Virus record (IMG/VR): IMGVR_UViG_3300021197_001105
Coordinates: 1 to 52,210 of that record
DNA from: a virus
Lineage: Duplodnaviria; Caudoviricetes
DNA: 52,210 nt
Direction: 5' to 3' (one strand)
The notes beneath the pieces were generated by a model. The model made no database searches. It saw only the letters and a program-made list of their open reading frames with translations, and was not told the DNA's origin. Positions 1-52,210 of the stretch are shown here, piece by piece. How positions within the stretch are numbered: position 1 is the stretch's first letter; the number at the start of each line of letters is the position of its first letter. The translations under genes and the position numbers were made by a program.

Positions 1-2
1 CC

Positions 3-1286
3 GTGGCCAAAAGACCAAACGAAACAAGCGTCGAGGCAAATCTTCGCATGAACCCAGGAGGACAGGGGCTACCCCCAATGTCCTTCGGAGATCAAGACTT
101 CCTCGAGCAATATCTAATGCAGATGTTGGAGGCTCAGAATCTTCAAAGAGAAGATGACGAGGACGAAGAACAAACGTTCTTCCCAGAGGAACCGGGATAC
201 TTCCAACAAAACATCAGACCAAACATGATGGCTGGGTCGGATCCTGCTAAGGGTTTCGGGGATCTTCAAAGGTCTGCGAACTACTTTGGCCCGGGGGGTT
301 CGGATGCAGAGAATCGGATACTCTCAAGTCTACCAGATAGTAGTCTTCTTCCCAAGCCGGTCACGGACCAATTCCGAGAAGAAATGGGATATAACGATCA
401 AGAGAAAGACTTGCTTCGGATAGGTCGAGCACAAGCTGCGATGAATGAAGCACCAATGAATATTGATGCTCAACGCAGAAGTCTTGTAGAACAGAAGCAA
501 GACGAACTCAGAATGAATCAGTTTGATGCTCTTATGGAAGATTACAACCTTCCCGGTTACGAGGTCACCGGAAACATCGCCGGTAGTTACGGACCAGGGG
601 TTAGAAAAGTACAGGTTGAAAACACAGACGAACCTGACATGACTATCGCTGAGTTTATGGAAAGAAAGAAAGCAGGTTCTTTGGGCAAGAGCGGTGTTCG
701 GTCGATGACCCAGCCAACTAAGCCAGAACCTCAACAGCAACCTAAGCTACAATCTACCCATAAGGACAATGTAACTAAAAAGCCAAAGACTACTCCCACT
801 CCTGCTCCTGCAGATAAAAGAGGGGACTTCGCACCTCTTGAAGGGGAAACTTTTGCTGACTTCCAAGAAAGAACTAGTGCCTTAGATCCAAATGCAATCG
901 CATACCTGGATCCAGAATTTGCTAAGAAGTCTCAAAGGATTGACGATGCTTTCATTAGAAACATGGAAGCAAGAGGGTATGAAAAAGGAAGAGACTATGA
1001 CGCTCTTCCTAGTGACGGGGTAGAAGACTTCTCAAGAGAGATCTCTGAGGCCAAGCGTTACTTGAGGTCACAAAGAGATTATCTTGCAACCATAGATGAC
1101 GTGTCTAGTAAAGAAGGTCAAAGAGCCAGTAGGATGGTTATGGCATCTGAAAAAAGGCTAAGGGACGCAGAAAGAAAAAGAAAAGCTTTTGGTAACATGT
1201 CTCCTGCGGTGAGAGGTGCCATGAGGAATAGAGATAAACTTCTTGAGAAGTCATATGAATTAGGACCACTTGAAGAAGAGGATTGA
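3..1286 (+). CDS. Hypothetical protein, low-complexity and probably disordered (427 aa)
   Basis: Long ORF with a GTG start at the window edge (true start uncertain); its stop overlaps the next ATG (TGATG). Confidence 0.75.
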   Translation: MAKRPNETSVEANLRMNPGGQGLPPMSFGDQDFLEQYLMQMLEAQNLQREDDEDEEQTFFPEEPGYFQQNIRPNMMAGSDPAKGFGDLQRSANYFGPGGSDAENRILSSLPDSSLLPKPVTDQFREEMGYNDQEKDLLRIGRAQAAMNEAPMNIDAQRRSLVEQKQDELRMNQFDALMEDYNLPGYEVTGNIAGSYGPGVRKVQVENTDEPDMTIAEFMERKKAGSLGKSGVRSMTQPTKPEPQQQPKLQSTHKDNVTKKPKTTPTPAPADKRGDFAPLEGETFADFQERTSALDPNAIAYLDPEFAKKSQRIDDAFIRNMEARGYEKGRDYDALPSDGVEDFSREISEAKRYLRSQRDYLATIDDVSSKEGQRASRMVMASEKRLRDAERKRKAFGNMSPAVRGAMRNRDKLLEKSYELGPLEEED

Positions 1287-1795
1287 TGGAAGGCAAACAA
1301 TTTTATATAGGGTTAGGGAGTGGTGTCCGCTTGTTGTCTGAGGACTGGTACACGTCCGAGATGCAGGGAATGAGCAAGCGGGGATTCAGAGCTTTATGCA
1401 AGGCTTTGAAAGTACCGATGGTAGAGATAGGAACCGAAAGGTACGTGGAGGCAACTTCGTTCTTGTTGGCCATGCGGGCAATAACTCGTATCGGGGAAGA
1501 TGATTTCCTGGCCCCGGGCTGCGAGACGATAAGAAAGAATAGAAGGAAGAACGAGAAGAGCGAGTTAGATCTTGATAAGTTCAGAGATAACTTCGAGGTT
1601 GTCGTAGCTGAATTGGTTGCGGCTAAACGAGTTAACTCTGGTCATATGAAGGTCGAGATACAAACCGCTGCCAAAGAGGCTGCTGATAGAATGGTTAAGG
1701 CTGGTCTTCAGAACTTGCCATCTAGGGAGCAAAGGAAGTATGATCGTTCAGCACTGAAAGCCTATGCCAAAAAATGGGAAGATAACGAAAGCTAA
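1286..1795 (+). CDS. Hypothetical protein, possible N-terminal winged-HTH (excisionase-like) DNA-binding domain
   Basis: Coupled ATG at 1286; GMSKRGFRALCKALKVPMVEIGTERYV resembles an HTH followed by a wing. Confidence 0.6.
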   Translation: MEGKQFYIGLGSGVRLLSEDWYTSEMQGMSKRGFRALCKALKVPMVEIGTERYVEATSFLLAMRAITRIGEDDFLAPGCETIRKNRRKNEKSELDLDKFRDNFEVVVAELVAAKRVNSGHMKVEIQTAAKEAADRMVKAGLQNLPSREQRKYDRSALKAYAKKWEDNES

Positions 1796-2174
1796 AGCAC
1801 CCAAGGATCTAGGGGTATCTGGATTCTTTGGGTTAGATCCTGTCTCTTCTGCTATAAGAGCATCTAGGTTTGATGTTCAAGAGGAGATTGAGATACTAAT
1901 TACGCTGGCCCGGGATGCGGATCCCAAGGTACAGCTTCCCGCATTGAAGCACTTGAGGTCTGTTCTGAAGGAGGTTGCCACAGCGAATGGCATGTTCGGA
2001 ACAGTCCAAGAAACCAGGAGTGTTGATAGTGGAGAGGAAAAAGTCAGTAGCACTTTATCCACTCAGACACTTCTCTCGAACTTGAAGAAGGAGAACGAAA
2101 ATGGAAAACAAGAAGAAGGTTACGAAATCCTCAAGCCCATTGAGGCAACAAACGCTAAAGGCGAACTTAGCTGA
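1764..2174 (+). CDS. Hypothetical protein, candidate small terminase subunit
   Basis: Size and helical character, upstream of terL; assignment is positional only. Confidence 0.5.
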   Translation: MPKNGKITKAKAPKDLGVSGFFGLDPVSSAIRASRFDVQEEIEILITLARDADPKVQLPALKHLRSVLKEVATANGMFGTVQETRSVDSGEEKVSSTLSTQTLLSNLKKENENGKQEEGYEILKPIEATNAKGELS

Positions 2175-2550
2175 GGTTGCGGACACTGCCCCGGAGGTTC
2201 TACCGCTCACGGATGACGCGGTAGAACCGAAGGGGTGTACGCAAGAAACACTTGAGGTACTAAGTACTTTTGACGAGTATGATTTTGTTCGTGTGTGTGC
2301 TCTTCCTATTGTGGATCTTGGAATCTCTAACCCAGCAGAAACGTGGGCTTCTGACTACAACGATCTAGCTAAGAGGCTAAGGTCTGAGGTTGTAGACGAA
2401 AAAGGTAGAGTCCGAGATTGTTGGGTTAAGGTTTGCAACAAGATGCAGAAGTGCACACCTATCATGACTCCCGAACTCCTAGCTGTATCTGTTTGCAAGA
2501 TTGCTGGGTGGAAAGCATTTATGCGGGACGTACATGGCAAAGTGGATTGA
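2101..2550 (+). CDS. Hypothetical protein
   Basis: SD AAGGAG upstream; overlaps both neighbours in the packaging cluster. Confidence 0.65.
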   Translation: MENKKKVTKSSSPLRQQTLKANLAEVADTAPEVLPLTDDAVEPKGCTQETLEVLSTFDEYDFVRVCALPIVDLGISNPAETWASDYNDLAKRLRSEVVDEKGRVRDCWVKVCNKMQKCTPIMTPELLAVSVCKIAGWKAFMRDVHGKVD

Positions 2551-4483
2551 AAAACAAGACAACCCACTGCATCCCTTGCCTGCGGATTACATGGAGTTAT
2601 CAGAAGAAGGTCAACGTCTAGCTCGCGTAAATGCGTGCAGGATGTGGACTGACACCAAGAATCGCACACCCAAAGAAATCTCTGATGCTTTTGTAGCTGC
2701 AGTTAGATTCTTTGATTTGTGGTACTTGGTTCCTGACCACGCCAATGATTTTGATCCTTTGTTTTACGATGACGATCCTCTGGCTACTCCTGCGTTCCAC
2801 TTTGATATTCTTAAGATCTGGTCGGGAACAAGCAGGAACATCACGATTGCACCGCGTGGATCCGCTAAATCCTTTCTTGTAAGGAAGGCTTGTCTTGTAC
2901 GAATGCTTACAAGACCCATGTACACGATCTTGTACGCAACATCTACCAACGACAACGCAAAGGGAATGGGCCAGTGTCTGAAGGATCAGTTCGTCCACAA
3001 CGCGAGGATCCTAAACGACTGGGGTCCAGAGTTTCCAGACAACAGGATCGCCCCAAAAAGAGGCGAAGCACCCTTCGGCACAGAGATGCTTCAGCTCCGC
3101 AACGGTTCGTGGATTCGGTGTATATCCGCAGAAAGTCGACAGCGAGGCGGTAGACCCAGGCGTTACGTACTGGATGACCCCGAGTACGATCCGAAGGCAT
3201 CTACGTCGATGTCGCTTATCAGGCAGTACATGGATGACTTGTTGTTTAAGGTCGTGCTGCCGATGGTTATGCGTCGAGGGTGCGGTGTCGATTGGTTGGC
3301 AACGTTTGTGTCTAGGCGTCACTATGCTTGGCACGCTTTGCAAACAGAAATGGACGAGCGGGGAGATAGAGTTGCACAGGACCCAAGGTTCAACCTTTGG
3401 GCACGGAGCATTATCCGTGCTGCTTATGAGGATGATGATGGGAATCTCCAGTCTTGTTGGCCCGATATGTGGCCAGCTACGGTAAAGGAAAAGGAAGATA
3501 ACCCTGAGTGGAAGGATCGTGTATCTCTAGAAGAGATCAAGCAGATCATCGGTACGTCTAACTTCCTAGCGGAGTATATGGCACAACCCGGTGCTGCAGA
3601 GGATTCGTTCTTCCCTCAACCAGAAAGGAAGAAGCATGGTTGGTGGCTTACTAAGGTCGACGAGGTCTACGAGCAATCGCCTAGGTCGTCGGGTGCTTTT
3701 ATTCATTGGGATGATGGGGAGTCTGATCGTTCGATGCCTATCGGTGACTTTCTACAGGACACCCGACTCTTCATGACGGTTGATACCTCTTACACAGCTA
3801 AGAGGGACTCAGACTTCAAGGTTGCTTGTGTGATGGGTGTAGACCCTAACAACAACCTGTTTGTCTTCGATATGTGGAGCGGCCAGTGTCAGGAGTCCCG
3901 GCTCATGTCGGAGATCTTCATCATGGCTGACCGGTGGAGGGTCCCTACGATCCACCCGGAAGCGATCAAGCAGGGCCTGGGTTTGTGCAATAACCTTGAG
4001 GCAATCGTCAAGACAAGGGCTAACGAGATGGCGGGGGTATCGCATCTTCCTGCTATCAAGAAGCTTAACCCGGGACAGATCGAGAAGGTTTCCAAGATCG
4101 CGGGTCTCAACTTGAGGTTTGAGCACGGCAAGATCAAGATGCCATTCTTCCTGAAGCACCGGCCCCAGTGGGCGCGGTTATTTGACCAGATTGAGCAGTT
4201 CAACCCTGATGCCAAGGACGGGGGACTCCAGCACGACGACGAACTCGACTGCGTTGCCATGTCACAGTTCATCATCCGGGGTAGACTACGGGCCACCCCT
4301 AAGCAGGAGGTAGAGGTATTTGATCCTGTAGAGGAGATCGCTAACGGCAACTACTTCGACCAAGCGGGGAACCCAATCGGTTTTGGAATTGACTGGTCAC
4401 GTATCCCGGCATCCGAGCTACTTCAGATTGCTGAACAACAAAGAATGAACGAGGAGGACAACAATGGAACAAGCAGGGTTTGA
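2534..4483 (+). CDS. terL: Terminase large subunit
   Basis: Walker A APRGSAKS; RGGRPRRYVLDDPE (motif plus Walker B); RNase H-like nuclease acidic motifs MTVDTSY and HDDELDCVA. Start placed at MAKWIEK. Confidence 0.93.
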   Translation: MAKWIEKQDNPLHPLPADYMELSEEGQRLARVNACRMWTDTKNRTPKEISDAFVAAVRFFDLWYLVPDHANDFDPLFYDDDPLATPAFHFDILKIWSGTSRNITIAPRGSAKSFLVRKACLVRMLTRPMYTILYATSTNDNAKGMGQCLKDQFVHNARILNDWGPEFPDNRIAPKRGEAPFGTEMLQLRNGSWIRCISAESRQRGGRPRRYVLDDPEYDPKASTSMSLIRQYMDDLLFKVVLPMVMRRGCGVDWLATFVSRRHYAWHALQTEMDERGDRVAQDPRFNLWARSIIRAAYEDDDGNLQSCWPDMWPATVKEKEDNPEWKDRVSLEEIKQIIGTSNFLAEYMAQPGAAEDSFFPQPERKKHGWWLTKVDEVYEQSPRSSGAFIHWDDGESDRSMPIGDFLQDTRLFMTVDTSYTAKRDSDFKVACVMGVDPNNNLFVFDMWSGQCQESRLMSEIFIMADRWRVPTIHPEAIKQGLGLCNNLEAIVKTRANEMAGVSHLPAIKKLNPGQIEKVSKIAGLNLRFEHGKIKMPFFLKHRPQWARLFDQIEQFNPDAKDGGLQHDDELDCVAMSQFIIRGRLRATPKQEVEVFDPVEEIANGNYFDQAGNPIGFGIDWSRIPASELLQIAEQQRMNEEDNNGTSRV

Positions 4484-4766
4484 TCCTAGATATCATGCGA
4501 TGGTCCCTATATCTTATCTTGACAGGCTGTTACGCTGTTACTATGGACGAGGCCCTCGAGATGGGGAGCAAGTAGAACAGTATGCTCCTGAGAATCCAAG
4601 CACCGAGGTGGTGGGAGGATTTGATCTTAAAGGTCTTGATCTGACAAACGGTATGCCTGAAGGGTTTAAACCCAAAGGCGTAGCAAAGAGAAAACAAGAG
4701 GCGGCTAATGCCCATCGACACAATTCAGCTACCGAAGGACAAGACATCCCTAGCGAGGGTGATTGA
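4464..4766 (+). CDS. Hypothetical protein between terL and portal
   Basis: SD GGAGGA before the ATG; fills the terL-portal gap. Confidence 0.65.
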   Translation: MEQAGFDPRYHAMVPISYLDRLLRCYYGRGPRDGEQVEQYAPENPSTEVVGGFDLKGLDLTNGMPEGFKPKGVAKRKQEAANAHRHNSATEGQDIPSEGD

Positions 4767-6708
4767 TCAACACGCAGAGCGTGAGTCTAGTCGTCTTTCG
4801 TACCGAAGAACTACTTGGCTGTTAGCGTGGTACTACCTGAACGGTGCTCGTCGATTCGACGTGTTTGACCCTATCAATGGGGCGATACAACCTCACTACC
4901 TAGATGAAGACGGAAACATGGAGTTTCAGTCCCAGGAACTCCTGTCTGCAATAGACAAGGTATCTGCTCGTCTAGCCTCTATGAACTTGATGCCAAAGGT
5001 CTACCGCAAGGGCAATAGTCTTTCTGCGATTCGAGACCGGTCGGTAGCTCAGATTATTCTGAACTCAGTTACTTCGGAGGATCAACTTGAAAGAACAAAG
5101 ACCCAGTTCGCTCATATCTTTACGACGCTTGGTTCTTGTGGCATTAGCGGTCACATTGTAGATCACCCTACAATTGGACTAACTACAGATCTTGAAGTCA
5201 TTCACCCTAGAGAACTGTTCCCGTTCCCCTCTCTCGGTAATGACTACACAAAGCAGCGTGGTTTGATGCGTCAACGCTCTGTCCCTGTCTCGTTCTTGAA
5301 GGAAGTCTTTGGTAAGAAGATATCCTCGAACATTGAAAAGATGGAGTATTGGGAAAAGACTTACGGCGAGGGTCTAGAAGAAGATCAGGGTGATGATTTC
5401 CAATCGTTTGCTAAATACAACGATGAGTTTGGTAGCCCTCGTTCTTCAGAGAGCGGAGACCAAACTTCAATGGGAGTAGCTAGAATCCGAGAGCTATGGT
5501 TGTATGGAACCCACAACACAGTATCTCGATACATAGTTACGAGTGGGGATTATGTCATAGCCGACGAAGACTACGAGGGCCTGGAAGTCTTCTGTCCAAT
5601 TGGATTCTCTCGGTTTATGGAAAACGGTAGTTTCCACGGAGCTGGGTTGTTCGACCTGCTCTTCTCGATCTCTCGAGAACTTGAGAAGATGATGAAGCAG
5701 CTCTTCAACAACGTTCGTGATCAAGACAAGTATGGCGTTCTTGTCATGCCACAGGGCCAGATGAACGAACGTCAAATGCTCCGTGACGTAGGCAAGGGTC
5801 TTCGAGTCATGCCTTGGGAACCAGATCCAGTATCCGAAGGCTTCCGTCCTTTTGCTATCCAACCAAATAACACAGGCGATGTACCCGGTAAGACTGCAGG
5901 TTTTGCTAAGAATGCAATGGAATCCCTGAATCCAATTACGGATCTGATTCGTGAGAAGGGCAGAGTCGACTCTGCGTCAGGCTTGTCCTTCCTAGATGAG
6001 CAGGTCAACAAGGCAATGACCAACCCTACTCGGGGTATTGAGCAGGCATTTGGTACTTGTTACCAGTCTATGCTCTCGTCAGCCAACCGGGTAATTATGA
6101 GTTCTCCTAGAGCTCTACCTTTGTCTGATCTGACTCTGGATATGGCGGGTGCGATCTTCGACAAAGAAAGCGGAACCGTTAACTTCCAAGGTGCTAACCC
6201 GATTCCGTCAGCTTCTAATCTTAAGTTTGGCGTGCAGGAACGAAGTCCCCGCTCGATGGTTGCCCGTAAGCAGGAAGCTATGCAGATGCTTCAGGCAGGG
6301 GTCACTGACCCTGACGCTTTGAAGATCTTTGCACTGCAAGAGGGACTGGACTTTGCGATGTATATGGAGGAGGAAAAAGCCTCCTACCAGACCGTTATCG
6401 AGAATTGTCTTAGGCTGTACAGTGATGGTAAAGATCCGGGAGAGGTCGTACTTACCCCACAAACCGCAGCACCTAAGCTACAACTCAGGGTCCTAACTGC
6501 TTTCATGACATCACCTACGATGTCGGTGGCATCCCCTGAAGTTCAAGATGAGTTCATGAAGTACCGTCAGTTCTTGATGGACTCAATGGGAATGACGTTG
6601 CCGGAGGCAGTGCCAAATCCCGATGATATGGCTATTCTAATGCAAGCTGAACAGGCTATGCAGCAACAAATGATGCAGGCACAACAACAAGGTCAAGGAG
6701 CCGTCTAA
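4708..6708 (+). CDS. Portal protein
   Basis: 666 aa between terL and scaffold/capsid; helical, with the Q/M-rich C-terminal tail typical of podovirus-type portals. Confidence 0.85.
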   Translation: MPIDTIQLPKDKTSLARVIDQHAERESSRLSYRRTTWLLAWYYLNGARRFDVFDPINGAIQPHYLDEDGNMEFQSQELLSAIDKVSARLASMNLMPKVYRKGNSLSAIRDRSVAQIILNSVTSEDQLERTKTQFAHIFTTLGSCGISGHIVDHPTIGLTTDLEVIHPRELFPFPSLGNDYTKQRGLMRQRSVPVSFLKEVFGKKISSNIEKMEYWEKTYGEGLEEDQGDDFQSFAKYNDEFGSPRSSESGDQTSMGVARIRELWLYGTHNTVSRYIVTSGDYVIADEDYEGLEVFCPIGFSRFMENGSFHGAGLFDLLFSISRELEKMMKQLFNNVRDQDKYGVLVMPQGQMNERQMLRDVGKGLRVMPWEPDPVSEGFRPFAIQPNNTGDVPGKTAGFAKNAMESLNPITDLIREKGRVDSASGLSFLDEQVNKAMTNPTRGIEQAFGTCYQSMLSSANRVIMSSPRALPLSDLTLDMAGAIFDKESGTVNFQGANPIPSASNLKFGVQERSPRSMVARKQEAMQMLQAGVTDPDALKIFALQEGLDFAMYMEEEKASYQTVIENCLRLYSDGKDPGEVVLTPQTAAPKLQLRVLTAFMTSPTMSVASPEVQDEFMKYRQFLMDSMGMTLPEAVPNPDDMAILMQAEQAMQQQMMQAQQQGQGAV

Positions 6709-7658
6709 TGTCAGATAACCAAGTACAAGAACAACCAACCCAAGAAACGGCAGCAGCCCCTACCCCTGAAACTCAGGAGCAACCTACCCCAACCCCTTCT
6801 ATGGATTTGAATTCCACTGTAGAGGTAAACGGTAAGCAAGTTCCTGTTTCAGAACTAATCAGCCAAGCTGGTCAGGTAGACGAACTTAAGAGTTTTAGGT
6901 CTGCTGCTTCAGCATTGATGAAGGGTGATACTCTTCCTCCTGTTGAAAGAGAGAATGCAATGCGTCATCTCCTCTCAGCAGAAGGTTACAGCCCTGCCCA
7001 AATTGAGAATTACATTGTTGATTCGAGGGAGCTTTACGAACCCTCTGGAGAAGAAAGGTACGAAGAACGAATGGACTATCCTGAAAATGAGGCCCAGGCC
7101 CCAGCTCCTGCACCTGCTCCAAATGTAGACGAGGGTGCTCGACAGCAGCTTGAAGACATGCAGCGTCAGAACAATCAGATGCAAGTCGACATGTTGAAAA
7201 CCAACCTCACGAATGCAATGGACAAGACAATGGCGTCTAACGCCAGCATTCACACCCTCATGGGTAAGAGCAAAGAACTAGCGGGAGAAGAAGGCTATGC
7301 CTCCCGGGTTCAGGGAATTAAGGACGAAGTTCAAAGAATTGCACTCGATTCAATGCGACAACGAAGAAGTCGCGGAGAAAAGTTTGACAAAGCATGGTTT
7401 GACGAGGAAACTAACAAAGCAGCTGATACTGTTTATCAGCGAATTCGGTCGGTCATCGGTGACCCGGACAAGATCCAAAGGGCACCGGAAACAGCATCGG
7501 ATGCAGAACGTTTTATTTCAAAGCCTCCCGTTGCCACACCCCAGTACGAAGCTGGAGACAACATGGGCACAGTTACAGACAAGTCGCATGACTTTACTGT
7601 AGACGCCCTGTCTCGACTTTCTGCTGACCTTGGTCTCGGTGGCGATAGTAAGATTTAA
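6708..7658 (+). CDS. Capsid scaffolding protein
   Basis: Acidic P/T/E/Q-rich N-terminus, a VEVNGKQVPVSEL segment and coiled coils; lies between portal and capsid. Confidence 0.75.
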   Translation: MSDNQVQEQPTQETAAAPTPETQEQPTPTPSMDLNSTVEVNGKQVPVSELISQAGQVDELKSFRSAASALMKGDTLPPVERENAMRHLLSAEGYSPAQIENYIVDSRELYEPSGEERYEERMDYPENEAQAPAPAPAPNVDEGARQQLEDMQRQNNQMQVDMLKTNLTNAMDKTMASNASIHTLMGKSKELAGEEGYASRVQGIKDEVQRIALDSMRQRRSRGEKFDKAWFDEETNKAADTVYQRIRSVIGDPDKIQRAPETASDAERFISKPPVATPQYEAGDNMGTVTDKSHDFTVDALSRLSADLGLGGDSKI

Positions 7659-7670
7659 TGAGGAGAAGTC

Positions 7671-9287
7671 ATGTCGACTTTTGCACCCACAGGCGCACTC
7701 TTCGATAAGCATTCCGACCGGATTGAAGAAGTCATCAATAAGAACATTGAGGTCTTTCTTCCATCTCTTGACCCAGTATGGCGTGACACTGTTGTCACTT
7801 CACAAGGTGTAGGTCCAGCCGACGCAATCGGTAGGGACATGAAAATCATCAAGACATACATGGGTTCAATGGCGGGTGTTCTCGAACAGGGCAAACCACG
7901 TAACGATATCGGTCTCTACGGAGATCAAACTGCCGATCTCGGCACTCGTATGTACACCCAATCTTTGGCTGAAACTTGGCCAGATCCGTTGGATGGACCT
8001 AACGCTAGTCCCTTCCGTCTGGGTATCGGTATGCGTTCCATGATGTCCAACATCATGTTTACGCTTGGCGAACTCCAGGCTGAAGCAATGCCTGCGTTTA
8101 TTGGCGAAGTTATTGCTCCAAAGCTGGAAGGCTTTGCCAAGAACATCGCTCACACCCTTTGCAACTACTGGTATCTGAACCAGAATGATGCTTACAAGCT
8201 CGGCACTATTGGCGCTGTTCGTGACGTTACAAATAGTAACGACACTATTCAGGCTAGTTGCACCGAGCTTCGAGTAACCATCAACGAACTGTGTTATGAC
8301 CGGTTCTATGTTGGTCAGCGTGTAGACATCATGGAGACTTCTACCGTAACTGCTGGCCGTCGTAACGATACTGCTGATGATGGTTCGCAGACTACAGCTA
8401 CGCGAATCCCTGTATTCGTGTCTTCAGTTGATGAACTGAAGGGCTACGTCTACCTTAAGGCTTCCGCAGCTGCGTTCCACACTACCCCCGGTGGTAACGG
8501 AACAACTGCTGTTGGTGACGTAATCCTGTACGCTAACTCTCATAACGAGGGTGGCTCATCACCAGTTGCTTCTACCGGCATCGCCGGTATCAACAGCTGG
8601 CTCAAGGGTGGTTCAGGCGGTTCAGACAACTTCCTCCTTGGAGATGAGAAGTCGGGTACTGCAACTGAACGGATTGACGTTAATGTCCATCCTGAGTTCA
8701 AGTCCTTCACTAAGAGTGGCGTTGGAACACTGACTGAGCATAAGCTCCGCCAGTACCTGCGTCGTTTCCATTCCGCTAAGAACAAGCATGGTCAGTACAT
8801 TGACTGTCTTGTTGCTTCGGATGGTGTATGGCTGGCTTATGAGGCTACTAAGATTGGTCGCGAGATTCTCGACCGAACTGGCCGTCTCAGCAGCATGAGC
8901 ACTGAAGGTTCGCAGGACGGGTTTACCTTTGCCTTCGACGGTCGTTCATACAAGGGCTACACTTCAACTTACGTTGAGGATGGCACTGTTTATGGACTCC
9001 GTAAGGGCGGGTCAAACTGGAAGCGTTATGTGCCACCTACACCTGCAGGCTACAGCAGCTTTGATCGGGCTGATTCATTCATCCCCTTCAACTTCATCGC
9101 TGGTGCCCTGACAGGAACTGGTACTAACAAGCTGCCTATCTACGATAGCTCTGCTTCGGGCAACCGCAGCATGGTTACCGAGGGCGTCCAGATGCCTGGA
9201 CTCCTGCGTATGCAGCTCGTACCTGATCAACCCTCTGGAATGAAGTTGACCGGAGTTTCATCCGACAACGTATTCAGCGAGTATTGA
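7671..9287 (+). CDS. Major capsid protein with an internal beta-rich insertion
   Basis: Position after the scaffold, SD GAGGAG, codon usage that looks highly expressed, TGIAGINSWL motif, followed by a terminator. Confidence 0.85.
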   Translation: MSTFAPTGALFDKHSDRIEEVINKNIEVFLPSLDPVWRDTVVTSQGVGPADAIGRDMKIIKTYMGSMAGVLEQGKPRNDIGLYGDQTADLGTRMYTQSLAETWPDPLDGPNASPFRLGIGMRSMMSNIMFTLGELQAEAMPAFIGEVIAPKLEGFAKNIAHTLCNYWYLNQNDAYKLGTIGAVRDVTNSNDTIQASCTELRVTINELCYDRFYVGQRVDIMETSTVTAGRRNDTADDGSQTTATRIPVFVSSVDELKGYVYLKASAAAFHTTPGGNGTTAVGDVILYANSHNEGGSSPVASTGIAGINSWLKGGSGGSDNFLLGDEKSGTATERIDVNVHPEFKSFTKSGVGTLTEHKLRQYLRRFHSAKNKHGQYIDCLVASDGVWLAYEATKIGREILDRTGRLSSMSTEGSQDGFTFAFDGRSYKGYTSTYVEDGTVYGLRKGGSNWKRYVPPTPAGYSSFDRADSFIPFNFIAGALTGTGTNKLPIYDSSASGNRSMVTEGVQMPGLLRMQLVPDQPSGMKLTGVSSDNVFSEY

Positions 9288-9318
9288 TCCCGAAGGAAAG
9301 TCCTCCTTCCCCTTGATT

Positions 9319-9360
9319 GGGAGTCCCCAGCCTCCGGGGGCTCCCTTTCTTTTTGTTTTC
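9319..9360 (+). terminator. Intrinsic terminator after the major capsid gene
   Basis: GGGAGTCCCC-agcctcc-GGGGGCTCCC 10-bp stem followed by TTTCTTTTTGTTTT. Confidence 0.85.
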
Positions 9361-9379
9361 AGGGAGTTACAATAGAACT

Positions 9380-9532
9380 ATGGCTAAGAAAAAGAAGAAA
9401 GCAAGCGATGCCTGCGCTAAGAAGGTAAAGAAGCGGTACAAGGTATGGCCTTCCGCTTATGCTTCTGGAGCCGTGGTCAAGTGCCGCAAGGTCGGAGCGA
9501 AGAACTGGGGCAAGGGTAAGAAGAAGAAGTAA
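9380..9532 (+). CDS. Small Lys-rich protein (resembles DUF5872-type phage proteins)
   Basis: MAKKKKKASDAC...YKVWPSAYASGAVVKCRK; ATG at 9380; coupled to the next gene. Confidence 0.75.
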   Translation: MAKKKKKASDACAKKVKKRYKVWPSAYASGAVVKCRKVGAKNWGKGKKKK

Positions 9533-9765
9533 TGGCTAAAGAAGGTCTACGTAAATGGTTTGGCCGCAACAAAGGAACCGGTTGGGTTGACTGCAAAACC
9601 GGTAAGCCTTGCGGTCGTAAGTCCGCCAAAGGTAAATCCAAGAGAGCGTACCCCGCTTGTAGACCAACTAAGTCGCAGTGCACATCGGCTAGTAAAAGAA
9701 AGACAGGACCGGGAAGGGTCAACTGGAAGAAGAAGAAGACAACCACTAGGCGAAAGAAGAAGTAA
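9532..9765 (+). CDS. Small Lys-rich protein (GLRKWF...GKPCGR...YPACRP type)
   Basis: Motif pattern recurrent in aquatic phages; TAATG coupling. Confidence 0.75.
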   Translation: MAKEGLRKWFGRNKGTGWVDCKTGKPCGRKSAKGKSKRAYPACRPTKSQCTSASKRKTGPGRVNWKKKKTTTRRKKK

Positions 9766-10055
9766 TGGCTAAGAGAAAAGGAACCATGAAAGGGCACACG
9801 ATTAAAGGAGGACATAAGCGTTCTACTAAATCGGGTGCTGGCATGACTAAGAAAGGCGTTGCTAAATACCGGAAGGATAACCCCGGAAGCAAGCTCAAGA
9901 CAGCTGTTACTGGTAAGGTTAAAGCAGGTAGCAAAGCTGCAGGAAGAAGGAAGTCTTTCTGTGCTCGCATGAAAGGCGTAAAGGGTCCGATGAAAGATAG
10001 TAAAGGACGGCCTACTCGAAAGGCTGCTTCCCTAAAAAGATGGAGGTGTGGATGA
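9765..10055 (+). CDS. Small basic protein (resembles DUF6321)
   Basis: GMTKKGVAKYR..NPGSKLKTAV...RRKSFCARM motif. Confidence 0.75.
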   Translation: MAKRKGTMKGHTIKGGHKRSTKSGAGMTKKGVAKYRKDNPGSKLKTAVTGKVKAGSKAAGRRKSFCARMKGVKGPMKDSKGRPTRKAASLKRWRCG

Positions 10056-10588
10056 TGGACATTGAAATGGTATTCGATCCTATTGAACTAGCTATGCAAG
10101 ACGGTCTTACTCTTGATGAGAGACATCACATTTGCGTTGAAAGCCAGTGGCTTAGAGCAGTAAAAAGAACAACAGGCAGAGACGATCTGTTTGTCTACTA
10201 TCACAAAGAGACTAATAACTTCGTACTTGCTCAGTGGATCTACACCCCAGAAAAAGATGGTGTGGCTATCTGCACAGAGCTTGAGGTTATGGAAGAAGCT
10301 CCTGATAGAGGTGGATGGATATCTCTTGAGTACATCAAGAGCCGATGCGCTAAGGGTGATGAGATGGTTAAAACCCTTAAGCATAAGATGAAAGAAGCCG
10401 AATACGCTAAGAAAGCTGAGAAGGAAGAGCTTCTTGAGAAACGAACAGCAGCTGCGGATTACTTGAGGAAACAAGGCAAACCTGAAATTGCAGCAAGCAT
10501 AGAGTCAGGACCATACGCAAAACCAAAACCAGAGACTCTTGACATCCTAAACAACGGGGCCAAGAATCGAATCATCACTTCAGGATAG
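10052..10588 (+). CDS. Hypothetical protein
   Basis: SD GGAGG and ATGA coupling place the start at 10052. Confidence 0.7.
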   Translation: MMDIEMVFDPIELAMQDGLTLDERHHICVESQWLRAVKRTTGRDDLFVYYHKETNNFVLAQWIYTPEKDGVAICTELEVMEEAPDRGGWISLEYIKSRCAKGDEMVKTLKHKMKEAEYAKKAEKEELLEKRTAAADYLRKQGKPEIAASIESGPYAKPKPETLDILNNGAKNRIITSG

Positions 10589-10591
10589 ACC

Positions 10592-11485
10592 ATGCACAGT
10601 ACCGGATCATTCCTACTTACCGTAATTGAAAGAGTTCGTGCTTACCTAGACGAGGCCACCCTCGATGCTAAGTACACGAACGATTATCTGGTACGCCATG
10701 TTATCTGCCCAGAAATGGTAAATGTTCTGGCTCGTCTTAGGAACACGTTTGATAATCCAATTAGAATCCGTCACTCCATAACTCTGGAGAAGAGCACGGA
10801 ACATTACATCCTTCCTCCTAATGTCGGAGAGGTGTACCGGATTGCTATTCTTGACACAGAAAATCGTGTGACCCAGGAGATGAGTCCTCGTAATGAGTTC
10901 AATCCCCGAGGACCAAACTGGCAGCTTCAAGGGAACATGCTCTCGTTTCGCCCTCTACCCGGAGTTGGCCAAAGTGTGGATGTTCATTACATTCCAAACG
11001 GAGACTTCCAACCCCATTTTGATTCGGACGGGGGGAACCTTGCTTCTTCCACTACGTTTGTTTTTGATAATGCTCCTACTCTGGGGTCTGTAGACCGACG
11101 TGAAAATGCTTATGCGGGAGCAATCCTAAGAGTCTGGGATTCAAGTACAGATGTGATTGAAGAGCGTGTAATCAAATCCTACGTAGCTGACACAAGAACT
11201 GCTACGGTCCACATACCGTTTACCCATTCAACAGGAAGTGGTAGAAAGTACGAAGTTGCTCCTGTCGGAATGAACTCGTTGTACCAAGCCATAGCTTGTG
11301 CTTGTTCCATTAACTTGGGGACAGCTAGAAACATAACGCAGAAGCAGATGAATTTTATTCTTCTTCAATACAAGATGGCTATGAAGTCTGTGGGTGATAA
11401 TCTGTCTAACATGCAGGCACGGACTGGTAAGTTCTACGACAAGAAAACTGTAGATAACAATGCACAGTTGTTGTTGGGTGAGTAA
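10592..11485 (+). CDS. Head-tail adaptor / tail tubular A-like protein
   Basis: N-terminal 'IERVRAYLDE' helix, HYILPP, LSFRPLP...VHYIP and a C-terminal helical bundle; located after the capsid genes. Confidence 0.65.
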   Translation: MHSTGSFLLTVIERVRAYLDEATLDAKYTNDYLVRHVICPEMVNVLARLRNTFDNPIRIRHSITLEKSTEHYILPPNVGEVYRIAILDTENRVTQEMSPRNEFNPRGPNWQLQGNMLSFRPLPGVGQSVDVHYIPNGDFQPHFDSDGGNLASSTTFVFDNAPTLGSVDRRENAYAGAILRVWDSSTDVIEERVIKSYVADTRTATVHIPFTHSTGSGRKYEVAPVGMNSLYQAIACACSINLGTARNITQKQMNFILLQYKMAMKSVGDNLSNMQARTGKFYDKKTVDNNAQLLLGE

Positions 11486-12576
11486 TGAGTCAAGGAAGCC
11501 TAGGGGTCAATCCTAATAACCACGCCCTTTCCATATCCCTACAGACGGACATCAGTAGATCTCCAGACGGGCTAGAAGAGGAGAGGATTGGGTTTCTTAG
11601 AGAGCTTAGGTTCGAGGGGCCCCCAATGGCCGAGGGCTCGGGTAGTTCGGTTATGGGTGTTAATCCTGGATTCATGCGTCCGGGTAACGGATATCAAGGA
11701 AACACGGGAATAGGAATCCCCGGAAATCCTATTATTGAAACGCCACCCGTTGTTGGGACTCCACCTGAGCCACCTTCGTTCCCAATTGGAGGAGGAGGCA
11801 CAACACTCTCCTTCTCTACAGGCACCTTCAACAGTCCCAGTCCTCCTTCGTTTACTGAAACCTTTGTCAGTAGCTTTGCAGTTACTTCGGGGTCTCCTCC
11901 CCAGCCTCCTTCAGGACAGACAGGAACTGATGCTTCTGGAGATAGTTCAGGCTGGAACAATCCCCAAACCGAGGGAGGAGGGTTCCCTAATATCTTGCAG
12001 TTTGGTCCGGGCGGAGAAGAGACTGAACAACCAGAAGAACCAGAGAATGATCCTGATTGCGTAAACGGGTATATCCCACTTGAACAACCCTACAACGAGG
12101 GTGATCAAGCTCCTGATATGCAGAAACAGTTTGATCCCCTTAACCCAGATAGAACTCACCTATGCACTACGCCACAGTCATGCGGAGCTAATCTGTGCAC
12201 TGGTCTTCCGGTTATCGACTTCAAGAAACCTAACTTTGACGTAACAATTACCTGCGGAGGAAACACATTTACCTTCGACGATAGCGATCTAGTCGGACCA
12301 GACCAAGGACCAGGATCAGGTAATCCTTACTGGGAACACTACAACCAAACAAGCCAGCTTGGTCCCCCAAGACTCAATGTTCCAGTGGGAATGGAAGGTT
12401 GTGGTTGTGGAACCAACAACCCAATCATTGTCAATATTACTTGGGAATACGAGATAGAGTGCGACGGAGGAGGCAGCGTCTGTTGTTGCAAGACAATCCA
12501 AGGCGTTGAGGTGGGTCAGAACGGTAACTGCAAGATCTACGAAGACGAACAATACACGACGAGTAACTGCTGCTGA
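11485..12576 (+). CDS. Pro/Gly/Ser-rich protein with a Cys-rich C-terminal domain, probably virion-associated
   Basis: Translationally coupled on both sides within the tail module. Confidence 0.65.
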   Translation: MSQGSLGVNPNNHALSISLQTDISRSPDGLEEERIGFLRELRFEGPPMAEGSGSSVMGVNPGFMRPGNGYQGNTGIGIPGNPIIETPPVVGTPPEPPSFPIGGGGTTLSFSTGTFNSPSPPSFTETFVSSFAVTSGSPPQPPSGQTGTDASGDSSGWNNPQTEGGGFPNILQFGPGGEETEQPEEPENDPDCVNGYIPLEQPYNEGDQAPDMQKQFDPLNPDRTHLCTTPQSCGANLCTGLPVIDFKKPNFDVTITCGGNTFTFDDSDLVGPDQGPGSGNPYWEHYNQTSQLGPPRLNVPVGMEGCGCGTNNPIIVNITWEYEIECDGGGSVCCCKTIQGVEVGQNGNCKIYEDEQYTTSNCC

Positions 12577-13499
12577 TGAGAGATGATAGGCCAGAAGCCC
12601 ACTTCAATCTCAAAAGTAAACCTTCTTCTCCTCCTGAACCTCGAAACCGAGGAAACAAAAGAGACTTCTGTCTTTACTCGAGGGATAACAACAAGGTTGA
12701 CTTGAAGGATTTGTATTACGGTTCGAGCATCTTCTTGCTTTTGTCGGGCCCGTCTTTGTTGGATTCCCCGCTTGAGTGTTTGCGGGAGATAAATGCGTAC
12801 ACTTTCGGGGTCAACAACAGCTGGTCTGTGTACCGACCGACTTTCTGGACTTGCATGGACGGGGTAGAGAAGTTTCTCTCCGGAGGGTGGCGTGACCCCA
12901 GGATCACCAAGCTAATCCCCAACGGGAAACAGAACCACCAGCTCAGGACCAAAACAGATAAGGGGTTTTTCAACCTGTCGACTAAGGCAGGAGATTGTCC
13001 CGGGGTCCTCTACTACAACAGGAATCTGGAGTTCGATCCAACTACGTTTCTCACCGAGTCCACGGTTAACTGGGGTCAAGACGGGAAGACTCAGGATCTT
13101 CTAGGCATCAAAGGCTGTCGGAGCGTGATGCTGGCAGCCGTCCGGCTTTGCTATTACTTGGGGTTCAGGACTATCTATATGTTGGGGTGCGACTTCAATA
13201 TGACGCCCGGAAAACAGAACTATGCGTTCCCCCAAGACAGGTGGGATACTTCCATCCAAGGTAACAACAACACTTACGAAGGATTGAGGAGAAGATTTAA
13301 GGCTCTCCAATCCCACTTTGAAAACCACGGACTGAAGATCTTCAACTGTAACCCGGACAGTAAACTTGATACGATTAGGCATAAGCCCATAGAAGAGGCT
13401 TTGGAAGAATACTGTAATTCACTGCCTGAGATGGAAGACACCTTGGGCTGGTACGATAAAGAAAAAACAATAAAGACGGTTAGACGAAATGGCAAATGA
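12576..13499 (+). CDS. Maf/DUF115 (MptE-like) family putative glycosyltransferase
   Basis: IFLLLSGPSL, FGVNN, SVMLAAVRLCYYLGFRTIYMLGCDF and IFNCNPDSKL match the DUF115/Maf/CstII-like pattern. Confidence 0.75.
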   Translation: MRDDRPEAHFNLKSKPSSPPEPRNRGNKRDFCLYSRDNNKVDLKDLYYGSSIFLLLSGPSLLDSPLECLREINAYTFGVNNSWSVYRPTFWTCMDGVEKFLSGGWRDPRITKLIPNGKQNHQLRTKTDKGFFNLSTKAGDCPGVLYYNRNLEFDPTTFLTESTVNWGQDGKTQDLLGIKGCRSVMLAAVRLCYYLGFRTIYMLGCDFNMTPGKQNYAFPQDRWDTSIQGNNNTYEGLRRRFKALQSHFENHGLKIFNCNPDSKLDTIRHKPIEEALEEYCNSLPEMEDTLGWYDKEKTIKTVRRNGK

Positions 13500-16400
13500 G
13501 ATTTCAAGCAAGTGGTATTACCCCCTAACCGAGGTAAGTCAAGACAAGCGGGTAGCTCTTCCTGGTGTAAAGCCGGGGTACGCTTCCGAACTAGCTGGCT
13601 TTGACGGGCAGCTATCCGGGGGTCTTCGACCTTTCTCGGGGTTCAAGAATATCTACGATCTAGATATGCTCACCTCTGACGGGGGAACTACGGCCCACGC
13701 TGCTGATAGCGTGAACCTTACCTACCACAATACAAGCACCCATGTCACCGACTTCTTCCCTATTACATTCAACATCGACTTTGATACCTACGGCTATGGT
13801 TTTGTCTACCGAGCACAAAGACCCAACCAAGGCTCATCTGCTACATTCACTTTCAGTGGTGCAGTTGGTGTAAACGAAACTATCCAGATCATTGATAACT
13901 CAGGCACCCCAGTAACCAAGGTTTATAAAGCTGCGTCTAGCGGAACCAGTGGTACTGAATCCTCTGCTGTTTCTGCTACCGCAACTTTCACGTTTAACGC
14001 TGTTGCCCAGCTAGGCGGAACAATAACTCTCATTGGCTCCGCTGGTCTATCTAAGACATACATGGGATCTAACGACGACGCCGACTCTAATGGGACGGTA
14101 GACGCCACGGGTAACATCATCTTCAAGGTAGGTGCAAGCAACACAGACTCCTCTGCAAATCTCCGAACCGCAATCCTGGCCACCACCGGACACAATGGAG
14201 CGATCAGCGTAACTGACGATGGAGGAGGCAAACTAACCCTGACCCAAAACGACGGAGGACTTGACGCAACTCAAGGACTAGCGGGGAATAAAGCCATTGT
14301 GGTGTCGACAACGCCCGACTTCAATGAGAAGTGCAGCGTAAATCCTCCTTCGGCTTTTACGGGAGGCATCGACTCTTCAGTCATATTCCGAAACGATACA
14401 GGTGCTAATGAAAACGCAGCTGCTCTTAAGGTTGCAATTGAAGCAAGTTTAGGGCATAACAACACTGTTGCAGTTGAGGTAGTTGGAGCAAAAGTAACTC
14501 TTACCCAGGCTACTGTTGGTGAGTCCGGGGACACTGCAATTACCGTCTCAAGTAGTTGGAACAGTGCGTGCTCCGTCAATGTCCCCGCTAAGTTCACGGG
14601 TGGATCTACAACCGACAAGGCAGATATCTTCCTAGACTTCTACCTTGCTGAATGTGACGTGTATTCAACGGGCAATGTAATCAAAGCAAACATAAGTTCT
14701 ACGGAGCCTATGGATGTCGAGTCTACAGGTCGAATGGTATTCGTAGGTGTTCGGGGAGTAGATCCTATTCTGTTCTATGTGACAGAAGACCCTCCTGGGA
14801 TTGACGAGACAAGCACGTCACACAGTATTGGTTGCATTGCGGGTGGAGACTGCACCTCATCTTCGGATGGTAGTAGCTACTGTCCCGCTATTGCGTCTCT
14901 TACTTTTGACGCTGTAGTCCCTTCCACAAATATTATTACCTCTGTCAGTGAGAAGGGGATAATTGCAACAAGGACAAATTCCAAAGCAGAAGCAAGTTGG
15001 AAGTTTACGGAAAGGGCGGAAGAAGGAAGCGCAATACAAATAGAGTCTAGTGATGGAAGAAACATCTATTACAAAGCTAAGGGTGGAGCAACCAACGGAA
15101 CTATAGAATCATCAGGTGGGGTTGATTACGTTCTCTTTAACTCCGGAGCTACTGCATTTACTACAGGCCAGTTTACCTTTAGTGGTGCCATGCCTGCGAA
15201 TGAAACAATCAAACTCATCGACACAAACGGCAAAGAAAGAATCTACGAAGCCGCAGCCGGTGGTAGTCCCGCAGTTAAGGGTTCATCCGAGACCCAGGCA
15301 ACAGCTACCTTTACGTTTGAATTTAAAGCTGTAGAAGGAAGTACTCTGACTCTAACTGACAATTCTGCAAGTCCTGTTACTAGAATTTACAAGTGCATGA
15401 CGGACGCAGAAGAAACAGCGGGTACTTATGAAAACGGTCAAGTTGGAAATGAGGCTGATTCTTCTTTCTTGATGTTCAAGCGAGGAGACAGTCCTGCAAA
15501 TTCCGCAACTAATCTTGTAGCTGCAATCAATAATGCTGCAAACACAATAGGTATTACAGCTGCGGTAGCAACATCAACTACTGTCAACTTGACCCAAGAC
15601 ACAGCTGCTTTATCAACTGGTACGCTTGCCGATGGCAACACCAACGTGGGCTCTGGTTCTTCCTTCACAAACGCTTGCTCGGTTAATCCTCCGTCTGCCT
15701 TTACCGGGGGTGGGTTTACTGTTGAGTTTACGCGAGGCAGTAGTGCTGCGGACACAGCAGCTGGATTGAAAGCTGCGGTTATCAATGCTTTAGGCCATGA
15801 AAATACAATTGCTACAACATACACCCCCAGCAGTGCAAACTTGACTTTGACTCAGTCTGTGTATGACGGAACAAAGGGCGGAACTGCAATAGCTGTCAGT
15901 GGTAGTTGGAATGCAAACTGTTCCGTAAACCCTCCAAGTGCTTTTGGTGCAACCATCGTTGCGGCAACAGAAGCCACTGCCGCAGCTACGAACTTCAAGG
16001 CTGCTGTCGATAGTGCAAGCGGACACAACTCGACAGGGGGCTTTGGAACTACGACACTCACGTTTGATAATCAACCTGCAGCCGGATCTGAGATACAACT
16101 TATATCCAGTGTTGGCACGGATAAGACAGTTAATTACAAAGCAACAGCAACTCTTGAGTCAAATGGAACCCTGGATGGCACTGATGTTTTGTTCTACAAC
16201 GGATCAGGAAACACAGATGCGGGTAAGAATGAGGCAGCTTACTACCTGAGAAAAGCTATCAACTCTGCTAACGGACACAACGCAAGTCCGGCAAAAGCAA
16301 CGGCGACATTTAATTTCTTCGAGAATCCGGGCGAGGGACCGAAGGTTACAATCGTATCTACGGATGGAACTTCAAGGTTGTTTGAGTTCAGCACTGGAGG

Positions 16401-19400
16401 AGAGACTACAGGAGACGTTGGGGGCGGTAGTCAGATCTTTGTGGGGGTTTCTGCTAGTGCTTCTCCAGGTGTAGCCGCACAACAATTTGCTTCTGCAGTC
16501 AATTCTTCTAATGCGTTCGGGGGTTCTAGCCCAAAGATAATTGCTACTGTTTCAGCTAAGACTGTAACTCTTACCCAACAAACTGAAGGAGTTGCGGGTA
16601 ACTCGACTATCACTTACAACGTGGTTGCTTCGGGAAGTAAATTAGATTCCTATATTAATCCAGCACCTACCGCATTTAGCGGAGGAACCGTCGACTGGAA
16701 CGGAACTACACTAAACACAGAACAAAGACTATCTGTTGAAGAAGACATCGGTGTTGTAGGCAAACTTACCTTCCGTCAGCTCGAGACCACCTCGGGTGGT
16801 AATACAACAGTAACCACAGACTCTGCTATGAACACCGCTACAAGTGGAGGCGCAGTAGCTGACTTTGCCGGAGGGGGATCTGCTAGTACTTCATCGAACC
16901 TAAGATTCACGGTAACCGCCAACGGAAGTGGTACTGCTGGACAAGTAAATATGCAACAGTCCTTGGGTGATGCCCGAGGAAACAAACCTATATTTACTTT
17001 CTTTGGGTTTAACAACAATACAAGCCCACCTCCACCAGAGAGATTTGCTGGTGGCGGAACCATGCTAACCAACTCAACTATGACTCTTGTAGACGGGGAA
17101 GGTAACTCTCACATCTACATCTATGACAGGTCTTCTACAAACCAGAACGGAGATCAGGATACTGATGGTAGATATATCATTGGCATCCAAGAAGAACTCT
17201 CTCTCACAGAGCAAGTGAAGGCAACTGTACGAGTTATTGCAGCAGCGTCTGACAATACAAAAATAACTGCATACGCAATTAACGACAAGAAACTGGGACT
17301 GAAACAACTGGTATTAGGTACGGTTGGAAACACCTCAGTGGTTCTAAGCACTGATGCTGCAAAACTGATAACTAAGACTGACTTTACCGGGGGGGTTGGG
17401 CCGCAATCTGCAAGTGCAGCTACCTCTGTTGCAAGTGTTTCTTGTGCTGTCAGGCACAGCTTGGTAATAGAAGAAGAAACAGGGCCAGGTCCAAAGCCTT
17501 TGTTGGAAGGGCCATTCCAAGGTTGGCAAAACGCATACGTGGTTGATACTCCTTCTCCTGTCACTGTGCCATCTAATGCTCGTTTGATCTTCTCGGTGAC
17601 AGCACCTAACTCAGGAATCTACAAGAGTATTGGAGAACCTCTCTTTGACGGGGGATACACAATTGACAGTGTCCTTTATAACGGAGGAACCAACGCTGAG
17701 ATTGTAGAGACCTACAACCAAATCCAAATTGCTAACAACAACCAGAACGATGCGGTGTACGGTTTCATTGATTGCGACTTTGATTACGGAGGAGAGGCAG
17801 GAGACGGGGACGAAGTTCCTGAAACAGAGAATGACGGGAACTCTGGAACGGATGTTGATGACCCTACTTGCTCCGAGCTTTTGGAGCTTGCTATTCCACA
17901 CATTGGAATTTCTCCGGGAGGAGTTGTAAATCCTGGTCCAGATCCCTTTGCCAGTCCAAACAAACAAGCTGTTAGACGAACGATTTGTAACTACAAACTC
18001 AACTCAATAACAGATGGTAACCAAGTAAACCAACTTCCAATTATCGAGATCTTTACGTACACGTTTGCGCAAGGAAACAATCCTTCGCATGAGTTTAAGA
18101 TCTGGAATTGCAAAATGGATATCTACGTTAGAAAGAAGAACGACGCAGAAAATCCTTTTGTCGAGGGAACGAACAACCCAGAAGGTTATGGAAACTTTCA
18201 GCTTGCAGCTACCAACGTCAATCTCAAGATTGACGAGAAGAAACGAAATGAGATGTATACGTACGTTTCAAACTCCAAGGGAGGAAAGTTTGCCCAGTTT
18301 GTTCCTAACGGAGGAAGAGACATTGTGTTGGTGAACGAGGAAGCCAAGTCGTTTGCAACTGCAGCTGGGTATACCGATACTGAAAAGGGAGGTAACAGTC
18401 ATGCGAACTGCTACATAACCCACTTCAATATGGCCTCGGTCTTTGGGTGCGATAACTTCTCAGCGGGGGAGTATCAGGTCCAGGTTGTATGGCGAACGAT
18501 GTGCTGTGAGCCAGTGCAAAACAAGTCCAGTGAAATCATCACGTTCACCGTAGATCCTGCAATCTGCGAGTTTGAGGGTGAGGGAGAAGAGAAACAAGTT
18601 TCTGACTTGAAGAGACTAAAAAAAGGAAACTATGTATTTTCCTATGTTCTCTACGACAGTAAGACCGGAAGACGATCTGCACTCACCGAAGTACTCACTG
18701 TAAAGGAAGAAGATTTTACAGCCGACGAGAACTTTGCTTTCATTGATCTGGTGTACGACAAGACAAAGTATGATCACGCATACTTCTACCGTTCTGTAAA
18801 CACACAGGACGCAGGAGGAGTTAGCGTTGCTGGTGTGTTGAGCTTGGATCGAATTGCAAAACTCCAAGACTACATCATTGACGGCAACCAGCCAACTAAC
18901 ACAGACTATAGAAGAGCTGTGTATCCCTACAAACTTGAAGATATGTCTATCTTGTATCAGCCCACGTACAGGACGGAGACGCCTGTCTTTGACGAGAAGA
19001 TGCCAGCTGGGGGCAGTATGCTTTGGTACGGCAACACTCTCCTGGTGTCCCGTATCAAGAACGCAGGGGCGTCCTCGTCGACAGAAGAAAGAATCGAAGA
19101 CGTACAGCGGGGAATAGGAGAGCTTAGGTGGTCATCTATGATGGAGAACTCTCCTGAGATGTTCTCTCCTTTTAACCGGTACGTTCCCGTGGTTCCTTCA
19201 AACGAGATCATTGCACTCAAGACTCTTGGGGATGTGGTCTATGGATTCAGTCGAGATCGTGCTTACAACATCCGCAAAGACAGTGGAATGGGTATTGCCT
19301 TCATGAAGGTAATGGACCTGCACGAAGGCTTTGGAACCACAGGAGCCAACTCACTGGAGGGTGTGGGTTCTTCTATGTACTACATGACTCCAAAGGGGGT

Positions 19401-20580
19401 CAAAGCTCTGAACACTAAGGGGCAGCTAGACGACGTTCGTGCGTTCGACCACCACATTTCTACCTACTGGCCACGCGATCTGAGTAATGTCCATATGTCT
19501 TACGACCCGACAGGCTCAGTTATGTTCATCCTTGACCCGAGTAAGGAAGAAGTCCTCTGCCTTTGGTTCAACACAGGCAAGTCTACGATGCTCAAGGACA
19601 TGTCATTCACCCAAGTCAAGAAGGGTCCATGGCCAAACAACCCAGATATAAGATCCGACGAGCTTGTAGACCGTGCCATGTTCCTTCAGAATCCCCCCTC
19701 CGAAACAGGTGCTCAGGGCTTCAAGCCCCGGATCTACTCCCACGACTACAAGTACGAGAGAACCATTGCCGGTTCAGGTACATCTGCATTCAACGGTAAG
19801 ACTCGCTTAACCCTGATGGACGGCCAAGGAGATACCCGATTCTCTACGCATGGTTCCGTGTCCTCCAAGGTTCTAACCATCGACAACGCAGATGGAACAA
19901 AGGTTTCCAATGCCTGGGTTGGAGGTTATGTGTATGTCATGGATTCTTCGACCTCCTCTTACATTGGCAAGAAATCTAAGATCATCAAGATTGTTACTCC
20001 AGACATAGATGAGATAGGTGCGGGAGGGGTAGACGCTTCATCAAAGGCGGTACTTACGCTTGCTGACGCCACTCTAGATAGTCTCCCCGCTGGTTCTCGC
20101 GTCTGTGTGTCGCCTGTCTACATGCGGTGGATTGGCCACAATATTGGACTGAACTCAGAAGAAGGCACGCAGTTCGGGTCTTCAAACGACTACCACACCC
20201 TGAAGCATATGGACTCTTTGGAGGTGGCATTTACCGATGTGGTTGGGCCTCCCTCAACGGATAGTTCTAAGGATGCCAGATATAGCGGGCTGGCATTCAA
20301 AGGCTCTAACCCAACTCCGGTAGATAACCGATTCCCAACGGACCTCAACAACGCAAAGGTCCAGTCGGTACAAGACAACGAGTCTGTCAATGCAGTAGCA
20401 TTCGGGGAAGATACGGCAGCGGCTCTGGCGATGCAGGGTATGCACGGAGTCAAGGGATCTTCGATAGCTCCGGGGCTAGAAGTCATATGTCCAGACTTGG
20501 ATTTCAGGCTTCTATCAGGTATTGTTATAGGCAAGGTTCTACCCACAACCAGGAACACCAGACCGAACGTAGGAATGTGA
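13489..20580 (+). CDS. Giant tail nozzle / stabilisation-like protein (2363 aa) with nested repeat domains
   Basis: C-terminal beta-propeller-like segments (GELRWSS, EIIALKTLGDVVYGFS, GFGTTGANSL, MYYMTPKGV) as in P22 gp10 / T7 gp12-like proteins; eight internal ATxTF...F(T/A/S)GG domains. Confidence 0.75.
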   Translation: MANEISSKWYYPLTEVSQDKRVALPGVKPGYASELAGFDGQLSGGLRPFSGFKNIYDLDMLTSDGGTTAHAADSVNLTYHNTSTHVTDFFPITFNIDFDTYGYGFVYRAQRPNQGSSATFTFSGAVGVNETIQIIDNSGTPVTKVYKAASSGTSGTESSAVSATATFTFNAVAQLGGTITLIGSAGLSKTYMGSNDDADSNGTVDATGNIIFKVGASNTDSSANLRTAILATTGHNGAISVTDDGGGKLTLTQNDGGLDATQGLAGNKAIVVSTTPDFNEKCSVNPPSAFTGGIDSSVIFRNDTGANENAAALKVAIEASLGHNNTVAVEVVGAKVTLTQATVGESGDTAITVSSSWNSACSVNVPAKFTGGSTTDKADIFLDFYLAECDVYSTGNVIKANISSTEPMDVESTGRMVFVGVRGVDPILFYVTEDPPGIDETSTSHSIGCIAGGDCTSSSDGSSYCPAIASLTFDAVVPSTNIITSVSEKGIIATRTNSKAEASWKFTERAEEGSAIQIESSDGRNIYYKAKGGATNGTIESSGGVDYVLFNSGATAFTTGQFTFSGAMPANETIKLIDTNGKERIYEAAAGGSPAVKGSSETQATATFTFEFKAVEGSTLTLTDNSASPVTRIYKCMTDAEETAGTYENGQVGNEADSSFLMFKRGDSPANSATNLVAAINNAANTIGITAAVATSTTVNLTQDTAALSTGTLADGNTNVGSGSSFTNACSVNPPSAFTGGGFTVEFTRGSSAADTAAGLKAAVINALGHENTIATTYTPSSANLTLTQSVYDGTKGGTAIAVSGSWNANCSVNPPSAFGATIVAATEATAAATNFKAAVDSASGHNSTGGFGTTTLTFDNQPAAGSEIQLISSVGTDKTVNYKATATLESNGTLDGTDVLFYNGSGNTDAGKNEAAYYLRKAINSANGHNASPAKATATFNFFENPGEGPKVTIVSTDGTSRLFEFSTGGETTGDVGGGSQIFVGVSASASPGVAAQQFASAVNSSNAFGGSSPKIIATVSAKTVTLTQQTEGVAGNSTITYNVVASGSKLDSYINPAPTAFSGGTVDWNGTTLNTEQRLSVEEDIGVVGKLTFRQLETTSGGNTTVTTDSAMNTATSGGAVADFAGGGSASTSSNLRFTVTANGSGTAGQVNMQQSLGDARGNKPIFTFFGFNNNTSPPPPERFAGGGTMLTNSTMTLVDGEGNSHIYIYDRSSTNQNGDQDTDGRYIIGIQEELSLTEQVKATVRVIAAASDNTKITAYAINDKKLGLKQLVLGTVGNTSVVLSTDAAKLITKTDFTGGVGPQSASAATSVASVSCAVRHSLVIEEETGPGPKPLLEGPFQGWQNAYVVDTPSPVTVPSNARLIFSVTAPNSGIYKSIGEPLFDGGYTIDSVLYNGGTNAEIVETYNQIQIANNNQNDAVYGFIDCDFDYGGEAGDGDEVPETENDGNSGTDVDDPTCSELLELAIPHIGISPGGVVNPGPDPFASPNKQAVRRTICNYKLNSITDGNQVNQLPIIEIFTYTFAQGNNPSHEFKIWNCKMDIYVRKKNDAENPFVEGTNNPEGYGNFQLAATNVNLKIDEKKRNEMYTYVSNSKGGKFAQFVPNGGRDIVLVNEEAKSFATAAGYTDTEKGGNSHANCYITHFNMASVFGCDNFSAGEYQVQVVWRTMCCEPVQNKSSEIITFTVDPAICEFEGEGEEKQVSDLKRLKKGNYVFSYVLYDSKTGRRSALTEVLTVKEEDFTADENFAFIDLVYDKTKYDHAYFYRSVNTQDAGGVSVAGVLSLDRIAKLQDYIIDGNQPTNTDYRRAVYPYKLEDMSILYQPTYRTETPVFDEKMPAGGSMLWYGNTLLVSRIKNAGASSSTEERIEDVQRGIGELRWSSMMENSPEMFSPFNRYVPVVPSNEIIALKTLGDVVYGFSRDRAYNIRKDSGMGIAFMKVMDLHEGFGTTGANSLEGVGSSMYYMTPKGVKALNTKGQLDDVRAFDHHISTYWPRDLSNVHMSYDPTGSVMFILDPSKEEVLCLWFNTGKSTMLKDMSFTQVKKGPWPNNPDIRSDELVDRAMFLQNPPSETGAQGFKPRIYSHDYKYERTIAGSGTSAFNGKTRLTLMDGQGDTRFSTHGSVSSKVLTIDNADGTKVSNAWVGGYVYVMDSSTSSYIGKKSKIIKIVTPDIDEIGAGGVDASSKAVLTLADATLDSLPAGSRVCVSPVYMRWIGHNIGLNSEEGTQFGSSNDYHTLKHMDSLEVAFTDVVGPPSTDSSKDARYSGLAFKGSNPTPVDNRFPTDLNNAKVQSVQDNESVNAVAFGEDTAAALAMQGMHGVKGSSIAPGLEVICPDLDFRLLSGIVIGKVLPTTRNTRPNVGM

Positions 20581-20585
20581 TACAT

Positions 20586-22145
20586 ATGGCATACGGCGAT
20601 TACTACGACAATCCCGAAGATTCATTCTTCGGGCAAGAAAGCAACTTCATGAATGCGGGCCAGGATCCGTATGGTGTGTCTCAAAGCTATGACGATATGT
20701 TTAGCTCTATGCAGCCTAATTTCCAAGGGGCATATGAAGCAAATCTTGACTCAGGCATGGATCCCGGGACAGCGGGGCGTCCTGAAAATATGCCTAACCT
20801 AACCAATCAGCTTTTTGGCATTGCCTTCGGGGATATGCAAAGAACTACTGACCTTGAAAATCTTAGGCAACAATCCTACCAGCAAGGCATCAACACATCA
20901 GGGTCATCCCTTAACGACTTCAATAGTTTTCTTAGTCAACTACAAGCAGGTCTTTCGGAATCTTCTATGGATATGTATCAAGAACAACTTGATGCGGGAG
21001 AAGAAGGAAGAAACGCAAAGCTTGAACGTCTTGAAGACTACCGTCTTACTTTGGAAGATCAGTTTCAATCTAACGCTCTTGGTAGTGACAAGATGCGTGA
21101 GTACATGGAAAAGATTCAGGCAAAGGGTGACGCAAGAACTGCAAAAATTGAAGATGCAGTTAGTCAGTGGATGGTTGAATCCGACGACTGGCGTAAAGAA
21201 TCCAAGAAAAAGTTTGATGATTACTCAAAGAGAGTCCAAGACAGGGACGATTACATGGTCGAGACGGCTCAAAAAGCCAGAGACGATTTTGAGTTAAACC
21301 TTACTGCAACGATCCAGGCCAAGATAGCGGGTATGGAAGAGTCCTTTAGGTCTACTCAAGATCTGTTGGCTATGGATCAAAACATGTCTGATGAGCAAAA
21401 GGCTGCTCTCAAGATACAGAACAAAGCAAGATATGACGCTGAACTTCAAGGCACGGCAACTAACTTGAACAACGAAGCTGCTAAACAAAACTTGGCTGCT
21501 GCTAATGGGTTAGTCCAGACTCTTAATGCTTCTAGTGCTACAAACGTAGCACTGGCCCAAGCGTCGAGCCAGAACAATGCTGCGTTGAATCAAAATGCAG
21601 TAAGCGTTATGAATACTTCTGCTGGAATGTTGATGCAAGCACAACAACTTGGAGCACAGTACGACGCTCAAGCTATGAGTGCTGGTTTTAAAGCTATTGA
21701 GTTTGATGCAAGAAACGAAGCCATGTTGTCCCAAGGATACGCACAACTCACAGCTTTGGAGGGACAGGTGCAAGACAGCTTTATGACGAACATATCTAAT
21801 GCAGCTCAGATGTTTGCCACTAACATCTTTAATATGTCTCAGACAATGGTTCAAGGTAAACAGATTGAGCTTAGTGGTAAAAGGGATTTGGCTGCCATGT
21901 ACACAAACAGACAGTTTAATTACCCTGTGGCAATGGACGCAGTTAATGTTGTTTTTGCCCAGTCCATGGCTTTGATGAGTGCAGGACTAGACCCCAATAC
22001 TCAGACAGCTTTTGGTCTAGGTGCTGCTTGGCAAGGCAATCCTTTTGATATGACACAAGCTTTTTCACTTCCAGATGACTATGTAGGTGGTGGAGCAGCT
22101 CCCATGGGGTCTGCAAACTTTAGTGGCGGGACAACAGACGTATGA
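20586..22145 (+). CDS. Probable internal virion (ejection) protein
   Basis: Helical, A/Q/N/M-rich; follows the nozzle gene; start placed at MAYGDYY. Confidence 0.6.
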   Translation: MAYGDYYDNPEDSFFGQESNFMNAGQDPYGVSQSYDDMFSSMQPNFQGAYEANLDSGMDPGTAGRPENMPNLTNQLFGIAFGDMQRTTDLENLRQQSYQQGINTSGSSLNDFNSFLSQLQAGLSESSMDMYQEQLDAGEEGRNAKLERLEDYRLTLEDQFQSNALGSDKMREYMEKIQAKGDARTAKIEDAVSQWMVESDDWRKESKKKFDDYSKRVQDRDDYMVETAQKARDDFELNLTATIQAKIAGMEESFRSTQDLLAMDQNMSDEQKAALKIQNKARYDAELQGTATNLNNEAAKQNLAAANGLVQTLNASSATNVALAQASSQNNAALNQNAVSVMNTSAGMLMQAQQLGAQYDAQAMSAGFKAIEFDARNEAMLSQGYAQLTALEGQVQDSFMTNISNAAQMFATNIFNMSQTMVQGKQIELSGKRDLAAMYTNRQFNYPVAMDAVNVVFAQSMALMSAGLDPNTQTAFGLGAAWQGNPFDMTQAFSLPDDYVGGGAAPMGSANFSGGTTDV

Positions 22146-24274
22146 GCAATCAACCAGCAAGACCATTTGGCGATCCGGGACAACTCCTTAATAGCTTTGT
22201 AGCTTCAGCGGGGAAAGTTGGTGAGTTGAAAAACCAACGTATGGGCATGAACCTAGCCCACCGTAGAGGTATGGCCGATCAAGATTTAAGTAGACAGCAG
22301 CAACAATTCCAACAAGAGATGGTTATTGCTGAATTCAATCAACGTTACGGGGGTAATGTCCCAACTAACATGAGGCAAGCAGAGTCTGCGTCTCAAGCGG
22401 CAGAGCAGAACTATACAAACTACAATCGTCAGCTTGGGGTTAACGAAGTTACTTCGTTCCCTGGTGAAGCTAGATCTGCTCAAGTTGAAGGTCATCTTGC
22501 AGCTGTCGAGAATGACATTTTGAATAGGTCTGTTCTCCAAAGTTACAAGAAACCTCTTGGCGAGATGGAAGGTCAAGCCCTATCCCAGATTGCAAGCATC
22601 AACGACTACCTTGCTCCTGACCAGTTGCAGCAAGAAACAAACAGAGCGATGCTCTTGTCCCGTGCTCTTGGAATGTATGACCAAGGAAACATAGATAAAA
22701 CACGAAGAACATTTATCTCCGATGCGATAGTTCAGAATTCCTTTAGAAGAAGCATCGCAGACATGAAAGTCGATAGAGGGGATGTCTCTGAAGCTATGTC
22801 AACCGGAGGAGGAGACTTTGCTACGGACTACATGAGATATGGTTATGGTTGGGTTCCAGGTATAAGCAGCATTTATGCGGATCCTGTAGCAGGCAATGAG
22901 GCTGATCAAGTAGATAGTATGCAAGAAATGATCAATGCGGTTAACAAAACCGAAAAGGGATTTTTTGAGCGAAGCGGAAAGAATCTTAAGTACGCCGCAC
23001 AGACAGTTGCTTTTGGAGCTCTAGGAGACAGAAACGCTCTAGTTGAAACAGAACTAGATGCCTTTGGTGACGATGGTTATTTAAACTCCGAAACCCTAGG
23101 CAAGATGCAATACTTCAAAAACATGTCTACTGCTACTTCTAACATAGGCGACGTTGCCTACGAGACTGCAAAGAGCATGGGCATAAAAGATGTCACTCGA
23201 CTTGACAACATTAGATCTAAATCAAACAAGATCATGAACATAGTTGTCAAGGGATACATCCAGAACAGTTCTGAGATCCAAGACATCCAGTTTCAGATTA
23301 ACCGAGCAGCCGAAAAAGGTAATGAAGCTGCTGTTAGTGTCATGACTAACTACCTTAGAAATTCTTTGGGGGTTGATCTCGAATCCAATCAAGAATACTC
23401 CGGAGCAGGAGGAGGTCTTGAAGCTATTAGGAACCAGATTGATGGTTTGTTGAACGTCCCTTCTGTTGAAGGAGATGCTGGTCTGGAACAGATGAAACAA
23501 GACAACGCCTTGATCGGGCAGATTGTTGGCGACGTTGCTCAAGTTGTAGGAACTGACTGGGCTGATAACTTGGACCGTCAAAGAGCCATAAGCATTACAG
23601 ACCTAGGCAAGACTGCAGAAGGTAGCGAAAGAATTGCAGCTGCTTCCGAATCTTTGGATATGAGTCAAGAAGATTTGACAACCGTATTCAAAAGCAAAAA
23701 GAAACTTGCCGCAGCTGAAGCTAAGACAGCAAGAAAGTGGATGTCCGGATTTGAAGAGATAATGGGAGAAAGACACTCTAGCCGAATTGAGTTGCTTGGT
23801 GCTTCTTCTGCTATTACAGAGATGCTTGCTCCTTGGAGAGAGGCTTCTGTTGGATTCAAACAAGATCCTTATCAGATGACAGAAGCAATCTCTGACTCAA
23901 TAGAACGACAACGTCGTATGGATATTGAAAGCTTGAATGCTCTTGGGCAGTTCAGCGGTCCTGCAAAAGGAAACGTGGAAACCTACGACTACTTCAACCC
24001 CACTAGAGATGAGCTTCTTAAGTTCAGAGATGAAGCAATAACTAGGCAGCAAGAACGGTTTGATAACGTGAAGGCAGGCAAGGAAGTATCTGCTCCAAAA
24101 CGACATCCTAATCCCGCGTTCGACGCTATTGAGATAGCCGCGTATAATGCAGCCAAAGCAGACTTGCTTCAAGAGGGTTCGGACTCAAGGGCACTCGATG
24201 AGATAGACGCTATGCGTCGAACAGACAAAGCTAGTCAGTTCATGAGAGAACAAGAGAACTTGGAGAACCGGTGA
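22142..24274 (+). CDS. Probable internal virion (ejection) protein
   Basis: 710-aa helical protein, ATGA-coupled, in the podovirus ejectosome position. Confidence 0.6.
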   Translation: MSNQPARPFGDPGQLLNSFVASAGKVGELKNQRMGMNLAHRRGMADQDLSRQQQQFQQEMVIAEFNQRYGGNVPTNMRQAESASQAAEQNYTNYNRQLGVNEVTSFPGEARSAQVEGHLAAVENDILNRSVLQSYKKPLGEMEGQALSQIASINDYLAPDQLQQETNRAMLLSRALGMYDQGNIDKTRRTFISDAIVQNSFRRSIADMKVDRGDVSEAMSTGGGDFATDYMRYGYGWVPGISSIYADPVAGNEADQVDSMQEMINAVNKTEKGFFERSGKNLKYAAQTVAFGALGDRNALVETELDAFGDDGYLNSETLGKMQYFKNMSTATSNIGDVAYETAKSMGIKDVTRLDNIRSKSNKIMNIVVKGYIQNSSEIQDIQFQINRAAEKGNEAAVSVMTNYLRNSLGVDLESNQEYSGAGGGLEAIRNQIDGLLNVPSVEGDAGLEQMKQDNALIGQIVGDVAQVVGTDWADNLDRQRAISITDLGKTAEGSERIAAASESLDMSQEDLTTVFKSKKKLAAAEAKTARKWMSGFEEIMGERHSSRIELLGASSAITEMLAPWREASVGFKQDPYQMTEAISDSIERQRRMDIESLNALGQFSGPAKGNVETYDYFNPTRDELLKFRDEAITRQQERFDNVKAGKEVSAPKRHPNPAFDAIEIAAYNAAKADLLQEGSDSRALDEIDAMRRTDKASQFMREQENLENR

Positions 24275-24639
24275 CCCCCTGGAAACAAATAGCATCTCAA
24301 GCATCAAAGACTCACGACGAGAAGGGTTACTCTCTCGTCGACATGTTGAGTTCTGATTTTGTAGTCAAGAACATGCCTTTGGTAAACACAGTCCCAGAAG
24401 ACAAACTACTAAAGGTAGCGGGGAAAAAGATAACCCCTAAAGACATCAGAACCTACACCTGGTCCAACAGGAAGAGTCGCTTCATGACTCGGGACCGAGC
24501 AGTTGTTTGGACATACTATGACCAAGAAACCGATACGTCTTTTGTAGGCATCGGAGCCGAGGTAGAACCTAAAACACTTGAGCGGATCCCCAACGACCGC
24601 ATCATCCGAGGCTACGAAAGCGAGAATACCGATGGCTAG
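24271..24639 (+). CDS. Hypothetical protein
   Basis: GTGA coupling and SD GGAG. Confidence 0.65.
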   Translation: MTPWKQIASQASKTHDEKGYSLVDMLSSDFVVKNMPLVNTVPEDKLLKVAGKKITPKDIRTYTWSNRKSRFMTRDRAVVWTYYDQETDTSFVGIGAEVEPKTLERIPNDRIIRGYESENTDG

Positions 24640-25372
24640 AGTGTACGTTGATAATGCTAGGAACAGACAGCTTGGGCGTGTGGGTAAACCATACGGCAGT
24701 ACTGCTAGTGCTTCAGTTCAAGACATGTTGTTTTCTGATGAGGGAGGAACCAATAGAAACGCTGCCCCTAGTTCATCTACTTCAGCCGAGGTTAAAAACG
24801 AAAGAGGGCCAAGAAGACCTCGTCCAGAAAACCAAAGAGGACGAAGAAGTGCAAGGCAAATTAGAGCTAGGGCTGCTGGTCGAAGAGCAAGACAATCTTC
24901 AAGACAAGCAGAACAAGGTCCGTCTAGATCTTCAGACGAACAAAGATCTGCTCGTAAGAACAGAGCACCGGGCCGAGGCAATCCCGCAAGAACTTCTGAT
25001 GCCCTTAAAAATGCAGCGGGGAAACTTAAAGGTCTTGGGACTTTAAAAGGTATTGGAGGAGTAGTTGGTAGAGCTGCCCCGCCTGTGGCGGCAGCCATGA
25101 TACTTTATGATGTCCTTCAAGATTTTGCCGGTGTAGGAGACATGGTTAATTCTCAAAGCCTACGTCGACGCCTAGAAGAAGACGCCGCTCGGGATGTTTA
25201 TACGTCAAGGAATCCTATTCGGGAGGGAGACGAGCTGGCAAGGGAGCTTGAGTTCTTGGCTAATATGGCGGAAGCACAGAACACCGGAGGAAGATACGAG
25301 ATGGCTGCACAGACACCGGGTCTTGCACGAACAACTGTAGATGACCTACTTAATAGTGGAGCCTTCGGATGA
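24632..25372 (+). CDS. Arg-rich protein with an N-terminal YVDNxxNRxLGRVG motif
   Basis: Start placed at MARVYVDN, overlapping the upstream stop. Confidence 0.65.
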   Translation: MARVYVDNARNRQLGRVGKPYGSTASASVQDMLFSDEGGTNRNAAPSSSTSAEVKNERGPRRPRPENQRGRRSARQIRARAAGRRARQSSRQAEQGPSRSSDEQRSARKNRAPGRGNPARTSDALKNAAGKLKGLGTLKGIGGVVGRAAPPVAAAMILYDVLQDFAGVGDMVNSQSLRRRLEEDAARDVYTSRNPIREGDELARELEFLANMAEAQNTGGRYEMAAQTPGLARTTVDDLLNSGAFG

Positions 25373-25878
25373 TTGGTGCACTCAGGGGGCTTAGGTCCGT
25401 AATTCCAAGACTGTCTAAGCAGCCGGAACTTAGAGCTTTAAACCAGTTTCCAGCTAAACATCCGTTTCAGACGGCGGGTATTGCTTTAGGCGGGTTGGGT
25501 TTTGCTGATATGATCGGGGCTCCTTTGGTTAAAGGGGTTGCCGAGGACTTTAGCAACCAGAAGACAGAAGACCTGCTTAAGAATCTGGAGTTTGAAAAGC
25601 AACAATCTGCTATCCAACAGGGGTTGGCATCAAGACAACAGGCTGTGGAACAAGAAATAGCTAAACAGTCCGCAAGGCTTGCAGCTGCTAATCCACATCT
25701 ATACAATCAGATCATTGCTGGAAGACGCTTGCCGCAGGGTGCGGTGATACTTGGCGGTAATCCACGCACTGACCTCATGGAACAGATTGCCTCTGGTATG
25801 GCATCTAATCCTCAGTTACAACAACCGGGACCAACGATGGCCCCACAAGATCAGTTCCTCAACGAACTAGGAGTTTAG
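25369..25878 (+). CDS. Hypothetical protein, possibly internal virion
   Basis: ATGA coupling; Gly-rich hydrophobic segment plus a Q-rich coil. Confidence 0.65.
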   Translation: MIGALRGLRSVIPRLSKQPELRALNQFPAKHPFQTAGIALGGLGFADMIGAPLVKGVAEDFSNQKTEDLLKNLEFEKQQSAIQQGLASRQQAVEQEIAKQSARLAAANPHLYNQIIAGRRLPQGAVILGGNPRTDLMEQIASGMASNPQLQQPGPTMAPQDQFLNELGV

Positions 25879-25882
25879 AACA

Positions 25883-26290
25883 ATGGCTGGCGAAGTAGTC
25901 CTCCCAATCCAAGAATGTCCCGATGACTTCCAAACAATCTCTGTAGTGTTGCAGTCAGATGGTTCTGGTGAAGTTTCAAATAACCAAACAATTCATTACT
26001 GCGAACGCGACACGATCGTTGATGCAGCATTTATTCGATTTGCTCTTGGTGACGATGATGCCACCTGGACTCTTGAGAAGTGTCCAGACGGTACTGCAGT
26101 TGCTTCAGGTGTAGATCTGAGTAATGCAGTTACTCATGCTACGGCATTGAATAACAAGGTATCAACTTTCACTATTGTTGAAACTGCTAACATTGTTGAA
26201 GCAGGTTCAGCTATCACTGTTAAGTGTACGGGAACCAGTACCGCAAAACTTGGTGTAGTTACCTTGAGAGTTCGCACTCGAGTACGCTGA
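25883..26290 (+). CDS. Small beta-rich protein, candidate capsid decoration protein
   Basis: SD AGGAG; T/V/A-rich beta-strand pattern; has its own terminator. Confidence 0.6.
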   Translation: MAGEVVLPIQECPDDFQTISVVLQSDGSGEVSNNQTIHYCERDTIVDAAFIRFALGDDDATWTLEKCPDGTAVASGVDLSNAVTHATALNNKVSTFTIVETANIVEAGSAITVKCTGTSTAKLGVVTLRVRTRVR

Positions 26291-26320
26291 TAAAGAAACC
26301 CTTTCTCGTTTGTTGAGTAC

Positions 26321-26354
26321 AAGGGCGGTCGGTTAAATCTGGCCGCCCTTTTTT
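26321..26354 (+). terminator. Intrinsic terminator
   Basis: AAGGGCGGTCGG / CTGGCCGCCCTT stem around a TTAAAT loop, followed by TTTT. Confidence 0.75.
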
Positions 26355-26357
26355 ATC

Positions 26358-29300
26358 ATGGCTACTGAATTCCAACCGACGCAGTTTCAACCGGTATCTC
26401 TTTACGATCTTCCTACTCTGGCTTTTTCTCAGCTTGCGGAGGGAGAAGCAACCCGTAAGGGATTTCTTTCTGGTGTGTCAGAAGCTACAGGCATTGGAAA
26501 CTCCACACTCACACCAAATGAGCGAGAGTCTCTTCTATCTGAATACAAAACATCCAATGGTGTTGATGGGATTAGTGGTGCTCTTGTCGACATTGCTACC
26601 AACCCTTGGGTATGGCTTGCGTTTCTTACTACACCTGGTGGTATGTCTGCAATTAAAGCAGGCGTGAAGGGAACGAGCGAAGGCATCTTTAAGGTTGCTC
26701 CTAAGTTTCACACGTTTGTGCGAGAGGAAGCTCCCCGCTTGGTTGGTTGGAACTTCTTGACTGCGAATCAAGCGTTCAGGAACACGCAGCTACTACCGGC
26801 TATGAAAGAGGTAGCGACTGAGCGGGCTAACCAGCTCAACTACTTCAACGAGTCCATAACTCCTGCTACCGAAAAGGTGATTGCTAACCTCCGTAGTCGG
26901 GGAATCAAGGTTACTTCGTTGGATCCTAAGAAGGCTCCGATCAAACACCGCGAGCTACTTGAGGATCTGGATGCTGCGATACACGGTCGGCTGTCGGGTA
27001 TGGATAGAAACGTAACTAGGACAGTTACTAAACCCGAGCTGGAAGTACAAGATTTTGAAGTTGAATACGTCATTAATGGTCGTCAAGCCAAAGCCGTGTT
27101 TAATGACGTGGAAGATGCAAGAGCCAGGATATCAGTACTAGAAGCTGACAGTACAGTTTCAGGTGTCAGACTTGTTGCACCTAGTAGAGCTCCAAGAGTA
27201 GATTTCAATACCACCGCTGTTCAAGCAGATGCTGTAATGAATCCACTTATCGTAGATGACATACTACGACAGAACGGTGCTGAAGATCTTGTCACTGCAT
27301 ACCGAAGTTACTACGACGAGACTGCCAAGAGAATGTTCTTGCAGGACGATCTTGTTGAAGCATCCGACTTGTCTCTTCGCGAGATTATGTCTGATCCGAA
27401 TGTAGCCAAGGAGTTTATTGACGAAGACAAAGTCGTAAACTTGTACAGGTCCAACGCACAAAGAGGATCAGAAAAATCCGAGACACTGTTTAGTATCAGG
27501 GACGATTTCTCTGACGACCCGGGAATGAGAACAATCCAAGAGGTTATGAATCTTGTAGGTTCCGATGCAAGGATGGCATTCAGAACAGGCGAGGTGTCCG
27601 ACGTAGTAAAGAACGTCATGGCTAACAACTTGGGTAACGGATTCTACCATCCCAAGATGTACGACAACGTCAACGAGATGGGTTCTTCCCTTCTCAAGTC
27701 AGCCAATCGAACAGCGGGGAAACAGGTCAGGGGAGAAGCACAGGCAATCGCTGCAGGACAGACGATGCCCAGGCATAAGGAATACTCCAGCAGCATCTAT
27801 TCCCAAGAAGATCTTCAGGTTCTAAGGAGAATGAGTGGGGACGATGCTGAGTTGCTTGAGAACGTAAACAAGCTTGAGACAAGATTAACTCGTGCTGCTA
27901 ACTCAGCTAAAGCTGAAGGAACTACCGCCACTGTTTCTAGGTTAGGTGTGCACGACGCTGCTCAGTTTTACTCAAACAATATGGCTAACTCCTACTCTTT
28001 GTTTATTCATGGGGCACGAAGAGTTGGAAGGGGCACCAGCACACCAGGAGTAATCAACTACTCCGATGTGTGGGAAGAAACCAGTAAAGCAAACAAGAAC
28101 TCTCAGAAGTTCTACGACGATAACCCGACTTCTAAAACAGCTGGTGAACGAAACCTATATGACCCGGATAGTTTTGGTGGCACTGTTGTAAACCACAGAC
28201 AGTCACTAAACGAGTTGCCTATTGAGAAGCAACCATTTAAAGGTCAGAGAGGTTATTACACATTCGGAGATGCGATTAACCAAGTAGATGGCAGTGTTCG
28301 TGAAGCATCGCTTAGAGGAATCATCAAAGACACTTTGGTTCCACAGATGCTGGGACGATCAAACATTGCTAACTCAACCGAAAACATGCTGGTACACCAA
28401 ACCGCTCTTGGTGCGAAGTCTGTCTCGAGTTTGTTAAAGAACATTAAGCTGGACAAAACTGAACTAGGGAAGAAGGTGATTGGTGCACTCGACGACTTTG
28501 CAGAAAAGCCTGCTTACTTTGTAGGTGCTGGACAGAACGGTGGCATTGCTAGATACCTGTACATGACACACCTGGGGTTCAATCCTGCGGCTGTGGTTTT
28601 GAACCTGACCCAGCCGTGGCTCCTGGGTGCAACCTACATGGGGGTAGGTAATACGATCAAGGCATACGGTCAAGCAATGAAAGAGATGGGCGGTTACATG
28701 TCCGACCGTCTAGCTGTTGGTGGTCTGAACATAGACGATGCAACCAAGGTAGCTTTGATCCGCAAGAACTTTAGTCATGCCGACGACTTGGGCATTGGTC
28801 CTGATGTGATCAACACACTAGACAACACAGTACTGCCTACTTCTCCTGTATCTCAGGGTAAGACCCGTATGCAGAAGTTCTCAGACTTGTCACTCAAGCT
28901 CTTCGAGAAGGGCGAGTGGATGAACCGTCTGGTCACAGCCCACGCAACAGACAACCTGTACAAAGCAGCGGGGAAATTTGTTAAGACTGGGCCACTGGCT
29001 GCACAGCGTAGAAACAATGTAAGGGAGATGATTCAGGAGACGCAGTTTGGTGCTGACTTCTTGAACACTCCGTTTGCTTTCATGGGTGGTGGACCGCTGG
29101 GTCAGTACCTGGGTCGACCAGAGGTGCGTCAGTTCCTTACATTCCCAGTCCGTTCGGTTACAGGTCTACTTACTACGTCTAAGCAGATCAATGAAGGTCG
29201 CAGGACTGTGATGGGTTTTGACATGCCGTTCGGTAGGACAGCAGACTTCATGAGAGGCATGGGTATTTCTGCTTCTCTGTACTATGCAGGTAGAAACATG

Positions 29301-30209
29301 TTTGAAGCTGACATGCAGAAGGGTCTCTTCTTCAAGTCACTCACCGACATAACAGGCAACGACGCATTCAGCAGCCAAGAGAACATTACAGACTTCATAC
29401 CTGTACCTCCGGTCATCGACTTGGGTTGGGACATGACTCGAGGTCTTACAACAGGTGAAAACGATCTAGTAGCTAACTCGATCTGGCGTATGGTTCCCGG
29501 TGGTATTGCTCTTTCAAGAACGGTTTCGAGCATAGGCGAAGGCATGGGCTTTGGCCGAGACAACCCGGTCGGCAAGTTTGGTCAATTCTTCCAGAGACGT
29601 TACGCTGCTTACGACAAGAGGACTCCTACTGGAGAGGTTCCGATATTCAAGGGAGACGGTACGTTCCTTGAGTTTCGTAATCCAATGCAGCTAATCATGC
29701 AGGGGGTGGGCCTGGACCTTAACAAGTCTCAGGTAAGGTCCGAAGAAACGGGATACTATGTTAAGCAGAGAGAAATGATTCTTGATTACAGGAGAGAAAT
29801 CATTACTCGGCTCATGGCTAACGACATATCTGGAGCCATGAGAAAGAAAGCGGAATACGAAAAACGTATGGGTATTCCATTCACGGTTACAAAGGGGCAG
29901 CTTCGCGGGTTCATGAGAAACAGAATGATCCCAAGGAACGAGAGGATCCTAGACAGAATTCCAAAGGAAGCTCGACCTATGTACGCAAGGTATGCTGCAA
30001 ATGACATGATCAACAAGGACGTTGATCCATCTGTATTCATTGACGCAGCATCTGCAACCGCCCGAGGAAAGGAGATGGGCAGACCAGAAACGTTTGACCT
30101 TCAACCTGAAGCGGTTAAGGAACTGAAAGCACTTATGGAAGGACAGAAAGAACAGGCTCACCAAAAGTCTATGTCCTTTACCCAGTTTGTACCTTATGGA
30201 TTTCAATGA
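26358..30209 (+). CDS. Large internal virion protein (T7 gp16-like position)
   Basis: 1283 aa, helical; LGFNPAAVVLNLTQ and QFLTFP segments are typical of large phage ejection proteins. Confidence 0.65.
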   Translation: MATEFQPTQFQPVSLYDLPTLAFSQLAEGEATRKGFLSGVSEATGIGNSTLTPNERESLLSEYKTSNGVDGISGALVDIATNPWVWLAFLTTPGGMSAIKAGVKGTSEGIFKVAPKFHTFVREEAPRLVGWNFLTANQAFRNTQLLPAMKEVATERANQLNYFNESITPATEKVIANLRSRGIKVTSLDPKKAPIKHRELLEDLDAAIHGRLSGMDRNVTRTVTKPELEVQDFEVEYVINGRQAKAVFNDVEDARARISVLEADSTVSGVRLVAPSRAPRVDFNTTAVQADAVMNPLIVDDILRQNGAEDLVTAYRSYYDETAKRMFLQDDLVEASDLSLREIMSDPNVAKEFIDEDKVVNLYRSNAQRGSEKSETLFSIRDDFSDDPGMRTIQEVMNLVGSDARMAFRTGEVSDVVKNVMANNLGNGFYHPKMYDNVNEMGSSLLKSANRTAGKQVRGEAQAIAAGQTMPRHKEYSSSIYSQEDLQVLRRMSGDDAELLENVNKLETRLTRAANSAKAEGTTATVSRLGVHDAAQFYSNNMANSYSLFIHGARRVGRGTSTPGVINYSDVWEETSKANKNSQKFYDDNPTSKTAGERNLYDPDSFGGTVVNHRQSLNELPIEKQPFKGQRGYYTFGDAINQVDGSVREASLRGIIKDTLVPQMLGRSNIANSTENMLVHQTALGAKSVSSLLKNIKLDKTELGKKVIGALDDFAEKPAYFVGAGQNGGIARYLYMTHLGFNPAAVVLNLTQPWLLGATYMGVGNTIKAYGQAMKEMGGYMSDRLAVGGLNIDDATKVALIRKNFSHADDLGIGPDVINTLDNTVLPTSPVSQGKTRMQKFSDLSLKLFEKGEWMNRLVTAHATDNLYKAAGKFVKTGPLAAQRRNNVREMIQETQFGADFLNTPFAFMGGGPLGQYLGRPEVRQFLTFPVRSVTGLLTTSKQINEGRRTVMGFDMPFGRTADFMRGMGISASLYYAGRNMFEADMQKGLFFKSLTDITGNDAFSSQENITDFIPVPPVIDLGWDMTRGLTTGENDLVANSIWRMVPGGIALSRTVSSIGEGMGFGRDNPVGKFGQFFQRRYAAYDKRTPTGEVPIFKGDGTFLEFRNPMQLIMQGVGLDLNKSQVRSEETGYYVKQREMILDYRREIITRLMANDISGAMRKKAEYEKRMGIPFTVTKGQLRGFMRNRMIPRNERILDRIPKEARPMYARYAANDMINKDVDPSVFIDAASATARGKEMGRPETFDLQPEAVKELKALMEGQKEQAHQKSMSFTQFVPYGFQ

Positions 30210-30973
30210 TGAACACAGCAACATTCGTGGCGGCATCGTGTATACACGTGCCTTACCACAGCGAAGAGGCAAAGGATTGGCTCCTCGCAAAACTGGAAGA
30301 AATTAAACCAACACACTTTGTTTTACTGGGGGATTTGTTTGACGCTGTTTCCGTATCTGTACACCCTAACGAATGCACGCACACACTAGAGGAAGAGTAT
30401 GAGGCTGGATCACAATACCTCGCTGACGTACGTAAAGCCTTACCAGCTGAGACCGAGTTGGTCTGGTGTCTGGGGAATCACGACGACAACATCCAGACCA
30501 AAGACCCACGACGTACCAAGTCGGGGCAAAGATCTCTACTGCATTGGAACAAGCACCGGGAGTTCGGGGACGAGTTCCTCAAATGGAAACAGATCCCGTA
30601 CGTAAAAGGTCCTCGAGGCGTATACCGCCTGGGTCCAGTTCGTTTCTTCCACGGGTTTGATGCGGGAATGAACTCGGATGAGATGGAGACTCTTCAGATG
30701 GTTCATGCCATCAAGGATCAGGCGTACTCTTTGTGGATCAGGGGACACACACACAGACCTACTCCATACGTGACACAGTGCCGTAGAACACAGAAGGTTC
30801 TGCTCCCGTGGTACTACGCTAATGCAGGAACACTGGGTCCATTGAAGCCTGACTACATGCACAGGAAAGACAGCGGTATGTGGGCTCACGCACTGGTACA
30901 GGGTGAGTGCAATCTTTCTTCTCCCAGAAGACCATCCGCTAAGGATTGGTCTGCATCTGTCGAACATTTTTAG
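30206..30973 (+). CDS. Calcineurin-like metallophosphoesterase
   Basis: Motifs SCIH (variant of DxH), GDLFD, GNHD, FFHG and GHTH. Confidence 0.88.
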   Translation: MMNTATFVAASCIHVPYHSEEAKDWLLAKLEEIKPTHFVLLGDLFDAVSVSVHPNECTHTLEEEYEAGSQYLADVRKALPAETELVWCLGNHDDNIQTKDPRRTKSGQRSLLHWNKHREFGDEFLKWKQIPYVKGPRGVYRLGPVRFFHGFDAGMNSDEMETLQMVHAIKDQAYSLWIRGHTHRPTPYVTQCRRTQKVLLPWYYANAGTLGPLKPDYMHRKDSGMWAHALVQGECNLSSPRRPSAKDWSASVEHF

Positions 30974-30982
30974 GGGCTGATT

Positions 30983-31258
30983 GTGACTAGGAAAACCAAG
31001 CCCTTTGACAAAGGCAATGCGAGCAAGTTCAAGCATGTCATGGTTGTCTGGCTAGACATCACAGGCAAAGACGATGCTTGGATGGATCTCTCTGAGGCCA
31101 AGACCATGAAGCCAAGCAAGATGATTACCAGCGGCTGGCTACTGAGGGAGTCTGACGATTACATTGTGGTGGCTTCGTCGATGGATATGGCGGAGGGGAT
31201 TGTAGGTAACATCAACGCGATTCCTCGATGCGTCATCGAAGCCATCAAGAAGATCTGA
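30983..31258 (+). CDS. Hypothetical phage protein (VxWxD...GWL type)
   Basis: GTG start; V.W.D, S.GWL and IPRC pattern seen in many phage ORFs. Confidence 0.7.
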   Translation: MTRKTKPFDKGNASKFKHVMVVWLDITGKDDAWMDLSEAKTMKPSKMITSGWLLRESDDYIVVASSMDMAEGIVGNINAIPRCVIEAIKKI

Positions 31259-31343
31259 TGCCGGGGATGCCGGGTCTACTATTACCTAATAATAGATAGG
31301 GTATACATATATAGTATGCTGAGAACCCGGCACGTCTGGCATC
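31257..31343. repeat. Origin-like element, copy 1: inverted iterons flanking an AT-rich core
   Basis: TGCCGGGGATGCCGGG...TATTACCTAATA...TATATAGT...CCCGGCACGTCTGGCA at the convergence of the two arms. Confidence 0.7.
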
Positions 31344-31584
31344 AGTCTTTAGGGTCTATCCATTTGTCGTATGGTTGCCCCATTAACCTGATTACCGTTA
31401 CACGGGTCGAGAAGCCAGTCTCACCCCATCTAGGAGCAGCAGTACCCCACCTCTCCTCTAGATGTCGGGACGCTCTAGCGGCCTCCTCGTCGCTCTCAAA
31501 GGGTCCATACACTGCAGGGTCCAGGGAGGGATGGCTCATGACCACTACCCAATTGCCACTCTTCTCTGGTTTACGTGACCCCAT
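31342..31584 (-). CDS. Hypothetical protein
   Basis: 80-aa ORF with a YGPFES..EA motif; last gene of the - arm. Confidence 0.6.
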   Translation of the reverse strand: MGSRKPEKSGNWVVVMSHPSLDPAVYGPFESDEEAARASRHLEERWGTAAPRWGETGFSTRVTVIRLMGQPYDKWIDPKD

Positions 31585-31597
31585 GCTGGTTCTACTT

Positions 31598-32074
31598 CTA
31601 TAGGCTTACCCACAGCTGCCAGTATTCTGACATCCGTAGGGAGGCTGGGACTCTTTTAGGGAGCAGCAAGTCATGAGGTATAACTGCCTCATCCATGAAC
31701 TTCTTGCTCATGTCAGCACAGATCATACTCAATTTTTGGCTGCAGCTGAACAGGATACCCATCGGCACTTTGCCTACGTACTCTAAGTGGTACGGTTGCT
31801 GCTCGTAGTTTTCGATGTCGGGCCTTGTGTTCCCCGCTTCCTTCTTGGTGGGGTCCCAAGCGAATACGAGCCACGGTTCGGGGCCCATCTGTCCGTTCTT
31901 CTGGTATAGGTAGAGATCGGCAGCCGCACGGGTTACCGCTCCCGGCGGCTGCTCTACTGCTTTGGTCCCGCGTCCGACACTGATCAGTCTGGGTCCACCT
32001 ATCTCCACGTCGAGCATGTGCCGAGGGAGCTTAATCAAAGCATGTAATGCGATCTCTACCGGTTGAGCAATCAA
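31598..32074 (-). CDS. Hypothetical protein
   Basis: 158-aa ORF with a TTG start and SD-like GGAAGGTG upstream. Confidence 0.6.
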   Translation of the reverse strand: MIAQPVEIALHALIKLPRHMLDVEIGGPRLISVGRGTKAVEQPPGAVTRAAADLYLYQKNGQMGPEPWLVFAWDPTKKEAGNTRPDIENYEQQPYHLEYVGKVPMGILFSCSQKLSMICADMSKKFMDEAVIPHDLLLPKRVPASLRMSEYWQLWVSL

Positions 32075-32080
32075 TTCAAA

Positions 32081-32213
32081 TGCACCTTCCTGGAATCGAA
32101 CCAGTACTCATAACGCCACGGGAATCAGCGCCACTAATTAGAGTAGGGTTATAAAGAGTATACGGGAATGAAAGGAGTTAAACTTTCCCACACCAACCTA
32201 TGGATAAAGGTGC
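32081..32213 (-). ncRNA. tRNA-like RNA (acceptor stem and T-arm, non-canonical interior, no encoded CCA)
   Basis: 5' GCACCTT-TA ... CTGG-TTCGATT-CCAG-G-AAGGTGC-A 3'; 133 nt; intergenic. Confidence 0.6.
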
Positions 32214-32253
32214 AAAAAGGTCCCCCTCACACCCGGGAAGAGTGGAGGGGGAC
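32214..32253 (-). terminator. Intrinsic terminator after the SSB-like gene
   Basis: GTCCCCCTC...GAGGGGGAC stem followed by CTTTTT on the - strand. Confidence 0.75.
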
Positions 32254-32270
32254 ACCAGCGGGGAATCTAA

Positions 32271-32798
32271 TCAGCCACCAATCAACGACTGGAGGAACTC
32301 TGTCTTGTAGGTGCGGCCACCTCGCTCATTGTAACGACAGTCAACTACCGCTACAACAGACTGATCTCCAGAAAGCATGGCAGAAATCTCTTCCATGTCC
32401 GATGAAAGGTCACCGGGCTCACGACTGAGGAGGGTCTTGATGTGGCCCTTGAGTCGCTGCATCTCGATGCGAGCACGGATCTGTGAACCTTCGTGCTGGA
32501 TAGCACTGGGGTTTTGTGGGATTGTGAACGGAGCACCACGCCACTCGAGTGGCTCGGCACGATCTGGATCTTCAACCAGCTGATAGCCGAACTGGATGCT
32601 GACCGCGTCGTGTTCCTGACCACCAGCTGCTTGTGCTTCCTTGAAGGTAGCGTTGTCGGTGACGGTCATGTTGAGTACGTAGCAGTTATGTGAGCCACGG
32701 TTTGGCCACTCGCCCAATGAGCCCAGACCTTGATCGGCTTGAACATCTTGGAATGACGATTGGAGGTTTGCGAAGATTGCTTTGGTTGCGTTTTGCAT
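32271..32798 (-). CDS. Putative single-stranded DNA-binding protein (DUF669-like OB fold)
   Basis: Directly downstream of the Sak4-like ATPase, the usual synteny; WP.RG.H.C.V beta pattern. Confidence 0.55.
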   Translation of the reverse strand: MQNATKAIFANLQSSFQDVQADQGLGSLGEWPNRGSHNCYVLNMTVTDNATFKEAQAAGGQEHDAVSIQFGYQLVEDPDRAEPLEWRGAPFTIPQNPSAIQHEGSQIRARIEMQRLKGHIKTLLSREPGDLSSDMEEISAMLSGDQSVVAVVDCRYNERGGRTYKTEFLQSLIGG

Positions 32799-32811
32799 TG
32801 TGAAACCCTTT

Positions 32812-33705
32812 CTACGATGCAGTTGAAGTGTATGCTTCCTCGAACACTGACCACGAATCAGTTGCTGGAAGCTCGAAACGGTCGGGCAACACTACCCGAC
32901 ATTTAGTAATACCTGCCAACTTCTCGTCGTTGACAGTTATAAAGTGAGTCTTCTTCTTCACGGACTTGGGACGCTTAGGTCCTGGTGATCCGTCCTTGTT
33001 CTTGAGCTGGACCATCTCGGTCTTGGTGACGATCTCTGCCTCGAAGGCTGCGACTAGCTCGAAGAGAGGGAACAGTCGCTTGTAGAAATTGTCGGTGATA
33101 GTCAGCTCGGGTCGGATGACGTAGCGGTCATCGCCTAGTGGGATCTTGGCATTGACCAAGTGACACACGTAGTAGAAACCGTAGCCATGCTGTCGGAGGT
33201 CAAGAGCAAATCGGAGCAGTTGCTCGTACACATCATCCCACGCACGACGGCCATCGAGTTCTTTCCAGTTCTCCTTGCCAGCCTTCTTGGTTACCCAATC
33301 CTTGACCAGTGCAAGGGCAGGACCCATGCTGTCGATGATCACAGTATCGGGTCGGTCAACACCAGACTTAGACATGGAGATCAATTGATCCTTCTTCTTG
33401 AGGATCGCATCCCACGTAAGTACTAGCGGGGAAGTACCAGAACCTGCAGGTTCGCAGGGCGTACCGTCTGCACTCATACCGGGCCAGATGCACGCCTTGG
33501 GTTCTTCGGTCGTGGTACTGGAGAGGTCGGTGTTGATGATGAAGGCGTTGGGGTTGGACTGAATGAAGCAGGACTTACCTACTCCAGGCATACCAACAAG
33601 CAAGCCGAATAGTTTACCGGGCGGAGCTACCATCTTGGTAGCAGAGAAGCCCAGACCAGAGAAGCGTTGAGATGCAGTTTTACCTGCCGCTAGTTCTTGT
33701 GCCAT
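32812..33705 (-). CDS. AAA ATPase, Sak4-like ssDNA-annealing protein (AAA_24)
   Basis: Walker A GMPGVGKS, Walker B VIIDS, YYVCH; flanked by an exonuclease and an SSB-like gene. Confidence 0.8.
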   Translation of the reverse strand: MAQELAAGKTASQRFSGLGFSATKMVAPPGKLFGLLVGMPGVGKSCFIQSNPNAFIINTDLSSTTTEEPKACIWPGMSADGTPCEPAGSGTSPLVLTWDAILKKKDQLISMSKSGVDRPDTVIIDSMGPALALVKDWVTKKAGKENWKELDGRRAWDDVYEQLLRFALDLRQHGYGFYYVCHLVNAKIPLGDDRYVIRPELTITDNFYKRLFPLFELVAAFEAEIVTKTEMVQLKNKDGSPGPKRPKSVKKKTHFITVNDEKLAGITKCRVVLPDRFELPATDSWSVFEEAYTSTAS

Positions 33706-33716
33706 GTTGCACTCCT

Positions 33717-34037
33717 TTACTCGTTGTCGAAGACCATCTCAAAGTCTTCATCGTTTGGTTCCCTCATAGGAGGAGGGGGTTGTCTCATGTGGTCTTGATC
33801 CATGTCTATGAAAGTAACGGATCTTTGCAAGACGATGTTGAGTTCCTTCATCCATGACTGGATGGTTCGGTCACCTGTATCGCACTTGTATTTATTCCTG
33901 AACTGATCGCAGAAGTCTGCGGTGTCCAAGAAGGATCCTTTGTTCTCATAGGCTAGGTCGATGATCTTGTTCTTAATTATCTTGTTAAGAATCTCATCTC
34001 GAAAAGCAAGTATGATTGGATCTTGTCTAGCTGGCAT
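33717..34037 (-). CDS. Hypothetical protein, possible winged HTH
   Basis: SD AAGGAG; DFCDQFRNKYKCDTGDRTIQSWMKELNI looks like an HTH. Confidence 0.6.
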   Translation of the reverse strand: MPARQDPIILAFRDEILNKIIKNKIIDLAYENKGSFLDTADFCDQFRNKYKCDTGDRTIQSWMKELNIVLQRSVTFIDMDQDHMRQPPPPMREPNDEDFEMVFDNE

Positions 34038-34095
34038 ATCTAACTCCTTATTTCACGGGAGGGGCGAGTAGCCGCCCCTCGCTAGAGGGGGGCGG

Positions 34096-35325
34096 CTACG
34101 ACGCCTCGCATGAAACCCCTACTTCTACATCATCTCTATCCTCAATCATGAACCCTTCGAGGTTGAGTATGCTCGGCCATTCGCTCGAGGAGGTGAGGTA
34201 GAACGGTGAGAAGGGACTCATCTTTCCAAACTGCATCAGGTAATTCGCAGACTTCGGAAAGCTTAGGGGGACAGGATCAACGGTTGCATAGTGATGCACA
34301 AGTCGAAGGCGACTACTGTACTCAGTGGTCCACCTTGTGTCAAGGGTCATGCGATCTGTTTTTGAGATATTTACAGGGGGGGCCGTATCTCGTTCAGCCT
34401 TCTTGTTCTCGTACTCACCGGTTCCGTCATACCAATCCTTACATCTCTTGATGTAGTTCTCGATCTTAGGTTCACCGAAGTAGGAACGACGTACTTCAAT
34501 TTGTCCTTTACGAGGACCGCGAGTTAGTTCGTGTTCTTTTTCGTCGAAGTCTCTGTCTTTCATCCCAAAGTCTATTGAAGGTTTCTGTACTGCAACGTGC
34601 ATCATACCACCCAACCTTGCGTCTCTCGGGATCTCGAACGGCTTTGTCAATGACTGCTCGTCCAACATCCACTTGAGTATGTGCATGTAGTGTTGAGTTT
34701 GGAATTCTATGGGACACGTCTGCAACCTTTCGATTGGGTTGTGTGCTGTTGTCTTGAGGTCAACGATCCACACTGAGTTCTGCTTTTCGTGGTAGAGCAG
34801 CATATCAAACTGTGCCAGGAGTCTACCAAGCTCAGGGTGTTTATACTCAGCTACGATCTCTGTCCCCAGCACACGCCAGAATGGTTTGTCGATGACAGAT
34901 GTAAACCTGTGCATAGATGCTTCGTACCAACCACAGGCACAGAGCATATCCTGGTACTCACGCTCCATGATGTTTTGTTTGCTCTCACCCTTGATACCTT
35001 TGGAGTTGCAGATCTGGTTGAGTTCAGATTCTCTGTGTTCGTATTCAATCTCCATCTTCCTCTTGGCTTCTGCCTTTGGAAGATCCCAGTATTCAAAGCG
35101 TTTGTGAAACCACGAACCTCGAGACAATGCTTCACTCCAGCGGAGTGCTTTGACAAGTCCGAGTCTTCGTGACAAGTAGTATTGGAATGGACAATGCAAC
35201 ACGGACTCGTAGTCCGACGACCTGATTGCAGGCTGTCGAGCTACAAGCCCGTGTGCTTCGAGCCATTCCTTAGAGTCTTTCCCGTCCGTTGTTGGCAGAG
35301 GGATAGGCTTAGTCTTGGGTGGCAT
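34096..35325 (-). CDS. PD-(D/E)XK (RecB-like) exonuclease
   Basis: CPFQYYL, GSWFH, TEIV, QFDML, IVDLKTT and QTQHY motifs; start MPPK after SD AAGGAG. Confidence 0.85.
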   Translation of the reverse strand: MPPKTKPIPLPTTDGKDSKEWLEAHGLVARQPAIRSSDYESVLHCPFQYYLSRRLGLVKALRWSEALSRGSWFHKRFEYWDLPKAEAKRKMEIEYEHRESELNQICNSKGIKGESKQNIMEREYQDMLCACGWYEASMHRFTSVIDKPFWRVLGTEIVAEYKHPELGRLLAQFDMLLYHEKQNSVWIVDLKTTAHNPIERLQTCPIEFQTQHYMHILKWMLDEQSLTKPFEIPRDARLGGMMHVAVQKPSIDFGMKDRDFDEKEHELTRGPRKGQIEVRRSYFGEPKIENYIKRCKDWYDGTGEYENKKAERDTAPPVNISKTDRMTLDTRWTTEYSSRLRLVHHYATVDPVPLSFPKSANYLMQFGKMSPFSPFYLTSSSEWPSILNLEGFMIEDRDDVEVGVSCEAS

Positions 35326-35345
35326 ATGTACTCCTTCCCGGGAGA

Positions 35346-35489
35346 TCACTTGTTGCAGCAATCACCTTTACCCAAAAGTTTCATGACGTGAGGTCGTCCC
35401 CAGATTCCTGCTGCGAAAGCGAGGACTCCAACGAGGAGGACGAACCAGAGTGTTCCGACGAAAGACGCCGAGTCTGCGAGGATAAACAT
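35346..35489 (-). CDS. 47-aa single-pass membrane protein (not in the ORF track)
   Basis: MFILADSASFVGTLWFVLLVGVLAFAAGIWGRPHVMKLLGKGDCCNK; SD GGAG; overlaps the 3' end of the lipoprotein gene. Confidence 0.65.
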   Translation of the reverse strand: MFILADSASFVGTLWFVLLVGVLAFAAGIWGRPHVMKLLGKGDCCNK

Positions 35490-35863
35490 TTCTGTTTTCT
35501 CCAGTTCAGGACATACCGGACTGCCCTGTACGTAATTGCAATTGAAAGGATTCCGGTCCCCACAATGAATGGGATGTAGATGTACGGAAGGTACTCCCTC
35601 ACCCCAATGTTCAACAATATCAATACGATGCCGATGAGTATAGCATTGAATGCTCGAAGGTTGGATGCCCCCGGTAGTAGAAGAACTATTACTCCTCCGA
35701 CTATGCAGATACCACCCACTGCCGAGAGGATGGATAGGTTGCTCACCGACTCCGGACTCAAAGTCTCTGTTAATTGGGGGACACCTGGGACTGCAGGAAT
35801 AGATTGTCTAGCGGGGAAACAAGAGGACAACAACAGCAGAGAAAGGATAAGGATTGTTCTCAT
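35381..35863 (-). CDS. Lipoprotein with three predicted transmembrane helices
   Basis: Signal peptide plus lipobox LSSC, then three hydrophobic segments. Confidence 0.7.
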   Translation of the reverse strand: MRTILILSLLLLSSCFPARQSIPAVPGVPQLTETLSPESVSNLSILSAVGGICIVGGVIVLLLPGASNLRAFNAILIGIVLILLNIGVREYLPYIYIPFIVGTGILSIAITYRAVRYVLNWRKQKCLSSQTRRLSSEHSGSSSSLESSLSQQESGDDLTS

Positions 35864-37344
35864 CAGAACCTGCTCCTATACCTGCCCCTTCTTCCACCTT
35901 CTGATCTTCTTCGCCTCATTCTGTCGTAACGACTTTCATAAGTAGGCTGGCCTCCTGCTGGTGCTTGTCTTTCTCCTCCGCCCATCATCATCGCATAGAA
36001 GTTGTCCATGGGACTCATAGGTGCAGGACCTCCCATGCCTTCTTCTGGTGGCGGCTCGACCATTCCACCACCACCCCGTGCTTTTTCAAATGCTTCTGCT
36101 CTTGCTTGTCGATCCATTCTAAGATTGTATATGCTTCTCTGCATTCGCTCTTGACCAGATCCTGGTTTTAGATACCTACCAGTACCAAGATGCTCGTCGA
36201 AGTTATCTTCTGTTATTTCATAAGGAGTGCTACTGTAGATAGGAAGACCCTTAAGATCTCCATCTTGATGGTATCCCGTTAACTCTATAGTGTCGGGACC
36301 TAGCTTATCTCCCCGGAAATGCCCGTAGCCGTACTTATTTCTATATTTCGAGGTCAAACGACGGTTCATTTTCCTAACAGTTTCACTGTTCTTTCTTCGG
36401 TATTTAGAACGTTCGTACCTAACTCTCTTGGCCTCATCTCGAACCTTTTGTTTTTCTGCGTATGCCTCTGCACGTTCAGCTCGTACCTGTTTATCTTCTT
36501 CCATCCTTCGACGTATTTCCGCACCGCCGTCAGAAGCATATGCCCTAACGTGATCATCATAGGTTCTTGTGTCGTTATAACCTGTGGGTGGGTAATAGGG
36601 GTAACCACCACCACCTTCTTCTGGAAGCGTGGGATCAGGAATTGGATTTGGTACGTCGTTGACAAATTCGCCACCGTCTTCACCGCTACCACCTGGCTTA
36701 CCCCCACTGAACTGCTGTCCGCCTCCTCCTCTTTTTGACCGACTCAAGTCCATCTCATCATCACGACCAGGATCGAAGAGAGGATGACCGGGACCAAATG
36801 GAATATCAGAGAAATCGTATGGGTCTTTAACAGGACCCCGTGTCCTAAGTCTTCTTCGTTCAGCTCTTTCCTGAGCTTTCATTCTAATTTGTTGTCTTCT
36901 TTGTATGCCTTGCTGCCTACGCTCTTGTCTTTTTTGCCTTCTCCGTTCTCTTCGCTCAGAGTTTTTTTGCCTAGTCTTTTCACGTTCGGCTTCAGTTACT
37001 ACGGGAGCGTTTTCTCTTGCTAGCTTGTTTTGTTTTGCTAGTTCAACTCTGTCTTGTTGACGTTTTTGATTAGCACGCTGTTGGTTCTGTTGACCATAAG
37101 CACCGCTAGTCAGGGTGTTACTCTGCATAGTTCTTTGGGGACTAGACCCAGGTCTTGCTCGTTTTGAACTTGCTCGTCTGGATCCAAAGGAGGGTGTTGA
37201 AGTTGGAGCTTGTTTAGACCCTCCCATGTCATACATGTCCAACATCTGTTGGACACTATCCGTAGGCTTATTTTTTCTAAGCTGAAGTGCACTTGGACCG
37301 TGCATTCTTTTATTCATACGACTGTTGTAGTTATATGTAGCCAT
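35863..37344 (-). CDS. Basic, low-complexity hypothetical protein (493 aa)
   Basis: Long R/Q/G-rich ORF coupled to the downstream gene. Confidence 0.7.
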   Translation of the reverse strand: MATYNYNSRMNKRMHGPSALQLRKNKPTDSVQQMLDMYDMGGSKQAPTSTPSFGSRRASSKRARPGSSPQRTMQSNTLTSGAYGQQNQQRANQKRQQDRVELAKQNKLARENAPVVTEAEREKTRQKNSERRERRRQKRQERRQQGIQRRQQIRMKAQERAERRRLRTRGPVKDPYDFSDIPFGPGHPLFDPGRDDEMDLSRSKRGGGGQQFSGGKPGGSGEDGGEFVNDVPNPIPDPTLPEEGGGGYPYYPPTGYNDTRTYDDHVRAYASDGGAEIRRRMEEDKQVRAERAEAYAEKQKVRDEAKRVRYERSKYRRKNSETVRKMNRRLTSKYRNKYGYGHFRGDKLGPDTIELTGYHQDGDLKGLPIYSSTPYEITEDNFDEHLGTGRYLKPGSGQERMQRSIYNLRMDRQARAEAFEKARGGGGMVEPPPEEGMGGPAPMSPMDNFYAMMMGGGERQAPAGGQPTYESRYDRMRRRRSEGGRRGRYRSRF

Positions 37345-37347
37345 GAG

Positions 37348-37554
37348 TCAACCCATTATGTTGTGCAGAACAACGTCAGTAAGAACAGAAAAACCAAAGG
37401 CGAGTAGACTGACAACTACCCATACCCTGCCTCTATTGAATTCCATTTCTCTGTGGACGTGACGAACTTCAGACTCGATCTTGTCGAGCTTCTTGTTCAT
37501 CCGTTCCATCTCAGCAAGAACATGGATCTTGTATTCTTCCCAACCAGTAGGCAT
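37348..37554 (-). CDS. Small coiled-coil protein with a C-terminal TM helix (XhlA / holin-like architecture)
   Basis: Heptad coil followed by VWVVVSLLAFGFSVL. Confidence 0.6.
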   Translation of the reverse strand: MPTGWEEYKIHVLAEMERMNKKLDKIESEVRHVHREMEFNRGRVWVVVSLLAFGFSVLTDVVLHNIMG

Positions 37555-37562
37555 GACTAGCC

Positions 37563-37673
37563 CTAGTACTTCTTAGCTTTCATCTTCGGCTTCATCTTCT
37601 TCATTGCAGCTTTCTTAGGTGCTGGCTTCTTCTTAACATTCTTCTTAGCCATTGGCTTCTTACCGTAGTTCAT
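37563..37673 (-). CDS. 36-aa Lys/Ala/Pro-rich peptide (not in the ORF track)
   Basis: MNYGKKPMAKKNVKKKPAPKKAAMKKMKPKMKAKKY; ATGA-coupled, SD AGGAG. Confidence 0.7.
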   Translation of the reverse strand: MNYGKKPMAKKNVKKKPAPKKAAMKKMKPKMKAKKY

Positions 37674-38344
37674 TTGGAACTCCTAGGTCTTCTCATGTTG
37701 GAGGGTTTAGTTGAATGGGATCTCATTGGTGTAAGTATTCTTTTTCTTGAATACGTTATGTCCAACTTAGGACGATCTGATTCTGATCCTGCACTTGAGG
37801 ACCAGAAATTTACATAGCGATACGGGCTGCCTGATTCCATTTTAACTAGGAATCTATACTTAAACGCTCGGTTCTTAATAGCATCGTGCACTTGATACAG
37901 CAGGTTCCCCGCTGTTGGAGTGGTTGATGTTATTACTAGGTTAGAGTCACCGGTGTATGTAGTTGTTACTGTGCCTGGGGCTACCAAAACATCACCACCT
38001 GCTGTAGTCCAAGATTCGGATGACCCATCTCTATACACCCAAGTAGCGGACTCCGAGAAAGATCCGTTAAGGACTTGGATGCTCACATCTTTTGTGTGGG
38101 CCGATGTAAAGTTCTGATCACTCTTATGGTTAAGGGTAAGAGTCACACTTGAAATTTCTCTTGCTCTCAAAGTCTTAGCCAAGACAGTAGTAAGATCAAA
38201 CTCGACGAGGGCTCTTGCTTCTTTGGGGGAGCTAGTCCAACCCACACGCATACCTTCGCCAGTAGATCTATCGTTAGTGCTGCCATCCAAGACGAAGGTG
38301 TCTATGCCTTTTGTTTCAGCAGGTTGTAAAGTTACTGTTGGCAT
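37670..38344 (-). CDS. DNRLRE-domain (CBM96-like) protein
   Basis: VTLQP..DTFV, RALVEFDL, ESATW, WTTAGGD and FWSS....RPKL.I.Y. Confidence 0.75.
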   Translation of the reverse strand: MPTVTLQPAETKGIDTFVLDGSTNDRSTGEGMRVGWTSSPKEARALVEFDLTTVLAKTLRAREISSVTLTLNHKSDQNFTSAHTKDVSIQVLNGSFSESATWVYRDGSSESWTTAGGDVLVAPGTVTTTYTGDSNLVITSTTPTAGNLLYQVHDAIKNRAFKYRFLVKMESGSPYRYVNFWSSSAGSESDRPKLDITYSRKRILTPMRSHSTKPSNMRRPRSSK

Positions 38345-38347
38345 GTG

Positions 38348-38968
38348 TCACCCAACGAATCTTCCAACAATCATAGCCGCATCAAGTTGAGTACCGGCAG
38401 CTGCTGTCTTAACTAGAACTATTACTTCAGTGCAACCAGCAAGATATACAGGAACACGTCGGGACATTGCCCAGCTATCTCCTGACACCACTGCTCCAGT
38501 AGCTGGGAACTGAACGTAGTCTCCCGTATCAGTTTCATCGTCTACAGTACCGACAGTGTAAGCAGCATCTGTGTTTGTCAATGGAATCCAGAAGCCTGGG
38601 TTCACTGCGTCAGCAGCAAGGTCTTTGAATTGAGAGCTTGCAATGTCTTGGGGCCACAGTTTTCCTTGTCCGTTGTCTGGGACTTTGCCATAGACATATA
38701 CTTCTGGTGCCGTACTAAGACTTGTTGCTATGCCAGTAGTATCAACGGCTTCCCAACAAACGTACATCTCAAGCTGGAGTCCCATGCTTGGAACAATAGC
38801 GGGACGTACGTCAGTTCCGTTGTCCGCATAAGGATTGTCTGGGTCAGCGTCAACCGCTGCAGCATTCTCATTAAGTACGAACATCTTACCACCGATGGAT
38901 GATGCTCCAGTACCAACAGCTGGGTTACCAGCTTTGAAACCTAGGTTAGTCTTAGCTCCGAGTGCCAT
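38348..38968 (-). CDS. Beta-rich hypothetical protein, possibly structural
   Basis: SD GGAG; A/T/V/G-rich composition. Confidence 0.65.
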   Translation of the reverse strand: MALGAKTNLGFKAGNPAVGTGASSIGGKMFVLNENAAAVDADPDNPYADNGTDVRPAIVPSMGLQLEMYVCWEAVDTTGIATSLSTAPEVYVYGKVPDNGQGKLWPQDIASSQFKDLAADAVNPGFWIPLTNTDAAYTVGTVDDETDTGDYVQFPATGAVVSGDSWAMSRRVPVYLAGCTEVIVLVKTAAAGTQLDAAMIVGRFVG

Positions 38969-39470
38969 GAATAGCTCCGTTAATCAAAAGTCTTGCTGCC
39001 CACTCACCTGTTGCACGTCGTTGTGAGCTTGATGCGGTAGGTAACAGAAGAAGTTTTATCTCGTATTCGGTCAGCAGTCTCATCAGTGCGTCGACTGCTG
39101 CTCCGGGTTCGGGTACGTGTTGCGACTTTCTGAGAGTCTCAAGTGGTGTGCCTTCGAGTAGGAGGATGGGCTCTGAGCAGGCATCCTTCATTCGCTGGAG
39201 GCACTTGATGAATCTCGTTCTGTCATTCCTGTTTAAACAATTTGTAGCTACCTCACGAAGGGAGCCTTTACGCTCAATCATCGTAACGGTCTCGTACCCC
39301 CGTAGCAAGTAATCACCGGTCTCAAGTTTCTCCTTCTTTGTGTGTACCCGTATCAGGTTTGTTTTGACCTGATAGGGAGGGGCAGAAGAACTGAGAACCC
39401 TGAGATTAGCGGGGAAAATCAGGGGTTTCTTTTCTCGGGTGTCGACGATGAGGGTGTAGTCGCGGTCCAT
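38952..39470 (-). CDS. ERCC4/XPF-type structure-specific nuclease
   Basis: IVDTREK, LETGDY and IERKGS signature. Confidence 0.88.
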   Translation of the reverse strand: MDRDYTLIVDTREKKPLIFPANLRVLSSSAPPYQVKTNLIRVHTKKEKLETGDYLLRGYETVTMIERKGSLREVATNCLNRNDRTRFIKCLQRMKDACSEPILLLEGTPLETLRKSQHVPEPGAAVDALMRLLTEYEIKLLLLPTASSSQRRATGEWAARLLINGAIHGTRS

Positions 39471-39763
39471 GAGGACTTGATTCTCTCTGTAAGTATGTCA
39501 ATTGCCACCGGTGCCATGTTGTACATCTCCCCAACTTCCTGTCTGGAGAACCCTGCAGCTAGTGCTTCTAGGATTCTTCGCTCCACCTTACCGTTAGGTT
39601 TTATGGGTGGGTTGTATGGGAGTTTCTCTCTGGTGGCAAAGTCATAGACTCTCTTACGAGACAGACCTACTTGCTTGGCTACTTTGGATACAGGTACACC
39701 ACCCATCAAGAGAGATCTTACTTTCTCTTGACGACTAGTAACGATTGGATCTTTTGGATTCAT
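39419..39763 (-). CDS. HTH DNA-binding protein (two HTH-like units)
   Basis: GVPVSKVAKQVGLSRKRVY and GFSRQEVGEMYNM. Confidence 0.75.
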   Translation of the reverse strand: MNPKDPIVTSRQEKVRSLLMGGVPVSKVAKQVGLSRKRVYDFATREKLPYNPPIKPNGKVERRILEALAAGFSRQEVGEMYNMAPVAIDILTERIKSSWTATTPSSSTPEKRNP

Positions 39764-39769
39764 ACCTAC

Positions 39770-39798
39770 ACCCTATACAAAGATAGAGTGTTGGTCAA
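39770..39798 (-). promoter_or_regulatory. Sigma70-like promoter, probably giving a leaderless HTH-gene mRNA
   Basis: TTGACC-17 nt-TAGGGT, with the ATG beginning 7 nt downstream and no SD. Confidence 0.55.
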
Positions 39799-41090
39799 GA
39801 GAGACCGTAAGCTAACTGTTCGAGAGCTTCCTGCATTGATGCTCTGTCAGCAGCGGGCAGGCGGAACACATCGTCGAGGTTTGCTATCGACCTGGGGTCG
39901 GCAAGGTTAATGGTAGGTATGTCAAGATCTCTTGCTGCCTTGAGTGCGTAAGATATATCATCCCCCGCTTGTGAGAATGTGGTCAGGAAGTCGACGGGGT
40001 CGGGATCGAGTACGTCTTGGCCTAACAGTTTCTTCAGGTCGGCTACGTTTCTTGCTTCAGGCAATCGATCTTGAATGGTTCCTCTAAATCTACTACCTAA
40101 AAGAGCAGAAGGATTTTCATTGGCTAACCTGAGCACAGCTTCGGTTGGGTTTCCTGTAACCGCTTGACTAAAACGAGGACTTTGCTTTGCAAGTTTCTTA
40201 CCGAACACACCACGAACTAGAGCTGCTGCAATTGGATCGCCTTCCAAGGCAGAAACTGGTATCAGTTCAACTGGTCCTCCTCTTGTGGGAGAGGAGCTAG
40301 GAGGAAACACATCGCTTGCTCTCTGTCCCCCAGGTAAACTAAGCCCTTCAGTTTCTTTCATTCCAAGCAAAGGGTCAGTGTTTTGACTCCTCTTTAATCT
40401 CGCTAAAGATTTTTTTGTTTGGGGAGCCTTGATAACTTTACTTGGCCTCTTCGTAACAGGAGTTAGCTGACCCAGGAACCCTCCTGTGTTTGCCCATTCA
40501 GAACCCGAAGGAGTTGGTCCTATTCTTTTAGCCGTCTTAACAGTCATCATACGTTGTGCAGCTGTAAGACTACCTGCTTCTTGCAGGACCTCAAACTTCT
40601 GCTCTTCAGTCAGGTTCTTGTATAGACCTGCCTCAGGTTTGTATTCGTACTCGACACCTTGTGTGGAAGGAGATTGGAATCCTTCCTGTCTTCTGTTTGT
40701 CTTGGGTATCAATCTTCTTTGGACGTTTAGACTCTCACCTCCTGCTACTCTTTGGATGTAAGGAGCCAAGTCATCCGTGTCGAGTGTTCGGAGTGCAGCT
40801 TCAGGTATGTCGATGCCTGCTGCTGCTCTCTCTGCTGGAGTCATCTTCTTGATGATGTCGAGTTTATCTTTAACACTTCTTGCACCGGAGAGGGCTGCGG
40901 CTTCTACTCCCTGTCTGCTTCCGGTTCTTATGGTGTAGCCCTTGGCTCCCATGCCCATCCCGAACCGCTCGAATGCACGGAACACATCAGGATTGACAGC
41001 ACTTCTACCCCCAATAACTGCCGAGGTTAGGTTTCCCCTAACGACAGGAGTGCGGGAGAGAAGCTTGATGAGAGACAGGGCAGGTAGCAT
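39795..41090 (-). CDS. Hypothetical protein with a split, degenerate SLOG/DprA-like domain
   Basis: GYTIRTGSRQGVEAAALSGA near the N-terminus and LLGQDV..PVDFL...ALKAARDLDIPTINL near the C-terminus. Confidence 0.55.
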   Translation of the reverse strand: MLPALSLIKLLSRTPVVRGNLTSAVIGGRSAVNPDVFRAFERFGMGMGAKGYTIRTGSRQGVEAAALSGARSVKDKLDIIKKMTPAERAAAGIDIPEAALRTLDTDDLAPYIQRVAGGESLNVQRRLIPKTNRRQEGFQSPSTQGVEYEYKPEAGLYKNLTEEQKFEVLQEAGSLTAAQRMMTVKTAKRIGPTPSGSEWANTGGFLGQLTPVTKRPSKVIKAPQTKKSLARLKRSQNTDPLLGMKETEGLSLPGGQRASDVFPPSSSPTRGGPVELIPVSALEGDPIAAALVRGVFGKKLAKQSPRFSQAVTGNPTEAVLRLANENPSALLGSRFRGTIQDRLPEARNVADLKKLLGQDVLDPDPVDFLTTFSQAGDDISYALKAARDLDIPTINLADPRSIANLDDVFRLPAADRASMQEALEQLAYGLS

Positions 41091-43207
41091 TAGATCAGTT
41101 CGCAGTCGTACTCGAGGGGTACTTGTCGTCCGTAAAAATCTTGGAGCAGGCTCCAGTAGTCCTCTGATTCTACCTTCTTGACAGCCATGTCCACCACTTC
41201 TTTTACATTGTCTACTGCAGAGGGGTGACAGTCAATGTATACGGCGTCATAGATGTTAAGCATCATGTAGGACAGGGGCTTGCGAGCATTGATACTGCCC
41301 ATGCCTTGGCCCACGTAGTGCTGGATGCGGAGCAGGGTGTTGCCAGCTGTGGTTTGGATGGGGAAGTTCACGATCTCATTGACATCCCACTTGTCACCAC
41401 CCATGAAGTAACGGGACTGGCCGGTGAAGGGGAGAGAGATGAACCCAAACTCCCGGGCTTCCTCTATGCGTTCCTCCTGCCACGCCCATAGACCGGGGCG
41501 GTGGATGGGACGGGAGCTGGCTACGGTCTTGAAGAACTCGATCGGGTGCAGCTGTCCGGTCATGGCCAGGAGTTGCTGCTGCATTGTGTTGGAGCCGGAG
41601 CGGAAGAGGTCAGCGAAGTTGATCATCTTCCCCGCTTGTCTTAGGCTTCGGAAGTCAGGTCGATCCTCAATGTCAGAGCCGAAGATTTGTATAGCTCTTT
41701 GTTTATGAAGGTCATCTCCACCAAGATACGCTCGTAAGAGTGCTGTATCTCCTGAGAGGAGAGCCGCGACTCTAAGCTCAACCTGTGAGAGATCGAAGCC
41801 CAGTATGGAACCGTTACGGAAACGGGATCGGATGCAGGCTTTGATTGGGGAGGGGAAGGTTTGTGCACTTGGCTTCTTGCAGGTGATTCGTCCTTGCAGT
41901 GTTCCACCTGCTGATCCGTTGCTGTCTTTGGTGAACGTTGGTACGCAGTACCAGGTGGGGTATGCGAAGTGTGTTCCTTTGTCAGGGATGAGGATTGAAG
42001 ACTTGTCATTGGGACGATTCCTCCTGTGCCGCAGCAGCGGATAGCAATAGGACGACTGAAGTTTTTGTGCAGCAGCATGTGTCTTGGAAAGCTTGAACAC
42101 TTTCTTTAGGACATGCGTGTCGTCCAGCATATCAGACAAGAGATTCCGATTCTCCTCTGAGAATGAAATTTCCTGCTGCTTAGGAGTGATGGTTAGTAGA
42201 GGGTTATCCCGAACAGAACTCTTTGAAGAGCAAGAGTGCGTAGAACAGGAGGGTTCCAATGATGACTCCGTTGAGTATCCTTGTGAGTCCTGCAATTGCT
42301 GCATCAGAGTCTTTACTTGAGAAGCCGTGGTGCATGAGTGCTGTCCATCTATTACGTCGCAAGCGAGGTTCATGAACTGAACCTTTGCTTTTCCAGAACC
42401 GGGACCCTCTAAGGGAAGGCCATACTTCTGGGTACTTACCCTGTTGGCACGTGTAGTATTTCTTTGAAGTTTCTGCTCGAAAATCTGAAGCCGTTTTCTG
42501 TCCATAGGTATCCCGGCTTCTGACATGCGTATGCACGTCCAGATTGTATCCGAATAGAACTGAAGACACCAGTTACTTAGCTTGTCTGTGTTAGAAAAAT
42601 CTCTGTTGATGCGGTGTGCAAGTTCAGAGATAGCAAGGGTGGTGTTGTGGGTGTCTTCCGCATTGTACTTGTGCAGATCTGGGTGGTCTGGGTGTGCGAA
42701 CTTGGAATGCTTGAGGGTTGTTTCATATGAGTGAGTACGGAGAACGGGACCAAGACTCTTGAGACTCTTCTCCGGTCTCGTCTCGTCGTGAAGATAGTTC
42801 AACACGGACAAGTCTACCAATGACTGGCTCTCTAAACTGAAACGAAAGTACGGATCCGCACGCAGATACTGTATGTCGAAGGCAAGGTTCATACCCAGGA
42901 TCGTAGTTGAGTGAGATAACCATCGGCGCAATCTCTCCTTCTCTTCCGGGCGGTTCAACCTGAAGACCATTGTCTGGGTTGGTTTCATATCCATCAAACC
43001 ACGGGAACAATTGTTGAACTCTGGACATAGCGGTTCCTCCACTAGGGTGATGGCAGCAGTCAGGTTCAACGCACCTGGTGCTACTTTGTCTGTGTGTATC
43101 GAGCGTCGTGGGTTGAAGACTGTTTGATCTGGTAGTGGGTTGTTATCCCAGTCAGTTCTGCAAGCACCGTACGTCTCGATGTCTAGGCTAATCGTTGTCG
43201 TGTCCAT
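41090..43207 (-). CDS. Family A DNA polymerase with 3'-5' exonuclease
   Basis: ExoI LDIETY, ExoII NLAFD, ExoIII YNAED, TLQGRIT, motif A DLSQVELR, motif B RQAGKMINF, NFPIQ, motif C IYDA. Start MDTTT after SD GGAGG. Confidence 0.92.
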   Translation of the reverse strand: MDTTTISLDIETYGACRTDWDNNPLPDQTVFNPRRSIHTDKVAPGALNLTAAITLVEEPLCPEFNNCSRGLMDMKPTQTMVFRLNRPEEKERLRRWLSHSTTILGMNLAFDIQYLRADPYFRFSLESQSLVDLSVLNYLHDETRPEKSLKSLGPVLRTHSYETTLKHSKFAHPDHPDLHKYNAEDTHNTTLAISELAHRINRDFSNTDKLSNWCLQFYSDTIWTCIRMSEAGIPMDRKRLQIFEQKLQRNTTRANRVSTQKYGLPLEGPGSGKAKVQFMNLACDVIDGQHSCTTASQVKTLMQQLQDSQGYSTESSLEPSCSTHSCSSKSSVRDNPLLTITPKQQEISFSEENRNLLSDMLDDTHVLKKVFKLSKTHAAAQKLQSSYCYPLLRHRRNRPNDKSSILIPDKGTHFAYPTWYCVPTFTKDSNGSAGGTLQGRITCKKPSAQTFPSPIKACIRSRFRNGSILGFDLSQVELRVAALLSGDTALLRAYLGGDDLHKQRAIQIFGSDIEDRPDFRSLRQAGKMINFADLFRSGSNTMQQQLLAMTGQLHPIEFFKTVASSRPIHRPGLWAWQEERIEEAREFGFISLPFTGQSRYFMGGDKWDVNEIVNFPIQTTAGNTLLRIQHYVGQGMGSINARKPLSYMMLNIYDAVYIDCHPSAVDNVKEVVDMAVKKVESEDYWSLLQDFYGRQVPLEYDCELI

Positions 43208-43391
43208 CCTTAACCTCCAGCTTCCTGTCTTCGGGACACAACCAGTGTGCTGTGTAAAAAGAATCGTCCAAGTTAACTGCACGAATCACAGCATTCCTGT
43301 CATCACCAAGAGCGACAACCAATCTTGTGTTGGAGCACGCACGTGACAGTGCGTCGTTGCATTGATGGATAAGGTTCTGTGTGTGCGTCAT
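43188..43391 (-). CDS. Small hypothetical protein
   Basis: ATGA-coupled to UDG; fills the UDG-polymerase gap. Confidence 0.55.
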   Translation of the reverse strand: MTHTQNLIHQCNDALSRACSNTRLVVALGDDRNAVIRAVNLDDSFYTAHWLCPEDRKLEVKDGHDND

Positions 43392-44128
43392 GATAAACAC
43401 CTCGGTGATCTGTTGGGGACGATAAGTGGTAGAGAGGGAGATGCCATTACTCCGTCCAAGCAGTCGGATACTAACTGCATGTGAGCAGACACGGCATTGA
43501 TGTAGTTGTTGTTGCGTAGAACTGCAGCTGGGTGGTAGGTTGAGAAGATGTACGACACCCTGCTTGGTTCTCCTGGTGATACATTGTCGTTGATCTTGCA
43601 GCTACCGTTGTAGTTGAATGACTCGGTAAGGGAAGGGCTTACTCTCTTGCGAGTTACCCAGCCTTTATAATCGTATGCTCCACCGCTTACGAAGTGACGG
43701 TAGAAACCAGAGGTTGCTGGTGCACCCAGTGTGACGTAGATAACCTTGTTGAATCCCATGCCTCCGATTGCCCATAGATCTTTTTGTGTGTAATGGTGAC
43801 AGGCTGCGGTGTGTCTGTTTTTGGGTGTCTCGTTGTTGACGGTGTGGCATCGGACGATGTTGGTCAGGAAGATGGTGGCTTTCTCTTGGAGATTGCAGCC
43901 ACCGATGTAGGCTTGCTTGACCAGCTCGCCAGACTTACCAACGAATGGTTTGTTCTGCTGATCTTCATGCCAGCCTGGGTTCTGTCCGATGAACACGATG
44001 GCTGTGTTACCTGAGTCTAGTGACTCGGGGTATCTGACTGTTGGCACACAGACAGACTTGATGTGCTCGTGCAACTCACACTCAGTGCACGAGGGATTGG
44101 ATGCAAGGCGAAGCGGTAACGTAGTCAT
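43388..44128 (-). CDS. udg: Uracil-DNA glycosylase family 4 (Fe-S type)
   Basis: CTECELH, GQNPGWHED..PFVG, TNIVRC, LGAPA and YHPAAVLRN. Confidence 0.9.
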   Translation of the reverse strand: MTTLPLRLASNPSCTECELHEHIKSVCVPTVRYPESLDSGNTAIVFIGQNPGWHEDQQNKPFVGKSGELVKQAYIGGCNLQEKATIFLTNIVRCHTVNNETPKNRHTAACHHYTQKDLWAIGGMGFNKVIYVTLGAPATSGFYRHFVSGGAYDYKGWVTRKRVSPSLTESFNYNGSCKINDNVSPGEPSRVSYIFSTYHPAAVLRNNNYINAVSAHMQLVSDCLDGVMASPSLPLIVPNRSPRCLS

Positions 44129-44171
44129 AGGTCCTCCTTCCTACGTATGTCAATTGGGATTTAGCGGGGAA

Positions 44172-44600
44172 TCAGATCTCGAAGTCTACACCAGAGAGGT
44201 GACGGTGCATACGTGCTTGACGTATGTAAGCATCGAACTTTTCCTTGGACCACACAGGTGTGGACACCTTGAGTCCTATGTGAGGCTTGAGATCCTGGGG
44301 TCTGAACCGGATAGGAACATCTCCCTCTGATGTTGTGGTTGCAAGAGTTGTCTTGCCTGCATCAAAGAGAGCATCGAGTCTATAGATCCACTCGAGTATA
44401 TTTCCTTGCGAGAGATGTGACAGTCTGACTAACTCAGAAGCAGCGATGACTCCAAGAGTTATCGGCTTCATTCGTATGTAAATTCCACCATCAGTTTTCT
44501 CCCATCCATCTTCAAGATGTATACTGGGGTCGTCAGCTGGTAGGTATTCCCAACAAGCTGTGTCTGATTCAGGAATTCCACTGAGGTCGTACTCAATCAT
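44172..44600 (-). CDS. Hypothetical protein
   Basis: SD GGAG before MIEYD at 44600. Confidence 0.65.
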   Translation of the reverse strand: MIEYDLSGIPESDTACWEYLPADDPSIHLEDGWEKTDGGIYIRMKPITLGVIAASELVRLSHLSQGNILEWIYRLDALFDAGKTTLATTTSEGDVPIRFRPQDLKPHIGLKVSTPVWSKEKFDAYIRQARMHRHLSGVDFEI

Positions 44601-44621
44601 GACTGTCTCCGGTACAACATC

Positions 44622-44650
44622 AGGGTAACAAGACAAGGTTATTGAAACAA
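44622..44650 (-). promoter_or_regulatory. Candidate sigma70 promoter for the UDG/polymerase operon
   Basis: TTGTTT-17 nt-TACCCT with a TG extension, in a 49-bp divergent gap. Confidence 0.4.
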
Positions 44651-44889
44651 TGAACAAAGAAACACAAGAAGCTTATGACAATCTTTATCAGCAGTTCCTT
44701 CCTATCCAGCATAAGTATTTGCACATGAAGAAAAAGTTGGAGATCCTTAAGAATTCAGAGTCAAAGGGTCTTGGAGATACGGTTGAAAAGGTAATCAAGA
44801 AGGTTACCGGGGGTAAGGTTAAGACTTGTGGCAAGTGTAAAAAGAGAAGGGATGTTTTGAACAAAGCATTCCCTTACAATAAAAAATGA
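44650..44889 (+). CDS. Small phage protein (GLGDT...CxxC..R...LN type)
   Basis: SKGLGDTVEKVI...TCGKCKKRRDVLNKAFPY motif, recurrent in aquatic phages. Confidence 0.75.
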   Translation: MNKETQEAYDNLYQQFLPIQHKYLHMKKKLEILKNSESKGLGDTVEKVIKKVTGGKVKTCGKCKKRRDVLNKAFPYNKK

Positions 44890-44943
44890 CCTGGATCCCC
44901 TACGAGAGGACCCAAGCCATGGAGCAAAGAGATCCGTTAAGAC

Positions 44944-45564
44944 CTATTCCAATCCCCTAAGCAACTGCTTGCCTGCACTGGATTGGTTGAGTGTGTATCG
45001 AGCGATGTCGGCACGTGCCTTGCGTTCGATGGTTGGGATGTCACGTAGCTTGGAAGTGTAGTCGAGTGACTTGCGTCGTGCCTCGCTGCGTTCTTCCTTG
45101 GTCTTATCAATAGCATTGAGGATGCTGTTGACTTCACCCATCTTGACGCCACGGTATACATGTTCCTGCGTAAACTCGAGGTTGTCCATGTAAGAGCTAC
45201 GACTATTTACAGTGAAGTTACAGGCGAACAAGACAACTGTCTCGTCGGTGGAACGAACTGTTTCGCTGTAATTATGGCTGAGTTTGTAGCTGGTGTTGTG
45301 CTTGCCCATTGCAGCAAGACAAGTCTTGAGTGCTTCTGCTTTAGAGAAAAAGAAACCACGACACTCCTCGTCGAGGAGCTTCTTGAGTTGCTTCTCGAAT
45401 TTGTCGATGGACTTACTGTGTGACTCTTCCAATCGATTGGCTGAGTCACGCAGCATCTTGAGTTCGTCTTCTTGTTTGCTGACGTAGATAGCAAGGACAT
45501 CTTCCTTGTCTACGTCGACACCCAAGGAGATGGAGGTAGCTAGTTGGTTGGTGAGGTCTGACAT
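44944..45564 (-). CDS. Hypothetical coiled-coil protein
   Basis: 206-aa ORF in the early/middle arm. Confidence 0.7.
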   Translation of the reverse strand: MSDLTNQLATSISLGVDVDKEDVLAIYVSKQEDELKMLRDSANRLEESHSKSIDKFEKQLKKLLDEECRGFFFSKAEALKTCLAAMGKHNTSYKLSHNYSETVRSTDETVVLFACNFTVNSRSSYMDNLEFTQEHVYRGVKMGEVNSILNAIDKTKEERSEARRKSLDYTSKLRDIPTIERKARADIARYTLNQSSAGKQLLRGLE

Positions 45565-46442
45565 GAATTACCTTTCTTTTTCTTCTTGTCATAACACTTG
45601 GTGGGTAGGTCGAGAACGTCACATTCTAGTTTGATGTAGTCACACCATTCTTCAACCCATTCTTCGACGCGGTGTTGATTCGCACCTATAACATAGTGCG
45701 ATGCTTCTTCAATCATCTCGATGTATCGTGGCTCATCTCTGAGGTACGTAAGAAGATTGAGCTTTTTAAGAGTCCTAACAATACTGGGAAAGTTAGACTC
45801 TACATTATCCCAGGTGCCAAGGTTCTTATTCATTCTCATGTTGAAATCAAGAAGGTCTTCAAGTCTGAATGAGAAGGTATTGAACCAAGCGACTGGTATC
45901 TTACCACGTCTGTACTTTCCTATCTTGTTGGAGACAGGACGGTTCCTCTTTGCCTTGGCTTTGGATGGTGAGTAGGAGATTGCTTGGTAGTAGAAGGGAC
46001 CGTGTTTCAAGTCACGAACATAGAAGTCTTCGTGCTTGTCAGTCCAAAACCTACTGATTCCATACGTGGCACCTTTGAATTTAGTCCACTCATCTGTACG
46101 TACCCAGCATGTGCCTGCATCCTTGACTAACTCAATAAGATCCTCTGCAGATAGCAACTCGAAAGCCCATTCAAGAATAGGAACCTTGTTGATGAAGATA
46201 TCTCTATCAAACTTATTTCCGTGGTATCCTTTTCGGACATAGGTTAAACCTTCGGGTGCAGGGTGATGGGCTTCTAGTTGGGAAACAACTTCGGTGTAAC
46301 TTGCGTCACCGAACAACAACATGCCATTCTTACCTGCTTCAAAGGCTGCGTCCGGATCCTCAGTGACGTAGTACTTATCGGAGTAAGTAGATTCATCGTA
46401 AAGAGGATCCGAACCCAAGCCCTGTTGAATGAGATAGATCAA
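45540..46442 (-). CDS. Hypothetical protein
   Basis: 300-aa ORF overlapping both neighbours. Confidence 0.65.
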   Translation of the reverse strand: MIYLIQQGLGSDPLYDESTYSDKYYVTEDPDAAFEAGKNGMLLFGDASYTEVVSQLEAHHPAPEGLTYVRKGYHGNKFDRDIFINKVPILEWAFELLSAEDLIELVKDAGTCWVRTDEWTKFKGATYGISRFWTDKHEDFYVRDLKHGPFYYQAISYSPSKAKAKRNRPVSNKIGKYRRGKIPVAWFNTFSFRLEDLLDFNMRMNKNLGTWDNVESNFPSIVRTLKKLNLLTYLRDEPRYIEMIEEASHYVIGANQHRVEEWVEEWCDYIKLECDVLDLPTKCYDKKKKKGNSCQTSPTN

Positions 46443-47284
46443 GACTCGTAGCCTTCGAGATCCTTGTGGACCTCAAGGTCTGCATCTGAACAAAGGCGTT
46501 CGTACTCGGAGGTTGTTTCCCAATGCTCCTCCTGAATGCCTGCGTAGATGTCGTCGAACTGACGGTTCAGCTTGGCCGAACGATCAGAGATGTCGAACGG
46601 GTTGCGATCCTGGAAGAAACCAGAGAACGCATTGAACAAGGACCAGTAGTTACGAGTCTTGAACTCCTTGTGCTCTGGATCCTCCCAATACTCAACGACA
46701 CGCGGCAGCTCACGTGAGTTGATAACTCCACGCTTCATGCCGTCGATGATGTGATAGGCAGCCTGCTCCTCAGTGATTGGCATCTCACTCCAATACTTCT
46801 GTCTGCCTGTCATTGCCTCGAAGATGCCGTCGAACATAGGGACCTTGTCCCAGATCATGTTGCGAATGTTGTGCTCAAGATTCTTGGTTGACTTGTGTCT
46901 GACCTTGAACTCCGCATCAATCATCTCATTGGTACAAGCAAAGACGTGAGGTCCAGCACCCATTGTGACTACTCCAGTTTGGTTCTGGAAGTTTGAGAAG
47001 ATACCAATGAGCTTTTGGATATCGTCCTGCCACTTGGGCGTACCATCCGGGTCACCAAGCAAGACAACGTCGAAGGTGCAGATCATCTTCTTGCGGTCAG
47101 TTGACAAGCGGGGAACAATATTGGTTATGTCCAACTCATTGACGTTGAATGCTTTGCGGCCCAGCTGGATGAGGTCGATGTGTGAGATTGGTTTGTGTCT
47201 TGGACCCATAGGTTCTGGGTCGGGTAGATGATGTAGTTCTTCGACGGGGATTACGTCGACGTTACCCATGATTGAGAGGCTCAT
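46439..47284 (-). CDS. DUF932-like protein
   Basis: HKPISH, FACTNEMI, VRHKS and YWSLFNAFS; start MSLSIM after AAGGAG. Confidence 0.75.
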   Translation of the reverse strand: MSLSIMGNVDVIPVEELHHLPDPEPMGPRHKPISHIDLIQLGRKAFNVNELDITNIVPRLSTDRKKMICTFDVVLLGDPDGTPKWQDDIQKLIGIFSNFQNQTGVVTMGAGPHVFACTNEMIDAEFKVRHKSTKNLEHNIRNMIWDKVPMFDGIFEAMTGRQKYWSEMPITEEQAAYHIIDGMKRGVINSRELPRVVEYWEDPEHKEFKTRNYWSLFNAFSGFFQDRNPFDISDRSAKLNRQFDDIYAGIQEEHWETTSEYERLCSDADLEVHKDLEGYES

Positions 47285-47502
47285 TCGGATACTCCTTCTT
47301 TCATGTATGTGCCCATCCAATAACTTAGGATGGCTCGAGCCTGAGATGATGTGACATCGAAAGTCTGTGTGATGTCAGAGCATGCAACCATCCATTTGGT
47401 TACACTTGAATCACGCAGGTTATCGAGGTAGGTGAGGAAGGGTTGGACTTCCTCTTCGGTCATGCCGATGCTATCGATGAATCGACTTTCTGTATCTGCC
47501 AT
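47281..47502 (-). CDS. Small hypothetical phage protein
   Basis: SD AAGGAG; YLDNLRDS...ARAILSYWM pattern. Confidence 0.7.
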   Translation of the reverse strand: MADTESRFIDSIGMTEEEVQPFLTYLDNLRDSSVTKWMVACSDITQTFDVTSSQARAILSYWMGTYMKEGVSE

Positions 47503-47508
47503 AGATAG

Positions 47509-47577
47509 TTACTCCTTATCTGAGAAACAGTAGATCGCTGCGATTGCGATGATTGAAAACATAATCATGAAGGCCAT
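47509..47577 (-). CDS. 22-aa hydrophobic peptide
   Basis: MAFMIMFSIIAIAAIYCFSDKE; TAATG-coupled; fills the gap between neighbours. Confidence 0.45.
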   Translation of the reverse strand: MAFMIMFSIIAIAAIYCFSDKE

Positions 47578-47879
47578 TAGACGGTGACCTTTCCGTAGAG
47601 CAGAGGCCAGACCCAGTCCGGTCCTCCATCTTGTAGCTGGTTAGGGTGAGCAGCACTGGTCTCGGACATACCGTATACGTATGTACATTGCTGTTCGTAC
47701 TCACGCTTGTTCTCGTCTAGCAGGTCCTGGGTCTGCTCGTTCTCTCCGAACTTGCACTGGCACACGTCAAGGAATGCCAAGCCATAGGGCTTGAGTGCAA
47801 TCACGTCTAGTTCGATGGTGCCATAGAACTGCTTGCAAGCGTTGATGAATTGCTTGTGGTACTTGGTGTCGGGGGTCAT
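47577..47879 (-). CDS. Hypothetical protein
   Basis: ATGA-coupled early ORF. Confidence 0.65.
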   Translation of the reverse strand: MTPDTKYHKQFINACKQFYGTIELDVIALKPYGLAFLDVCQCKFGENEQTQDLLDENKREYEQQCTYVYGMSETSAAHPNQLQDGGPDWVWPLLYGKVTV

Positions 47880-48271
47880 GCGTACACCCCGAATCTACGA
47901 TCCCACCTACCAAATCCAGTACCAAGGAACTGCTCCTTGGGTGAGTCAGTAGGTAGCAAGCTGGTGATAGTGATGTGTGTCTTCACAACACGGGTCTCAG
48001 TTATGCGGTTGAGTGCACGCTCCTCACGACGGATCAGTATGTCTAGCACACTGGTGTACTTGGGTGCACGTTTGGAGCAACGATTGAATCCAGTGGCACC
48101 AATTACCATGGAGGGTATCTGCTCACGTTCGACACGGTCACCGTCACGCCAGTCGTGGGGGGCAGTTGGATTAGAATCGGGTACACGTTCGTAACTAGTG
48201 GATGGTTTAGCAGGCACATTGTTGAACTGCTGTGCATCTTGAAAGGACATTTGGTCCCATTTGTATGGCAT
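47876..48271 (-). CDS. Hypothetical protein
   Basis: SD AAGGA; early ORF. Confidence 0.65.
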   Translation of the reverse strand: MPYKWDQMSFQDAQQFNNVPAKPSTSYERVPDSNPTAPHDWRDGDRVEREQIPSMVIGATGFNRCSKRAPKYTSVLDILIRREERALNRITETRVVKTHITITSLLPTDSPKEQFLGTGFGRWDRRFGVYA

Positions 48272-48333
48272 AGTAATTCCTTCTACGTATGCAGATTGAT
48301 TGTTAACCCCAGGCCCTCGCCTGCGGGAAAAGA

Positions 48334-48368
48334 CAGTGACCGGCCACCACGAAGGCGACCGGCCACTG
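48334..48368 (-). terminator. RNA hairpin, probable terminator or processing site
   Basis: 15-bp stem CAGTGGCCGGTCGCC-ttcgt-GGTGGCCGGTCACTG; three G-U pairs form only on the - strand; followed by TCTTTT. Confidence 0.65.
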
Positions 48369-48388
48369 CGGTTACGGAGCAGGTGCGA

Positions 48389-49036
48389 TCACATGCACTG
48401 AGACTCTACGGTCATGTTGGATGCGGGCTTGTCGTTTGCCCACGACTTGAAGCACTCGAAGTTGAGGTAGCTGCTCTTCTTGCCAGTCTTCCTGTCGACA
48501 CGTGCACCAAATTCCACCATCCTGTCCCAGTTGCCTGCGAACTCACCACACACCTTGGAAACAGCTGGGTTTGGGTGGTTACGAAGCGTCTCGAAGTGTC
48601 CTTTGATCATCGAGTCCTCAAGCTTTGGACCCTGAAGGGCGATGCTGTACTCAACGTCCTGCATCTCCTGCTTGGCGACCTGCTTGCCGTCCTTCTCGAT
48701 CATGACAACCTGTCCATTTGCGTCCCGTACATCGACGAGCTTACGTGATGTCCAGGAGTTGACGATTGTGCCACCTGTCCAGGCGATTACGTGCAACGGA
48801 GCTTCAGTGCCTGCTGCCTCGGGTGAGATTGTCTGGATGTGACCATTGCTGATGAGCCTGCCGTCCCTGAACTCAGGTGCAGGTGGAACGAGCTGCTTAG
48901 GGAACGACTGTGTGTTCTGAACAAGCTGGGTAGCCATCTCCTTGTCGAATGAGTCACACATGGTACTGAGGTCAATACCGTGCTGGTCTGCGAATGCTTC
49001 TGCGATTAGTTGCGATACTTTCTGCGATGTGGACAT
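48389..49036 (-). CDS. Hypothetical early protein (215 aa)
   Basis: SD AGGAGG preceded by a long U tract. Confidence 0.75.
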   Translation of the reverse strand: MSTSQKVSQLIAEAFADQHGIDLSTMCDSFDKEMATQLVQNTQSFPKQLVPPAPEFRDGRLISNGHIQTISPEAAGTEAPLHVIAWTGGTIVNSWTSRKLVDVRDANGQVVMIEKDGKQVAKQEMQDVEYSIALQGPKLEDSMIKGHFETLRNHPNPAVSKVCGEFAGNWDRMVEFGARVDRKTGKKSSYLNFECFKSWANDKPASNMTVESQCM

Positions 49037-49082
49037 GATGTCCTCCTAAAAAAAAAAGAAAAAAAAACCAATACGACGGGTT

Positions 49083-49116
49083 GTGTACCCGCTGTCACCG
49101 ACGACAGCGGGTACAC
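49083..49116. repeat. Perfect 14-bp inverted repeat (hairpin)
   Basis: GTGTACCCGCTGTC-accgac-GACAGCGGGTACAC; intergenic. Confidence 0.8.
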
Positions 49117-49122
49117 GTTCCG

Positions 49123-49419
49123 TCACTTGCTAAGTTGTCGGGTTTGATGTGAGAGCATTGAACGAAGGTAGTTGTTGGCTGTCTTTAGTGCTCTGATCTC
49201 GCTTTTGAGTGCATCAAGCTGTGGGTCACAGAACATTGTCTTTGCGGCGATGAGGTCACGAACTACGTGCCTTGAGTAGTCGTCGTACTTGTCGAGGTCT
49301 TCGTAGAGACCTTCACGGTACTCGTCATAGACTTGATCGGCTTCGAGGATGTCCATTGTGTCGTCAGCCCACACGATGATTTGAGTGAGGTCAGTGAGTT
49401 GGTAGTCTCCAGATGGCAT
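49123..49419 (-). CDS. Hypothetical early protein
   Basis: Start MPSGDY after SD AGGAG. Confidence 0.65.
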   Translation of the reverse strand: MPSGDYQLTDLTQIIVWADDTMDILEADQVYDEYREGLYEDLDKYDDYSRHVVRDLIAAKTMFCDPQLDALKSEIRALKTANNYLRSMLSHQTRQLSK

Positions 49420-49526
49420 CAGTTGTCTCCTTTGGTGACGTTGATGATTGCGTGAATCGTCCACCATACGAGGAAGACGATGATTGTTGATGAGGTGAGA
49501 AAGAGGATGGATTCCAGGGGTGTCAT
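49419..49526 (-). CDS. 35-aa single-TM peptide
   Basis: MTPLESILFLTSSTIIVFLVWWTIHAIINVTKGDN; coupled at both ends (ATGA and TGATG); SD GGAG. Confidence 0.6.
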   Translation of the reverse strand: MTPLESILFLTSSTIIVFLVWWTIHAIINVTKGDN

Positions 49527-50044
49527 ACGAGTTCTCCGTTGTGCTTGGCGTCACGGTGGTTGTCCCAGATGGCCTGCTCTTCTGGGGTTACGGTTTCTTC
49601 TCGCTCGACTCGAGCGAACGATTCCTCGTCACTGATGATGGTGACATCTTCGAGAAGGGCATAGTTGAGCATCTTTTCGAGGATTTCGTCCTGCGTAGGG
49701 AACAAGTTCCCTCCTGCGATTGCGTCTTCGTAGAAGGGGTTGCACTCAGACAGATCTTCGTAGCGGTCTTGTGCGTATTCGAGGTCGCCTTCTCTTCCGC
49801 CATAATCGAACAAGTCTTCGATTTCCAATCCCAGTGTGGCTCTCTCTTCGTCCTTGAGACGCTGGTAGAGATCGTCACCGGTGACTGCTACAGCAGGGAC
49901 GCCAGCGTCTGCGAACATCTTGAGTACTGGCTCGAGTTGTGATGCGAGGTACTCGTTACTGCCATAAGTGAAGAGGATGTTCTGGATTGGTTCAGGTGTG
50001 CTGGCTGCATCGTTGTTGATGATGATGTATCGCTTAGTAGTCAT
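49523..50044 (-). CDS. Acidic early protein (173 aa)
   Basis: SD AAGGAG; first ORF after the long non-coding region. Confidence 0.75.
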   Translation of the reverse strand: MTTKRYIIINNDAASTPEPIQNILFTYGSNEYLASQLEPVLKMFADAGVPAVAVTGDDLYQRLKDEERATLGLEIEDLFDYGGREGDLEYAQDRYEDLSECNPFYEDAIAGGNLFPTQDEILEKMLNYALLEDVTIISDEESFARVEREETVTPEEQAIWDNHRDAKHNGELV

Positions 50045-50458
50045 GAGAAACTCCTTGAAGAAAAGATAAACACACGCCGGGTCACTCGCCCGGGCACTTG
50101 TTCCCGGGCTAGTTACCCAGCGAGAGAGGGTGGGATAGTAGTGAGAAGAAGCCCTGCCTTGGTTGGTGTCGATGCCTTGTGTTTAGACAGTCGATCAATT
50201 GAGGGGGTCGTCTTAGGCAGTAGGGGTAGGTACGCGGAAAGTGTCAGCGTGTCGCAGTCGTGCTATGTGTCTAGCCGTGTCTGTGTAACTGAAGTAAGTG
50301 TCGGGTCCGCGAGTCTCCGACTACAGTTTGTCTCCGCTTGAGTTGCTTCCACAGTAGGCGGTCGGCCCCCGGGGTCAGGTCCGGTCTGTGGTGAAAACAC
50401 CCCTGCCGTCTAGGATTTTCTGACTAATCCTGGCGGGACAGAAACGGACTTCTGTATA

Positions 50459-50545
50459 GTGCCAGATATGCCGGGGTTATTATTACCTAATATAGACTAG
50501 TAGTTAGTATATATAGTTAACAGTACACCCGGCACACCCGGCATC
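50459..50545. repeat. Origin-like element, copy 2: inverted iterons flanking an AT-rich core
   Basis: TGCCAGATATGCCGGG...TATTACCTAATA...TATATAGT...CCCGGCACACCCGGCA, downstream of the helicase operon. Confidence 0.7.
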
Positions 50546-50546
50546 G

Positions 50547-50747
50547 TCATACAGACTCTCGTTTGATTTTTAGCAAGCTATTCTTGCTCAGACTAGCGGC
50601 TACATATGTTCCGTCAGTCAGTTGCTTAACTTCCCACGTTTCACATTCATCATCAACAAATGTGCAACTGTCTCGATCCCCAAGCAGCATAATCATCTGC
50701 TCAACCATGTCGTGCATATCGCCATAACTCTCAATATCAAAATTCAT
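50547..50747 (-). CDS. Small hypothetical protein
   Basis: SD AGGAG directly after the helicase stop. Confidence 0.65.
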   Translation of the reverse strand: MNFDIESYGDMHDMVEQMIMLLGDRDSCTFVDDECETWEVKQLTDGTYVAASLSKNSLLKIKRESV

Positions 50748-50756
50748 ATCTAACTC

Positions 50757-52172
50757 CTAAGCAAGATCTTCAAAGTTTCTTCTGAGGCTCATACCTTTGA
50801 GTCCTCGTTTGCTTTCAGCACTGGGACGGTGTCGGTATACATTCCAACTACTCTGGCCTTCAATCTGCAACGCTATCTGGTTGCGGGGCACATGTACACC
50901 CTTAACACCATTGCGTTCTAGCCAATCCATCCACTGACTCCAGATCATTTCTGTAGCAACAAATCCAGATGCGTTGCGGAGGAACCGTTCCTCCAGGAAA
51001 TGATCAAACGGGTTGTTCTGCAAGTGGTATAGCTTTACTGCGTCTTCTGCTTTCTTCGGCATCAAGAATCGGTCTGCAGGTCTGGGTGCTGTTTCTACCT
51101 TGTGTGCTCCGGCAATTGCCCAAGCAGCAATACCAGGCAACTCTTCTACTAGCTGATCTATGAGATTGTGATTCTCTTTACCTTCAAACGTGACCTCAAA
51201 GGGCAGCACAAGCATTTTACTAGACAACCCTCTACCCTTATTAGGCAACTGGGGGATCTCATTAGCTTGCACCATCGGGGCAGCATCTACAACGATATTC
51301 CGCATCTGACGCTTAAACTTGATATTCACTGAGATGGGGTCCTGACCCACAATGTTCTTAAGGACCCTAGTAGCTTTCTCGCCCATACGATTGTCTAGCT
51401 CACTAACCTCTGACACACACAGAACCCTAGAGTGCTCTAGCCCGTCTAAACCAAAGTCACCCGCCAAGTCATCCAGGCTTGTACCCATAAAGCACTCAGG
51501 CCCAATCATCTTCTCCAAGATCTTACCTATGGTGCCTTTGCCTGCACGAACCTTACCGTACATCAGCAGCCACTTGGCGTGCTTGCGATGAGGCATCAAG
51601 CAGTAGCCCATCCAACGCTGCAGCAAGTTGCACCATGCGGGATCGCCTTGGCTCCACTCTCGTATGCACCTCATCCAAGTTGGACACTCCGCATCCGGGT
51701 CATACTTGCAGGGCACAGTCACGGGATCAAACCAACGCTCGTCCCTCTCCATAACCGTATTGGTCTTGCAGTCCACCAACACATCCTCGAAAGCTACGGT
51801 GCAATCGGTATTGATTTCTTCTGTGCCCAACCACACGGGAACTTTGTTGTGGGGCAACCGAACCCTGGCCTCTAGGGCCCTTACAACATTTTCAATCTTA
51901 GACCTGTTGGGGTTGAACCTACGGGAGATGATCTCACCATTCGTAGCTCGAGCCCTGTAGTAGGCATCCTCCAACAAGTTCCAGCACATATCTTCTAACC
52001 AAAGAAAATCTCGAACTTGCCACCTATTGCCATACCATTGATAAAAAGCTTCTCGGTGGCTCCACAAACCCGGTCGGTTCTGCGGAGTGTTAAAAGCTGA
52101 TCTGAGTAAATGACCCGCGACCTTCATAGGTTCTGCGGATTCCATTGGTGTATCTTGCGTTGATACCTGCAT
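50757..52172 (-). CDS. D5/P4-family SF3 helicase (no primase domain evident)
   Basis: D5_N-like region (YDPDAECPTW, LQRWMGYCL), Walker A GKVRAGKGT, Walker B VSEV, motif C QANEIP, C-terminal wHTH. Start at 52172 (SD AAGGA) or 52199. Confidence 0.88.
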   Translation of the reverse strand: MQVSTQDTPMESAEPMKVAGHLLRSAFNTPQNRPGLWSHREAFYQWYGNRWQVRDFLWLEDMCWNLLEDAYYRARATNGEIISRRFNPNRSKIENVVRALEARVRLPHNKVPVWLGTEEINTDCTVAFEDVLVDCKTNTVMERDERWFDPVTVPCKYDPDAECPTWMRCIREWSQGDPAWCNLLQRWMGYCLMPHRKHAKWLLMYGKVRAGKGTIGKILEKMIGPECFMGTSLDDLAGDFGLDGLEHSRVLCVSEVSELDNRMGEKATRVLKNIVGQDPISVNIKFKRQMRNIVVDAAPMVQANEIPQLPNKGRGLSSKMLVLPFEVTFEGKENHNLIDQLVEELPGIAAWAIAGAHKVETAPRPADRFLMPKKAEDAVKLYHLQNNPFDHFLEERFLRNASGFVATEMIWSQWMDWLERNGVKGVHVPRNQIALQIEGQSSWNVYRHRPSAESKRGLKGMSLRRNFEDLA

Positions 52173-52210
52173 AAACGTATCCTTTCTAGTGGTAACCATT
52201 ACATAAGGTA

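What the first reader, a model, noticed from the sequence alone, without database searches (positions are those of the whole stretch)
13834..17394. Recursive 'matryoshka' domain tree in the giant tail protein
Seen: eight copies of a ~110-140 aa module (ATATFTF...TI.L.D...Y...F..G...A.NL..AI...GHN...LTLTQ...GN..I...CSVNPPSAFTGG). They are not tandem; each is inserted into a loop of another copy, and the interrupted copy resumes at the next expected motif. My parse: D1 (13834-14604) contains D2 (13966-14367). D3 (14887-17394) contains D4 (14980-17058). D4 contains two branches: D5 (15160-15954), which holds D6 (15292-15711), and D7 (16036-16878), which holds D8 (16288-16686). Nesting reaches four levels and uses several different loops. 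Established: nested insertion is known in contractile sheath proteins and flagellin outer domains. Inference: the module has adjacent N and C termini, so it can self-insert and build a branched appendage on a podovirus nozzle from one polypeptide, perhaps replacing tail fibres (no separate fibre gene recognised). I do not know this architecture from any nozzle protein.
Basis: partly seen in the sequence, partly recalled or inferred. Interest (0 to 1): 0.9.

Follow-up and report, generated by a model that had tools for sequence, protein, structure and literature searches.

The report
Nested domain tree on phage nozzle
A giant tail protein of an uncultured short-tailed phage carries eight copies of one small domain spliced into each other like Russian dolls, a real and unusually deep case of a way of building proteins already known from RNA polymerase, phage sheaths and flagellins.

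Summary
Confirmed.

- **Sequence test.** A profile built only from uninterrupted modules hits every interrupted module as partial matches. Their profile coordinates resume where they stopped.
- **Rejoining test.** Rejoined pieces score end to end as one domain. Reversed-order and shuffled controls do not.
- **Conservation.** An automatic stack rule parses 6 of 10 relatives as well nested.
- **Structure predictions.** The three pieces of D4 are predicted to assemble into one domain. D3 aligns as one compact domain in the AlphaFold2 model.
- **Module fold.** It most resembles phage sheath outer domains, flagellin and FliD outer domains and the T7 nozzle tip, at middling scores (Z 9.3-6.8). The module has no Pfam or PHROG family but occurs in at least 662 protein clusters.
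- **Base.** A 927-aa module-free relative exists. It looks like a podophage nozzle β-propeller, but on a poor model.
- **Function.** A surface appendage is inferred. Replacement of tail fibres is untested.
- **Precedent.** Homotypic recursive insertion is published for cyanobacterial RNA polymerase SI3.

Verdict: a new variant of a known kind.

The parts
13489..20580 (+). Whole gene for the giant tail (nozzle-family) protein, 2363 aa plus stop
   Evidence: ORF list and translation. Full-length homologues at 39-57% identity.
13489..13824 (+). Base part 1 (aa 1-112), conserved N-terminus that ends in a hairpin strand ('YGYGFVYR')
   Evidence: Aligns with aa 9-119 of the module-free 927-aa homologue in L005. 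Many invariant columns.
13825..13959 (+). D1 N-piece (aa 113-157), strands 1-3
   Evidence: HMM hit 114-155, profile positions 2-43.
13966..14367 (+). D2 (aa 160-293), uninterrupted module inserted in D1 after strand 3
   Evidence: Full HMM hit 1-128, 130.4 bits.
14368..14604 (+). D1 C-piece (aa 294-372), strand 4, helix and strands 5-8
   Evidence: HMM hit 295-372, profile 48-128. Rejoined D1 scores 104.5 bits as one domain.
14617..14886 (+). Base part 2 (aa 377-466), resumes the base hairpin ('ADIFLDFYL...')
   Evidence: aa 402-452 align with aa 152-197 of the L005 homologue.
14887..14922 (+). D3 N-piece (aa 467-478), strand 1 only
   Evidence: Strand at model residues 9-19. Structural alignments begin at model residues 2-12 and end at 847-866: 5 rows and 21 of 50 rows. 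Adds only 2.5 bits by HMM.
14980..15159 (+). D4 N-piece (aa 498-557), strands 1-4
   Evidence: HMM hit 498-558, profile 2-61. Predicted to pack with the two other D4 pieces.
15160..15279 (+). D5 N-piece (aa 558-597), strands 1-3
   Evidence: HMM hit 559-593, profile 5-39.
15289..15711 (+). D6 (aa 601-741), uninterrupted module inserted in D5 after strand 3
   Evidence: Full HMM hit 2-128. Model residues 147-287 match sheath, flagellin and FliD outer domains.
15712..15951 (+). D5 C-piece (aa 742-821)
   Evidence: HMM hit 745-819, profile 51-125. Rejoined D5 scores 81.2 bits.
15952..16041 (+). D4 middle piece (aa 822-851), the helix ending in 'GHN'
   Evidence: HMM hit 827-849, profile 57-79. 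Helix at model residues 371-387 with pLDDT about 85. Contacts.
16042..16287 (+). D7 N-piece (aa 852-933), strands 1-4 and helix
   Evidence: HMM hit 853-933, profile 4-79.
16288..16686 (+). D8 (aa 934-1066), uninterrupted module inserted in D7 after 'GHN'
   Evidence: Full HMM hit 2-128. Model residues 479-615 match the sheath outer domain of 8kee_A: Z 9.3, rmsd 2.3 A, 92 aligned residues.
16687..16875 (+). D7 C-piece (aa 1067-1129)
   Evidence: HMM hit 1090-1129, profile 89-128. Rejoined D7 scores 65.1 bits.
16876..17058 (+). D4 C-piece (aa 1130-1190)
   Evidence: HMM hit 1145-1189, profile 84-128. It was the scored partner chain in the assembly prediction.
17059..17394 (+). D3 C-piece (aa 1191-1302), strands 2-8 and helix
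   Evidence: HMM hit 1195-1302, profile 17-128.
17395..18582 (+). Further extra region (aa 1303-1698), Cys-rich, not the module, absent from the 927-aa homologue
   Evidence: No counterpart in the L005 protein. No module HMM hit. Fold not examined.
18583..20577 (+). Base part 3 (aa 1699-2363), most conserved part of the family
   Evidence: Aligns with aa 265-919 of the L005 homologue at 30% identity, E 1.7e-89. The base model's fold matches are led by podophage nozzle chains.

Best explanation
The gene encodes a tail nozzle-family protein of an uncultured short-tailed phage.

Core and additions. Its β-propeller-type core is about 900 aa, and relatives have the core on its own. Two surface loops of the core have been expanded with eight copies of one α/β module of about 130 aa: strands 1-4, one helix, strands 5-8, ending in '...FTGG'.

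How the copies are joined. Each copy sits in a loop of another copy, not end to end. The result is a two-module twig (D1 holding D2) and a six-module branched bough: D3 holds D4, and D4 holds both D5 (with D6) and D7 (with D8). Every child is tied to its parent by two nearby chain crossings. That should make a jointed, branched projection rather than a floppy string.

How it grew. The tree grew partly by copying whole nested units. D1 and D5 are mutually closest, and so are D2 and D6.

Inferred, not shown. The protein forms a hexamer under the adaptor, as T7 gp12 does, giving 48 modules around the tail tip. The modules face outwards and act as an adhesion or spacer decoration that touches the host surface. 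Sheath outer domains and flagellin outer domains of similar fold are likewise exposed, variable and dispensable for the core assembly.
For: Shown by sequence:
- Partial profile hits are complementary for all five interrupted modules.
- Rejoined pieces score as single end-to-end domains; reversed-order joins split for four of the five interrupted modules (not D3), and shuffles score at most 0.4 bits.
- An automatic stack rule parses 6 of 10 family proteins as well nested.
- Module number varies across the family. There are none in the 927-aa protein of L005 and in the 915-1043-aa nozzle-family ORFs of L016, L048, L050 and L057, nor in the ORF of L049, which runs off the end of its locus. There are about 4 in L004, 8 here, and 10 or more in P0008 and L003.
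- D1-D5 share 46% identity and D2-D6 39%, each a mutual best match.

Predicted structure:
- AlphaFold2 model of aa 455-1320: mean pLDDT 71.4. It gives the same order of secondary-structure elements in whole and in interrupted modules.
- D3 aligns as one compact domain. The model range is about 9..850, with 70-103 aligned residues and Z 4.0-7.0, in 5 rows and 21 of 50 rows.
- The three D4 pieces (498-557, 822-851, 1130-1190), given as separate chains, are predicted to assemble. Score 0.67, best of 3 controls 0.08. That mark was reached by 58 of 80 solved complexes and 2 of 110 mismatched pairs. The runs agree in at least 87% of contacts and the partner's pLDDT is at least 72. My own alignment was used and the job is unlike the calibration. 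Strand 1 (502-506) pairs with 1151-1155, and 514-517 pairs with 1168-1174. This pass may partly reflect likeness to solved sheath and flagellin domains.

Module fold: sheath 8kee_A Z 9.3; PhiTE 8.3; Mu 8.1; FliC 4nx9 8.0; P-SCSP1u nozzle 7.8; FliD about 7; T7 gp12 residues 146-247 6.8.

Base:
- 14 of the 16 Foldseek hits at E <= 1e-3 are podophage tail chains (A4, VP1, HRP29, E1004, SU10, T7, Pa223, PhiM1, crAss001).
- VIA top rows are Pa223 at Z 13.1, crAss001 muzzle at 12.5 and VP1 at 12.0.
- The gene lies downstream of terminase and of a weak SU10-adaptor match.
Against: - No coordinates were available, so I measured no contact map and no distance between module ends.
- The nesting of D1, D5 and D7 rests on sequence and on secondary-structure order. 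D7 has only weak Ig-like alignments, Z 3.2-3.5.
- D3's first strand adds only 2.5 bits.
- The stack rule failed on 4 of 10 relatives (P0007, L002, P0008, L003), because weak pieces were missed or other domains intervene.
- Module fold scores are middling. Only 2 of 48,161 chains reach Z >= 8, and the tool says best Z of 7-8 is typical even without a true relative.
- The base model is poor, with pLDDT 40.2. Generic WD40 propellers score Z 10-11, close to the nozzle chains.
- No Pfam, PHROG or PDB sequence match supports nozzle membership.
- Hexamer formation, exposure and adhesion are inference only.
Confidence: 0.75

Rival explanations
1. The motif order reflects a linear chain of smaller units (strand-hairpin units and helix-sheet units) that pair with whichever neighbour is nearest. 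That would be a domain-swapped or beads-on-a-string array, not true discontinuous nested domains.
For: I could inspect no coordinates. For D1, D5 and D7 only sequence complementarity and secondary-structure order were available. pTM of the model is 0.44.
Against: - Contiguous A-B-C stretches have the same length and layout as single-module proteins of 156-260 aa in the wider family, so they should fold on their own, which leaves the outer pieces to pair with each other.
- The D4 pieces are predicted to assemble: score 0.67, best control 0.08; the mark was reached by 58 of 80 solved complexes and 2 of 110 mismatched pairs; own alignment used and job unlike the calibration.
- D3 aligns as one domain across 840 residues of chain.
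- Resume coordinates match for all five interrupted modules.
Confidence: 0.07
2. The carrier is not the nozzle. It is another β-propeller-containing tail component, for example a fibre-anchoring hub or a receptor-binding protein of its own kind.
For: - No sequence family match.
- The base model has pLDDT 40.2.
- Unrelated propellers score nearly as high as nozzle chains.
- The adaptor hit upstream is below Pfam's cut-off, 20.7 against 27 bits.
- Two unassigned genes lie between it and the giant gene.
Against: - 14 of 16 Foldseek hits at E <= 1e-3 are podophage nozzle, tail-hub or muzzle chains, and they also lead the VIA list.
- The size of the bare relatives, 915-1043 aa, is in the range of the nozzle chains hit, 772-1005 aa.
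- The order terminase ... adaptor ... this gene ... large unassigned ORFs of 552, 710 and 1283 aa resembles the T7 order. That resemblance is recalled, not tested.
Confidence: 0.2
3. The module tree is the phage's main receptor-binding organ and stands in for tail fibres or spikes.
For: - No ORF in the window matched a fibre or spike family in the 27 ORFs scanned.
- The module occurs only in this ORF, 1 of 307 six-frame ORFs of 60 aa or more.
- Module number differs between relatives, as host-range parts often do.
Against: - Most structural ORFs have no family match at all, so absence of a fibre annotation carries little weight.
- The two ORFs between adaptor and nozzle, 11485-12576 and 12576-13499, are unassigned or only weakly assigned. 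ORF 11485-12576 found only a 69-aa match (in L006) among the six related loci searched, which would suit a variable receptor-binding gene.
- No binding site or ligand is known for the module.
Confidence: 0.2
4. My own side idea. The sialyltransferase/Maf-like gene just upstream (12576-13499) O-glycosylates the Ser/Thr-rich, flagellin-outer-domain-like modules, as Maf enzymes do for flagellins.
For: - phrog_4603 sialyltransferase, E 4.3e-9.
- PF01973 matches weakly in 6 of 6 homologues, best E 1.2e-4, below the cut-off.
- PF01973 is the Maf_flag10 domain of flagellin nonulosonic-acid transferases (bioRxiv 10.1101/2020.06.03.131540, passages).
- The gene sits directly upstream of the decorated gene in L002, L003, L004, L006 and L007, and is absent from the bare-nozzle locus L005.
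- Modules are 24-25% Ser+Thr, against 13-21% in the other regions.
Against: - Of 32 viral loci with this gene and at least 3 kb downstream, only 3 hold a module-bearing ORF, and those are the same contigs as L002-L004.
- Five others hold a nozzle-family ORF without modules.
- In the remaining 24, neither was detected.
The gene is therefore not tied to the modules.
Confidence: 0.08

Closest known systems
SI3 insertion of cyanobacterial RNA polymerase β' (nested sandwich-barrel hybrid / HABAS domains)
   Same: Recursive insertion of many copies of one small domain type into each other, with bifurcating nodes. Eight domains in a 6-level nest are described for Prochlorococcus rpoC2 (PMC13114784, passages read).
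   Different: A different fold and a cellular enzyme rather than a virion protein. Here the module is an α/β barrel-plus-helix domain, the host is a phage tail protein, and the depth is four module levels, or five counting the base.
Contractile tail sheath proteins (T4 gp18 domains I in II in III; outer domains of A-1(L), Milano, PhiTE, Mu and E217 sheaths)
   Same: Nested insertion: gp18 domain I (98-188) lies in II (88-97, 189-345), which lies in III (24-87, 346-510). Domain I is a six-stranded β-barrel plus a helix (PMC3004832, passages). These outer domains are the best structural matches of the module: 8kee_A Z 9.3, rmsd 2.3 A, 92 aligned residues.
   Different: In gp18 the three nested domains have different folds. 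Here one fold recurs eight times and branches. There is no sequence similarity, and the scores are middling.
Flagellin and FliD outer domains (D2/D3)
   Same: Exposed, variable domains inserted in the middle of the chain. Campylobacter FlaA D2 and D3 are structural homologues of each other (PMC8306008, passages). Structural matches: FliC 4nx9 Z 8.0, V. cholerae FlaD Z 8.3, FliD Z about 7.
   Different: No sequence match to any flagellin family or to any other Pfam family. The carrier is a phage tail protein. The nest here is deeper and made of one module type.
Podophage nozzle / tail-hub proteins (T7 gp12, SU10 nozzle, P22 gp10, crAss001 muzzle)
   Same: The base model's best fold matches, and a similar gene position. 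T7 gp12 itself has a nozzle-tip domain that leaves from a propeller loop (PMC6702177, passages). That region (aa 146-247) resembles the module at Z 6.8.
   Different: No sequence-level membership. At 2363 aa the protein is far larger than the podophage nozzle chains matched (772-1005 aa; the crAss001 muzzle chain is 1361 aa). None of the nozzle papers I searched or read describes repeated self-nested modules.

Membership tests
Nested (discontinuous) domain insertion architecture | The interrupted domain's pieces are complementary parts of one domain profile and flank a complete inserted domain | tested here: met
   All five interrupted modules show it. Rejoined pieces score as one end-to-end domain; reversed-order joins split for four of the five (not D3) and shuffles score at most 0.4 bits.
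Nested (discontinuous) domain insertion architecture | The pieces physically pack into one compact domain | tested here: inconclusive
   Predicted for D4: score 0.67, best control 0.08; 58 of 80 solved complexes and 2 of 110 mismatched pairs reach the mark; own alignment used and job unlike the calibration. Predicted for D3 from alignment ranges of about 9..850. D1, D5 and D7 were not tested in 3D. No coordinates or experiment.
T7 gp12 / P22 gp10-type podophage nozzle (tail tubular protein B) | Central β-propeller fold like solved nozzle chains | tested here: inconclusive
   The model of the 927-aa bare relative has pLDDT 40.2, with four-strand blade patterns at 498-626. 14 of 16 Foldseek hits at E <= 1e-3 are phage tail chains. 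In VIA, nozzle chains score Z 13.1-11 but WD40 propellers score 10-11.
T7 gp12 / P22 gp10-type podophage nozzle (tail tubular protein B) | Sequence match to a curated nozzle family | tested here: not met
   No Pfam or PHROG family for the whole protein. No tblastn hit in 50,697 phage records. No PDB sequence hit. I therefore do not file it as a sequence-family member, only as nozzle-like.
T7 gp12 / P22 gp10-type podophage nozzle (tail tubular protein B) | Gene downstream of the adaptor in the structural module | tested here: inconclusive
   PF24175 SU10_adaptor matches 10592-11485 at E 6.2e-4, 20.7 bits, below the 27-bit cut-off. Two unassigned ORFs intervene.
T7 gp12 / P22 gp10-type podophage nozzle (tail tubular protein B) | Hexamer forming the DNA channel under the adaptor | not testable with these tools
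   Needs a virion structure.
Sheath domain I / flagellin-FliD outer-domain fold (for the module) | Small β-barrel with one helix, structurally superposable | tested here: inconclusive
   Best Z 9.3 (8kee_A, rmsd 2.3 A, 92 aligned). Only 2 of 48,161 chains reach Z >= 8, and the tool notes that best Z of 7-8 is common without kinship. The top rows are consistently sheath, flagellin, FliD and nozzle-tip domains.
Sheath domain I / flagellin-FliD outer-domain fold (for the module) | Sequence homology to flagellin or sheath families | tested here: not met
   Eight modules scanned against Pfam at E <= 10 gave only four unrelated single-member hits. The profile against PDB sequences gave only profilin (E 0.016) and a designed barrel.

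The most novel reading that the evidence does not exclude
The module belongs to a large, unnamed, virus-borne domain family with a built-in tendency to insert into copies of itself. Such a family could grow branched protein 'trees' from a single chain by copying whole nested units. In this phage the resulting 48-module bush around the nozzle (8 per chain, 6 chains) would be the host-recognition organ and would do the job of tail fibres.
Probability: 0.2. Interest if true: 0.75.

Novelty: new variant of a known kind. Interest (0 to 1): 0.55.

Why it matters
- **A natural example for protein design.** One small fold is both host and guest at four different loops, to a depth of four, with branching, on a virion protein. 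That bears on how far domain insertion can be pushed and on how phage tails acquire surface ornaments.
- **An unnamed family.** The module profile finds 662 cluster representatives at E <= 1e-3 among 1.84 billion. The nine members sampled and the giant protein itself have no Pfam or PHROG family for the module.
- **Self-nesting recurs.** By my rule it appears in 28 of the 155 proteins I held, 20 of them outside the first family rows, although some of those are fragments of the same nozzle family.
- **A natural experiment.** Bare and decorated relatives exist side by side, which allows a test of what the ornament does.
- **Limits.** The principle of homotypic recursive insertion is already in print for RNA polymerase SI3, and the function here is unknown.

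Tried and rejected
**Searches that found nothing**
- Pfam and PHROGs on the whole protein: no family.
- tblastn against 50,697 phage records: no match.
- blastp of the protein against itself returned only the identity hit. Windowed blastp was needed to see the repeats.
- PDB sequence searches with the family profile, the bare homologue and the module profile: nothing meaningful.
- Pfam on 8 modules at E <= 10: noise only.

**Weak or uninformative results**
- Foldseek of the 866-aa model against PDB: no hit at E <= 1e-3, only weak flagellin, FliD and sheath rows. VIA was needed.
- AlphaFold2 of the 927-aa bare homologue gave a poor model, pLDDT 40.2, so its fold matches are leads only.
- Atlas look-ups gave only unnamed viral clusters. 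One had a 33% share of crAss_MUZ at score 0.91, and one crAss_AuxCP at 0.89.
- Cluster names for 10 module-bearing proteins: none informative.

**Ideas tested and dropped**
- The extra ORFs after the bare nozzle in L005 (211 and 398 aa) look Gln-rich and coiled, not fibre-like, and have no counterpart in the window.
- The glycosyltransferase-module link was tested and not supported: 3 of 32 loci.

**Literature**
- Paper searches for nested insertion in nozzle or tail proteins found no description of this architecture.
- One search found the RNA polymerase precedent.
- The Milano paper (PMC10811340, passages) held nothing on the sheath-flagellin likeness.

**Not available**
- Supplementary files of papers were not consulted.

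Full report
**What the window is.** The window is a complete 52,210-bp IMG/VR virus record. It carries a large terminase (phrog_38, E 1.4e-44), a family-A-type DNA polymerase, a primase/helicase, an exonuclease and a Sak4-like annealing protein. Most structural ORFs have no family match. ORF 10592-11485 matches the SU10 adaptor weakly (PF24175, E 6.2e-4, below the cut-off). The gene in question is 13489-20580 (+), 2363 aa. It has no Pfam or PHROG family and no tblastn hit among 50,697 deposited phage records.

Windowed blastp showed many internal similarities between aa 113 and 1318. By eye the repeats break into three motifs:
- A, 'ATFTF..TI.L.D..G....Y'.
- B, 'F..G.....A.NL..AI...GHN'.
- C, 'LTQ...G..GN..I......CSVNPPSAFTGG'.

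Their order forms a balanced bracket string.

To test this objectively I built an HMM from 18 uninterrupted modules (D2, D6 and D8 of six family proteins). On the protein it gives three full hits and ten partial hits. For every interrupted module the partial hits stop and resume at matching profile positions:

| Module | Pieces (profile positions) |
|---|---|
| D1 | 2-43, then 48-128 |
| D5 | 5-39, then 51-125 |
| D7 | 4-79, then 89-128 |
| D4 | 2-61, then 57-79, then 84-128 |
| D3 | 17-128 (first strand not detected) |

I then rebuilt the HMM without this protein's rows and scored rejoined modules. Each scores as one end-to-end domain of 36-105 bits. Reversed-order joins split into two or three partial domains for D1, D4, D5 and D7; D3 stays a single hit (33.6 against 36.1 bits). 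Shuffles score at most 0.4 bits.

**Conservation and variation.** Six full-length homologues (39-57% identity, 2263-3548 aa) and further viral loci were scanned.
- A simple stack rule parses 6 of 10 family proteins as well nested: this protein, P0003-P0006 and L004.
- It fails on P0007 and L002, where one weak N-piece is missed.
- It fails on P0008 and L003, which are larger, hold other domains, and show runs such as N,N,N,full,C,C,C that imply deeper nests.
- One relative, in L005, is 927 aa and has no module. Its residues 9-119, 152-197 and 265-919 align with aa 6-109, 402-452 and 1699-2353 here.
- Five more loci hold nozzle-family ORFs without modules: four are complete at 915-1043 aa, and one runs off the end of its locus.

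The two trees are therefore additions in two loops of a core of about 900 aa. The first sits in a hairpin between 'YGYGFVYR' and 'ADIFLDFYL'. A further non-module region, aa 1303-1698, follows the second tree.

There are no DNA repeats longer than 29 nt in the gene, so the copies are old and not an assembly artefact. D1 and D5 (46% identity) and D2 and D6 (39%) are mutual best matches. Blast alignments also run across the D1/D2 and D5/D6 junctions. This suggests that a nested pair was copied as a unit.

**Structure predictions.**
- *Model of aa 455-1320.* AlphaFold2 with a 7-row alignment gave mean pLDDT 71.4 and pTM 0.44. The tool returns no coordinates, so I could not compute contacts.
- *Secondary structure.* The order is the same in whole modules and, across the gaps, in interrupted ones: four strands, a helix, then three or four strands.
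- *D3.* Structural alignments treat D3 as one compact domain. Model ranges begin at residues 2-12 and end at 847-866, with 70-103 aligned residues, in 5 rows (Z 5.0-7.0, including three Sphingomonas flagellin entries) and 21 of 50 rows (Z 4.0-5.3).
- *D7.* It appears only in six weak Ig-like rows at Z 3.2-3.5.
- *D4.* I gave its three pieces as separate chains to the complex predictor. Score 0.67, best of 3 controls 0.08. That mark was reached by 58 of 80 solved complexes and 2 of 110 mismatched pairs. The runs agree in at least 87% of contacts and the partner's pLDDT is at least 72. My own alignment was used, and a three-piece job differs from the calibration. The closest contacts interleave strands from the first and last pieces (502-506 with 1151-1155; 514-517 with 1168-1174), and the helix touches both. 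Because the fold resembles solved domains, the pass may owe something to that likeness.

They do so directly only for D3 and D4.

**What the module is.** The search without a Foldseek pre-filter (48,161 chains) and the second look at Foldseek's list agree.

| Match | Z |
|---|---|
| Sheath outer domain, A-1(L) 8kee_A (rmsd 2.3 A, 92 aligned) | 9.3 |
| PhiTE sheath | 8.3 |
| Mu sheath | 8.1 |
| P. aeruginosa FliC | 8.0 |
| P-SCSP1u nozzle, aa 148-240 | 7.8 |
| FliD D2-D3 | about 7 |
| T7 gp12, aa 146-247 | 6.8 |
| T4 gp11 | 6.0 |

These scores are middling by the tool's own yardstick, so I call this a fold resemblance and not kinship. There is no sequence link.

The module profile finds 662 cluster representatives at E <= 1e-3 among 1.84 billion, and 223 at E <= 1e-10. 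They range from 86 to 3950 aa. Nine sampled members have no Pfam or PHROG family for the module.

BFVD matches include predicted 'baseplate J-like', 'tail sheath' and 'tail tubular protein B' proteins. Atlas neighbours are small viral hypothetical proteins. By my rule, 28 of the 155 proteins held show at least one nested signature, although some are fragments of this same family. Within the window the module occurs only in this ORF.

**What the carrier is.** The model of the bare 927-aa relative is poor, with pLDDT 40.2. Even so, 14 of its 16 Foldseek hits at E <= 1e-3 are podophage tail chains: A4, VP1, HRP29, E1004, SU10, T7, Pa223, PhiM1 and the crAss001 muzzle. Such chains also lead the VIA list (Z 13.1-11), just ahead of generic propellers at Z 10-11. 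Taken with the gene order, I read the protein as nozzle-like with moderate confidence. I do not file it as a member of a curated nozzle family.

**Mechanism.**
- *Shown:* eight homologous modules; complementary pieces; conservation; variable module number, including none.
- *Predicted:* D3 and D4 fold as discontinuous domains; the module fold is a barrel plus a helix.
- *Inferred:* a hexamer, outward exposure, and an adhesion or spacer role, by analogy with sheath and flagellin outer domains. Those are exposed and variable (PMC3004832 and PMC8306008, passages).

**Comparison with what is known.**
- Nested insertion is known in T4 gp18 and in flagellins.
- Recursive insertion of one domain type, with branching, is described for cyanobacterial RNA polymerase β' SI3: eight domains, six levels (PMC13114784, passages).
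- T7 gp12 already sends a tip domain out of a propeller loop (PMC6702177, passages).
- New here are the fold, the carrier, and the family-wide habit of self-nesting.
- My four searches aimed at tails and nozzles found no description of it. Supplements were not seen.

**Side test.** The upstream ORF 12576-13499 resembles sialyltransferases and Maf enzymes weakly. It accompanies the decorated gene in five related loci but not in L005. However, among 32 loci with this gene and enough downstream DNA, only 3 hold modules, and 5 hold module-free nozzle-family ORFs. I dropped the idea that it is tied to the modules.

**Verdict.** The carrier is probably a nozzle. The function is unknown, and the fibre-replacement idea is untested. 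This is a new variant of a known kind, of moderate interest.

Noticed in passing
L005:9977-12757 (+); also L016:10951-14079, L048:12385-15129, L050:12385-15129, L057:11407-14217: Module-free relatives of the giant protein (915-1043 aa) exist in other viral contigs. Family size runs from 915 to about 3726 aa, depending on how many modules are inserted.
   Followed up: partly
window 13825-14604 and 15160-15951: The nested pair D1[D2] resembles the nested pair D5[D6] as a unit. D1-D5 share 46% identity and D2-D6 39%, each a mutual best match, and blast alignments cross the junctions. This suggests that whole nested units were duplicated.
   Followed up: partly
window 14332-14334, 14569-14571, 15676-15678, 15919-15921 (Cys 282, 361, 730, 811): Only the two parent-child pairs D1/D2 and D5/D6 keep a Cys in the closing motif 'CSVNPP', one per module. 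D3, D4, D7 and D8 have none. A disulfide between parent and child is conceivable but untested.
   Followed up: no
window 17395-18582 (aa 1303-1698): A second kind of extra region follows the module tree. It is Cys-rich, is not the module, and is absent from the 927-aa relative. Its fold was not examined.
   Followed up: no
window 12576-13499 (+): A 307-aa ORF overlaps the start of the giant gene. It has weak sialyltransferase / Maf_flag10 (PF01973) likeness and is found in 59 IMG/VR loci. It is often upstream of nozzle-family genes, with or without modules, so it is not specific to the modules.
   Followed up: yes
window 14914-14979 (aa 476-497): A stretch of about 22 aa in the D3-to-D4 linker is present only in this protein among the close relatives (alignment gap). 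It is predicted disordered: pLDDT is below 50 at model residues 22-44.
   Followed up: no
window 9765-10055 (+): A small ORF between the presumed capsid and adaptor genes matches DUF6321 (PF19846, E 4.6e-19). It is one of the few confident family hits in the structural region.
   Followed up: no
window 11485-12576 (+): The 363-aa ORF between adaptor and nozzle has almost no counterpart in related loci, only 69 aa in L006, while its neighbours are conserved. Such a variable gene at this position could be a receptor-binding protein.
   Followed up: partly
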